A stretch of DNA of 63,662 nt, the filler included, from Olpidium bornovanus S191 (taxonomy: Eukaryota > Fungi > Olpidiomycota), in NCBI GenBank assembly GCA_017911155.1. It is 32 parts of 32 records of this genome, joined end to end, with 100 filler letters (N's around TTAATTAATTAA, not from the genome) between each part and the next. Parts side by side here need not be neighbours in the genome. Positions count along the whole stretch, not along the records: positions 22,524 to 24,731 come from JAEFCI010001023.1; 31 more parts are not named here. One strand, 5' to 3'. Shown here piece by piece: positions 1 through 63,662 of the stretch (positions are counted from its first letter, which is position 1; every line of letters starts with the position of its first letter). A program made the position numbers and the translations under genes. The notes beneath the pieces were generated by a model. The model had not been told where the DNA came from and made no database searches. It saw only the letters and a list, made by a program, of their open reading frames with translations.

Positions 1-2415
1 CATGTACCTGTTTGGCGGGCGCAAAAGTCGGAACGAGACCGTAAACGACGTCTGGAGATATGACTTTTGTAGGTAAACGCATCGTTCTCTGTGTTGGCCG
101 CCTACACGACTGCGTGGTAGGACGAGAACTCAAGGCTCGGCAAAATCTACGCAGCGACGAAAACCTGGGCGAGAGATTCGCGACCTGATGATCCGAACGC
201 GCCGGACGGCCGGTTACTGCGGTCCGCTTGTTTGTACATACCGGACCTAGAAACCCCGGCGACCTCGGAGAACAACAAGTTGGAGACACAGATAGCTTTG
301 CCGCGGAATGGATTCTACGTGTTCGGAGGAGTGTCTGACGATGATTCCTTCATCTCCGACGAGCTTTTCTGTTACGATCTCGGTGAGCAGCACGACTTTT
401 TACGCGAGGTCGCGTTTTTTAAGTTCACGCGGAGCGGACTAATGCGGTCGTGCGCGGGCCGCGTTGTGGATGCGCCAGAACAGAGGTCGTGGTACAAGCG
501 ATCGTTCACCATCGCGCCGGTCGCGACTTACGGCGCGGCGGCAGTCTACCACGCGAGCACGCAGACCATCTTCTACTTCGGCGGGTTCCGAAGCAGTGAC
601 CAGTTCTCAGATCGCATTCTGCAATACAACCTCGCCACCAATCTTTGGTATGCAGGTCCCTGGCCGCTACAACCATACGGGCGGCGGGTATCGCAGACGG
701 CGTTCCTGGTCAAGGAGGACAAGGTGGTCACATTTGGCGGTGAGTCGCCGTATATCAATGGACTGGATGAGTCGGGCAACCAGTGCGTGTGGGGAACCGT
801 TACGGCGTTTGACGTTGGTAAGGAAAGGCATTCCGAGGGCCATCGAACCGAAGTGCCATTTGTTTCTGAGTTCCCAGGAACACCTTGACAAACCTCCACC
901 TGACAAACGACGACGGCGGCCTCGCATTCAAGCGTGTGGTCGTTTCACGGACGTTAGCCGTTTCCCATATACGGAGGTCAACGCCAGCAACCTGAGCCTG
1001 GTGACTTTTGCCGAACTGAACCGGAGATTGGAGCACGCCGCCGTCTTGAGGAAGGACGTCGTAGTCGTCACAGGAGGCACAAACGGGATTGACCTAGCAG
1101 ATATGATCGAATTGCCGGTGGACAAGCTGACCGCCGGGAATTCTATGGTGGTCTCGAATTCTCGGCAGATCGCCACGCAAGCCGGCCTGTGCCGAGGTGC
1201 GAGTATGCCTGGAAGAACGGCATTTGAGTTCAATGCAGTTACCTTACGCGTGTCTTTTCCATAAACACAGAAAATCGATGGTGCTCTTATTACAATGACT
1301 GCACGGATTGTATTTATATGCCGGGATGTTCGTGGTGCCGGGGAGGGTGTCGATGGGCAACACGGGAAGGTTGTTCTGGGGCGGTTGACTACGTTCCGAA
1401 CGCTCAGAGTCCGCAATCCGGTGCATCGTGTCCTGAGAGTACGTATGCGTACGCGTCTCCCGCGCAAGCCGGCCTAAATTCATGCACAATTTGTTCAAAC
1501 TGCCTTATCCCAGGAATTCGGTTGCTGGCGGAGTCGGTGGCCGCCAGGACTACGGTTCCCAAGTACCAATCGCGGTTTTTCCGCGCCTTCATTGACCAGC
1601 CAGACAGAACCGTGCATTTCCAGCTTGTGGGCGACATCCCCGGCCGCAGCGGGTTTGAGCTCTCGCTGCCGCACATCCCGCCGGTCGACCGGGAGGATGG
1701 AGATTCGAACACCATCTTGTCCTCCATGCGGAGTCAGACAGACCGCTCGCTGACTTTTATCGCGGGAGACCCGCGGCGGTTCAACGGCTTCTACACGTTG
1801 CAGGTTCGCGATATCGGGGGCTCGGATCGGCCGGTCTCGGTGAAGTACATCCTCGCCGACGGGACGAGCGCCGGCCGCCCTGTGCTCCCAGGTTTTTCGC
1901 CATCGCGCGGGGTGTTCGACATATGGGCCTTCGTCGCGTTCTTTTTCTTGTTCATCTGCGTGTTCATGTTCACGGCGCTTGTTGCCAAGAGGGCTCGCGA
2001 AAGACTCCAGGACGGGCGGCACGGATCCCGCGACGAGGCGGAGAGCAATCCGACATCCTGGCCTCCCAACGACGAATGGGCCCCGGACGAAAGACTCAAG
2101 TACATACCGCCGATGTTTGAAGTCACCCTCCCTTACGACATCGCGTACCCGTCTTCGAAAACGGCCATAAACGTGGCCGTCTCGAAACGGGATGGTGATG
2201 AACATCGACATCAACGGCAGCCCTCCGGGGTAACGCAACCCGCCGAACTGCCGGACGCCTGTGAAACGCGGATGACTTTGGAAACGCGTGACGTGGCTGC
2301 TTCCAACAACGAACTCGAGATGACAGAAATCTGGCGGCCACGGTCCGCCCTCGGGGAGCGAACGCCGTGCCGGTCTGCGGAAACGACGCCCTTTCAAATT
2401 GAGGTACTCTCGTAA
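1..2415 (+). CDS. Multi-exon, 5'-partial type I membrane protein with Kelch repeats, a PSI domain and one TM helix (attractin-like architecture)
   Basis: Kelch blades: MYLFGGR..VNDVWRYD (2-70), FYVFGG..DELFCYD, IFYFGGF..RILQYNLATNLW, VVTFGG, HAAV..VVVTGGTNG. PSI pattern CSYYNDCTDCIYMPGCSWCRGGC..C..SCP (1282-1438). TM DIWAFVAFFFLFICVFMFTALV (~1918-1986) followed by KRARER. Stop at 2415. GT/AG introns between blocks; exact exon boundaries uncertain. Confidence 0.75.
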
Positions 2416-3315
2416 TCGAATACCTTTTATTCTTTCCTTTAGCGCGTCGTCCCGTCTCATCCGGCTGTCGGCCCCACTCCCCCGCAGCCTCTGGCTATAG
2501 ACCCTGTTGCCTTTCTTTCTGCGTCATGCGAGCCTGAGGTGGTCAGCTCTCCAGCCGACGCAGGGCAATTAGAGGACTTCCCGTCTCCCGCCACTCCGGC
2601 CAAAGGTCGCGATCCGTCCGGAGCCGAATCCGGCGGCTACGGCGCGGTTCAGGCAATGCTGGCGGTTCACGTCCTGATCGCGTTCCCGGCGCTCGAGAGC
2701 GAGTCTCCGGAAGACGAGTCCTCGCCGTCGCCACCGATCCCGCCCCTGGGCTTAGGCACGGCTCTGTTCCGGGGACCGCCAGAACTCCGGGGCGTCAGCA
2801 AGTCTCGTTACGGGTTCGCGGTCCCCGCCACCGCGACCGAGCCCCGGACGCGGACGCCGCCGGCGCCCGTCGAACCCGCGCGGCGGCCGACAACGACGGC
2901 ACGGGAGGAGAGGCCGGCGGCTGCCGAGTTACCGGCGGTTTTTTTGGCCCTGGCGGGGACAAGCATCTTCTGACGGGAAATCAGTCCTCGCCTAATCTTC
3001 CGGGCATCTTCTTCCTCTTCCACTCCACTTCCCCTTCCCTCCTTCCCTATCGCCACTCGTCTGCCCAACGCTCCCCGAGGTTTTCCAAACTCCCATTCAA
3101 GTGGGCCTGCATATAGCAGCGTTTCTCTTATTTTCGCAATTTTTTTTTTGTTTTCCTTTTTTTTAAACTTACACATTTTATCGCGGGGGTCGTCCATGGT
3201 CGTCCCCCCCCCCCTCTCGTCTTTTCCAGAAAGTTCGCCCTTCTTCCCCCGGCCTTTTCCAAAAAGTTCGCCCTTCTCCCCGTTACAAGCTTGCTGCGTG
3301 GGCATCAACCAGCCG

Positions 3316-3415
3316 NNNNNNNNNNNNNNNNNNNNNNNNNNNNNNNNNNNNNNNNNNNNTTAATTAATTAANNNNNNNNNNNNNNNNNNNNNNNNNNNNN
3401 NNNNNNNNNNNNNNN
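3316..3415. other. Artificial contig spacer (first of 31 identical copies)
   Basis: 44 N + TTAATTAATTAA (stops in all six frames) + 44 N, repeated identically at every gap in the window. Confidence 0.99.
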
Positions 3416-4768
3416 CATGCCTGAGCTCCAGCTCTCTCGCTTTGCGCTTGTCCGACTCCTTCTTCTGCGCGAGCACGTCCTGCGTCGTCTTCCGGAACCT
3501 TTCGTTCAGCTTGGCTCGCCGCTCCTGCTCGCGCAGAAACTCCTCATGGGAGAGGGTTTTCCCTCCTCTGGATAATCCGGAAGTCGAGCCCTCGCCCGCG
3601 GCGGCCGTAACGGGCTTCTTCGTGACGTTCAGACCTGCGCGTAACAGTTGACGCTTGTCCACCACCTCGCCGTCGGCGTTCACGAGAACCTTCTTCCTTG
3701 TCGGATCCGTCGGCGCGTCGGCGACCGGCAGTCCGGGTGTCGACGAGTCTGTAGGCCAGTCCTCGCCGGCTTCCGCGGCAGACTCCTTCTCCGGCGGCCT
3801 CTCCACTCGCGCGGTCTTCCCCAAGTTCGACACGCTGGCTTCCACCGCCGCCTGGCGCGTGGAGGAGGCCTGGTCAAGGAGCGTACGGTAAAACCCAAAG
3901 AACCCGTCCTTCTTCCCGCTCTGGGCCTCTTGCGCTAGAGGGAAAACGTACGGCGGTTGAGAATACAAAGTCACTAAAGCTGCTTCGCCCGGGAGCCGGC
4001 CGTCTACCCTGAACCAATCTTCCCTGCCCGTTGTACCTTCCCTCTGCTTCTCCTCGTCTTCCAGCCGCGCGAGCTCGTCCTTGTGCGCCTTGTAGCTTGA
4101 CGTCGTGAAGCTCTCCGTGCCAGCGTACTCATCACCTTCCGCCTCCCGTTCGCGCTGATGCCTTCGCTCCTCCGCTCTCGCAAGGTCCCGCTTTCTAATC
4201 TCCGCCGTCCGGAGCAGCCCTGCGATGTACTGTGACTGAAACCGGTTGACCAGATCAGGTTGGCGGCGTTACCGGACCCAAGCTCCTACAGTGGGTGGTG
4301 TTCTCCGGCGAGTCACCGGTCGCCTTAGATTGGTGCGTGTATATACGCGGACCTCTCCCTTACGCGAGCCCCTCTTACCTTCTTGCCCTCCGCTTCCGCT
4401 TTCCTCCCCGACCTTCCTTTCCTCTCTGCCTCCTTTAGCTGGTCGTACACACCGTCGTAGTCGAAAACGGACGGGTCGAGCTCTAGTGCCTCCTGGCAGG
4501 CCTGCCCGTCGAGCGGGCGTTTGGTGGTACCCGCGCCGCGGGCCAGTTCCCGGTTCACCGACCAGACGGCCGCGCGGCGATCCAACGCGGAGGTCAGCGG
4601 ACCCGCGGCGCGGGCGGCCGCGTCGGCATCGTGAAACTCGGCATCGTCATCTTTGCCGTCATGGGCGTCGGCGGCAAAGGCGGCAGCCGCGGCCATGGCC
4701 TTCTTAGGCGGCGGCTTTGTGAAGTTGAGGCCGTATGCCAGCTTCTTTCCAGCTCTCGGATTGTGCAT
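3416..4768 (-). CDS. NSRP1: Nuclear speckle splicing regulator NSRP1/CCDC55 (DUF2040) homolog, 3'-partial, with introns
   Basis: ATG at 4768 (MHNPRAGKKLAYGLNF). Motifs ALELDPSVFDYDGVYDQLK and SQYIAGLLRTAEIRKRDLARAEERRHQREREAEGDEYAGTESFTTSSYK; later exon GFFGFYRTLLDQ. Confidence 0.85.
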
Positions 4769-4849
4769 GGCTGGCTGGGGCTGAAGTTTTCTTTTTTTTT
4801 TTTTTTTAACGGTTTGTCGGTCGGTTGGTCGGTGGGGGTTCCCGCTTTT

Positions 4850-4890
<41 letters not shown>

Positions 4891-5015
4891 AAAAAAAATT
4901 ATCCGACTCTGCACTGGTATCTGGCCTACAAAAAACCCAAAAAAAAAAAAAAAAAAAAAAAAACGGGCGGCGAGAGAGCGCACCGGGCCGCGGCCAGCGA
5001 CGGACTGCGAAGACC

Positions 5016-6110
5016 ATGGGCGAAGCCGCCAGCCCGCGCCGCGCTGGGCTCTCAGAACAAAACTCGGTCGACGAGGCCAACGAGCCAGAGTTCAGATACC
5101 GCGTCGCAGGAACCGGGAACCGAAAGGCAGCCCGCAGAAGGAGGATGAAGAGCGCATCGGCCGTGCCCTCCGAGGTTGTGGCGAGTTTGGTTGAGTCGAT
5201 TTGGAACGCCAGGCAAGGTGAAAAAAAAAGTTTTCCGGGCAGAAAGAAGAATCTCTTCTGGCGGGTGGCGTCTTTAGGAATGACGCCTCGTAATCGAAAT
5301 CCGCGACGCCCAAAACACTTTTTGCGTTCGATTGCCATTAGAGCAGCTTTGTCGGCGTCGAACTTCTACGAGACGATACGAGGTGGGCATCGAGACTGAG
5401 GCCGTTTTTGGCCTCGGACGCCTTTGCCCCTGAGCTTGTGACATGATGGCCGAACTGGACGTCGATCGCGCATGTCCACGGGTTGACGGCCGCCCGTCAT
5501 ACCGGCGTTTTTTTGTTTTGGGGTGTTTGCTCCCCTTGATACAGCAACGTGCTTCGCCAGAATTCTGGGCACCGAGCGACCCGTGTCCCAAATAGTTTGT
5601 TATGGCGTCGGCTCGCCGCGCGCTTCGCAGACGGCCCGGTTCCAGGTCGCGCTGGCGCTCTTGATAAAGGATCTTTTCGCCGTGCGTTGAAAATATAATT
5701 TTGGTCCGCTACCCGAATATTTAACTTTCGCCAAAAACGCTGACTGACCGCAGTCGGCGCGAATACTGTTATTATTAGCCCTCAAATGGCACGCATGCCT
5801 TTGACCCCATCTTTGAGGACGTAGACAAGGAGGCGCTTACGGAGTTGGGCATTATCGTTATTTTGGAAAACGAGGTGCCTTTGATTCATCCACTGGAACA
5901 ATTTGATTTGCCAATAGCGGTCTGAAGGTCTGAAGCGCTTTTTTCCGGATCATTTCAGAATGCTAGGCGGACTGTTGACGGCCGGACGCTGTTCTACATG
6001 CCCCACTGCGAGCAAGAGTTGTACGACAACGTCCTCTCCGCCAATTGGGAGCCCGAAAAGCTGGTCGACGTTGTGATCCTCGGTAACCGGTTCGAGGTTT
6101 ATTCCGAAAG
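5016..6110 (+). CDS. SRR1: SRR1-domain protein (SRR1/Ber1 family), multi-exon, 3'-partial
   Basis: Exons encode IVCYGVGSPRASQTARFQVALALL, DPIFEDVDKEALTELG and RTLFYMPHCEQELYDNVLSANWEPEKLVDVVILGNRF. GT donor at 6111. Confidence 0.85.
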
Positions 6111-6217
6111 GTGAGTANNNNNNNNNNNNNNNNNNNNNNNNNNNNNNNNNNNNNNNNNNNNTTAATTAATTAANNNNNNNNNNNNNNNNNNNNNNNNNNN
6201 NNNNNNNNNNNNNNNNN

Positions 6218-6833
6218 GCAAGACGATCCCCGACACGTGGATATGCAAGACGATCCCCGACACGTGGATGTGCAAGAAGATCCCACGAACGTGTCAATCA
6301 AGCAGAGGTCGCCCTCGCCGGCATATTCTGCTGCGCGTTCATTCTCGGAAGACACTCCGCTCCGCCGGTCGACGCGTACACGTCGCGAGCGGACGATCCT
6401 CACCGTCGACGCCGAGGGCAGGTACGTGGAGTCCACGCCGTTGGGCATAGTTTCGCGCTCAAGCTCGTCGGCGTCCATGGCGTCCGCGGGCGCGGCGTCT
6501 GCCAGCGGAAGACAACCACGCGCGGCCTCGGACGGGATGCCCATCTCGGCCGCCGTGGCGGCAATGCTGGAGTCTGCGTCCGCGTCCACGTCGTCGCCCA
6601 AGCAACGGAGTTCGAGGAGGGCAACGTCTCTGACGAACTCGGCGGCGTCGTCGCCGAGGAGCAGCGTTGAACCGCCGGAGGTCCAGAGCGACAATCCTGC
6701 ATCGAGCTCGCCGGCCGGCGGCAAGGCGGCGCGGACAAGAAAAAGCATGAAGAGGACCGGTAGAGGCCGGAAGATGATCATGAGGCGCATGGCGGTCCCC
6801 AAAGAAGAGCCTGTCATCGAGGAGGAATCTTGA
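6218..6833 (+). CDS. 3' fragment of an unknown Ser/Ala/Arg-rich low-complexity protein
   Basis: Open frame from the contig edge to TGA at 6833; begins in a 9-aa tandem repeat; no recognisable domain. Confidence 0.4.
6219..6293 (+). repeat. 27-bp tandem repeat (about 2.8 copies, truncated by the contig edge)
   Basis: caagacgatccccgacacgtggatatg / caagacgatccccgacacgtggatgtg / caagaagatcccacgaacgtg, encoding QDDPRHVDM-QDDPRHVDV-QEDPTNV. Confidence 0.9.
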
Positions 6834-7267
6834 GAGACAGAGTTGGAAACCGCCGCCCGTTGGTCTGAAATTTGGGATGCCCTTTACCTTTCCCTTCTAC
6901 CCCCCCTGTCGAGCACTTATGTGTTACAGACTAAAAAACAAAAAAAAAAAAAAAAAAAAAAAGATATTACCCGCGAGCCATCCAAAAGCAACAACGAAAA
7001 GCTCAACATTTTTGCCTGATTCAAAACGGGGAAGTTGGGAGTTCGGCTTGGTTAATTTGAAGGTTCGCCCGCAATATGGATTGCCTCTTCGAAATCTCGG
7101 CGAGATTGACACGCGGGACATGAGGGGAAAAATTTTGGGGGGGGTTGTCGGTTGGGGCCGGGGAGACGGGAAGGGGGGCCGGGGGGATTTGGGGGGGGGG
7201 GGGGGGGGGGGTGGGGGGGGGGGCGGGGGGCGGGGGCGGGGGGGCGGGGGGGGGGGGGGGGGCGGCG

Positions 7268-7307
<40 letters not shown>

Positions 7308-7573
7308 AGGTAAGGTGGGGAGCTGCTCTGTTCCGCCGGTTTACGCCACTTTATGTACGTCTCCTGGGTCGCGTACGTTCACTTGCACCTCAAGCGAATG
7401 GCACCGCCGTTCACCCCCTTGGGGTTCACCAGAATTTCTGGCGGCACCGGCTAGAAAGAAAACGTGAACCCCATCCTCGAGCGTCGGTGAGGGGAAAGGG
7501 GGGCATCGTACCCTACTAAAAAAGGGAGGTAACTGGCGGGCCAACACAAACGCTTCCCCCCCCCCCCCCCCCC

Positions 7574-7628
<55 letters not shown>

Positions 7629-7696
7629 ATCTTCCCCCCCCCCCCCCCCCCCCGCCGCCGGAAGCAGGCCCCGCCGCAAAATCCTTTTCGACGAAC

Positions 7697-8749
7697 CATC
7701 GTCTCCAGAACCGTCAGCACCCTCCGGTTACACTTCTTCCGGCCGTCGGCAACGACGCACACGACAACCTTCTGCCAGCCTTCCCGGCCCCAGGTCTTGG
7801 ATTTGCGCCGTGAGCATAGGTGGCTCACGTTCTTCATGACGCCGTGCATCGTCCGGGCGAAAAGGACGTCGTCCTCGTTGTACATGGTCATGACGATGAA
7901 GAGTTCCGTCTGGCGGCCGTAAAGGGCGGGACGGAGGGTGAACCCCGCGTCGACAAAGTCGTCGGGGTCCGTGGTGGCGGCCGTGTACCGCATGTGGGTG
8001 AACTCCTGGCCCTCGCGGATCGGCACGGCGTTCAGCAGCTTGGTCGGCACGGGGCACTCCACCACCAGGTTGCCCTGGACCAGTTCGACCCTGCGCATTG
8101 TCTGCGCCCGTTTCATGCGCCCCCGCAGGTTGTCGTGGTGGATCTCGGCTGGCTGCAGCGGAGGAGACGACCGGGACGAAGCCACGGCCGTGGACGGCTC
8201 CGAGGGGTCAAGGTATCCGAACATGGGTTGCGGGATGCGCTGCGCGGAGCGGGACGGCGGGGACAATGCCGGGGTTTCTTTTTCAGCGATTTGACTCGCT
8301 TCCCGGTCGCTATCAAATGTCCTCTTTCCCTCTCTCCCTCTTCCCCCCTCTTCCTCCTCCTCCGGCCGGGACTGCGCTCTCCTCGGAGCCGCGCGCGATT
8401 TTTTTTGGTTTTTTTTTTGTTTCTTGTTCCTTCGTCTCCCCTCGGGCCGCGACAGGCCGTACGCGGCGGCCGCCGGTAGAGGGGACGTCGACCTGTACGC
8501 ACCACCGTACGCGTCGGTCACGTCTTCGCTGCCCTGCGGATCCCAGCGGGGGCGGCGGTCCGGGTCGTCGGGCGCGGGGTAGCTGGGGATCGCGGGGAGG
8601 CGGGCGGCAGCGAGCACGGCCGAGGAGGCGCCGGCATCGTCGGCGTCGGCGGCCCCCGGCGGCGGCGCGGGGCGGGCCCCGGCGGCGGCGGAGGCGGCGA
8701 AGGAGAAGCGCGAGTCGTCGGCGAAGGGATCGGCGGCGGCGGCGTCCAT
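7697..8749 (-). CDS. CHS: Chitin synthase, division 1 (class I/II/III), N-terminal part
   Basis: [66 protein letters not shown]. Probable ATG at 8749, probable intron ~8241-8462, GT donor after 7697; sequence then degrades into poly-C. Confidence 0.93.
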
Positions 8750-8838
8750 GCCTGCCTCTGCGGGGCGGGGTTCGTCTGGGGCGGGAGGGGCGTCCGGCGG
8801 GGCGCTCCCGCTCTCTCTCACTCTTCTGCTCGCCCTTC

Positions 8839-9000
8839 AGAAGAAGAAGAAGAAGAAGAAGAAGAAGAAGACGAAAGAAGAAGAAGAAGAGCCTGAGAAG
8901 AAAGAAGCCGCGGGCGGTTCGCGGCCGACGCGGCAGCCGAGAGAGGAGCGAAAGAGAGCAGAGAGAGAGAGAGAGAGCGCGCGCGCGCGCGACAGAGAGA

Positions 9001-9042
<42 letters not shown>

Positions 9043-9112
9043 AGACAGAGGAGAGAAAGAGCAGACAGAGGAGAGAAAGAGCAGACAGAGAGAGAGAAAG
9101 AGCAGAGAAACA
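8839..9112. repeat. (GAA)n and (GA)n microsatellites upstream of the chitin synthase start
   Basis: agaagaagaag runs at 8839-8890; long gagaga runs at ~8955-9110. Confidence 0.9.
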
Positions 9113-9188
9113 AGGAAATTTTGCCGCGCGAGCGCGCGCGCGTTCGTTCGTGACGGGTTGATGGGGCGCTGCTGAGGGGAGGAGCGGG

Positions 9189-9221
<33 letters not shown>

Positions 9222-9726
9222 CGCCGCANNNNNNNNNNNNNNNNNNNNNNNNNNNNNNNNNNNNNNNNNNNNTTAATTAATTAANNNNNNNNNNNNNNNN
9301 NNNNNNNNNNNNNNNNNNNNNNNNNNNNGCGGATGGGGGGCGGGGGGGGGGGCGGCGGGCGGGGGGGCGGGCGGGCGGGGGGGGGGGGGGGAGGGGGGGG
9401 GGGGGGGGGGGGGGCGATGCGGGGGATGGACGGCGATGACGAAAAAAAGCGCTGTGTGGGGATGATGATGCAAAAGTGCTGCGGAGCCCTTCTTTTCCCC
9501 CGACCAAAACAAAACCAACGCACCAACAGCACCAAGGCTGTTCCCCGGCCGCCAGGTTCCGCACTTCGATCTTCGCTTCATTCCGCGCGCGACGCGGGGC
9601 CCCTGGGCGTGTCTTAAAACTGCATCGCCCGACTGGCCGCACCGACAACCAGCCGACAGCCCGTGATCTACCCGGGCAGGCCTGGAAACTGCCCACGGCG
9701 CAATGCCGGGACCGACTGACCTAAGC

Positions 9727-10301
9727 ATGTGGAAATGCATCAACCAACTCCGACCTGGAGGAATGGGGTTACCTCAGTACAAGCACGGGCGGGCCAGAGC
9801 AGACGAGGGGTGATCACCGAGGAGTAATAACCACGCCGCCCCGGGACCCACCACGCGGACGCCCCGCGATAAGTCCGGCGCGGTCCAGCTCCTGATCTTG
9901 GCTCCGCCGGGCCCGCCATTTCCCCGCTGCGAACACAAAGAAGGAGTTTGACGACCTGCGGGCGGCGCCAGTGCTGGCGCTGGCGCCCTTCCTCCGCCCG
10001 CAACACGTTTTCTTTGAGAATATCGATCGGTTCGCCTCTGCGGACGAGGCAGGCGGCCGCTCGTGGGCGGCCGGCGGCTTCGCCCAGCTCCTGATGAGGT
10101 CCCCTGTTGGAGTGCGGATACCACGTCTCCTCCGACGTTGTCAAACAGCGCCGCCCCAGCCCCCAGAACGCCCGACGGCCCTGGCACGTCACGAAAAACT
10201 GCCTCAACCAGACTGCGGACGAGATTAATGGAACCCCAATGACCCGGCAGCCGTCAACGGAACTTCCCGTGCCCGCTGGCAACGGGAAGTACACGGGGTG
10301 A
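9727..10301 (+). pseudogene. Degenerate, intronless DNA (cytosine-5)-methyltransferase (motifs I-VIII)
   Basis: Removing one extra C in each of two CCCC runs (~9922-9925, ~10101-10104) gives MWKCINQLRPGGMGL..*..NNH..VQLLILAPPGPPFPAANTKKEFDDLR..FLRPQHVFFENIDRFAS..LMRSLLECGYHV..PSPQNARRPWHV. This is colinear with motifs I, IV (PPC read as PPG), V (D-x-R), VI (ENV read as ENI), VII (GY) and VIII (PQxRxR). One in-frame stop at 9811. Confidence 0.65.
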
Positions 10302-10841
10302 GCTGAGCGCCGTTACGTAGGCTGCGGCTTGGATGGCAAGGGGTCACGTGACTTCCTTGCGTTTCCCCCCTTTTTTCGCCCACCGGTCTTATCCGCGCGA
10401 TGTGCCGCCGTCAAACCCTTCCCCTCCTGCAAGGAGCGAAGGTTCCCCGTGTACCGCCGCGCGATGGAACGCGCCACGCGGTGCGCTGCCGATGACTTCC
10501 TCAGCTTCCTCCTTTTTGCATCCAAAAACAGAAAAAAGACGGCCGCAGCCGGCGACGGGCGTAAATAACACACTCCCAGATAGTTATTTCCCTCACGGGA
10601 ACAATCACGGGTGCAATCACAAGTAGGCGGCGAACCGGCTGATCACGGGCAAGCCCCGTCTAAGCCCTGTCTCTATTTTGTCTTGCGTACCCGTCGTGCT
10701 GCAAATCACAATTGTACAGGAAATGTCGCGATCCCTCATGANNNNNNNNNNNNNNNNNNNNNNNNNNNNNNNNNNNNNNNNNNNNTTAATTAATTAANNN
10801 NNNNNNNNNNNNNNNNNNNNNNNNNNNNNNNNNNNNNNNNN

Positions 10842-12072
10842 CATGAGGAAAGTATCACGGAGCTCGCGCTCCCAATCGCGGACGTTATCTTCTCCCATGT
10901 CGTTGGAGAAGCCGAACCTGCTCCTTTGTCCGCAGGAGGAAGGGTCGAAGGACTCCGAGGCTTTCATTTTGCTGGCGTACAAGGTGGCCTAGATGTCGAG
11001 CCTAGCCCTCGACCTGACATCCTCAAAATGCTCCCGGAACGTGTCCCAAGCTGCGCCCGAGGTCTGGCAACCATCCAAAAGGTGCTTTTAGAGGTCTGAT
11101 ACGTGTAGGTAAATTTTTCCAAAAGTCTCGCCGTCGGAGCGTACCCATTCGCGCTGTGCGTGTGCGGGGCTGTTTACTGAACAGGGTTCAGCTCCCGTCA
11201 CGACGAGCCAAAAGCCCTTCAGCAGGAGGACGGCCCGCATGTTTGCCTTCCATGAAGGCCAGCTCCCTTCGTCGAGAGGGGCGATCGTAAGGCGGGCACC
11301 CCGCAGGCTGGGGAAGTCTCGGCGTTGGCGGCGGACATGGTGGTTCCGTAGCCTGTTACTTTTCGCTTCTCTTTGTTCAGGGTCGTAACGGAAACTTCAG
11401 AAACATGAAAAGAAAAACTGCGCGCGCCCGTGGCTGCTGCGATTCTCTTTCCGCTAGTTTTCCGCGCCCTGGCCTTCTCCCTTGTGCGCCCGGGCGCATG
11501 TGTTGCTACTGCTGCTGCTGGACGGGGATCCGCGCCGCTAGTCAGCGCTGCTGTTGCTACTTCCTGCTGCTGCTGCTGAGCCCGGAGGTTCGCGCTGCTG
11601 TTCCTTGCTGCTACAGAACCCGGAGGTTCGTGCTGCTGTCTCCACGTGCGGTGCACGCGCTCTCCCGTCTGGGTTGCAACCGGTCGGCGCGCCCGAACGA
11701 ACGTCCGAACGTCCTCGTGCGCTCTCTGGCGCTCTCCCGTTGGGCTGCTGCTGGTGCGCGCCCGAACGTCCGTCCTCGTCCGTTCCCCGAACGTCCGTCC
11801 TCGTGCGCTCTCGGCTCTCCCTCCTTCCCGCGCCCTCTGTCTCTCTCTGCGTCCCTGCGGCGCCTGCGCGCGGCGGCTGCTCGCGTCGGGGAAGGGTAGT
11901 GTTTGCCTTCTTTCTCTGGTTGCGGGGAGGGCTGGGAGCGTCGTCTGCGATGAAGCGGGTCTACAGCGGCTGCGGGCAGTGGCAGCCCGTTGGGCTCATA
12001 ACCTGTTGTTAGCGGTTCGAAAGGGCGCTTTGTGTATTTCCACGGGGTTGCGGGAATCTGCATACTACAACA
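10842..12072 (-). mobile_element. Ty1/copia retrotransposon 5' end: short LTR-like unit, PBS, repetitive leader and decayed gag
   Basis: Gag from ATG at 11338 (one frameshift): TIAPLDEGSWPSWKANMRAVLLLKGFWLVVTGAEP..EWVRSDGETFGKIYLHVSDL*KHLLDGCQTSGAAWDTFREHFE (UBN2/gag-type, with stops). ..AACA|GGTTATGAGCCC junction at 12004/12003. Confidence 0.88.
11992..12003 (-). promoter_or_regulatory. Half-tRNA(iMet) primer-binding site of the copia element
   Basis: GGTTATGAGCCC directly after the LTR end ..CAACA; complementary to the initiator-tRNA anticodon arm (GGGCUCAUAACC), as used by Ty5 and Drosophila copia. Confidence 0.9.
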
Positions 12073-12490
12073 AAAGGCAAGTCATTGTACAAAGCACCTG
12101 TCCCGATGCCACCATTGGGCACCCGCTCTACAAGGCGGAACGTTCCCTCCGAGGGTTTCGAGCACGTAGGTCCATGCCAGCAATGCGATGCCAGACGCCG
12201 GCGTTTGGATGAGTGGGCGCCGATCGGTCCACAGTCAGGCCCATAGGGAAAGGCAGTTGTGGGTGGGGTAATACTAATCGCTGAAGTTTAAATAGTCACA
12301 GGTGGTTTCAAAGTCCCCCGGGGAAGTCGTAGTCTTGTATGTGTCGTGGTCACCGTGAGAGCCGTGAGCATCGGGAACGCCGCAAGCGCCATGGGCGCTG
12401 TAAGCACTGCCTTCCTCTTTTCTCCATGGTCGGAAAGAGCGGGGGCATAGTGCTCTCTTCGTCGTTTGTTGAGGACACGGAAGCGGCGAT

Positions 12491-12504
12491 CTGGGCTCAT
12501 AACC
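12491..12504 (-). mobile_element. Second copia-type half-tRNA PBS (remnant of another element)
   Basis: GGTTATGAGCCCAG on the minus strand; no clean CA LTR end immediately upstream and no recognisable gag downstream. Confidence 0.65.
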
Positions 12505-12763
12505 TTCTGCCCAGCCGACACAGGAAATTAGGCAGGCGTCGTACGAGGCGGCGTTGAAGGAAAGAATTCGTTCACCGAGCTCTTGCTTCCTCTATGGTCG
12601 AGACCCGAATACCAGGCGCTCAGGGGGACTCAAGCGGGGCCGGTGCTTGGCGTCCTTTTCCCCCTTCGTACCTCGCCGGCAGTATCGGTCACCCCGCCCC
12701 CTCCTACTTCCCTGGGCAGAGGCCCTGGGCCTTCCTTACCCGTTCCTGCTGAGCAAACTCGCA

Positions 12764-13834
12764 ATGTCGTCTACGTGCGCCGTCATTGATTGCCTCGTCG
12801 TCGCGGTGCCGCGCCAGCGCGCGATATGCTACCCGGCGTGCCGCAAGTGCTGCGTTCGGCTGGTCTCTGGTCGCGCACGCCCGGGAGCGACGTGTTTCGA
12901 CGAAGCCGCCGGCCCGGTGGAGGACCCAGAAACCGCGGCCGTCATGGTCTGCCCGCGCTGTTCTGCAACGTATTCCGAGGGTGCGGGCTGCGAGCCCGTC
13001 AGCCAGCGCTACCGCCTTTCCCTCGGGGTGATACACCGCGACCGCCTGACGCGAGGTCGGTGGCCGTGTGGCCGGTGGTGATGGTGTGATGGCAGTGGCG
13101 GCGGCAGAGGTTTTGTTCCCGCTTTTTGTCGCGTCCGGCCGCAAGGGCGTTGGCAGGTGTGCGGAGAGGCTAACGACGTCAACGGGTTTGCGCGCCGTGT
13201 AGTGACGGTTTTCGGCGCGTCGCTCCGACAGATCGTAGGTTGTTCCGCCGACCATGCCGCGTCCGGTTTCTCGAGCCGGGAAGGGTTCTGGTCTGCTCTC
13301 GAAACGCGGCTCGTCGGCAGCTACCTACGGCTGCGCATTTCGCCCTCAAGAGACGCGTCTGGCGGTGATCTGCTGGCGTCGGACGCGCTGGACCTCGACT
13401 TTAATTCGAGGCCCGCTCCGGCGAGGTCGTACATCGACTCAAAATCCGTCGCCGATCCCCAGAGCGACAGAGCACTCCTCGGCCTGCTGAGCACCGAAGA
13501 CGATCTTGCCCGGGGATCCCTGAAACCTATGGAAATCGCCGTGGAACGGAAAGCGTTGGCATTACCGCCTGATGTCGAAGCCTTGCGTTCGTGCACGGAA
13601 GTACTCCAGATTGAGGCTCAGCCTGCTCACCATCGCTCACCTACCGTCGAGCGGGTAAAGGCAGCGGCTGTCTCCGGCGAGGTCCAGCAAATACCGGGAT
13701 CAGGACGCTTCGGGCACCATAGGCGAAATGAGCCTCCTTCCCCTCTTCCATCGAGCCGCCAGTTTCGCCGGAAAATGCCATGTTTGGAGACGACGACGAC
13801 GTCATGCTCGCGTGGATGGAATCCATCGATATAA
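12764..13834 (+). CDS. Zn-binding OB-fold protein (RPA1-C-like; resembles the DDIAS/noxin N-terminal domain)
   Basis: ICYPACRKC..VCPRCSATY..QRYRLSLGV. Splicing a GT..GCTAAC..TAG intron (13056-13202) gives RYRLSLGVIHRDRLTRVTVFGASLRQIVGCSA. The C-terminal part is low-complexity and the true end is uncertain. Confidence 0.7.
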
Positions 13835-14038
13835 ACTCCAACTCACTCCTGTCCGCGCCAAGGGGTCTGTCTACATTTGGGGCTTTAACCACCGTCTACG
13901 TGCCGGCTTTAAGCACGACCATCNNNNNNNNNNNNNNNNNNNNNNNNNNNNNNNNNNNNNNNNNNNNTTAATTAATTAANNNNNNNNNNNNNNNNNNNNN
14001 NNNNNNNNNNNNNNNNNNNNNNNAAAAAAAAAAAAAAA

Positions 14039-14094
<56 letters not shown>

Positions 14095-14672
14095 AAAAAA
14101 ACCGGTATTGTCGTCAATTTTGGTTCCCCGATCACTTTGAAAGCGATTGCCCGAGTGACTCGATCGCGTCAAAATCAGGGGGACACTAAACAGTTGACCG
14201 TGATCTGGTATCAATTTTTTCGGCTGCTCGTCGAAATCTCCGGGGAAAAAAAATCACCTGCCGTCGATTATTTTTTTTTTCTTTTTGTTCTCTTTTCTCC
14301 TCTTCTTCTTCTGACGTGACGACATCCGCCCCGGGGGTGGGGCCCCCCAAAAAGTTTACCCCGGACGCGGGGAGGGGGGGGGGTGGGTAGGGGAAGGGAA
14401 CGCCCGCGAAAATTATACGTTCCGGTGGGCGTTCAACAACATAGGGTTTCGGAGAAGCGAGAAAACCTCGGACCCGGTTGCGCCCAGCTGAAGGTGAACG
14501 CCGGCTTGAGCTGCTCGGACGAACAGCTGTTCGTTGATATCGGCGAATCGTAACGCAAGAGATGGCTGGCCTTCTGGATTTCTGCCAGAAAGGGCCTGCA
14601 GACCGGACTGGCACCGAGGCTATGTTTATTCTTTAGCTCTTGGGCAGTAAACGTACATTGCAGCTGCAAATT

Positions 14673-15806
14673 CTAATCTCTTGAGTTTGAGGCCAGGAGA
14701 TATTCGGAGTTCCAGAATTTCGACCCGTAGGAGTACGCGCGCTCTGCCGCATTGGCGGCACCCCTAATAAATGCTCGTTGTTCGCGGAAAGAAGCTTCAG
14801 TGACCGGTCTCCCACCGTCCGTGTCGAGCAAAACCTGTAAATCCCTCAGCGCCTTGCCGTGGGCAAGGAAAGGCTCATCGTCGTACAGATGTATGCTGGA
14901 TATCGCCTTGTCCAGTACACGGAGACGTTTCAGCCAGTCGGCGACGTCAACGTGCGAATTTTGCGCATCGAAGTTCTCGTGGACGGTCCGGGACAGTTCG
15001 TCTGCCACGGAATCGAGGAAATCGCGAACTGCGTCGATCGTGAACTCCGCTTTGAGATTCGGGCGGTCGCTGTCGACCGAGCGGAATATGTCGGGCACGG
15101 GCGGCGAGCTCCGTGGTGCTGTTCGGGAACCTAGGAAGGTCCAGACGGAGCTGCAGCGCGAGTCCTGTGCTGCTGCTCGGGGATTCAGGAAGGTCCAGAT
15201 GGCGCAGTAGAACTTCCACAATTTCTTCGGGCGAGACCGCGTGTTCTCGCTGAGGAAATGAGCGCGGCGGCCTTTCGGGTAGATCTCGAAGTGTTTCTCT
15301 TTAAATTTTAAGAAGCCCCGCTCTATCCTGAGATTTTCAACGTCCCCGTCCTGCACATTTTCAAACTGCAGCAAGTCTTTCAGTCGGTCGAAATAACACT
15401 TATCGTGGGCCGAAACCGACGAGAGAAAATCATCATCGCGGTCATCGCTGTCCAGAAAAGGGTCGGGAACACGCGATGCAGACCCCTCTGGGTCGTATAA
15501 AAACTCATCGTAGACGACTACTTCGCCGGGGGCGGGAATCGTGACGATCCCTGCAGTTCGGAACTGGCAGGATTCCGGGGGGGGAGGATGCTCGAACTCC
15601 TTGGCGATGAATTTCAGGGTCAGCCCCGCCAGGCCGATATGATCCTTGATGGCGTCCACAAGGAAGTTGCGCCAGAATCCCCGGGGGTCCGCATCGTCGC
15701 CGGGACTGGGCGCCGCGGACTGAGACACGCCGTTGCGCGAAGGGGCGGCGGAGACGAGCGCCGGGGCGGCGGCGACAAGCGCCAGGAGAGAGGCGGCGAG
15801 CCTCAT
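14673..15806 (-). CDS. Intronless 377-aa secreted protein of unknown function
   Basis: Uninterrupted ORF with a classic signal peptide MRLAASLLALVAAAPALVSA|AP; globular-looking body; no domain recognised. Confidence 0.75.
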   Translation of the reverse strand: MRLAASLLALVAAAPALVSAAPSRNGVSQSAAPSPGDDADPRGFWRNFLVDAIKDHIGLAGLTLKFIAKEFEHPPPPESCQFRTAGIVTIPAPGEVVVYDEFLYDPEGSASRVPDPFLDSDDRDDDFLSSVSAHDKCYFDRLKDLLQFENVQDGDVENLRIERGFLKFKEKHFEIYPKGRRAHFLSENTRSRPKKLWKFYCAIWTFLNPRAAAQDSRCSSVWTFLGSRTAPRSSPPVPDIFRSVDSDRPNLKAEFTIDAVRDFLDSVADELSRTVHENFDAQNSHVDVADWLKRLRVLDKAISSIHLYDDEPFLAHGKALRDLQVLLDTDGGRPVTEASFREQRAFIRGAANAAERAYSYGSKFWNSEYLLASNSRD

Positions 15807-16439
15807 GGTCGTTACTAAACGAGGAGCAGCGAGGACCGGTGGGTTCCCGGCGCGTCGGCAGTTGCTGGCGAAGTTAGCCGGGGAGGGTTGTTGGCGCCAG
15901 TCTTCAGGCCCATTTTAAACGTGTTGGCGGGGGGGAAGGGGGCGGGCGGCGGGGCGCGGGAGGGGTCAATGAGTAATTTTCGTCGGTCGGGATCCGGTTG
16001 GCGGGAGGGGGGGGCCTTGCGGGCGGTGTGGACCGGGAAGGGGGTGGACGAGCGACGGCGACGCGCCCGAGGGCGCGGGCTGAGGAGGAAGGGGGGGGCG
16101 GGGGGGAAAGGGGCGGAAAGGGGGTGAAAGGGGAAAATGGGGAAGGGGGCGTGCCGAGGGCGGGGGGGGGGGGCCAAAGGGGGGATTCTTTTCTCATTTT
16201 CAGGGGCAGGGGGGGGGGGGGGGGGGGGGCGGGGGGGGGGGGGGGGGGGGGGGGGGGGAGAAGNNNNNNNNNNNNNNNNNNNNNNNNNNNNNNNNNNNNN
16301 NNNNNNNTTAATTAATTAANNNNNNNNNNNNNNNNNNNNNNNNNNNNNNNNNNNNNNNNNNNNCTGCGCAAGATGCAGGCGAACGGTCTGTTCTCCGCCG
16401 CACGTAAATTCTGGGCAAATCTGACCAGAAGTCGCACGG

Positions 16440-18000
16440 CGTGTCATCAAAACAGGAGATGCTAAAACCGGGCGCTTTCCCATGTGGAAGCGTCTGGTTC
16501 GACGTAGGTCTCTCGACCAGGGTTGAACGCAGCCAGGATGGGGCCGGCGATGAAGCGTTGTTTGAGCATATCAAAAGCGTGTTGGCAGTCGTCTGTCCAG
16601 GTAAAAGTGGCGTTTTTATTTGTCAACAACTAGAGAGGACATGCGATTTTGCTATACCCCTCGATAAATGATTGGTAGTAATTAGCAGAACCAAGGAAAC
16701 TGCCGAATGCCCTTTACTGTCGTCGGCGGGGTCCACTCCGTGATGGCCTTCACTTTCTCTGGGTCCATGCGGATGCCGGCCCTAACATCGATGATGTACC
16801 CAAAGTATTTTACCGAGTGGGCTTTGAAGTCGTATTTGGTTATGTCGAGCGTTAGGCCGGCTTCCGCGAGGCGGCCGAGGACTAGTCAGACTTTCGAGCG
16901 GTGGTCCTCAAGGGAGTCACCCGAAAAGATCAAGATATCATCGATGTACGCGGTGCAGAAAGTCGCGCAACGTCCAGTTGATGAAACGTTGGAAGGTGGC
17001 GGGCACTCCGGTAAGGCTGAAGGGTGTAACTAACCACTTGTAGGAGCCATAACTGGTCCGCACTTTCCCCTCCGTGGCCGAGGCCACTTGCTCGACACAG
17101 TCCTTATGGGCCTTCAGCTTGAAAAAGCGGAGGAGCTCCACGTCGGCGAGCTCCCATTACCGAACAGCCGTCTCAAACTTGCGTAGGTATGCCGATATAT
17201 TCTCTTCTTGAAACAACCCCATCCTCCTTGGTGAACTGGACTGTCGCGGTGCGGACCTTCGCAGACCGCATTTCCACGGCAAGCGTGCGCACATCGAAGG
17301 ACCCGGTCGTCATTGTCGTAACCTCATCGTACCCGGCGCACTCTCGTACCGGCTCCTCTTGCTCTCGCGTTCCCTCTGTCCTGCCCGGGAGCACCAGGTT
17401 GTCAGGAGATTTCTGCATCCGACGGGGGTTTGGCAGGGCTTGACAGACAGCTATGGGCTGTCCTACGCGCGCACTTGGCCGTAGATACGGGTGATCACGA
17501 GGCGCAGAAGCTCCCTCCTCCTTGCGGCTTTCGAAGACCTCTTCAAAGCAACCCCCGGCTCGCCCTCCCTTCTCCCCGGCTCTACCCTCTAACCCAGGAG
17601 CTGCCGACAGCCCGTCTGAGGGCGTGCAGTCGCAGGCGGCTAGAACTAGGCTATTCCGGGGGGCTCTCGGAGGACCGTCGAAAAAGTCTTCAAAAACGAG
17701 AGGGTTTGTTTATTGTCTCGTGCGAGCGAGAGGGAGAGTACGGAAAAAACGGGGGGGGGGTGTGTGTGTTGGGGATTGGTGATACAAGAGGGCCCGGCCA
17801 GGACTACCGGCGGCCCGAACCGTCCCACACCGGTCCCGAAGCGGGGCCCCTCAGCGCGTGCGGTTTATGCGATCGAGCGCATTGGACGGAAGACTTGTCG
17901 CAACTGGCTTAAACTTTTTTTTCTACCGTCTTATATAAAATGTTCTCCCTGATGTCGCGTGTCCCAAATCGGCTGTCGAAATATCGTGATCAGGCCCAAA
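16440..18000 (-). mobile_element. Internally deleted Ty3/gypsy remnant (LTR part, PBS, gag fragment, RT, RNase H start)
   Basis: RT: [54 protein letters not shown] (~16690-17050). RNase H: FDMLKQRFIAGPILAAFNPGRETYVEPDAS (~16480-16570). Gag-like FQEENISAYLRKFE (~17170-17220). LTR end TGACA at 17400, TATA-like tatataag at ~17930-17937 and AATAAA at ~17708-17713; the upstream LTR boundary is approximate. Confidence 0.88.
17379..17396 (-). promoter_or_regulatory. Primer-binding site of the gypsy element
   Basis: TGGTGCTCCCGGGCAGGA, 3 nt after the LTR end TGACA. Its complement ends ..GGGAGCACCA, like a tRNA 3' end (Ile-UAU or elongator-Met style). Confidence 0.7.
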
Positions 18001-18540
18001 ATATCAAATGTTGAGTCCGGAACTGCCGGCCGTGACGATTTCACAAACCGTCTCAAACTCCGCCAAACTATTGAGAACGACGCGGCCAGACTCCGGTCGA
18101 CTGAACTGAGCGCGAACAGTTAACAGAGGGTGATCGTCTAATACCTCCGTGTACACGTGCAAAAAGCCGTCATCAGGCTGCATCAACCCTCGCTCTGCGC
18201 AAAAAGCATGCCGGCGCGCAACCCATTGCCATTGATGTTGATTCCCGTTCGTTACCGCTTGGTAACAGCAAACCACTCTGTGCAGATCATCCCCTCCAGG
18301 ATCCGGCGGAAACGTTAAAGCCTGCANNNNNNNNNNNNNNNNNNNNNNNNNNNNNNNNNNNNNNNNNNNNTTAATTAATTAANNNNNNNNNNNNNNNNNN
18401 NNNNNNNNNNNNNNNNNNNNNNNNNNCATGCTGCCGCCCTCCGCACCGCAGGAAGGGCACTTTGCAAACACTTGCGCAAAGGCGCGCTCGACGTCTATAT
18501 TTTCGCTCAACGTGCCCTTATGGCATTTCGCCAAACTGAT

Positions 18541-19199
18541 TTATTCCTCACTAGCGGCGCCCACGATTTGCGCTGCGATGCGGTCAAGGTCGCGCTGGCC
18601 GACCTGGCTGATCTTCCGGCCACTGCAGAGATTTCAGGATAATTGTGCGCCGCTGTGAGCGCCTCGCCGCGCGCGCACGAAAGGGCAACCGGAAATACGC
18701 TAATCCGCGTACCCTTTGGGATCTTTCTCGAGGATCTTGAGTTTCTCAAGGGATTGCAGGACCTTGCGGTTGACCGACCCTGAGGCTACCACGGTGTGGG
18801 ACGGGCGAGAGCCGCGGTTTTTTCTGCCGCTGTGAACCTTGCAGAGAGCACCGGTGCCAACGGCAGGCCGGAGATAGACGTGACGGGCCACTGCAGCTAA
18901 ACACGGGCACCAACAAATAGGAAAGCATCAGCGACCGGAAAAGTTTAGGGGGTGCATCGCCCAAAACGCGCCAACGCGCAGCCCCAGAAAGACAACGGGT
19001 ATAAACGGGAGGAGAAACTCGTACCAGCCCTCACGTAGAACCAGTCGGGATCATATGGTGGAAGCTCCTTGTAGGTGCCCGTCTTGACAAGGTCTACCCA
19101 CTTCGGGACCTCCAGCTTACCGGTCCGCTTAAGGAAGGCGGCATACGCCTTGACAAACTCGTGCGGGTTCACGTCTTTAACAGTGGCCCCTCCGGCCAT
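18541..19199 (-). CDS. RPS19: 40S ribosomal protein S19 (eS19), three exons, complete
   Basis: [58 protein letters not shown] | [32 protein letters not shown] | [19 protein letters not shown]. Confidence 0.97.
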
Positions 19200-19411
19200 T
19201 TTTCCTTTTTTTTTTTTCTTGTCTGCGTGGAGAACCGCGCGCAAAAAAAAACGTTGCCGGAAACGTGAGAAGGCATCGGCGCGCGCGGCCGACGGGCAGC
19301 AACGGACGTGAGAACAAAAGCCACTTGCGCCCTTCATCGCCCTTCAACTTCTTCTTCTTCAACAACGCGGCATCGTCCTAGTAACGGCGGGGGCGCGGGG
19401 GCCGGCGGTCC

Positions 19412-19461
<50 letters not shown>

Positions 19462-20171
19462 CGCCCGGCNNNNNNNNNNNNNNNNNNNNNNNNNNNNNNN
19501 NNNNNNNNNNNNNTTAATTAATTAANNNNNNNNNNNNNNNNNNNNNNNNNNNNNNNNNNNNNNNNNNNNCCGGGGGGCCCGGGGGGGGGGCCCCCCCCCC
19601 CCCCCCCCCCTCGTTCCCCGCAGACCCGCCGGATTCGCGTGCCGGGACGCTCTCTCCCGGCACGCGCGGGCGGGGCGAACGCCGGAAAGAGGCCTTCCTT
19701 TCCTTTTTTTTTTTTTTTTTTTTTTTTGTATTCCACTCTTGGGGGCGCCTCTCTCCAAAAAGGCGGGGGGAGCGGTGAGATGCCGCCCGCGCACGTTGCT
19801 GCTGGCGCGGCCACGACTCTGGGCACCGCCGTGGCCGCGATGACGGTCTCGTCGTCGCTCTCGTGCGTCTTCTCGTGAGTGCGCGCAAAGGGTGGGCCGG
19901 CGCTTCCTCTGCTGCGCCCCTGCGTGGGACGGGTGGGGGGCGCATGTTCCCGTTGCACCGCGCGACTTGCCCAACGGATCCTGACGTGCTCTCCTTTAAC
20001 CTTTCGCTTCGTACGGTTCGTCGTGACGGCCAATCCTGGGACCGGGGGCCGCGGGGGACGCGCGTCAGGCTGGCGTACGTTCTCCTAGTACCCGGCGCCC
20101 GCGATTCTCTGGTTTTGGCCGCGCGCCATTGGCGGAACCCGCTAACGGCGATTTCGGGGTGGCCGGGGGTG

Positions 20172-20202
<31 letters not shown>

Positions 20203-20283
20203 GGCGGGGCGTTCAACCTTTCCCCTATTTTTCCTATTTTTCCACACAACGCGCCAAAAATAATCTCAAAAAAAAAACGAAGT

Positions 20284-20860
20284 ATGCTGTGCGGGGCGTT
20301 CCAGGCCGCTATCCAAACGCTGGCGTCGCCGTTCGCGCCGTGGATCGCGCGGCCGCCCGCGCTGGTCGTCCAAGGCGGCGGCCGCCACGCCGCCGGGGGC
20401 GACGCCGCGCGCAACTACCGGCCCGTGGTGTTCTGGCACGGGATGGGCGACTCGTGCTGCGACGAGCGGGGCGTCGGCGGCCTGGCGAACTTGGTGCGAG
20501 AAGCGCTGCCCGGCGCGTTTGTCTACTCGCTGCGCTTCGGCGCCGCCGCCGCCGGGCCGGACCCGACGCCCGACGAAGACGAGCGGGCGTCCTACCTGGG
20601 AAACGTCAACGACCACGTCCGGCAGGCGTGCGAAGTGCTCGCTGGGATGAAGGAGCTCGCCGGCGGCTTCAGCGCGGTCGGGCTTTCGCAGGTGCGAAGA
20701 GGGAAAAGAAGGGGGAGGGGTAGGGAATCGTTCAAAATTCAAACGGATTTTCTTCTGAAAGTGCAGGGCGGTCAGTTCCTCCGCGCCTACGTCGAACGCT
20801 GCAACGATCCGCCGGTCCACAACCTGATCACCTTCGGGGCGCAGCACGCCGGAATCTCTG
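20284..20860 (+). CDS. PPT1: Palmitoyl-protein thioesterase, 3'-partial
   Basis: PVVFWHGMGDSCC, ASYLGNVNDHV..C, GFSAVGLSQ|GGQFLRAYVERCNDPPVHNLITFGAQHAGIS (G-x-S-Q-G nucleophile motif split by an intron). Confidence 0.93.
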
Positions 20861-21249
20861 GTAGGGACGCATGCTGGAATTTACCTCCTGCTTTTTGTTT
20901 GTCTGGCCTTGCCNNNNNNNNNNNNNNNNNNNNNNNNNNNNNNNNNNNNNNNNNNNNTTAATTAATTAANNNNNNNNNNNNNNNNNNNNNNNNNNNNNNN
21001 NNNNNNNNNNNNNGCCTAAAGGCGCAGAACGGCTCAAAATCAACATAAAGACACGCAGAAAAGCGGAGAAAGCGCAGGAAAGGCAGGAGAAAGTGCAGGG
21101 AAGCGCAGGGACGACTTAAATGTGCAGAGAAAACAGCAGGAAAAGCAAGAGAGACATAAAGAGACCATGAAATAAACAATAATGACGCGAAAACAGCACT
21201 ATTTCAACAGCACCGTCACCTGGTGATTAATTCCCTTGCGCGCTAGGTA

Positions 21250-22300
21250 TTCGCCCCATGCCGCCGTCAGGTATTCCCCCCCGCCATCCGTCTGCAAAAT
21301 GCGAATCTCACCGCCATGGGCGGCACGCGCAGACGCGCGGAAGAGACGGAATTTTTGCACTCGGACTTCTCTCGCATCAGGTACACATGGACGTAGCGGC
21401 TGCGCTCATCGACGAAAGTCGCAGCGTAGCGGGCTCCCCCGAGTGAAGCAACAGGGAAGGACATTACGTCAGAATGCACTTTCCCGAGTATTCTCCTGGC
21501 AGGGCTCCCCTCCCGGTCCCATGGCCTCGGCTGTTTCGCGCCCTTGGCACATGCGCAGATTGTACATGGCGTATTTCCCTCAGGGTCCCCGGTGTCCGGG
21601 TTGAATTACGTGACAGTCCTGTTTAGCTTTGGCCATGTTTAGCTTTCCCCGCCTGCCACCGCCACTCTTAGTTTCCCCCGCTTCTCACCGCCCCCCTACC
21701 CCTGTAGTTTGCTACGATCTTGAGTGAATAAAATGAGACCAGACGAAAGCTCCCTGCGCGGCACACCACACCGGACGAACCCATGGCCTTGTCAATGTCT
21801 CTGCGCAGGTGGCCAAAACGGGCATGCCAAAGCGAACCCTTCTCAGGCGACGGGGTCGCCGCGACAAGTGCAGTGTCGCTCGCCTTTCTGCCGGGTGCCC
21901 CGGTTGTTGGAATGATGTCCAGGGTGTAGAGGTTATTCCTTTTCTTTGTTCCCGTGCCCAAGAGTTGTCCCTTGAAAATCAACTTGCACTTCGCGCCTTC
22001 CATCTCCATGCGGACACCGCTGGCAGCAAGCTGACCAACAGAGATGAGATTTTTGGTTATCCCAGGCATGATGTGGATGTTGCGGATGCACGCAGCTCTC
22101 TGGGTCCCGGCCAGCCGAATGCGCATGTCTCCCATCCCGGTGACTGCGAGTTGGGCATTGTTGCCGACGCGGAGGGGCATCACGTTGTCCACGGTGCGGA
22201 GATTCTTGAGGCCTCCAGCAGAAGCCGTGACATGATATGAAGCACCAGTGTCAATGATCCACTCTCCGGTGGTCGCGGTCCCTGAGGCACTTGAGGCCAC
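21250..22300 (-). mobile_element. Ty1/copia pol fragment: protease, GAG-pre-integrase and integrase N-terminus, degenerate
   Basis: EWIIDTGASYHVT..KNLISVGQL..NNLYTLD..LWHARFGHL; PCTICACAK (CxxC); HSDVMSFPVASLGGARYAATFVDERSRYVHVYLMREKSE. Confidence 0.92.
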
Positions 22301-22524
22301 GAATGTTTTGTAAATGGACAGGGGAGATGGTAGAGAAGGCCAAATGCGTTTCTCTTGAAAAGGAGAAGGGGGTGCTATTTTCCCAAACTTCGGAGGTCTC
22401 GTTCTCAGCAGAGAAGCGTCCGANNNNNNNNNNNNNNNNNNNNNNNNNNNNNNNNNNNNNNNNNNNNTTAATTAATTAANNNNNNNNNNNNNNNNNNNNN
22501 NNNNNNNNNNNNNNNNNNNNNNNC

Positions 22525-24731
22525 ATGGAGTCAAGGCCTCTGTACGCCGCGATGAATGGTGCCGCCGGTTCTTTGATAGTTCTCAGTGCCGCAATGTCTC
22601 CGGTCAGCTGCGTCGACGTGCAGCTGCTGGTTAAAGACACCCGTTCAAATCGGTACTCGGTCGTGCGGTATTCGGTATGATTTCTTTACGGGACGAATAA
22701 AAAAAATAGCACCCTACACCTTATTTCCTTTTTTTTTTCCTGCCGGGGTCTTCTCGCTTATCATAAATTGACTTACTTCGCACCGCGGGCGGGGAAAAAA
22801 AAACGCATCAGCTCAGCAAATCCAGCTGGTCCGAGACGTTTGTGTTCCCGAAATATGTGCCTAACAGTAAGCGGCCCGCTGTGGAAGTAAAGCGCGATGT
22901 GATCAGGAAACGAAAGAAACGACAAAGCTGACGGGTACTTACACACCGCTCACCCCCTTCCTCCTATCACCGTTTCCCGCCCGCCCGCCACCTAGTATCT
23001 GCCGGCAGCACGTCACGGGCTGTCCCAGTGTACAGCGGGATTGAGATTGCGTCGCAGGGCGCCGCCGAAGTGCGCGAGTTGCAGCTGAGCGGCATGCATT
23101 TTCACCGGACCTTGGGTCGGGACATGTTTATATACGGAAATGCGCTGTTTTACAGGTAAACAAAAAAAAAAAAAAAAAAAAAAAAGAAAAAAAAGGATCA
23201 GCGTTTTTTTTAAAAATCCCCGACCGAAATACACCGTTTCCTCGAACCCGGAACCCCCAACGGCGTTTTACCGGTCCAGCCCGAGCGATGGCCGGTCGGT
23301 GTACCTGATACGCACCTTCCCGGGGAACACCTCCGTCGCCGCGTTGTCGTCGGCGGACGAGGGGGATTACGCGTTCATGATCACGGACGGTCAGGTAATG
23401 ATGGGAAAATCTTCGCGAAAATTCCCCGTTCTCCGACGCGACGTGCGGTCAATCGTTTCAAACCTCCCCCTTTCCCCCCCTTCCCCCCCTTCCCCCCCCA
23501 TCCCACCTCACTTTCTCTCTCGCCCGCACGCTAATCTAGGTCTACTACGGACAACTCGGGGTGTCACGGACGGTGCCGGTCACGGACTATTTAGACACGA
23601 GCGTGATCCGCGGGCTCATGTTTGACGAGCTCGGAGAGTTGAATCTGTTCACCGTCGGAGTGCAGAATGACACCGGGAGCGCCTACGTCGAAAGCCGAAT
23701 CGTCGACGTCCAGAGCATGCTGGATTATGCCGAGTACGCCGATCAGGTTAGGGTCATTCCCTCACCGAAGCAACCCGAGGTTTTCTATTTTTTTTTTGCT
23801 GCTGCTTTTTCTTTCGTTGCCCGGAGGTTGTCGGACGTGGGGGCAACAGGCCGTGTCGTGACAATCTGGAAATTGATAACTGCTTGTCCGCTCCGTGAAC
23901 ATCTTCTCTCAGGCGAAATGCCCCTACGCGCGTAGGGAATATTTGGCTCCGAACCTCGTCCATTTCACGCGGAGGTGTGTGGAATTTTTCCCAAGAAGCC
24001 GGCTGGTGCTCTGCAAGCCGAGCGCGGGGGAGTTTTGATGGGGGACGGATGACGTTTGTTTTTGACGTATGCACACATGAATATCGTTGATCGGTTTACA
24101 GCTTCAGGACCGCGACCAACGACCTCCCGTCGGATCTGTTTCTGGACGTCGAGGAGGAATACAAGTTCGCGGTCATCCTGACCCCAAGCGACTGGTTAGA
24201 GGACCCGGCGACGCTGAACGTATACTTCTCACTGACCAACGAGGGTGTGGTAAAGGTCGAGTATAATCGGACGGTGGTGAACGGGCAAGTCCGGTACGAT
24301 GTACGTACTTTAATAAAATTTTCTTGCGCAAACAAGCACATGATTTGCCGTCCTTCCCCGACTGCCCAAATGACCCTGATGGTCGTCCGATGCGGGGAAA
24401 AAATAAAACAAAAATAAAATAAAACGCTCCGACAAGGTATCCTTGCGCGACCGGGGAACCGTAACTAATCAGGCCGCGTCCGGACAAGACGCGACCCCTA
24501 CACAGCTGAGGTTGATCGTCGCGAATTCCACGTTTGACTGCCTTAATTTCAAACGGGCGACGTCCGTCAAAGTAACGATGAATTTCCGCAGTCCTAAATT
24601 TGCTTCCGTTTTTTACTTTTTTTTTTTTCCTTTTTTTTGGCCGTGGACTTGGAACTCATATGCGGCGTTCGCGTCCACGATCGCTCTTTAATTTTTTATA
24701 TATTATAGTCCGAGACCATCAACGTCATGAA
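22525..24731 (+). CDS. CATSPERG: CatSper channel auxiliary subunit gamma-like protein, internal multi-exon fragment
   Basis: Spliced exons: MFIYGNALFYSPSDGRSVYLIRTFPG..GDYAFMITDGQ|VYYGQLG; AKCPYARREYLAPNLVHFTR (from 23913); DLPSDLFLDVEEEYKFAVIL (24102-24300); VSLRDRGTVTNQAASGQDATPTQLRLIVANSTFDCL (24437-24571). These parallel recalled CATSPERG motifs KCPF..EFL..PN..YTR, LPERIFLDKGTEYSFAIFL and ITLKDK..DQGISG..T....V..S...C in the same order. Confidence 0.7.
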
Positions 24732-25648
24732 NNNNNNNNNNNNNNNNNNNNNNNNNNNNNNNNNNNNNNNNNNNNTTAATTAATTAANNNNNNNNNNNNN
24801 NNNNNNNNNNNNNNNNNNNNNNNNNNNNNNNCATGCTCACAAAGCCTTTGGAAAGGCTGAAGTTCACCTCATTTAAAGAAGCCATTGGAATGGGCAAGCT
24901 GAGATTTGCGCACGCGTATTTACACGCCCAACCGCCCGGAAGAAGCACCACGAAAGGAAGAAATACGCAATTCGATAGCTTTCGGCGCGACCATGGAAGA
25001 TATATTCGTTAGGAGAGGTGGGGTGTAGGAAAAAGGGGGGCGCAGCCAGGGGGCAGCACGGATAGAGCTCCTACCCGAATTCCTTCCCCCATTTTCCCCG
25101 TTTTGTAGAATCCGCACGGAATCCCAACATAAATAGGCGCGGAATCCATAGAATCAAAACACTGCGAAGAAACAGAACAGTATTCTCCTCTTCCGAATCA
25201 TTGCGCGGCTCCCTTGGATTTCCCGGGGTCTCCTCCGGAGGGCACACCCCACCACACGGGGGAAGAGGCGTGGGGAGGAGGCGGAGGGTCCCCGGGAGAG
25301 AAGAGGCGGGAGGGGCGGGGGGGGGGGGGTTACTCCTCCTCCTCGAGGGTGCCCCCCAAGAAAGGCCGCAGCCGGAAAACCAGCAAAAACGGAAAAGGGC
25401 CTTCTCGGGAAGAACAGCGCGAAGCCTCGCGGGCGGCTAAAAAATCTCTTCTTTTCTCCGAGGATCCCTCTGAGCACGACCGCGGGCGTTATTTCACCGT
25501 TTAGGCCGCTACCCCCGCCGTGCTCTGTTGGCGCGAAAGCGTACTCCCGACGGAACTTTGAGACGCAGATACGTCTGAGCCCCTCCCCTTCACCCTCCTT
25601 CCCCAACCCCAAACTTTCCTTTTATATAAAAAAAAAGAAAAAAGAAAA

Positions 25649-25917
25649 ATGGCGAACGGCAGTCTCGAGGACGAGATCCTCGCTCTTGTCGGCGAGGGGA
25701 GCGAGTCTCCGCCGCTGTCGCCCTTGGAAGGGGACATCGACGACGAGCGTAGATGGGAGAGCTTGCGAGGAGGAAAGTCCAGGTCGAAGCGAAGGTCCAC
25801 TTCCACGGCTTCGAACCACGGCAAAAGGAAGAAGAAGAGGTCGAAGGAGGAGGACTCCGAATCGGAGTACGAGGGCCGTGGAGCATACTCCGGCGTCAAG
25901 CGGCAACGGAGCAGGGG
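25649..25917 (+). CDS. RTF1: Probable first exon of Paf1-complex subunit Rtf1
   Basis: MANGSLEDEILALVG resembles the Rtf1/Prf1 N-terminus (DLDEDLLALAG, DFQDELLALAG); followed by a basic/acidic tract and a GTGAGT donor. The Plus3 domain is not in the window. Confidence 0.5.
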
Positions 25918-25927
25918 GTGAGTAAAT

Positions 25928-25970
<43 letters not shown>

Positions 25971-26686
25971 CCCCCCCCCCCCCCCCCCCCCCGCGGCTGT
26001 GCGTTTCAGAGAATCCCCAGCGGCTGCGCGTTTCAGAGATTCCCCCGCGGTCCCGAGGTTGTCGGCCCGCCAGGTGCGCTCGACACCACGATTGAAAGTA
26101 AGACGGCCGAAAAGGAAAACTAAACTAGTTTCTGTTCTGGCCGCACTTCCTGCTCAGCGGCAACACCGACAGCGAATTCACGTTCAAGCGGCGACCGGCG
26201 AGCCGGAAGGAATCGGCGAACTTTTCTTACGCCCCGCCGCAGCTCCGCATAGTCGTCGGCCAGAACAACGGGCTGAACCGCGCTGGGTATGCCGCTTCGG
26301 ACGGCACGGACGACGTCGAGGCGGAACTCAGCGGGGAGGGACCCGGCAGACGAGTAGCATACGAGGATTACACAACCATCGGTCTGGCGGCCGTTTGATT
26401 CTTGATAGCCGCGACCGATCTGCGGCGTTCGTAGAATGACCGCCGCGCACTCGCGTTTTGCCAGACTGGATTCATGANNNNNNNNNNNNNNNNNNNNNNN
26501 NNNNNNNNNNNNNNNNNNNNNTTAATTAATTAANNNNNNNNNNNNNNNNNNNNNNNNNNNNNNNNNNNNNNNNNNNNTGTCAGACAAAGGGGGAGAAAAG
26601 GCCCCGCCACAAAAAAGAAAGACACCCACGTACGAGGGATTCGGAGGGGCCCCGGTAAAAAAACCGGGAAAACCAGCCCGCCCGGG

Positions 26687-26717
<31 letters not shown>

Positions 26718-26768
26718 AAGAAAAAAGAAAACCGGGCAACGCAATTGCGAGTGGAACTTACTTTTCGA

Positions 26769-29154
26769 TCACAATCTCGCTTTGGGAATCTCATTCCCGT
26801 CCTCGACGGTGACCAACTCGTCCTTTCTGATGACAAGCTTCCTGACTGCTGTCCCAGTCACGGCTCCGAGTTTGCTTTTGCTAGCCTCCTCGAAGAAGAC
26901 GACGGTAACGGTGATGTCGTCCCGAAACCTCCGGCTGTGCGGCGCGGGAATGCTCAGCACCTGCGCGAGGGTATCGGTATCGGCGCCCCCCAGCGCGTTG
27001 CGTATCAGGTGGGTGGCGGCGTTGTCGTCCACGTACGCCCACTTGCGGTCGGGGGCAGCGGTGGGTATGGATGGCCGCGGGTACTCGGAGTTCGGGTCGC
27101 GCCCGGTCTCGAGAGGCCCTGACGGACCAGCTGGGAGCTTGCCGCGCTTACGCATCCAGCCGGTGACCAAGGCGACAATCTCGTCGTTCGTCAGTTCGTC
27201 GTACAGGCCGTCTGAAGTGGTAAAAAAGCCGGGAAAGATAAACCCGTTGTGGATGACCGGACGCCAAGAGAGCCTCGCAGAGTCGCCGTCACAGGCAATC
27301 CGGAATTACCTGTCGCGAGCACGAGAAACTTGTCGGCTGCGGTCAGCTTTAGGTGAGTAACGTCCGGTCTGGCGGTCACGTACGGTGGCGTCAGGTAGTG
27401 GCGAGGAATCTCGCGATTGTGATATATCCCGGATATCATCTTGCTCGTCTTGATGTCCCACTTGTACCGCGCGTCGCCAAACCTGACCGGCGGTCACTCG
27501 GATGCCAATCGCGACGATCCCGAGGATATATAAGTTAACCGGACCCCTTGCGGGCGCAGCGCGATGTGTGTCCCCGTGCTGGCACACCTACGATCGGGTC
27601 GGCTCCAAGTTCCCCAGCACCCGCCCGCGGTACACGGCGGTCTCCTCCTCGCCAGGGTGCTCGGCCCGAATGCGCGCAATTTCGCGATGGTCTCTTCCGG
27701 TATGGTCCCAGGACAGCTGTACCGCAGTCACTTCGCCAGTCGCGTTCTGTCGCCCCAGAACGGCCCGACTGTCGCCCGCCCAGGCCACGTATAAATCTTG
27801 CGTCGCGACGTCCAGGTGCGCTACGAGCGCGCACGAGCCGCTGGTGGCGGGGGCCAGAAAGTCTATCGGAGAGTGACGCACGGCGGCAGCCAAGTTCAAA
27901 GAAACAAGATTCTGTAAACAGCATCGTCCTACGAAACAACGAGAAAACTCGGCAAACAGGGCGCGTGGCGGAACAAGAAATTCCAGCAAGCAGGACGCGG
28001 AAGTGCGTACCTGAAGCACGGCCCGGATCGGAGGCCATGGCTACCAGGCCGCCTCGGATTATCTCCTCGTCTAAGGCAACGAACGCAGACTTCAGTGCCG
28101 CGGAGGCCACCAGCGGTTTCTCCGAGGCCTCGGAAACCATCTGGTTATCGACCTTCTCTAGCGCTGCTGCGCAGTACACGGGAAGAGCAGCTGCAACCTG
28201 CAGTAAAATATGACGTCCGTGGAAAACAGTGAGGGCCAGCACAAAATCCGAAATCGCGGTCCGGAACACGGGCGGGCTACAAAGGAGTTTCAGGCGGCAG
28301 ATCCGTCTGAGCCATACCTTCCGCGAGCAATGGAAACCGCTGTGCCCGTCGAATATGCCCCACATATATCTTTTCGCGGCAGGGGTGCCGGCGCCCGCCG
28401 ACGTGCAATCAGCGGCGTCCTCCTCTACGACGGCGTATTCCGCGTGCGCGTCCTCGACAGGCTCGTTGCTATTCACCTGCGCGACATCCCAACGGCTGAC
28501 CAGCACCGCCGGTGCAGAAGCTCCCGCGCCTGCGGCGCCGGCAACGGCGGCCGTCGCCACGGAGACGGAGGACTCGTTCCGGCGCAGCTTCGCATCGACG
28601 TGCTCCGGCTTCAACAGGAGGAAACGGAGTATCCTGGGATTGGTTTTCGACGCCACGGCGATATCCGCGAACTGGGCGCCGGCGAACAGGGCCGGCTTGT
28701 CGATCGGCGCGACAGGGGCCGGGACGGGACCGGCGCCGGCGGGTTTGGAGCGTCCGTTCCAGTAGTACCACAGCCCTCCCCCGCAGATCCCCGCGCTGGA
28801 CGTGATCAGGAGCGCACGGCGAGGCGTGAGCGGGGTGATCCGGCGCGGTGACGCGATATCGTTGCCGGCCGCGGGGGCGCGTCCGACTCGTCCCGCGTAA
28901 AAGCGGCGGCGGCCACGGACGGGCGGGCACGAGCGGCGGTCGAGCCGGGAGCGCTCGGCGCCGGCGCACGCGGTCGCGGACGGACGGAGGAGGGGGGGCG
29001 GTGGCGGCGGCGGCGGCGACGGGGCGGGGCGGGCGTCCTCCACGGCGACGAGGCCGCTGGCGAAGCACAAGGCGGCGGCGCGGCGCAGCAGCAGCGACGG
29101 CGCGGCGGCAAGGGCGCGGGGTGCCTGCTGCTGCCGTGGCGACAGCAGGGGCAT
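26769..29154 (-). CDS. PTC5: Mitochondrial PP2C pyruvate dehydrogenase phosphatase, multi-exon, complete
   Basis: NSNEPVEDA, WGIFDGHSG, SGSCALVA, LYVAWAGDSRAVLG, DHTG..EIARIRAEHPGE..RVLGNLEPTR, FGDARYKW, YLTPPYVTARPDV, DKFLVLAT|DGLYDEL, NAATHLIRNALGG, RRFRDDITVTVVFF. Confidence 0.95.
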
Positions 29155-29226
29155 CGTACTTGCGCGCAAGGCGGCGGAGCGGAAAAGGGGAAAGAGACGG
29201 ATGCGGGGGAGTTCGCGGGGCGGCGG

Positions 29227-29273
<47 letters not shown>

Positions 29274-29468
29274 AAAAAAAGGAAAATCTGCCGCAAAAAT
29301 GCGCATCCTCCCCACTTACTTCCCCCCTATGCCCCCGCCCCGCACGACCGCCTCTGCCGGCCGCCGGCCCGCCTTGCTTTCCGGGAAAGAGCGACTGAGA
29401 GAGCGACCGAGGAGGGAACGAGAGAGAAAGAGAGAGACCGAAAGCGCTTTTGCGCCCGCCGGCGCGCT

Positions 29469-30888
29469 ATGGCCACTCCCCCCTCCCCTGCCGCCGCCGC
29501 CCCGGGCGGCACTCGCGGCCGCATCCTGTTCCTGCACGGGTACTACCAGAACGGGGACGAGTTCCGGAAGAGGACGGGCGCTCTCCGAAAGTCTCTCGGG
29601 GGCGCAGAAGTAGGTGCGCGCACCTCTCCCGCCGAACCCCCGCCGGGGTCGCGCCGCTCAGCCGCGGCCAGCCCGGAAAGCTTCAGTTAAAACGCCGTCC
29701 CCCGGCCCGCCGAACGACCCGTCGGGCAGTGTGTGCTACCGCCCCTCACAGCATCACGTCTCCGTCGGGTTCCGAGGAGCTGGACGGCTCCGCGGAAACA
29801 AGGGCGGGCCGGCAAGACCCGCTTGGTATCGTGTTGGGGGACGTGGTTCCCCGCCCGGGCGCGAGATATCCCCGCCGCCTCCGCGCTCCCGGTCAAACCG
29901 CCTGCCCCTAAACTCCGGCCTCAACGTCCTTCCCCGCCGCGTTCCCTCCCACTTCGCGCAGGGCCTCGCACCTGGTTTTTCGCGCGCGAAACCACCGCCG
30001 GCCCGGCCGGAGCGCCTGGACGAATTGTTTACGACGGGTGGGATCAGGTGAGCCTCGCGGCTTGTGTCGCCTGGCGGGTTTCCGCGGAGCGTGAACCAAC
30101 GTCCTGACGCCGCCGGCTTTCAGACGTTGGAATATCTTGGCGCCCTATTCAAGCAACACGTAATACAGGCCCGTTTCGTTAGGCCGTGGTTGCGAAACGG
30201 AGGTTTTGTGGATACTCAGACGCAATCTTATCGCGCGTCCGCCCTCCAGGGACATTTTGACGGTGTCCTTGGGTTCAGCCAAGGTTTGCGATGACGTCAA
30301 ATGGGCAATCGGCGGCTAGCGCGCGGCCCCGTGCTGACGGCCGCCGCTCCCGCCGCAAGGCGCAACCGCAGCGGCCGTCCTCACCGCTCTGTTGTCCCAG
30401 GCGCCGGAGCTCCAGCCGGCGTGCTTTCGCGACGACGCCGGCGGCGTCGCGAAATCTGTGCAGCCTCCGTTCAAGTTTGCGGTGCTCGTCTCCGGATTCT
30501 ATCCCCGGGACCCGCGCCTCCAGCAAATCCTCAACGGGGAGCGTCCGTCGTCGTCGGTCCCGCCTACGCCCACCTTGATTGTGCTCGGCACGGGCGACGC
30601 CTTGATCCCCCCGGAAATGACTGAGGAGCTCGCCGCGGTTAAATACTTCACGGATCCGGGCACGACCGTCCAATGGATCCGGCACGGTGGAGGGTGAGTT
30701 TGCCGGAGGCGATTCACGGTTGGGCACGCGGCGAGATCCGCTATCACCGAAAATTCAGAGAATCGATTTTTCGGCGGTGGGCACCTCACAGGCATTTTGT
30801 CCCCGGCGACGCTCACAGCCGGCGGGCGATGGCTTCTTTCATCGACAAATATTTAACCTCGCCGCCGGCGCTGCCAGTTTCCCTGTGA
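29469..30888 (+). CDS. FSH1: FSH1/OVCA2-family serine hydrolase, multi-exon
   Basis: RILFLHGYYQNG..FRKRTGALRK, HFDGVLGFSQG (nucleophile), PFKFAVLVSGF, TLIVLGTGDALIP, HGGG|HFVP; stop at 30888. Confidence 0.92.
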
Positions 30889-31059
30889 TCTGCACACTCG
30901 CTGTATCGTTTTGCAGACCGTGCTGATCTTCATGCCTATGTTCGGTGTGGGGAANNNNNNNNNNNNNNNNNNNNNNNNNNNNNNNNNNNNNNNNNNNNTT
31001 AATTAATTAANNNNNNNNNNNNNNNNNNNNNNNNNNNNNNNNNNNNNNNNNNNNAACGG

Positions 31060-31097
<38 letters not shown>

Positions 31098-31162
31098 CCC
31101 GGGGGTTTCCAAACAATTTTGGTTTTTTATTAATAAACTTTTTCCATCCGTCCCCCCCCCCG

Positions 31163-31200
<38 letters not shown>

Positions 31201-31520
31201 CCCGCTCGGCAGAAAACCGAAGGAGACACCCCTGCCCTCGCCGCCGGCCCTTCTGACCAGGCAAAAGGTGGGAAGAAAGACAGACCGGACCATCTTGCCT
31301 GAGCCCCACCGCCGAGAACTCCCACCTCCCCGATGCAGCCTCCGAAGCAAGTCGACGTGCAGGTACGGCCGGGAAGAGGCGAGCGGTCACACCACCCCCC
31401 GAACGCCACGGCGGGTCGCGCGCGGATCGGCCGGCCGGCGGCGCTGGACACCCCATGCACGGCGCGCCAGAAACCGTAACTCTCCCGCGTCGCCGACTGC
31501 TTTCCCCGGGCGCCCCGCTA

Positions 31521-32404
31521 GGTCTTGGACCCACCTACAGACACGATCACGGACGTCGCCTTCAGCCCGCAGGCCGACCTTCTCGCCGCCGCCTCATGGG
31601 ACAACAACGTAAAGCAGCACCCGGCCAGGTGCCCCTGCGCGTCCGCTTTTTGTTTTTTTTTTTTTTTTTTTTTTTTTTTTGGTTTCCCGAGGACCCGTGC
31701 GCGGAGCCTCACGGGCTGACGGGCGTTCCGGCTGCTTTTTTCGGTGCCTACAGGTCCGGATATACCGGCTGGGCCCGGACGGGAGCGCGGAACCCTGGGC
31801 GATGTACGCGCACGACCGGCCTGCGTTCGCGTGCACCTGGAGCAGGGTCAGGGATCCTGTCGAACCTCGCGGTCCGGTGTGGAACTTTCGCATTCGCCCC
31901 TTCGACTGTTGACGACGGGCGCCTGTGATTTGTCTATTCCGGCTGTCGTCAGGATGGAAGCAAACTGGTCTCGGCGGGGGCCGATAACCTGTGCAGGATG
32001 ATGGAGGTCGCCACTGGCCAACAACAGGTGGTCGCCGCGCATGCTTCGACGATCCGGTGTGCCAAATTTTTCGACACGCATGGTGCGCCAATCCTGGTGA
32101 CGGGGGGCTGGGACAAGATCGTCAAAGTCTGTCGATTTCTGGCGTTGCGGGACACGTTGCCGCTTTTTTGCCCGCCTGAAGCCCCGTTCTGAATTCCAGA
32201 CTGCTTTATGTTACCGAAAAGTACTGGGATCTCCGTACGCCGAACCCCGTGGGGTCCGTGGCGGTCGCGGAGCGCGTATACGCCATGGACGCACTCTTTC
32301 CGGCGCTGGTCGTCGGAACTGCCGACAGACACATCCAGGTCATCGACTTGAAGAATTCCGGTGTTGTAATGCAGACGACACACAGTCCGCTCAAGTGGCA
32401 GACA
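31521..32404 (+). CDS. RAE1: mRNA export factor Rae1/Gle2 (WD40), partial
   Basis: PPTDTITDVAFSPQADLLAAASWDNN|VRIY, ILVTGGWDKIVK|YWDLRTPNP, ERVYAMD, LVVGTADRHI, SPLKWQT. Confidence 0.93.
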
Positions 32405-32567
32405 NNNNNNNNNNNNNNNNNNNNNNNNNNNNNNNNNNNNNNNNNNNNTTAATTAATTAANNNNNNNNNNNNNNNNNNNNNNNNNNNNNNNNNNNNNNNN
32501 NNNNAACATGCCAGCGCAAGGTTAGGATAAATTTTAAAAAAAAGGAAAAGCCCTGTGTTTGAATATA

Positions 32568-32700
32568 CGTCAGATTCAGCGTTTGAGTCTGCGTCAGATT
32601 AAGCGTCTCAATCTGCGTCAAATTCAGAGTGTGAGTTTGCGTCAGATCCAGCGTTTGAGTCTGCGTCAGATTCAGCGTCTCAATCTGCGTCAGATTCAGC
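32568..32700. repeat. 24-bp tandem minisatellite, about 5.5 copies
   Basis: Unit cgtcagattcagcg(tttgag/tctcaa)tctg, head-to-tail with no spacers; open in both directions (RQIQRLSL on +, LNLTQTQT on -). Confidence 0.92.
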
Positions 32701-33356
32701 CTGTGAAAATTTGGAAAGCGTTCTATCTTCGCGGCGTAGGCCAATGCAAATCACTTACCTAATGACTTAACGCCATGACTTAACACCCGTACGAACGTGG
32801 TGGACATCGGGGCCTTTCACAGGACAGCCTTCACCGGTCTATCCGGACCAGGAGGATGGAAGGACTTGGCACCCTTGGGATTAGAATCAACCGTGGCGAA
32901 AATGGCGCTAAACATCGTGGCGAACGTTGCTAACGGGGCCCTCAAGCTCGGTTAAGCTCCGGCCGAAGCTTGCGAATGGAAAGTGCTGCGCCTTCCAAAC
33001 GCGCGTGGGCAAGGTCGGCAGGCGGCTCTCCTAGAGCGCAGGGGCACGAACAAGGCTTCGGCCGAAGCTTGCGAATGGAAGCCAAAAACGACCGGTTGGC
33101 ATGCTCGAAGTTCTGGGCCCGCAATCATCGCTAGCCTGCACGTCTGCGGACAACGGCAGAGCTCGCTCAGACTTGCCTCCGGGGCGCTCGGGGCGCAACA
33201 GAAAACGCTTCCCCGATTTCGCCGTGGACTGCGGATCGCCACAGGGCACTGCCAGGCAGCCGCGCGACGTCGGTTCTTTCGGTGCGACTCTGCAGTTCGC
33301 CAAGAACAAACCAGCTAAGAAGCACTCAAAGAACCACGGAGGTGCTCGGTCTTACA

Positions 33357-34118
33357 ATGGCGATGCGTCCCTTTGCCGATATCTCAAAATTGCCTCCAAT
33401 GTCGGTCTTGGTCAGCAGCGAACATCAAGCCTTGGTTTGTCGGCAACTGAGATTGGCAGCGCGTTCGTGTTTGCCTCAGAAGCTTGAGGATACTCCAAGC
33501 CCGCAAGTTCAACTGGAAGCAAATGGGCTCCCGGAGCCCGGCCGTGTTCATTGTTCCCAACAAACCCCAGCCGACGATACAAACGTTCTGATGGTCGTTA
33601 CGCCAGCAAGCCTGTCGGCAGGTCGATCCCTGGCGGACCAAGACGAAGTGGCTGGATCTAATAAACCTCGGCGGCAACCACACGTGCCATATCGGCGATG
33701 GACGGCAGCGGACGCGGACCGGCTGATGCTGCGGGTACGAGACGCGATGGCCCCGAACGCCTGTCCGGAATGGGGACGAATAGCCGGCGACTTCCCGCCA
33801 AGAAGCGCAAATGCCGTAAGATTAAAGTTTTACAGCCTGCAACCAGGCGTTTGTTGGCGCTTCAATGCGTTGCCGGCCGGCGCAGGCCGGCGTTGGACCA
33901 AAGCAGATTCGGATCTGCTCGCGCGGCTGGCGCGAGACGCAATGAGCAGGAGCGCCGGTCCGGAATGGAAGAAAATTGCGACACAATTTCCAGGGAGAAG
34001 CGCACGAGCAGTAACGCAAAAATTCTACGGGATTCAGCCCGACGTTCGCTCGCGTGCTAAGCAATCGAGTGGCAGCTCCTGGAGACAATGGTCAAAAGCA
34101 GAGGCGGAGCAGCTTGAG
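33357..34118 (+). CDS. Protein with at least three tandem Myb/SANT repeats, 3'-partial, no intron seen
   Basis: RRWTAADADRL..EWGRIAGDFPPRSANAVRLKFY; RRWTKADSDLL..EWKKIATQFPGRSARAVTQKFY; RQWSKAEAEQLE at the contig edge. Start codon uncertain. Confidence 0.85.
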
Positions 34119-34332
34119 NNNNNNNNNNNNNNNNNNNNNNNNNNNNNNNNNNNNNNNNNNNNTTAATTAATTAANNNNNNNNNNNNNNNNNNNNNNNNNN
34201 NNNNNNNNNNNNNNNNNNCGAGCGCCCGTTTTTTCCTGGTGCTGGTGTCGGTGGGGGCGTTTTTTTCGGGGGCGCCCCGGGCACGGGCGCGCGGCACCTT
34301 TAGAGACCCTTGCGGGGGGGCGCGGGGGGGCT

Positions 34333-34372
<40 letters not shown>

Positions 34373-34499
34373 TTTTGCGGCTGACCCGCCCTTCTTTTTC
34401 CTTTCCGCCCCTCATTGCCTGTCTTTCTTTAATCGACACGTTTGGGCGGTTTCCTCTGGTCCGACCACTCTCGTTTCTCGTTTGCTACTGCGGTGTTAG

Positions 34500-35860
34500 T
34501 CCGACTACGGAGATGACGGAGGTGGTGGAGAGTAAGTGCTACACTTCGGAGCGGTGTTGTATTCCAGCGTAGCAGCCGCGAGAAACGTTCCGCGCAGATA
34601 TTTTTTTTATTTGAGGACGCTCACCGGCTGCGCCGTTTCTCAACAACCGGCTACTGATCCCGTTTGCAGCAATTACGACGAGGGAGACTATGACGATGTA
34701 CGTCGTCGGTTGCTCGTAGGCGGTGGCAGGGAGAACAGCGGGCGCGTGAGGAATGTCTTCGCCATACGGTGCACGCGGCGCGAAACGGAGGAGGTCATGG
34801 TTGGAGGTGCAACCGCGGGAACGCCTGATGCCTTTGCCTGCGTGGAGTGCGCCGTATCAACATAGGTGCAAGTTCTGGGGGAGGAAAAAGGGGGGGAGAA
34901 GAAGGGGGAAATGGGGGGATGGGGGGATGGGGTGCGGGGGACAAGGGCAAAACGATTGTTCGGCGACTTTTACCACGTCAAACGCAAATTTCGTGGACGA
35001 CGTGGGGTGGAGTGGGGATTTGGTTATCGTGAAAATTCACGCTCGACACGCACTCATTTCTCCCCGCCCTTCTCCCCCCGCTGCGGGCCCGGTTTAAAAA
35101 AAAACGCCCCAGAACGGCTTCAACGAGGACGAAGACTTCAATGACCGTCCCGAAGACTGGCAAGATGATATCGTCGAGAACGGCATGCGGGCCGGCGAGG
35201 GGGGCGCGGTGGACATCCTGGCCAATCCGAACCAGGATGACGAGGGAGCTCAGCAGCTCGCGGCGGAGCAGGGGCGGCAACCGGCGAAAGAGCGCATAAC
35301 GACGCCCTACCTGACCAAGTACGAGAGGGCAAGGATGCTGGGCATCCGGGCGATGCAGATAAGGTGGGTCGGGGGTGCTCGGGAGTGAGGAGGCGCGCGC
35401 GCCGTCCGTGTGTCGACCAGGGGATGCCGGAATGTGCACTCTCCACCATTTGCTTTGAGGGATTCCCGCTGTTGCAGGCGTCCGTCCTTTATGCCGCCAT
35501 AGAGTGGACGTGCAGGTCCTGACAAGAATAATACTTTTTCTGGGGGGAGGAATGAGGGTTGGAAAAAAAAAAAAACAACCCACCGTTCACAATTTTCTAG
35601 GCGCCGGAGGATTTTGCCATGGGGTTCTTTGATTGCATACGATTCTGATATATACATATGTACACACCCTCTTTTTTTTTCTCTCCTGCGCGACCGGCAG
35701 CATGAACGCACCTGTCCTAGTCGACCTAGACGGCGAATCGGATCCGCTGGTCATCGCGATGAAGGAACTCAAGGAGAAGAAGATACCGCTCATCGTGCGG
35801 CGGTACCTCCCCAACGGCACGTACGAGGACTGGAAGCTGGAGGAGCTACAGCTCGAGTGA
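34500..35860 (+). CDS. RPB6: RNA polymerase I/II/III shared subunit RPB6, multi-exon; ATG not visible
   Basis: [11 protein letters not shown]|NYDEGDYDD|..[24 protein letters not shown]|[50 protein letters not shown]. Confidence 0.96.
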
Positions 35861-36504
35861 CGAGCAAGTCAGGGGAAGGAGGTGGGGACGGGAAGGGAAG
35901 AAAGAACGATTATGGACCTCGGAACCTTCGCGAGGAAGGGGGGGGGGACAACAGAGATTTCGTTTATTTTTCCAGCTGTTTTTTTTGTTTTGTGTGGAGG
36001 GAGGCGGGGCTTTGGCGCCCGTAGATGTGCGTGAGTGTGCGCACGGGTGAATGGGCAGGTCACGTGTGGGGAGGGAACGCACTCGTGCAGCCAAAGCATG
36101 TTACGCGGACGGGCCCGGATTACAGAAATTTTCGGGAGCTGGGCTAAAAAGAAATCATAGCGAAAGAAATCCCACGCAAACCGCGTCATGCTCATTTCCT
36201 CCGCGTGGGGGGAAGGGCTGGGGGGGGGGGGGGAGGGGAAGACTCGGTTTCGGTCCGCCGTCGCCCGGGGAACACCTGTAAAAAAAAAAAAACCAAAACC
36301 AAAAAAAAAACGTTGGCGGTTCCAGTTTCAGATGTGAAATTGAAGCAGTTTATTTTTTCGCCGACTTTTGTCTGAATTCCGGAAATCCCGCGGTTTTCCG
36401 TGATTTGTAATTCCCCGCTGTGCCGGCCTTTCCCCCCCAAAAAGATAGTTTTGTTTAGGGTGGCCGGATTGCGCGCCGGTTGCTTTACGTGCGCAACTTT
36501 TGTT

Positions 36505-36543
<39 letters not shown>

Positions 36544-36574
36544 CTTTTGTCTCGTGTGTCGTGTGAGTTGCTCC

Positions 36575-36607
<33 letters not shown>

Positions 36608-36699
36608 GGGAAAATTTAAAGGGGGGGGGGGGGAGGGAGGGGGGGGCCAGGAGGAAACCAAGTCAGGGGGGCGGGGGGCAGGCCCCCAGGGAGGCGGGG

Positions 36700-36745
<46 letters not shown>

Positions 36746-36858
36746 AAAAAAAAAAAAANNNNNNNNNNNNNNNNNNNNNNNNNNNNNNNNNNNNNNNNNN
36801 NNTTAATTAATTAANNNNNNNNNNNNNNNNNNNNNNNNNNNNNNNNNNNNNNNNNNNN

Positions 36859-37440
36859 ACCAAGCAGTTTTGTGTGCGCATCGTGACGTGCATCGGCTAT
36901 TTCCCCAGCTGCTGTCAGACACAGGCTGGCTCTTCCATCGAACCAGGAACCCGTAACCCCCGATGAGATCATATACATGATCGATGACACAATCCACGTA
37001 GAATTCAGAGTCGATACCTGTGATGTTGTCAAACGGTTAAATACCGGGTTGGTCGTCCTCAGGAAGATTCCAACACACCGGATTGTACATGAGGTTTTCT
37101 ATGATCGTGGTGTCCATGCGCTCGACAATAGCACCGGTGTTGAGATTCCATAGGCAATACCCTTTTGGACATCAGAGAGTAGCCAACCAAGACCAACTTC
37201 TCGCAGGCGGGAGCAAGGGTTGTAAGAGCATTCTTTGCGCAGAATGTGCGAGAAAGCGTAAATTCTGAGGACACGTAAATACGATAAGTTGGGCTTCACG
37301 TGGCGGATGGGATTAACGACTGAAACAGGAAATTTCCCATGAAACGAATGAGGGTAACGGTTATGTACATGAACCACCGCTTTCCAAACCTCGAGAAATA
37401 ATTTTATTGGCAGCTTCGAAGCATGCTTGGTTGCCTTCAC
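36859..37440 (-). mobile_element. Degenerate copia-type integrase C-terminus/SH3 followed in frame by a chromodomain
   Basis: KLPIKLFLEVWKAVVHVHNRYPHSFHGKFP..KPNLSYLRV..EKLVLVGYS..KGYCLWNLNTGAIVERMDTTIIE; in the same frame after one stop (37037-37039): EFYVDCVIDHVYDLIGGYGFLVRWKSQPVSDSSW(E). Confidence 0.8.
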
Positions 37441-38341
37441 GCGTTTATCTTTGATTGTGCGGAAAAAGCGTTTGGCAATCCCGTTCCGCTGAGGTGTCTC
37501 ACGAATTGTGAGCTGTTAGACGATTCCGCTGTCGGCAAAGAACGCTTTGTAGCCTGCCAAAAGGAATTCGCCTGCAATTTTGTCTCGCCCCATCCCGCCG
37601 CCGCGCATGTCCGGGCGTGGGGCACCGAGAGGGGTCCCCGTGGGGACGGGGCTGGGCCGCAAATTCCAGGAAAAGCCTCGCGGAGAGCGCACGCCCGCGA
37701 CTGCAACGCACTTGTGTGAGTCTCCATAAAGCGATTTTTATTTTAATTTATTCTACGCGCGAAACAAAAAAAAGGAGGAAAAAAAACAACAAAATGAAAG
37801 GGTGCGTGGCCCGGGGCAATCGACCCCCCCACCCTCCCCCACCTGGTTCCCAAGTGCACAGAAGACGGCGCGGAGAATGCCAAGCGAATGTGCTGCACGT
37901 CTCCGCAAAATTCAGGTTTTTGTGCCGAGCGAGCCTTCCTTGCAGACCCGATGCGCTCAGGCCTCGAAGAGGAGAAGGCAAGCCGTTTTCGTCTGGGGCC
38001 CGACTGGATTGTTTTTTGCTCACCAATCAATCCATCAATTAATCAATCGATCAATCAAATCAGTCCGAAAACGTTTGCTGAACCCACCGACAGGCAAAAA
38101 AAAAGAAAAAAAAACGCGTCACAGAGATTGTGCGCTGTTTCGCCCACTCGCTCTCTCCCCTCGCTCGGAGAATCCTCCCCGCCCACCATCCTCACCCCTG
38201 CTGCCGTCGGAGGCCCCCCCCCCTCTCCCGCCGACGCTCGCTGCTGTGCGACGCCAGAGCCGGAACACGGACAAACGGCAATCGCGCGGGCGGGTGTGCG
38301 TCGGCCTTCGCAGGTAGCGAGCCCCGCCCTCGGCCGGCGTA

Positions 38342-38441
38342 ATGGCGGCGATAGTTGAAAAAAGCCTCCAGGCAAATCAGGCGCAGGCGCCGCCGCAGTT
38401 GGAAAAGGCCATCGAACTCGAATACGCCATCGGCTTCGGAG
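38342..38441 (+). CDS. CFAP52: First exon of a probable flagellar WD40 protein CFAP52/WDR16
   Basis: MAAIVEKSLQANQAQAPPQLEKAIELEYAIGFG|G then a GTGAAT donor; resembles the recalled CFAP52 N-terminal motif LELDAVIGFNG. Only 33 codons visible. Confidence 0.5.
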
Positions 38442-39297
38442 GTGAATCTCCCCGCATTCGGAAAAAAATTCTCGGACCTTCTCACCTTTGCCGGGGCGGG
38501 GAGTGTCGCCGTGACCCCCCTCCCNNNNNNNNNNNNNNNNNNNNNNNNNNNNNNNNNNNNNNNNNNNNTTAATTAATTAANNNNNNNNNNNNNNNNNNNN
38601 NNNNNNNNNNNNNNNNNNNNNNNNAATCGAAGGGTGAGACCGCGCATTTGCGGCGCGAAAGACACCCTCGCCAGCCAACGCAGACAACGTCCGTTCCGTC
38701 GCACCGTCCCCGTACTGCCGCGTCTGTCCACCATCACTGCCCGACGAGCGCCGTCCTCGTCTTCCAACCATTCACCTTGGCAGCAGTGATGTTCGAGAGC
38801 TGTGCCTTTCGCCCGCTCGCGCGGTGCTGGTTGGTGTCTGCGTGTGAGTGCGAGTGTGTGTGTTTGTGGGGGGGGGGGGGGGCATGGCACCGGGGCGAAA
38901 GCAGGAGAGCGTGAATTCGCGCCAGGGCAGGACTGCGTGCCGGCTCTCAAAAGTAGAGGGCGTCTTGAAATTCTCCGGGAAGCACAAGCAGGGTCGGCGC
39001 GGTCCGCAGACAAGGAGACGCCGAGGCCGGGCTCTCCCGCCGTTCCAGCCGCGCCCAGCCAGGGCCCAGAAGAGAGACGGGCGAAAAGGGAAACGGAGAA
39101 CGAAGACGCGAGACGGACGCAAAACGAGGGGGGGGGTTTCTCCGCGCCTTACTGATGACGACGGCGTTCATTGTGGGCCGGCGCTCTCGGGAGGGGCGTG
39201 CCCGTTCAAACGAAGTTTTTTTTTTTTTTTTTTTTTTTTTTTTCGGTCTCGCGAAGTCGCGACCTTGGGTTGTTCCCGTGTCTCTGTCCCGTGCCGA

Positions 39298-39332
<35 letters not shown>

Positions 39333-39905
39333 CCCGTTGGTTTTTCTTTTCCTATGGAGAAGTTGCCGTTTCGGCGCGCGAAGGTCCCGTCCGCCGGCGG
39401 GGATCTCGGGCCTTCTTTGCGTCCCTGCCAACCTCCGTCGCCCCCGCTCTCTCCCCCACGGGCCCCTCCGAGCGGCCCCACACCCCGTCGCGGAAACAAC
39501 ACGTTGCCGTCGCCGAACGGAATGCTCTCTGATGCCGGATTTCAGGGGAAGAATCCTGCAAATATCTGGCAAAACATCTGCTCACCGCGCCGTCATCTCG
39601 CTGGCAGCGTTTATACACTTGGACCGGTGAATTGACCAGTTCTCTGCAGGGAGGAATTTCGACCTCGCCAGCGTTGAACTTACGCTGGTGGATCAATTTT
39701 TTGGGGGGGAAGAGTTTTGGCCAGAGAGGCCCTCGAATCAAAAAATAGAAGGCCATCCTGAATACTTCACGCTGTGACGTGCTGCATTAATTACTGGTCA
39801 GCATGNNNNNNNNNNNNNNNNNNNNNNNNNNNNNNNNNNNNNNNNNNNNTTAATTAATTAANNNNNNNNNNNNNNNNNNNNNNNNNNNNNNNNNNNNNNN
39901 NNNNN

Positions 39906-41060
39906 AGGTGCTGCACGGGAAGGCACAGACGAAGAAGCTGAATGCAGAGGCAGAACTCAGGAAGCCGAAGCTGCCAAAGCTGCGCAAAGGAAGCGGGCGC
40001 CGCCGCCAAAGGTCAAACCAGGAAAGCCCTCCTCCGAGCGCGCGGAAGAAGAAGAGGAAGAAGAGGGGGAGGAAGTCCCCGTCCCCTCTTCCCCGCCGTC
40101 AGAAGCTCCGCGCATGCTAAACCAGAGGCACTTCGCTATGGAGCTCCTGGAAAAATTCGGGATGTTAGACGCGAAACCAGTCGCAACCCCCGTTGAAACC
40201 GGGGCAATGGAAGCATTGACCGCCGCAAGTGAAGGAGGAAGGGAGCACGCTGAAAGATACGCGGAGGCTATCAGGTCACTGATGTGGCTATCCACGATGA
40301 CCAGACCGGACATGGCCTTCGCCACGTCATTCCTCGCCCGCTTCACGTCCTCACCTACTGCCAAGCATTGGAGCGCAGTCAAAAGAGCGCTACGTTACCT
40401 GGCGGGGACTAGATTACGGGCTGTGGTTCAACGAACCAAACTGGACCAATGCTGGAGGCGAGCTGGCCGTATTCTGTGATTCAGACTGGGCAGGATGCCG
40501 AATGACAAGGGCCTCAACCATGGGGATAGCGGGGAAGTTTGCAGACGGATTGGTGTCATGGAGGTCAGCAAGACAGAAATGTGTGGCCACATCCTCATGC
40601 GAAGCGGAATTTGTGGCAGGCTCCGCGGCTGCTCAGGAAGTCAAATGGCTACGTACTTTCATCAAGCTGATGGATCCCCATGTCATCGCCCAACCGACTG
40701 AGCTGATGATCGACAATACGGGCACGGCAGAGTTAGCGTCGGACAATAAGGTGTCGAAGAGGTCAAAACATATCGACATCCGGTACCACCATCTCCGCTG
40801 GTGCGCTGCAGAGGGAAGCATCAGCATACGCCGCATAGGAACGACCGAGAATCCCGCGGACATGTTCACCAAGCCCTTAGATATAATCAAGTTTGCCAAG
40901 TTTCGGGAAATGGTCGGCCTGCGTCCCGCGTAGGCAGCAAACAAGCTAACCGCCTGAGCCCAAGTGCCGTGAAAGGAAGGAGCGGCAATATATAGGCAGA
41001 TAGACATGACCATGGGTGTAATAGATTCCCTAGGAAAGGTGGGGTGTTGGAAAAAAGGGG
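39906..41060 (+). mobile_element. Ty1/copia 3' part: acidic linker, RT C-terminus, RNase H, PPT and start of the 3' LTR
   Basis: LNQRHFAMELLEKFGMLDAKPVATP..YAEAIRSLMWLSTMTRPDMAFATSFLARF..HWSAVKRALRYLAGT; CDSDWAG..SWRSARQKCVATSSCEAEF..IDNTG..KHIDIRYH..ENPADMFTKPL. Purine tract aggaaaggtgggg followed by TGTTGG at 41045. Confidence 0.92.
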
Positions 41061-41662
41061 GAAAGGGGGTCGGACGTAGCCGGTAGCGCAGACTCCTGCA
41101 GGAATCATCCCTCCTTTTTTCCCCCTGTAAACCCCGCACGCCGACGCCACACAAAACAAACCGAAAGCCTGTAGAAACTCTACAGCGTTCCGAACTGCGC
41201 AGTGCAGTCTCCAGCGTCCCCGACGTCCGCCGTCTCCGCCCTCCATCCTTGGTCCCTCCATTGTGCACTCGTCTTCCTTTGTCTCCTTTGGTTCCACGTC
41301 CGTCGTTCAGGCCCCCCCCCCCCACCCACACCGGCCAAATCGTCGGGGGTCTTCGAAGAGAAGGGCCTGCAGGAAAATCTTTCGTCCACTGCATAAACGG
41401 GCACACGTCGCGCCCTGGCCCCAACTCTTGGATGTGGCAGCCACCGCACGATAGGTCGCGACCTGTAAGTGCACCAATTCGAGCAGCCCGTTCGCTCCAG
41501 AAGAGGTGGGAGGGGGGGGGGGTGGGGTGGCTGGGGGGGCTTTTGCAAAATGGCCATCCTCGAAAGTTTTTTTGCATCCGCATTTTGCCCGCGGTGAAAG
41601 GTTACCAATATGCCCTGCGTCCGCGTTGTCTCCATTTTTTTTGTGTTTTTTTTTTTTTTTTT

Positions 41663-41794
41663 TCAGTAGCCGGCTTGGCCCCACCCCTCGGTACGCTGGT
41701 CTGCAGACGTGCAGGCGAGAATCGTGTTAAGCTTCTCGTGCAGAATCTCCAACGCCTCTAGGACAACATTCTCCGCAGCAATCGATCCAACAGT
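41663..41794 (-). CDS. RPB3: Last exon of RNA polymerase II subunit RPB3
   Basis: After a TAG acceptor: TVGSIAAENVVLEALEILHEKLNTIL..GY*, matching the RPB3 C-terminal ES(V/C)GS..E.(I/V)V..AL..L..KL pattern. Confidence 0.7.
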   Translation of the reverse strand, partial: TVGSIAAENVVLEALEILHEKLNTILACTSADQRTEGWGQAGY

Positions 41795-43336
41795 CTACGG
41801 AGATGAAGGGCGGCCCGTGTAAGCGTCGTGAGCCGCAGAACATGNNNNNNNNNNNNNNNNNNNNNNNNNNNNNNNNNNNNNNNNNNNNTTAATTAATTAA
41901 NNNNNNNNNNNNNNNNNNNNNNNNNNNNNNNNNNNNNNNNNNNNCGGGGAGGCTCACCGTGAAGTGGGAGAAGCTGGCGAGAACGTCGACCCTAGGCGCG
42001 CGCATGTTCTCGCAGGAGCTCCGCCGCGAACACTTCCAGAGCGAAAAGGTCTTCCTCGAGTTCCGCAAGTGGCGGGACCGGAAAAGACCCGGCGGGGCGC
42101 GGCAGCCGGAGCGAGACCGCGACGCGCACGGCAAGGCGTCGCCGGTGGAGAGCGACAGGACATCGGCGGGCGCGGCGTCACAGGCGGAGCGCGACCGGGG
42201 CGCGCGCAGCGAGGCGCCGCCAAGGAAGCACGACGGGAGGTCGGCGAGGCGCGACGGGCCGCCGAAGCGCGACGGGCCGCCGGCGGGCGAGGTGGGACGT
42301 CGTTTTGATTCGCTTTCGTCCGCAGTTCGAAAAAAAAATTTTATTCACACTGTTTTTTTTCTCCTCCATTGCTCCAACGGCCCTCTTTTACCTCCCGCCG
42401 GGCTTCGTCGCATTTGCGAACGTTCCCCTTTCCCCGTTCTCACACAGGCGCGACGCGGGTGGGAGCCGGCGGATCCTCCGCGCCGTCGTCCGCCGGGAGC
42501 GCCGAGAATCTGGAGGACGCGGTCTTCGCGAGCCGCGGTTTCGGCGACCCCGTCGCCGCCACCGCGCCGGCGGTAGGCCAGGCTGTCCCGCCGTCGCCGG
42601 GGAGGGGGAAGGCGGCGGAGGGAGGGAGGAAAGTTCCTGACGGACCGCGCACTCGTTAAGGAGCGGGACAGCGAGAGAGCGCGCGCGCGGAAACGAAACG
42701 CGCCGTGAGAGGGAAAAGAAAAACAGCTAGAACGAGGGCGTGGCCGGGGCACACACGCTCCTTTCGCGCCGTCCGCAACCACCCCCGTACAGTCGATGTC
42801 GGATTTTTCCAGGCCAGTTTGGAGAGGATCGCCAGCGAAAGAACTCGCTCGACGGGAACAGTTTTTTCAATGAACTCGTAGTTCCCCGGAAGGCCGCAAT
42901 TGTGCGAGTTAGCAAAATTTACAGGAAAGGTTATGCTTTATCCCCCCCCGCCGCCTTTCACTGTTTCCGCAGTTCGGCGGACTTAAATTCAAACGGATCG
43001 CGCCCCGCGGAGGTCCTGTTGAGAATTTGGAGGTGGGCGGCAGGGATACCTTGTTTACCCCAGGCCGGCCCCTCTCCCGAGGCAAACGCAGAGAAGTCGG
43101 ACCTCTCGGGTCGGGCATGCTTAGGGCAGTGAAATTTGTGTATTGCCGTTTCACGAACGCTACGTAATTCGCAAATGCGCAGAATCTCTAGCTGAGGAGG
43201 TGCTTGGCGAAAATATGCGAAATATCCGGGATTAGANNNNNNNNNNNNNNNNNNNNNNNNNNNNNNNNNNNNNNNNNNNNTTAATTAATTAANNNNNNNN
43301 NNNNNNNNNNNNNNNNNNNNNNNNNNNNNNNNNNNN

Positions 43337-43397
<61 letters not shown>

Positions 43398-44275
43398 ACG
43401 AAAAAAAGTATATATATTTTTTTTTCTCGCCGTCAAGCAGCAACTTCTGACACCCCGGTAACGCGCGCGAGAACGAAAGAGTTTTCCTTTCTCGCATCAA
43501 GCAGCAGCTTCTCCGGCCGGCCGCCGTCACGCTCTTCGCCGTTCGGCGGCGAGGCGCCTGGCGAAGCTCCCGGTATACACCTGCAGGGAGACAGGGGAAG
43601 GATCGTGAGCGGGCCCGCGCAAAGGGGGCCGCAAACATCTTGCAAAAGCAGCAGAGATCTCTCAGTGCCGGCAGTGACCGGAGCAAACCGATCTGGCGGG
43701 TGCCGTGGAATCTTTTTTGCTTGTCATCTGCCCCAGCCCGATCCGCAGTCACCAACAGCATTTGATCAAGGCAAGCTTTGGCGTTATCAGGGCCTCACCG
43801 TCGACGTCGCCCGTCGTCAACAAGCCGACATGCAATAAGTTGGCAAGCGCGTCACCGCAGTCTGAATGCCAGTCCCTGCTAGTTACCGAGCTGGAGCCGC
43901 TCCTCGTCGGCCCGAACCTCCCTCACACCGGCAGTTGCTGATGCCCAGGGTCACCGATGCCGAAGGTCGCCGCTGTCGTCGACGATCGTTGTCGAGGCAG
44001 CTTGCCCCCCACTCAGGGGACCTGCAGCCCGACCAGTCCATATTGCCCGCACGGGCCCCGGCCCGCGTCCTCGGAAGCGGACGGACGTGAAGCACACCCT
44101 CAGTCTCAATGAGAACGGGGGTGGCAACCGGGGCCGCAGGCAGGGCCCGAAGTGCCAGGGGCACAAGCGGTCGTAGAACCAGCGCCTTTCCGTAGCGAAC
44201 ACAAAGTGCGCCCTTCAACGTCCCGGGGCGCGGTCTTCCCGCCAGCGAGCCTCACGGCACAGGTGAGGACGCGGG

Positions 44276-44323
<48 letters not shown>

Positions 44324-44763
44324 CGCGGGGCCCCCCNNNNNNNNNNNNNNNNNNNNNNNNNNNNNNNNNNNNNNNNNNNNTTAATTAATTAANNNNNNNN
44401 NNNNNNNNNNNNNNNNNNNNNNNNNNNNNNNNNNNNGCCGTCTCTCGGGTGGTCGTGGCGGTGGCGGCGGCGGGGGCGGCGGCGGCGGCAAGTAGCGCGG
44501 TCGGGCGGCTGGGAGGCGGGCTCGGCGTTCACTGAGTGGCAGGCAGGTCGACGCATGTCGAGATGGTAGAGATGACGGTAGCAAGGTGTCAAGGCACAGG
44601 GGAGCAGAAGCAGATGGTGCTAATGAAGAAGTGCTACGGCCGGCTTTTTTTGTACGCCTTTGTTTACGTGTAGTAGTGGGAGCCTTCCGAGAAGGAAGGC
44701 CCAGTCTACTTCGGCGTTTTGTTGTCACGTGACCTCCAGGGTGCTTACCACTCGTGCTCCAAC

Positions 44764-44796
<33 letters not shown>

Positions 44797-45262
44797 CCCC
44801 CCCCCCCCCCCCCCCCCCGTTCCTCCGCGCTTCAACGGCCGCCCGCCGCCCGCCCGGAACGCCCCTGCCGTTTCCGGGTCCCTCCCCTCCCTTCCCTGCG
44901 CAAGCGTGCAGCCCGCCGCCGCCACGCTTTCCCGCCAGCCGCCCCGCTTCTCCTTCCCCGACCCCGGCCCCGCCCCGCTGGGAGCAACGCGGGAAAGGCC
45001 GGAATGGGAGCCGGTGTTGGGAGTTTTGGAGCGCCGCGTCGCACTTGGGGCTCGTCGCCCCGTGCTCCGCAGGGGCCCGACCGCCCGATCCTTCCGGCTG
45101 TCGTGAGCTCGGCCGGCACACGGCACGCGGACGGACGCATCTTGGGCGCGCACGACGAGCCTCTCTGCTGGACACTGCAGGTGGGTCGGTGGTTCTGGCG
45201 GGTCATCGACTTCCTGGCAGCGCGCCGTTCCGCCCAGGGTTGTTTCGGCGGAGCTTCGACGA

Positions 45263-46257
45263 GTGCCCAGGGCCGAAGAAAGAGAGAAAGCGCGCAGTGG
45301 TCGCCGGACGCCACGTCAGGATCGTTCTGCGCAACTGACAAGAATATACCCATCCCCGCAGTATCCACGACCGCTCTCCAAACTGGCGCGGGTCTCGGCC
45401 GTCGCCGGCTCCGGCCCGGCCGCACCGATCGTCGTGCCGTCAGATGGCGAGGGTGACGAACGGGTTTGCGATGGCGCGGGTGACGAGGAGGCCTGCGAAA
45501 TAACCGACCTTCATGCTGTTCCGGTCCCCTCGAGTCAGCGATATTTAGGCGCCGTTCCGTTGCAGACGTGCAGCGGCTGCGGATCCGGGCGCATGCCTCA
45601 GGTTCTGGAGCTCTCGTCAGGATCCGACAACGAGTTTATTCTGAACGCGCCGCCAGCGGGGACGTGTCGCGCTGTTGCTGTCGCCCGGAAACGAAAACGA
45701 AGAAGACTCTCGGAGTTCCGCAGAGAGCACTGTGTGCGCTTCCCTGGTGGAAGTCCGCAGCACCTAATAGACTTGACCGCTGATTCGGAGCCGTCGTCAG
45801 ACGGCTCGGCCTCTGACGGGGAGCAGACTGTCAATGAGAGAGAGTCCGAGGGTCGTGAAGAATTTGACGAACCAGATTTTGGGGCGCTCGACGTAACAAA
45901 AGAGATTGTGAAGAGTTTACGTGGTGCGTTCTTTTATTGCTAACACAAAGGCGGTTTGAGATGGCGGTTGGCGGTTGGCATTGTCGATGGCCTTATTCGT
46001 AAAAGCTGAACTTCCCTGGTGTTCTGTGCCCGCTTTATTTTTTTTCCGCAAAATGTTTATCAGAAGGAGCCATTCGCGAGCGCGCCTTGGCCAACCGCCC
46101 ACAATCGCTTGACTGCTATGCCGCCCACGTGGTTAGTTTTTTTGAGATTCGGGACGTTTTATCGAAATGCAGGACCTTCGCTGCTGCGGATTCGCAAGGC
46201 TTACTAGCAACCGTACATTTGCTACCACCAGAAAAGTCTTGGAAGTGCTCATGTGAA
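45263..46257 (+). CDS. Internal fragment of an acidic nuclear protein with several SIM-like motifs
   Basis: CEITDL, VLELSSGSD and LIDLTADSE in a disordered acidic ORF; GT donor near 45924; next exon EGAIRERALANRPQSLDCYAAHVVSFFEIRDVLSKC. Family not identified. Confidence 0.45.
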
Positions 46258-46676
46258 NNNNNNNNNNNNNNNNNNNNNNNNNNNNNNNNNNNNNNNNNNN
46301 NTTAATTAATTAANNNNNNNNNNNNNNNNNNNNNNNNNNNNNNNNNNNNNNNNNNNNGCCTTTCGCTCTCGCCAGCGAAAGCGAGGGATCCCTGCGGGCG
46401 GGCCTGCGGGGACGGTGGAGGGGTCCTGGAAAAAATAATATACCATCCCCTCGGGGGGAAAAAAGGGGGGGGGGGGAGGGGGGGGGGGGGAGGGAGGGAG
46501 GGAAACGCGGGGCGGGGCGCCGCGAGAAATAGAGACACGTTGGCGAACCTGTCCCTCCCATTGCCGGCGACCGACAACAACGGAAAAAAAAAAATGCCGT
46601 TTCCTCTCCTTCCCCGGCCCCCACACAACCTCGCGCTCCCCTGCCCCCGCCGCGCTCGGAACTTAAAAAAAATTAC

Positions 46677-47648
46677 CTATTGTCCGGTACTTGTGGAAAT
46701 TCACGAGCCGCTGCGGCGGGAGCTTGTCTCCCGGGAAGTGGCTCGCCGGTCCCGCCGCGCGCCTGTTGCCGTCCTCGCCGTCCCCGACCCCGGCCCCGAA
46801 CCCGGAGGACGACGACGACGACGCCGCCGCGCGCGCGCGGGGCGCGTCGCCGGGGAAGCGCTGGGGGCGGTCGCCGCCGCCGCTGTCCGGCACGGGGTCA
46901 ATGTGGCCAGGCAGCTCCGCGTTGAAGACGAGGTCGGAGAGGTACAGCCCCAGGAAAGGGATGCACCCCAGGGTGGACGACGACGGCGGCGGCGGTGGCT
47001 GCGCTGAGGTCGACGAGGGGAAGTGCCAGTGATCCGCGGCCGCCGCGGGCGAGCCCTGCGAGTCCCGGCCGCCGCCGCCGCCGCCGCCGGGCCCGGGCGC
47101 GGCGGGGAACGGGTGCTGGTGGTGGCTGTGGTGGCGCGCGAAGTCGCCGTCGTCTTCCATGAGGAGCTGCAGCGGGTCCGACGACGCGGCCGCCGCGCTT
47201 CTCCTCGCCCGCGCGGCGGCCCGCTCGAGCGCGTCGGCGTCCGGGTTGTACCCGAGGCTGTCGCTGGCCTCGCGCATCGCCTCGCGGATGTTCTTCCAGT
47301 TCTTGAAAGGGGAAGTGAACTGCGATTAAAAAAAAAAAATTTAAAAAAAAGAACAAGTTAGAAAAAAAGAGCGCCTCAGACATCCGCAAGCCCACCGAGC
47401 GGACGGAATTAACAAAAAAAAAAAAAACCGAAATCCGGTACCCCGCACAACCCACTTCCTGCAGCTCCTGAAGAACGCGCATTTCGTGGCTTCCGACGCG
47501 CTCCCACGTTTCCCTCAGCCGCGAAACGGAGGGCGATTGCAGTCCCAGTACCAGCTGGGTGAGCGTGCTGAAATTCCGGTGGTAGTAGCATTTCTTGAAT
47601 CGTTTGGTGAGGCGGGAGAAGAGAGTGTGCGACAGAGAAAGAGAAAAC

Positions 47649-47690
<42 letters not shown>

Positions 47691-47880
47691 AAAAGGGGAC
47701 GCCAAAAAAAAAACTGAGGGCTCTAGTCGCGTGGACGCGGAAATTTCGCGAGGGAAAGGGGAAAGAGCGCCTCGCCTCTTCAGCTTTTACCAGCGCCACT
47801 CTGATGAACTTCTCCACCAGCCGCACTCGATCGTCCAGGTGCGTCGTGCTGATGATCTCGGACGTCACCCATTGGCACGT
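46677..47880 (-). CDS. RasGEF (CDC25-homology) catalytic domain, internal exons
   Basis: CQWVTSEII..DDRVRLVEKFIRVA | KKCYYHRNFSTLTQLVLGLQSPSVSRLRETW | FTSPFKNWKNIR..GCIPFLGLYLSDLVFNAE..LVNFHKYRTI. Confidence 0.9.
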
Positions 47881-48479
47881 CTTTTGCGCCAAAAAGAAAA
47901 AAAAAAATAAAAATAAAAAAACAGATAAAGAAGAAAAAAAAAACAAAAAAAGAAAAGAAAGAAAGAAAAAAACAAGCGCATCATTGGGCGTCAGTGCGAA
48001 GTTTGTCGTCCGCTGAGGTTTCCTGAGAACAAAAGCCGCACACAAACAAACNNNNNNNNNNNNNNNNNNNNNNNNNNNNNNNNNNNNNNNNNNNNTTAAT
48101 TAATTAANNNNNNNNNNNNNNNNNNNNNNNNNNNNNNNNNNNNNNNNNNNNCATGAACCGCACGCCCGAGGAAGGAACTCCACCCTCTCCTTTGCCCGCT
48201 CGCCCGCCGAAACACGGTGCCCCAAGCCGGGCACACGCGTGGCGAAACCTTACCTTTGCTGCTTTTCAGCGCCCGTCCGCGGCCGTGCGCTGCTCCTGCA
48301 ACGCCCGCGTTTCGTCGAAAGGAACCGGCCGAGCTCCGTCGCCGCCTTCTCCGTACTGAGTGGGGCTTGTGGCCGTCGTACCCGGCGTACCAGAAGCTTG
48401 GCCCCGCAGGCAAGCCGCCCACCCGGCGATCGAGAAAGGAGCCGTCCGGCAGCGGAAGGCGGAAAAGTGCGAAGCAGCC

Positions 48480-49136
48480 ATGAGTTCCGTGTATCCGTCT
48501 CACTTCAAGACCATCCCGAAGTGGGCGGGAGGGTACAAACAGGGCCAGCGGAAGGTTTACTTTCCGACGTTTCCCATGCGGCTGGTCCGCCCGAGTCCAA
48601 ACCAGCCGCGGGATGTCGCAATATTCCACGTCCCGCCGCGCGTCAACAAGCTCCATATAGCGGACTACCTCAAGAAGCTGTACGGCGTGAAGGTCAACTA
48701 TATCCGTACCGCCATCTACGTGGAGAGGTTACTTCGAAAAGAGGAGCTGGAATTTGAGCAAGTGCGCCTCCGGCACAAGTACCTGACGAGCTTCGCCGAG
48801 CACTACGCCGGGAGGGACGACATGTGGACGACGCGTTACGAGGACTGGATGGAGAAGAGCGACAATCGCCTCACCGCCGTCTTTCGCAGGTGGGTCAAGG
48901 TGCCCGCTTACAAGAAGGTGATTGTCAACCTCGCCGAGCCTTTTATGTTCCCGCCGAAGCCGGACCCGATGGCCTTCCCTCAGGCGAAGAGCAACATTGA
49001 GGAAGCGCTCGAGGAGTGGGACAAACGGAACCCCACCCTCGCCGCGTTGAGGATGAAGAAGGAACAGGCAGAGAAGGCGGAGAAGGCGGCCAACCCGGAG
49101 CCCGAGAGTAAAAACCGACCTGTTTACGTCGTGTAA
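48480..49136 (+). CDS. MRP20: Mitochondrial ribosomal protein uL23m, intronless, complete
   Basis: KVYFPTFPMRLVR..AIFHVPPRVNKLHIADYLKKLYGVKVNYIRT..YKKVIVNLAEPFMFPPKP. Confidence 0.88.
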   Translation: MSSVYPSHFKTIPKWAGGYKQGQRKVYFPTFPMRLVRPSPNQPRDVAIFHVPPRVNKLHIADYLKKLYGVKVNYIRTAIYVERLLRKEELEFEQVRLRHKYLTSFAEHYAGRDDMWTTRYEDWMEKSDNRLTAVFRRWVKVPAYKKVIVNLAEPFMFPPKPDPMAFPQAKSNIEEALEEWDKRNPTLAALRMKKEQAEKAEKAANPEPESKNRPVYVV

Positions 49137-50805
49137 TAATAAAAAGAGGCCGGAAAAGATCAAATGAAAGAGCGCAGAGCCCGTGTTAGGGGCAAAGCTC
49201 GGGATGAGAAGCACCTCTTGGCACTTTCCCTTTATAAGATGGTATTCCTCACCACCTTTGCATCCCTGTGACCCGCGTCATGTCATCGATCAGCCAATAA
49301 TTATCGTGAATTGGCTTACGTGCGGTAGATCGCTCGGAATGCGACTGGTTCACAACAAATCCGCGTTCGAGTGCTGGGAGGCCAGCACCTACCCGGGATT
49401 GTCGGGAAAATTTTGCATTCCTTAGCCTACCCCGACAGCATGACTTACGGATGCATATATATAAGCCAAATTCGCATGACCCAGTAGCCTGGACGAAGGG
49501 AAGGGAGGAGGACGTGGAGAGAACGGGCCCGATCTCATCGCTCGCCCGTTAAACGGCCCCCTGTAGAGCCTCTAATTTCGGCACGCTGTCCCAGTCTGGA
49601 ACGAGAACGAGCTCAGGGACAGCGCAAAGGCACGCGTACGATCTCCCCAGAGCCAAGCCCTGAGGGGAATTCATCGATGAATCCTGCAACAAATCTTTCA
49701 GAGATTTTTGCAGCAAATCCTGCGCTACAAACTTGCTTCAATCCCCGCAAAGAATCTCGCTCCTCCCCTACAAATTCTGGCGTTCTGGATTGGTAGCATT
49801 TAAATTATTGAGTTTTAGTGCATATTCCAAAAGTTACATGCCAAACGTAAGTGAAAATTTGTATCAATGGCCGGGTTAAAGGATATCTGGGTACTGTTGC
49901 AGATGAAGCACAGAACCAAGAAGCAACGTACGAGACAAACAATGGAGGGGAGAAACAAAGTCTTTTTTCCCTTTGCTTTGCCTATCTGCGTCTGCGAAGG
50001 AGGGCGGAGCTACGTGCGCAGCGGCTTTCCAAGGCAAGGGGCAGTCCACGTAGCCGCAGAGCGCTTACTACAGTAGTTACAACAGGTATTTCTATCTTAG
50101 CCCAAAGATGACTGTCATAGTCCAATCTGGGCCCGTATGGCTGTCTGGTACTATGTAACAAAATCGAAGCTGTGATGCAAGAAGCTTCCGCAAATATGCG
50201 CCCGGAGGTCATCTTCGCATCCTACTTTCCGAATAAGCCCTCGCGTTATCTTTTTTCACTTTTGAGTTTCGATCCAGCCCACATGNNNNNNNNNNNNNNN
50301 NNNNNNNNNNNNNNNNNNNNNNNNNNNNNTTAATTAATTAANNNNNNNNNNNNNNNNNNNNNNNNNNNNNNNNNNNNNNNNNNNNAGCATGCGCAAGCTT
50401 GAGAAAGAGGAAGACGGAGCGAGGGATTGGTTGTCGGTCGAAATCCAAGGCAAATGGCGGAGGCGGCAGCGCGCACCGGACAAAAGCAGATGGCAGTCCG
50501 AACGGCGAGATATGCGGCAGTGCGGGGCCCAGGTCGACGACGTTGACGGCGCTTTTGGGCTGCGGGCGGGCGTCAACGGCTGGGTCGGAATCTCCAGCGG
50601 TTTGATTTGTACGCCAAGAAGGGGTGGGAAGTTGCCCCCTCTCCCGCGGCATTGGTCACGTGGTTCCCTAGGGGCACTTGGGAATTCTGTGGCGGCGCCC
50701 CTCGAAAATTTTCGCCCGGACTTTCTTTTAGTGCCGGTTCCGGAGGGTGAAGAAAAGAAGATTTTTGGTGACGGGGCGCGCCTCGCCTGCGGAGCGGAAG
50801 CAAGG

Positions 50806-51991
<1,186 letters not shown>

Positions 51992-53690
51992 NNNNNNNNN
52001 NNNNNNNNNNNNNNNNNNNNNNNNNNNNNNNNNNNTTAATTAATTAANNNNNNNNNNNNNNNNNNNNNNNNNNNNNNNNNNNNNNNNNNNNCATGGTGAG
52101 CCTCAGCGCGCCGTTCTCGTCATATATCTGATCGGGAAGGTTTATTCCGCGTCGGCTCGTTTTTCGGCGAAAACGCGGCCTGAAACAGGTTCTTTTTCTC
52201 TTCCCCGCAGTGACCAAGGAGTTGGTGCGGCGGCGGCTGCTGTACCTAACGTCGTATCAAACTGCGGTCAGTTCTTAGATTTTTTTGGGGGGGGGTGTCG
52301 AACGTCGCAGCCGACAATTTTTCTTCTTTTCGCGTCCCGAATCGTGTGTACGGTTGTGACGGGGCATCGCTCATCTAGGCGTCGCCGTCAAGAGCCACGC
52401 TGCAGAGGGTAAACGTCTACTTTATGGGCGCCCGCAGCTGAGAGAGGACCGCAACGCTTCCGCCCAGGGGCGCGCGCAAATAGTCCTGCGCTCGCCGAGG
52501 TGAGTCTGCACCCGATCTCTCGCTTTGAGGTCGGGGCGGGACTCGGCAAGTAAATTCCTCCGAAACGGGGGGGGGAGGCTCCTTTCGCGCCTTGCGCGCC
52601 GCGTGCGCGGAAGAATCGCCCCGCCGCCGGTCCGGGCGAAAAATCGCGCTGCCCGGCGAGGAAGGAGGGAGGAGCAGGAGCTTAAAGTAGAGCCCGGCCG
52701 AGGCGGGCTCTGCGGATTCGCGACGGAAAGCAACAGACACACCCTCCTCCGCGCCTTTTTTTATTTTGTCGTCGATCAGCCCCGGGAAGGTGTGGGTCGG
52801 CGGGGGGGGGGGGGGGGGGGGAAGGCCGGGGGGTTTCGGGACGTCGTCGAAAAAAAGCCATCGAGGAACGAGGGACAAAAAGGGACGGACGGCCTCGAGG
52901 CCAAAAAATAAAAAGAAAATAAAAAAATAGAAAGGACGGGCGGGCGAAACCGCAGATAGCGACGGCCTTTTGAACGAACGACAGACGGGAATCTCAGCTT
53001 TTTATTTTATTTTTTTGTTTTTTTTGCTTCTTTGCTTTTTTTTGCGTTTTTGTTTTGTTTTTTTGCTTTTTATTGTTTTTTGTTTTATTTTTTGGTTTTT
53101 TTTTTTCAGGCCGAAGGTTTCTCAGCAAAGTGTTCGAAAGAATTTTGGAGCCGTCTTTTTTTTTCCCTCGAAGTCGGAAAATCTGACAAAAGGCGGGACT
53201 GGAGGGGGGGGGGATAGAAAGATGAGAGGATTTTTTTTCCGGGTTCTTTTTGAATCTGCAACTGCCTAAAAAAAAAAAAAAAAAAAAAAAGAGGTAGACG
53301 AAAGGCGCGACCCCTCAACCTCCCTCCTTCTCCTCCTCCTCTTTCTCCTCCTCCTTTCACCTCAAAGCCCGACCCTTCCGAGGGCGGGGTGCCGGGGCCG
53401 TTTTTTTTTTTTTAAAAAAAAAAAAACAAAAAAAAAAAGAAAAAGGCGCGCCCTGCCGCACGGTGGAAGGTTGCAGGCGAAAAGCCGTTCTTCCGGGCGG
53501 CTTCTTTCGTCCGTTGCCCGGGGGTGGGTGGGTGCGGGTGTGGGGGAAGGGGCGAAGGGGAAAGTTCGCGTGGTGATGTGCTTGCCGTGTTCTCGTCACG
53601 GGAGTTTTGCGGAATTGAGAGAGAACCACGCTTGCGCGGAGCATACGTGCCGGGAGGAAGATCTCTTTTTTTTCCTTATTTTTTTCTTTT

Positions 53691-53721
<31 letters not shown>

Positions 53722-53926
53722 CTTTTTTTTCGGCGGGCCGGGCCCGGGGGTTTTAATGGCGGGCCCTGGGGGCAACCCCCCCGACCGGCCACCCGCGCCC
53801 CCCCCAAAAGCGGGGGGCGGGGCCCGNNNNNNNNNNNNNNNNNNNNNNNNNNNNNNNNNNNNNNNNNNNNTTAATTAATTAANNNNNNNNNNNNNNNNNN
53901 NNNNNNNNNNNNNNNNNNNNNNNNNN

Positions 53927-55433
53927 CATGGTAAGACCCCGCCCCAGTGAGGAAGTATAATTACAAAGAGATCCCGGAACTGAAACCTGGGCGCCGGCAA
54001 CATCCCAACTGATCTGTTTCTGCAAATTCCTTCTTTTTTTTGGAATTGACCAGATGGAAATAGATCTTTTGAAAAAGCTCAAGGTGAACGGAGAGCAAAC
54101 GCTTCTGTCTCGCCCGTCCCCCCTCATTTCCAGTGCCTGTCACTTTTATTTTTTCTTTATCTTTTTCTTTTTTCTTTCTTTTTTCTTTTTTTTTCCCTCC
54201 TTTTTTCCTTTTTTTTTTTTTTTTTTTGGCTGACCGCCCAATTATTCCAGCATCCAAACATAGTCAAGTACAACGGTTTCGTAAAGACGAAGGACCACCT
54301 GAATATTATTCTTGAGTACGCAATTTTGTTATCGCGCTGAAATTCCAGCAAATGCCCATACCCCACCTCCCCCTCTTTTCCCAAACCCCCTCCCCTCCAT
54401 CCCCGTGACGAGGCGACACGTATTACCGAACTTCGTGCGACATTTGACCCGCGTGTGTTCGGCTCGCCGGCGCGCCCACACAGGTACTGCGAAAACGGGT
54501 CGCTGACATCGATTGTCAAGAAGTTCGGCAAGTTTCCGGAAAATCTGGTCGCCGTGTACATCGTGCAGGTGCTCGAGGGGCTGCGCTACTTGCACGAGCA
54601 GGGCGTGATCCACAGGGACATCAAAGGCGCGAACATCCTCACGACGAAAGAAGGGCTTGTAAAGCTGGCCGACTTCGGCGTCGCGACCCGCGGGCCGACG
54701 GCCGACGCCACCGGAGACGGCGGAGCGACCGAAGTCGCCGGCAGCCCGTATTGGAGTGCGTAACAACTTTGACTGCGAGCGGCGGGGGATTATGTAGGGG
54801 TTAAAGGGGGGGGGGAAGGGGCTAATTCTGCTCGTCGCCAAGGGCGGCTCGTCCGAGTGTAATAGCTCCTCCCTTCTTCTCTCTACCGGCTGCCCCTGAC
54901 AAAACTCTCTTTTTGTGGCTCCGCGCAGTGGCTCCTGAGATAATCGAGCTTTCAGGTGCCACGACCGCATCAGATGTATGGTAATACATCATGGTTCGCT
55001 CGGGATCCCTTCGGTCGGCTGCTTACTTTCCTAACGTGACGCCCCAAACGGGGAAAATGTAGGAGCGTGGGATGCACTGTGATCGAGCTCTTCCAAGGAG
55101 TGCCTCCCTACCATGACCTGGCGCCGATGCCGGCGTTGTTCCGAATCGTGCAAGACGACCACCCGCCGATACCAGAAGGCGCCAGTTCGGTGAGGAAGAC
55201 GACCGGAGATTTTTGCGCGCGCGAGCGCAATTTTTTTTTTGTCTCTGAATTGAAAGAAAAATGCTCCGGCTAACTCCAGTTTTTTTTTTGTGTGCGGGCC
55301 CAACCCCCGCCGCCCTTAGACACTAAAAGATTTTTTGATGCAGTGTTTCCAGAAAGATTGCAATTTGCGAGTGTCGGCGAAGAAACTTCTGAAGCATCCG
55401 TGGATTCAAAATGCGCGGAGGAGAGCGGACACG
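53927..55433 (+). CDS. sepH: STE-group kinase of the SepH / S. pombe Cdc7 / Cdc15 type, kinase-domain exons
   Basis: [10 protein letters not shown]|[22 protein letters not shown]|[67 protein letters not shown]|[65 protein letters not shown]. Confidence 0.92.
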
Positions 55434-55474
55434 GTGAGTTGCGCAAACAGGCGCTCGGGACAGCGTCCCCGCCG

Positions 55475-55507
<33 letters not shown>

Positions 55508-55666
55508 GGGGGCCGGCGGGAGCGCCGCCTTTATCTTCGGGCGCGGGCGACGCCTGCCGGCCTCCGNNNNNNNNNNNNNNNNNNNNNNNNNNNNNNNNNN
55601 NNNNNNNNNNTTAATTAATTAANNNNNNNNNNNNNNNNNNNNNNNNNNNNNNNNNNNNNNNNNNNN

Positions 55667-57233
55667 CCACCGGGCGGTGACGATGTCGAAGACTTTTGTT
55701 CCGAAGACTATCCGGGATGCACTAGAGCCCATCAAGGACGATGACCAGGCCGTCAAAGACTACGGCATTCGACTGGCCGTCGACATGATCGAGAAAATGC
55801 AGGCGGGCGGCATCTCCAACTTCCATTTCTACACGTTCAACCTAGAACGTTCCACCCGGCTCATCCTCGAAGGGCTTAACTTCGTCCCGACGCGGGAGCT
55901 CGTCAAGCCGCTGCCGTGGATCGCCTCGCTGACCAAGAAGCGCGAGAAGGAGAACGTGCGGCCAATATTTTGGAAGAACCGCGCCAAGAGCTACGTGCTC
56001 CGCACCGAGACCTGGGACGATTTTCCGAACGGCCGTTGGGGGGATTCTCGGTCTCCCGGTGAGGGACACGGATTCAGTTGTTTTTTTTTTACCTGTCCGT
56101 CATTCCTTCCACGTCGCCAGACGCCAGCTCACAATCTATTTCCCGTCCACAGCCTTCGGCGAGCTCGATGGATACGGAGTGTCCATCAAGTACAGCGTCA
56201 GTGCTTCCGGCCGTGATCTGCGATGATGCCGGTGCTCAACGGCTTCCTCGCTGACTTTTTTCCTGTCGATTTTTACCGGGTGCCCCCGAATTACAGACCG
56301 AAGACGCGCTCAAGATGTGGAAGTACCCGACTTCCGTAGATGATATCTGTCGCTTGTTCGCGGACTTCTGCTGCGGGCGGCTTAGCGGCCTGCCGTGGTA
56401 CGATCAGCCCCTGAACCCGGAGACCGACGTAATTCGGCAGCAGCTGGCCACCGTCAATCTCGGCGGCTACCTCACGATCAACAGTCAGCCGGCGGTGAAC
56501 GGCGTCCCGAGCGACGACAAGGTCTTCGGCTGGGGGCCCAAGAACGGCTACGTATACCAGAAGGTAGCAAGGTGTTCGCGGCCGCCTGCGCGGCAGCTGA
56601 TTTTCGACGGCTTTCGCACTAATTCCGCATGACCCCGCGGACGTACATTTTCAGGCGTATCTCGAATTTTTCGTGTCGGCCGAGGAACTGGAGCGACTCC
56701 TCGATACCATCTCGGGCGATCCCATGATCACTTACCATGCGGTTAACCGGCAAGGCGACTTCCGCACGAACGCCTTGTCCGACCGGCCGAACGCCGTCAC
56801 CTGGGGGGTGTTCCCAGGTAAGGAGATCCAGCAGCCGACGATCGTCGAAGCCATCAGTTTCATGGCGTGGAAGGTGAGCACGCTCCCCTTGTTGCTTTTT
56901 TCGACAGCGAAGCGCCGCAGGCTCTCCGCCGGACGCGCGCGCGGGCCGGGAGAGCTGAAAGTATTTTTTTTTTCTTCCCCGCGCCGCTCCGCGCGTCGCA
57001 AGGACGAAGCCTTCGAGTTGTGGGCGCAGTGGGCCAAGATCTACAACCGCGGCAGCCCCTCGGCCGAGCTGATCGAATCGATCGCCGACAGCTGGTTCTT
57101 GGTCAACGTCGTTCACAACGACTTCCAAAAGCCGCAGGCTATTTTCGACATCTTCGAAACCCTGGTGCTGCCCACCCGCGACGCCAACGGCGACATCGTA
57201 GACGCGGCGAGCTGCCGGGCTGCGTCGCGTTGA
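55667..57233 (+). CDS. MET13: Methylenetetrahydrofolate reductase, C-terminal half
   Basis: IKDDDQAVKDYG, HFYTFNLE, REKENVRPIFWKNRAKSYVLRTETWDDFPNGRWGDSRSP, TINSQPAVNG..FGWGPKNGYVYQK|AYLEFF, NAVTWGVFPGKEIQQPTIVE..SF.AWK|DEAFELW, WFLVNVVHNDF. Confidence 0.96.
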
Positions 57234-58298
57234 GGTTTTGTTTCGGAGCCCGGACGGGGTCGAGTATATTGTGAGTCGGCCGCTTGGAGGGTTCATCTTT
57301 TGAGAGGCGGACCGCGTGCGCACGAGGCGACGAGTTTTCTGACGCCTCCCATTCTACCCGCGCGCTCCCCCCCCTTTTTTTTTTTTTTCCTTCCGCATCT
57401 GCCTCTCCTGCTCGCCTCACCCTTTGCGGGAAGGCGTTTGCCGCGAGCAGTTTCCCTATATTAACTGTAGACTGCTGCCGCCCCGACGAAAATTTTTTTT
57501 TTTTTGCGTGTGTGTGCGTGTGTGCGTGCGTGTGTGTGTGTGTGACGTCGGCGTACTTTTTTTTTTTCGTCGGTGCTCGAGGCTAAAGGACGGACGGACC
57601 GAAGCAGAGAACAGAGAAGCGCAACTCAGCCGTTCTCTTGTTAGTTTTGGAATTTGGGGGGAAGGGGGGAGGGATGGATTGCCTGGTTTACCGCTGATCC
57701 GGACCTGGAACCGCAATGCGGGACGGGGCGGGGTGAACGGAGTGGTTGAGACGGGGTCGAAACGGCGAAACAGGGTCGTTGTGCGACGGAGCCCGGCAAG
57801 GTACAAACGAAAACAGCTTGTGCAGGCGATCTCGTCCCTATTCGTCCCACCGCGTGGAGTCTGTCACTGCCGCGGTCGTACCGGACGCCGCGCCCTGACG
57901 CTGCCGCGAAGAGGAACGCCGTGTTTCGGGCCGTCCCTGCCCACTCAGCGATAAGTTCCTCCCGGATCATCGCCGGGAAACGGGGGGAGGTGGTGGGGAG
58001 GGGGGAAGGGAGAGAGGGGGGAGCGAGGGGTGAGGTGGGCGTGGCGTCCCCGCAAGCCGCAAACCTGCACGGCGTTTGCCCGCGGGCCTGCAGGAGGCGC
58101 CCGCCCCCCCCGGCCCCCCTTCCCGGCCGAAAGGGAAAAGTTTGAGGGTCAGGTTTCGGCCCGAGGGGATGGGCGGGGGGGGGGGGGGGGGAAGCGCGNN
58201 NNNNNNNNNNNNNNNNNNNNNNNNNNNNNNNNNNNNNNNNNNTTAATTAATTAANNNNNNNNNNNNNNNNNNNNNNNNNNNNNNNNNNNNNNNNNNNN

Positions 58299-58342
<44 letters not shown>

Positions 58343-58351
58343 CCGACGTAC

Positions 58352-59013
58352 CGTCGACGATCACGGCCGTGGAGTCCGCGGCAAAGAAGCCGGCTTTTCC
58401 GAGTATTCCCGACGCAAACGCCGGGTGAGAGCTGCCAGCGTCCGTTCCGTCGCCCTTCGCGCGGCCGACGTTTGCAAAGGAGCGGACGGCCCAGGTGTCT
58501 GGCGTGCGGCGAGGCCGAAAAAAAAAACAAAACCCCCACGCGAGGCGGACGGGCGGACGCCGTTTCGGTATGGCGGGGCGTTCGGGCGGCCCCGGCGAGT
58601 CGCCGCGGCTCGGGAGAAACAACAACAGCAACCCAAACGCTGACCAGGGAAAACGCCGTCCGGATTGCCTCCGGCCTCCAACCAGGCGGCATAAGCCGTT
58701 CTGATGTGCTCGATGTACAGGTCGGAGTGCACCGCCCTGATCGGCTCCAAGCCGTGGTCGGACGGCTCCACCAAGCGCCCCAGGCCGCGCCGCCTGAACT
58801 CGTCCAGGATCCTCGCCAGACGCGACGTCTGCAGGGAGAAAAGCGGCGGCCAGGTTCAGAAGCCCGGGGAGGGAAGCGGGAGCGCAGGACGGCGGGGCTC
58901 AGCAACGCAGGCGGGGAGGGGGGTACCGTTTCCCTGTAGGGCGCGAGCCTGCCGCGCTCAAACTCGGCGGCGGGGGCGTGGCGGGCGTGGTTGCCGGAGT
59001 AGACGATGATCAT
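58352..59013 (-). CDS. Acetylpolyamine amidohydrolase-like histone-deacetylase-family protein, 3'-partial, with introns
   Basis: MIIVYSGNHARHAPAAEFERGRLAPYRET|TSRLARILDEF..LVEPSDHGLEPIRAVHSDLYIEHIRTAYAAW..|..GILGKAGFFAADSTAVIVDG; GT-AG intron at 58829-58926. Confidence 0.78.
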
Positions 59014-59482
59014 GAGGAGGTGTGTCGGGCTTGGCTTTCCTGCGTGTCTGTCTCTGTCTCTTCCGTCTCTCTGTCTTCTTCTTCTTCTTCTTCTTCGTCT
59101 TCTTTCCGGCCCGTCCCCGCTCCCCTCTCTCTGCCCCGCCCGCGCCAGACGGTCCCCCGCCTCCCGCCTCCTCTGCTGGCTGGCTGGCTGGCTGGCTGCT
59201 GCCAAGCAACCGGGCGTGTGGGTTTTTTTTTTTTTTTTTTTTGAAACAGGAGCAGATCAGTATGCAACTCTAGACGTTGGACTCGGCAGCACTAAGCGCA
59301 CCTTAGAAGCCTTAGTGGCCCCTGTCAAGTCCGACCTCCTGTTAGAGCTACGCTGGCTGCGCCAGGAAAACCCAATAATAGANNNNNNNNNNNNNNNNNN
59401 NNNNNNNNNNNNNNNNNNNNNNNNNNTTAATTAATTAANNNNNNNNNNNNNNNNNNNNNNNNNNNNNNNNNNNNNNNNNNNN

Positions 59483-59595
59483 ACAAGAAAAATTACAACA
59501 ACGCCGCCAAGAAGAACAACAAGAAAAACGCGAATGTCAAGAATTACGGCAAGGGAAAGGGAAAGGGAAAGGGAAAGAACTACGGTTACTGGTAG
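59483..59595 (+). CDS. C-terminal fragment of an Asn/Lys/Gly-rich low-complexity peptide
   Basis: KKNYNNAAKKNNKKNANVKNYGKGKGKGKGKNYGYW* with coding-like codon regularity from the contig edge. Confidence 0.5.
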
Positions 59596-60629
59596 AAGCA
59601 CTTGCCACGAGGTTATTTTATCTACAGACGCTCGGTATGAAGATAGGCTGCCTTAGGCGGTTATTAAATCGTGACTATTCTTTGGCTCGGCAAAAACTCG
59701 GCGTCCCGATTTTCTGTTTGAAATGGCCGACGGGTCGAACCATTCAAGATGAGTAGATACGAGGGGGAACCCAGCCAAAGGCGGTCATTGCCGGTATTTA
59801 CCGCATCAACCGGCCATTCCGGCGGCGCTGAAGTAACGGCTTATTTGAAACGTTCAGCGTCGGAACGTGGCACCACACCTGCCCGTGCTGTCCCCCTTCC
59901 GCTTCCTGGCTTCGAAAAACCACGCCGCAACGCCTCCGAATAGGACGTTTGCCGTTCGCTGCGCGCCTCTTCTTCTGCATCCTCCACTCTTTGTTTTTCC
60001 TCTCCCTTCTAACAGGTGAATCGAAGGAGGGGGGTTGGGGGGGAAGGGAGTCGCGTCAGCGAGGATCTGGCTCGTTTGGCTAAAAAGTCGTTTCTACGCC
60101 CTCTATGGCCACTTGCAACGCCGCTCGCACCCGCAGCCCTTTCCCGCCCGTCTCAATTCCGACCCAGAGTCTACTGATTTTATCCCCCACCGGATCCAGC
60201 TCCCTGAGAATGCAACGGATGCCGGTAGCTGGTTGCTAGGCCTCAGTTCTCCAATGACGCCGTTGGACCGTCTCTGGCATCCGTCTGCAAGAGTGTTCGT
60301 GCATCCGTCATCGTTATCGAGCCCTCTCCCTTCTTTACCAGTACGCCTTAAATTTTGTTTTCTCCAATCTAAAGGTTACGCGTTTTGCGCGCCGCAACGC
60401 ACAACTCACCAACTATTAGATATTATTCCATTACTATTACCTTAACCTATGTAATTTAATATCATATAGTAGGTTAGTTTTTCGTACGAGTAATGCCAAA
60501 TCTTACTTACCATTATTGTATACATTAAGTATAATTACCAACTTTAGTATTTATATATACTAATAATAAGCTAGTAAATAGTATTCTATTAGTACTTACT
60601 TAATCGCTTATCTGTAGAGCAGGACACCA

Positions 60630-60848
60630 CACAGGAGTTTGGATGACGGCATCACACATTATGAGCGTTGGTTTGGCATACGACCGACCGCCAAGCATCT
60701 ACGAACTCTTGCAATTGCGCAAGTCCTCGACAACCAGTCACGAGCAAGTTTGATGACCGTAATGACCGCAATGACCGCATTTGTTGGATACTCAGACGAG
60801 CGTAAATCCCGGCGTTCATCTCTGCGCGGACCCGGCAATCGTTCTTAA
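60630..60848 (+). mobile_element. Copia integrase C-terminal fragment, degenerate
   Basis: GITHYERWFGIRPTAKHLRTLAIAQVL..AFVGYSDERKSRR matches G.TPYE.W.G.KP...HLR..G..A....C.FVGY. Confidence 0.65.
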
Positions 60849-61732
60849 ACAAGGAAGCACGGTTTCGGCCGTCGCGTGTTGACCCGCCGGAGCCAAGCGA
60901 ATCACCCCGCCGGAACCTACGCCGATCGAGCCGGGGGGCCGCCGTCCGCGGACGCCTCACCCGACGCCCCAATCGTCACCATTGCGACAGAAACAAGACT
61001 GGGCTACGTTGATGAACGCATCCCGTCGAATCAATGAGCGGCGCGCTCGCTGCAGGGAGATCGAAGCCTTTCAGCGCAGCGCCGGCCATTGCCTCCTACT
61101 ATGGGATCGTGAGTTCCCGGCGGTCCATGNNNNNNNNNNNNNNNNNNNNNNNNNNNNNNNNNNNNNNNNNNNNTTAATTAATTAANNNNNNNNNNNNNNN
61201 NNNNNNNNNNNNNNNNNNNNNNNNNNNNNCATGCAGAATGACGAAGCTTCAGCTGTTGCGGCAGCGGGGCTTCTGCGCGAAATTGCTTTTTCTTTTTTTC
61301 TTTCTGCGGCAAGCTCGATCGTTTTTACCTCTGGTCCCTTCGACCGCGCGAAAAATCGCCACCACCTAGCCTCTCCAGTATGTGATCGAGCTGAGAGAAA
61401 AACCGGAAATATGGGGGTGGGAGAGGGGGTGAGGGGGGGGGGGGGGGGGAGGGCGCCTGGGGTTAGGAATCTGGGGGGGGGCCTCCCCCCCCCCCGGTTA
61501 ATCCCGTTTTTTTTTTCGCGCAAGACTCCGGACGGAACGAGGACGATGGCGGGGAGGTTTGTCGCGCGCACTGCACCGGCGGGGGGTCTCACCTTCTCTT
61601 GGTACTTTGTCTGGCAGCGCAGGGGTTCGGCCATCTCCTTGTTGATCTCTCTCTCAAGGTCGAGCACCTGCCTGATCAACTCGTTGCTGCTATCGCCGTT
61701 CACGAGCCTGCGAAATGAAAAAAAAAGGGTGT

Positions 61733-61763
<31 letters not shown>

Positions 61764-62286
61764 GGGTGCGGTGTTGTCAGAGTCCGGGGAAGAAGGCGGG
61801 CGAGGTGGTTGAACGGCGGCGTCGCGCGCGGACTGAACAAAACAAAAGAAAAACAAAAATAAAATTTCCCTGTTCGCCTGACGAGACGCAAGGGAAACGC
61901 AGCGACTCACAACGGCGGCGGATCGACGGTCCCGTCGGCGTTGTCCCGGCTAGGTTCGCTCCGGGCCATGCTTGCGGTGGGCCTTTTTTTCTTTTTCTTT
62001 TGCCTCGACAAGAAGAGAAAGAGAGGGATAGCAAGGAAGGGCGAGAGAGCAAGCGCTGCAAAACCAACCCTTCTCCGGTCTCCCGGCGTCTTCCGGTTTC
62101 TTTTCCGTTCGGTTTTTTTTCTATCACAAACGGGAAAAAGCGGGGGTTTATAAGAGCTGACTTACTTTCTTTTCCCCGGCCCTCTAACAACCCCCCACCT
62201 CCCCCGGCCGCCCGCTCTTTTTGTCCCGAAGGGTTGCGGGGGGAAGGTCGGAGCACGAACGATCTTAGGAAGCCAAAAAGTCTTTT

Positions 62287-62325
<39 letters not shown>

Positions 62326-62530
62326 CCCCCCCCCCCCCGGCCCCCNNNNNNNNNNNNNNNNNNNNNNNNNNNNNNNNNNNNNNNNNNNNTTAATTAATTA
62401 ANNNNNNNNNNNNNNNNNNNNNNNNNNNNNNNNNNNNNNNNNNNNAAAAAAAAAAGGAGAAAATTACGCACTGCTGTTTTCGTGAGTTTGCGCCGCGTTG
62501 TGGACGGGCACCAGGCTCACTTCCTCCAAA

Positions 62531-62609
<79 letters not shown>

Positions 62610-63391
62610 CCCCCGGGGAAGCGCGGCCGCGGAGGGGGTCACCAGCAACCGCACAATGCGGCCTTCCGCGGACGGGCACGTTAATATCTGAGACCGCCCG
62701 CGGGGAAAAGTGCGGTCAGTTTCGCGGTCGTGCGTTTTTCCTCGACTTTTCGCACATTCTCGCGGGGACTTCGGAAAGAGAACTTTTCTTCAAGGCCGGT
62801 CCCCGGGGGGGTGGGGGTGGGGGGAAGGTTTGTATCTCGGCCCTTCCTGAAGTGCGTGCGGGAAGAAGCTAAGGACGAAAAGGGGCTGGGTGCGCGTCGT
62901 GCGTGGGGGGCCACTTTTTTCCAACACCTCTTCCCCCCCTACCGCGGGGAAAGCCAAAAAAAAAAAAAAAAAGACGTCCGGCCCGGACCCGCCCGGAAAG
63001 GTAACTTAACAGACGTACATACCTACATACATACAAACATAAGATACATACATAAATATATGTAAACAACTCGAACATATAACAGACCCCCCCTCCCCTC
63101 CCCCCTCCCCCCACCACACACACACCCACACACGCGCGCCGAAGTAAGAGCGAAATACACCGCCGAATAAAAGAAAAAAAGGAATTTGTGCACGGCCGCG
63201 TGTGGTTGACGCTTTATCCTTTTATTTTTCTTTTTTGCGTGAATGAAAAAAAAGAAAAAAAGAAAAAAAGAAAAACGGAGAACAGGGAAATAAAAAAAGA
63301 AAATAACAAAGGCGCACCCACCGCACAAAATCGACGTCGACCGCGCATTGAAAACGAAGGCAAGAAAAGGCAAAAGAAAAAAATAAAAGGA

Positions 63392-63662
63392 CTACGCTTC
63401 TTTCAACCCCGTGTACCCCGGCACCGCGGCCTTCTCGTCCACCGCTCCGGGCATCTCGTGGCCGTAAACGAGTTGGACGAGACGGGGCCGGTCGGCGAAT
63501 TCGATGCCGTACCGCCACACCGTCCACCCCGAGAGGACCAGCACCACGTTCCAGAAGGAGATCCAAAGCAGCGGGAGCCGGTTCGCTTTTTTTTGAATTG
63601 GAGAAACAGAAACCGAAGCCGTTAGGCCGATGCCCAAATTCAAAAAAGAGAGGGGATGCATG
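63392..63662 (-). CDS. Possible last exon of an unidentified membrane protein
   Basis: Hydrophobic LPLLWISFWNVVLVLSGWTVWRYG followed by a polar tail to a stop at 63392; family not recognised. Confidence 0.35.
   Translation of the reverse strand, partial: MHPLSFLNLGIGLTASVSVSPIQKKANRLPLLWISFWNVVLVLSGWTVWRYGIEFADRPRLVQLVYGHEMPGAVDEKAAVPGYTGLKEA

What the first reader, a model, noticed from the sequence alone, without database searches (positions are those of the whole stretch)
22525..24731. CatSper-gamma-like subunit: a sperm-type flagellar Ca2+ channel component in a fungus
Seen: eight or nine small GT-AG exons, not apparent as any single ORF, splice into a beta-rich protein. Four blocks follow recalled CATSPERG motifs in order: IYGNALFYS..G..YAF...GQVYYG; KCPYARREYLAPNLVHFTR; LPSDLFLDVEEEYKFAVIL; VSLRDRG..NQAASGQ..T.L.L.V.NS.FDC. 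Known: CatSper drives sperm hyperactivation, is absent from non-flagellated fungi, and alpha/beta/gamma homologs have been reported in the blastoclad Allomyces. Inference: this organism's zoospores retain a CatSpersome with a large extracellular subunit, possibly for host-directed chemotaxis. If the source is Olpidium-like, this places the complex in the zoosporic lineage closest to non-flagellated terrestrial fungi.
Basis: partly seen in the sequence, partly recalled or inferred. Interest (0 to 1): 0.8.

Follow-up and report, generated by a model that had tools for sequence, protein, structure and literature searches.

The report
Spliced CatSper-gamma-like gene fragment
This 2.2-kb piece holds the middle third of a real, spliced and transcribed gene whose product looks like the gamma auxiliary subunit of the CatSper flagellar calcium channel, a kind of gene already catalogued in swimming (zoosporic) fungi, so it is a sound but fairly ordinary find.

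Summary
Nine GT-AG exons on the + strand join into one open 368-residue frame, cut at both edges of the piece. Assembled contigs from two independent public studies carry this sequence with all eight introns removed at the predicted junctions and no mismatches. The longest of these contigs is 3,642 nt, so the full protein is probably about 1,100-1,200 residues.

Scanned exon by exon against Pfam, only exons 7 and 8 hit anything. Both hit the CATSPERG Ig-like domain, PF22851, in the right order (profile 2-39, then 74-110; 14.5 and 15.4 bits; cut-off 27). Nine non-coding ORFs from the same piece gave no CatSper hit. Chance agreement is roughly one in a million.

The upstream part, expected to be a beta-propeller, matched nothing when scanned exon by exon. 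I could not submit the joined protein to Pfam or a folding tool, because a spliced product has no reference. The organism was not identified, so "fungus" or "Olpidium" is plausible but unproven. The pore subunits could not be searched for.

CATSPERG homologues in flagellated fungi are already published. This is a new member of a known kind.

The parts
22525..22674 (+). exon 1 of the piece (residues 1-50 of the fragment). The frame is open to the piece's edge, so this is not the true N-terminus.
   Evidence: The contigs extend 733-1,463 nt upstream of 22524.
22812..22866 (+). exon 2 (55 nt)
   Evidence: GT..AG on both sides. Joints 22673/22811 and 22866/22996 appear in the contigs of X1 and X2.
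22996..23155 (+). exon 3 (160 nt).
   Evidence: The 3' junction follows from contiguous contig coordinates; a CAG ambiguity and a skipped A-run explain the apparent offset.
23280..23394 (+). exon 4 (115 nt)
   Evidence: joint 23392/23538, cut +2.
23540..23746 (+). exon 5 (207 nt, 69 residues), presumed to be part of the beta-propeller region
   Evidence: No Pfam or PDB hit when scanned alone. The only atlas leads are weak, to beta-propeller-type families, all under 0.9.
23913..23974 (+). exon 6 (62 nt).
   Evidence: joints 23742/23909 cut +4, and 23972/24100 cut +2.
24102..24300 (+). exon 7 (199 nt).
   Evidence: Residues 8-44 of the exon match PF22851 profile positions 2-39 (E 0.035, 14.5 bits). 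The splice is confirmed.
24437..24571 (+). exon 8 (135 nt).
   Evidence: Residues 1-37 of the exon match PF22851 profile positions 74-110 (E 0.019, 15.4 bits). The junction 24300|24437 is exact in both contigs.
24709..24731 (+). exon 9, cut off by the edge of the piece after 23 nt
   Evidence: joint 24571/24709, GT..AG. The contigs continue about 1,000-1,070 nt beyond it.

Best explanation
The piece is the middle third of a nine-or-more-exon nuclear gene of a eukaryote, most likely a zoosporic fungus. The gene encodes a homologue of CATSPERG, the gamma auxiliary subunit of the CatSper flagellar Ca2+ channel. The fragment covers the C-terminal part of the extracellular region that lies ahead of the Ig-like domain (a beta-propeller in mammals) and most of the Ig-like domain itself. 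By analogy with the mammalian complex (inferred, not shown here), the full protein would be a single-pass type I membrane protein of about 1,100-1,200 residues. Its Ig-like domain would contact the Ig-like domains of the other large subunits to form the canopy roof over the pore. Its transmembrane helix would pack against one pore-forming CatSper subunit. In this way it would help to assemble and tune a Ca2+ entry channel that steers flagellar beating in the swimming cell.
For: Shown here:
- The exon model gives one open 368-residue frame.
- The gene is transcribed and spliced exactly as modelled in contigs of two independent studies.
- Of seven exons scanned against 24,736 Pfam models, only exons 7 and 8 hit anything. 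Both hit PF22851 CATSPERG_Ig-like, at profile positions 2-39 and 74-110. That is collinear, with plausible spacing, and sums to 29.9 bits against a cut-off of 27.
- Given one hit, the chance that a second exon hits the same model at E 0.02-0.035 is about 1e-6 per exon. With the number of exons tested, the overall chance is roughly 1e-6 (my estimate).
- Nine non-coding ORFs of the same piece gave no CatSper hit.
- The fragment has 5 N-glycosylation sequons, no transmembrane-like segment and a beta-favouring composition.
- The transcript contig is at least 3,642 nt, with about 1,460 nt before the piece and about 1,070 nt after it. That leaves room for an N-terminal domain plus propeller upstream and a stem plus transmembrane helix downstream.

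From the literature:
- All four canopy subunits carry an Ig-like domain that forms the canopy roof, and their transmembrane helices pair with the pore subunits (bioRxiv 10.1101/2024.11.18.624146).
- CATSPERG is an ancient subunit also found outside animals (PMC5362262 citing Cai et al. 2014).
- A CATSPERG orthogroup of 12 proteins is restricted to flagellated fungi (PMC13358043 supplement).
Against: - Each Pfam hit is below the family's gathering score on its own, and the joined product could not be scanned.
- Exons 1-6 (250 residues) matched no CatSper beta-propeller profile when scanned exon by exon.
- No exon matched the solved CatSper chains by phmmer.
- A phmmer search of exon 7 against 1.84 billion representatives found no eukaryotic relative. 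It found only three bacterial proteins with Ig-like repeats.
- The transmembrane helix, the signal peptide, the pore subunits and the organism all lie outside what I could see.
- Two raw RNA runs carrying the same organism label gave no reads. That is no test either way.
Confidence: 0.8

Rival explanations
1. It is a CatSper canopy subunit, but not the gamma orthologue. It could be a beta-, delta- or epsilon-like subunit, or a lineage-specific paralogue with the same propeller-plus-Ig-like-plus-stem-plus-transmembrane build.
For: All four large subunits share this architecture and an Ig-like domain. The Pfam scores are low, so assigning a subfamily from 75 aligned residues is weak.
Against: The only family hit, twice, is the gamma-specific Ig-like model. 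No beta, delta or epsilon model appeared even at E up to 10.
Confidence: 0.1
2. It is an unrelated secreted or surface protein with a generic beta-sandwich domain, and the two CATSPERG hits are weak fold-level resemblance rather than homology. It has nothing to do with a Ca2+ channel.
For: Both hits are sub-threshold. The only significant phmmer hits of exon 7 are bacterial proteins with Ig-like repeats, which shows some generic beta-sandwich signal. There is no match to the propeller profile or to the solved CatSper chains.
Against: Generic resemblance should bring up several of the many Ig-like, fn3 or Big models in Pfam. Only PF22851 came up, from two separate exons, in the correct order and spacing. 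The inferred protein size and the position of the domain fit CATSPERG.
Confidence: 0.08
3. The gene is a true CATSPERG homologue, but the source is not a fungus. It could be another flagellated soil or root-associated eukaryote, or a contaminant binned into a fragmented assembly.
For: Nothing in the piece identifies the taxon. The sequence turns up in runs labelled with four different organisms and in a soil metagenome. The one Olpidium assembly in the literature was binned from non-axenic material. CatSper subunits also occur in non-fungal protists (methods list).
Against: Short GT-AG introns of 124-166 nt and a contig of about 2 kb are compatible with the Olpidium bornovanus assembly, which has 13,695 contigs in 29 Mb and an N50 of 0.002 Mb. 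This is compatibility only, not evidence.
Confidence: 0.3

Closest known systems
Mammalian CATSPERG (gamma subunit of the CatSper complex, PDB 7EEB; Pfam PF15064 and PF22851)
   Same: Both halves of the Ig-like domain match the CATSPERG Ig-like profile in order. That domain is preceded by about 250 residues of beta-rich, glycosylation-sequon-bearing extracellular sequence. The inferred overall size is about 1,100-1,200 residues.
   Different: Sequence similarity is very low: sub-threshold per exon, no phmmer match to solved chains, and about 12 residues fewer between the two matched profile stretches. The propeller part is not recognisable exon by exon. The source is a microbe with short introns, not an animal, and the cell type that expresses the gene is unknown.
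CATSPERG orthogroup of flagellated fungi (12 proteins in 184 fungal proteomes; Kossakowski and Muszewska 2026, PMC13358043) and the CATSPERB/G/D homologues expressed in Allomyces (bioRxiv 10.1101/230292; Cai et al. 2014 as cited in PMC5362262)
   Same: It is the same named family in microbes that swim with a posterior flagellum. In that study too, only 7 of the 12 fungal members reach the Pfam CATSPERG model, which fits the weak profile scores seen here.
   Different: I could not fetch any of these proteins to align with the fragment, so orthology is not shown. This gene's product is not in the protein collections searched, so it seems to be unannotated.
CATSPERB, CATSPERD and CATSPERE (the other canopy subunits)
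   Same: They share the general build of propeller, Ig-like domain, stem and single transmembrane helix, and the Ig-like domains meet at the canopy roof.
   Different: None of their Pfam models was hit at E up to 10.

Membership tests
CATSPERG (CatSper auxiliary subunit gamma) | Significant, collinear similarity to the CATSPERG Ig-like domain profile (PF22851) | tested here: met
   Exon 7 matches profile 2-39 (E 0.035) and exon 8 matches profile 74-110 (E 0.019). These are the only hits among 7 exons scanned against 24,736 models. Nine non-coding control ORFs gave none. My estimate of the joint chance is about 1e-6.
CATSPERG (CatSper auxiliary subunit gamma) | The whole protein reaches Pfam's curated gathering score (27 bits for PF22851) | tested here: inconclusive
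   Each exon alone scores 14.5 or 15.4 bits. The simple sum of 29.9 exceeds 27, but the joined product has no reference and could not be scanned.
CATSPERG (CatSper auxiliary subunit gamma) | A CATSPERG-type beta-propeller domain (PF15064) N-terminal to the Ig-like domain | tested here: inconclusive
   Exons 1-6 gave no Pfam hit when scanned one at a time. Exons of 20-69 residues have little power. The composition is beta-rich, and the atlas leads to propeller-type families are under 0.9.
CATSPERG (CatSper auxiliary subunit gamma) | A single C-terminal transmembrane helix after a stem region, and an N-terminal signal peptide (type I topology) | not testable with these tools
   Both ends lie outside the piece.
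CATSPERG (CatSper auxiliary subunit gamma) | Overall length of roughly 1,100-1,200 residues | tested here: met
   The spliced contig is at least 3,642 nt and the piece occupies positions 1,464 to about 2,570. This is compatible with that size only if most of the contig is coding. The reference length is from my own knowledge of human CATSPERG.
CatSper channel complex | Pore-forming CatSper1-4 and other auxiliary subunits encoded in the same genome | not testable with these tools
CatSper channel complex | Expression in the flagellated stage and location in the flagellar membrane | not testable with these tools
   Transcription and splicing are shown, but the stage and tissue of the coded runs are unknown.

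The most novel reading that the evidence does not exclude
The source is Olpidium or a close ally, and the gene is part of a complete CatSper complex kept in the zoosporic lineage nearest to the non-flagellated land fungi. In that case a sperm-type Ca2+ steering channel persisted right up to the loss of the fungal flagellum, and it may guide zoospores to host roots.
Probability: 0.3. Interest if true: 0.45.

Novelty: new member of a known kind. Interest (0 to 1): 0.3.

Why it matters
CatSper is the best-studied channel for steering a flagellum with Ca2+, and its large extracellular subunits are poorly understood outside mammals. Each additional microbial homologue helps to trace when the canopy subunits arose and where they were lost, and offers a simpler cell in which to study them. 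Here the gene appears to be missing from public protein sets but is clearly expressed, so it is a useful correction to an annotation. If the organism is a root-infecting zoosporic fungus, the channel would be a candidate for how zoospores find hosts. However, the family's presence in flagellated fungi is already published, so this does not change the picture.

Tried and rejected
1. Pfam scan of the joined product, HHpred-like comparison, AlphaFold model and fold search against 7EEB were all left out.
2. phmmer of exon 7 against 1.84 billion representatives gave only three bacterial proteins with Ig-like repeats: one with SLH and Big_5 domains, an amylase with CBM26 and fn3, and a Calx-beta protein. 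These are generic beta-sandwich hits, not relatives.
3. Two scans of JGI metagenome contigs, with exon 5 and with exon 7, found no encoded relative.
4. An exact look-up of the 161-residue ORF in public assemblies found nothing on record.
5. phmmer of exons 1, 3, 4, 5, 7 and 8 against PDB sequences gave no CatSper chain. The hits for exon 7 (NKG2-A and a poxvirus host-range protein, E about 0.5) are chance.
6. An atlas search by language-model features gave nothing usable for exon 7, and for exon 5 only leads under 0.9 to BNR, SBBP and RCC1-type families.
7. Raw RNA runs X22 and X19 gave 0 reads in the 6% of each run that was read. This is no test.
8. Rfam found no RNA family on either strand, and minus-strand ORFs have no Pfam hits, so I rejected an antisense or non-coding reading.
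I replaced it with stop-free non-coding ORFs.
11. Cai et al. 2014 (PMC4169769) is not held. It is cited only through PMC5362262.

Full report
**Scope.** Only window 22524-24731 is real sequence; the rest is N and a linker. All work was done inside that range.

- All eight gaps begin with GT and end with AG, and are 124-166 nt long.
- The joined 1,106 nt read as one frame of 368 residues without a stop, while the other two frames are full of stops.
- Exons have 58% G+C. Several introns are A/T-rich with homopolymer or simple repeats.

**Independent proof of the splice model.**

- A search of public runs found that runs of a coded "organism A", from several studies, hold 36-38% of the sampled words of the piece. 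That is about what exons alone would give.
- One contig from run X1 (3,642 nt, study P1) and one from run X2 (2,843 nt, study P2) cover every exon with no mismatches and skip every intron.
- Six joints are listed as GT..AG skips at my coordinates, allowing for the stated cut ambiguity.
- The other two (23155|23280 and 24300|24437) follow from uninterrupted contig coordinates. For the first, a shared CAG and a skipped A-run explain a three-letter offset.

So the gene is real, transcribed and spliced as modelled. The contigs run 733-1,463 nt further upstream and about 1,000-1,070 nt further downstream. The ATG at 22525 is therefore not the true start, and the full product is likely to be about 1,100-1,200 residues if most of the contig is coding. 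Two raw RNA runs with the same organism label gave no reads in the 6% sampled, which is no test.

**What is the protein?** A spliced protein has no reference, so I scanned the exons one at a time against Pfam at E up to 10.

| Exon | Pfam hit | Exon residues | Profile positions (of 127) | E-value | Bits |
|---|---|---|---|---|---|
| 1, 3, 4, 5, 6 | none | - | - | - | - |
| 7 | PF22851 CATSPERG_Ig-like | 8-44 | 2-39 | 0.035 | 14.5 |
| 8 | PF22851 CATSPERG_Ig-like | 1-37 | 74-110 | 0.019 | 15.4 |

- The order is right. The 22 residues left at the end of exon 7 roughly fill the profile gap, with about 12 positions missing.
- Each hit is below the gathering score of 27, but the simple sum is 29.9 bits.
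- These E-values are for one protein against 24,736 models. The chance that a second exon hits the same model at that level is therefore about 1e-6. Allowing for seven exons tested, the overall chance is still around 1e-6 (my estimate).
- As a control, nine stop-free non-coding ORFs from the same piece, on both strands, gave one unrelated hit at E 0.42 and no CatSper hit.
- No model for the beta, delta or epsilon subunits appeared.

**Features of the fragment.**

- V, S, T and Y are abundant.
- There are five N-x-S/T sequons and three cysteines.
- No hydrophobic stretch is strong enough for a membrane helix.

This fits an extracellular, beta-rich, glycosylated region.

**Searches that found nothing.**

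- phmmer of exon 7 against 1.84 billion representative proteins did not find the protein itself or any eukaryotic relative. The three hits at E below 0.001 are bacterial proteins with Ig-like, fn3 or Calx-beta repeats, matched at several stretches, which is generic beta-sandwich resemblance. The product therefore appears to be absent from public protein sets.
- Two scans of JGI metagenome contigs found no relative.
- An exact look-up of the longest ORF found no contig.
- phmmer of six exons against PDB sequences did not reach the solved CatSper chains.
- The protein atlas gave nothing usable for exon 7. For exon 5 it gave only weak leads to beta-propeller-type families, all under 0.9.
- Rfam found nothing.

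These blanks reflect short queries and a fast-evolving family. CatSper proteins are noted for poor conservation outside the membrane segments (PMC5362262). Only 7 of the 12 fungal CATSPERG orthogroup members reach the Pfam CATSPERG model (PMC13358043 supplement).

**How it most likely works.**

Shown here:
- The gene is expressed and spliced.
- Its product carries a CATSPERG-type Ig-like domain preceded by about 250 extracellular-looking residues.

Inferred from the mammalian complex:
- The four large single-pass subunits form a canopy over the pore.
- Their Ig-like domains contact one another at the canopy roof.
- Each transmembrane helix packs against the S2 segment of a paired pore subunit.
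- Gamma also takes part in contacts between neighbouring channels.

The most likely role here is the same: a structural and regulatory partner of a CatSper-type Ca2+ channel in the flagellar membrane of a swimming cell, controlling turns of the flagellar beat.

**Membership.**

- The Ig-like criterion is met statistically but not formally, since the joined product was not scanned.
- The propeller criterion is inconclusive.
- Topology, pore subunits and flagellar expression could not be tested from this piece.

I file it as a probable CATSPERG homologue (0.8). Smaller probabilities go to another canopy subunit (0.1) and to an unrelated beta-sandwich protein (0.08).

**Organism.** Nothing in the piece names it.

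- The sequence occurs in runs labelled with four different organisms and in a soil metagenome. This suggests a soil or host-associated microbe that rides along in other organisms' samples.
- The published Olpidium bornovanus assembly consists of 13,695 contigs in 29 Mb, binned from non-axenic zoospores washed off cucumber roots. That matches the size of this piece.
- This is compatibility, not evidence.

**Novelty.** The following are already published:

- CatSper channels in Allomyces.
- Expression of CATSPERB, G and D homologues in Allomyces.
- The ancient origin of the beta, gamma and epsilon subunits.
- A CATSPERG orthogroup restricted to flagellated fungi, mapped across 184 fungal proteomes that included O. 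bornovanus.

The only paper held that mentions both Olpidium and CatSper is that survey. The text available to me does not say whether Olpidium has the gamma subunit. This is therefore a new, apparently unannotated member of a known kind. Interest is modest (0.3), and somewhat higher if the source proves to be Olpidium with a full complex.

Noticed in passing
window 23158-23194, 23466-23504, 24399-24424, 24609-24638: Four of the eight introns carry long simple repeats: a 37-nt A run, a C-rich CCCCCCTTC array, an AAAAT-type array and a 30-nt T-rich run. Read laying skipped three of these (the A run, the AAAAT-type array and the T-rich run) as repeats. Such tracts probably contribute to the fragmentation of the assembly.
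   Followed up: partly
window 22524-24731 (runs X1-X18): Parts of this sequence are held by runs labelled with four different coded organisms (A-D) and by a soil metagenome. Two large 2026 RNA runs labelled organism A gave no reads. This pattern suggests the gene's owner is a microbe travelling in samples of other organisms, such as a root parasite, rather than organism A itself.
   Followed up: no
window 22525: The piece begins one base before an in-frame ATG, which makes the fragment look like it has a start codon. The transcript contigs extend 733-1,463 nt further upstream, so this is coincidence.
   Followed up: yes
window 24103-24300 (exon 7): The only proteins reaching E below 0.001 among 1.84 billion representatives are bacterial surface or carbohydrate-active proteins with repeated Ig-like, fn3 or Calx-beta domains, each matched at 4-7 stretches. 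This is a reminder that a short beta-sandwich query picks up repeat proteins by summed weak matches.
   Followed up: yes
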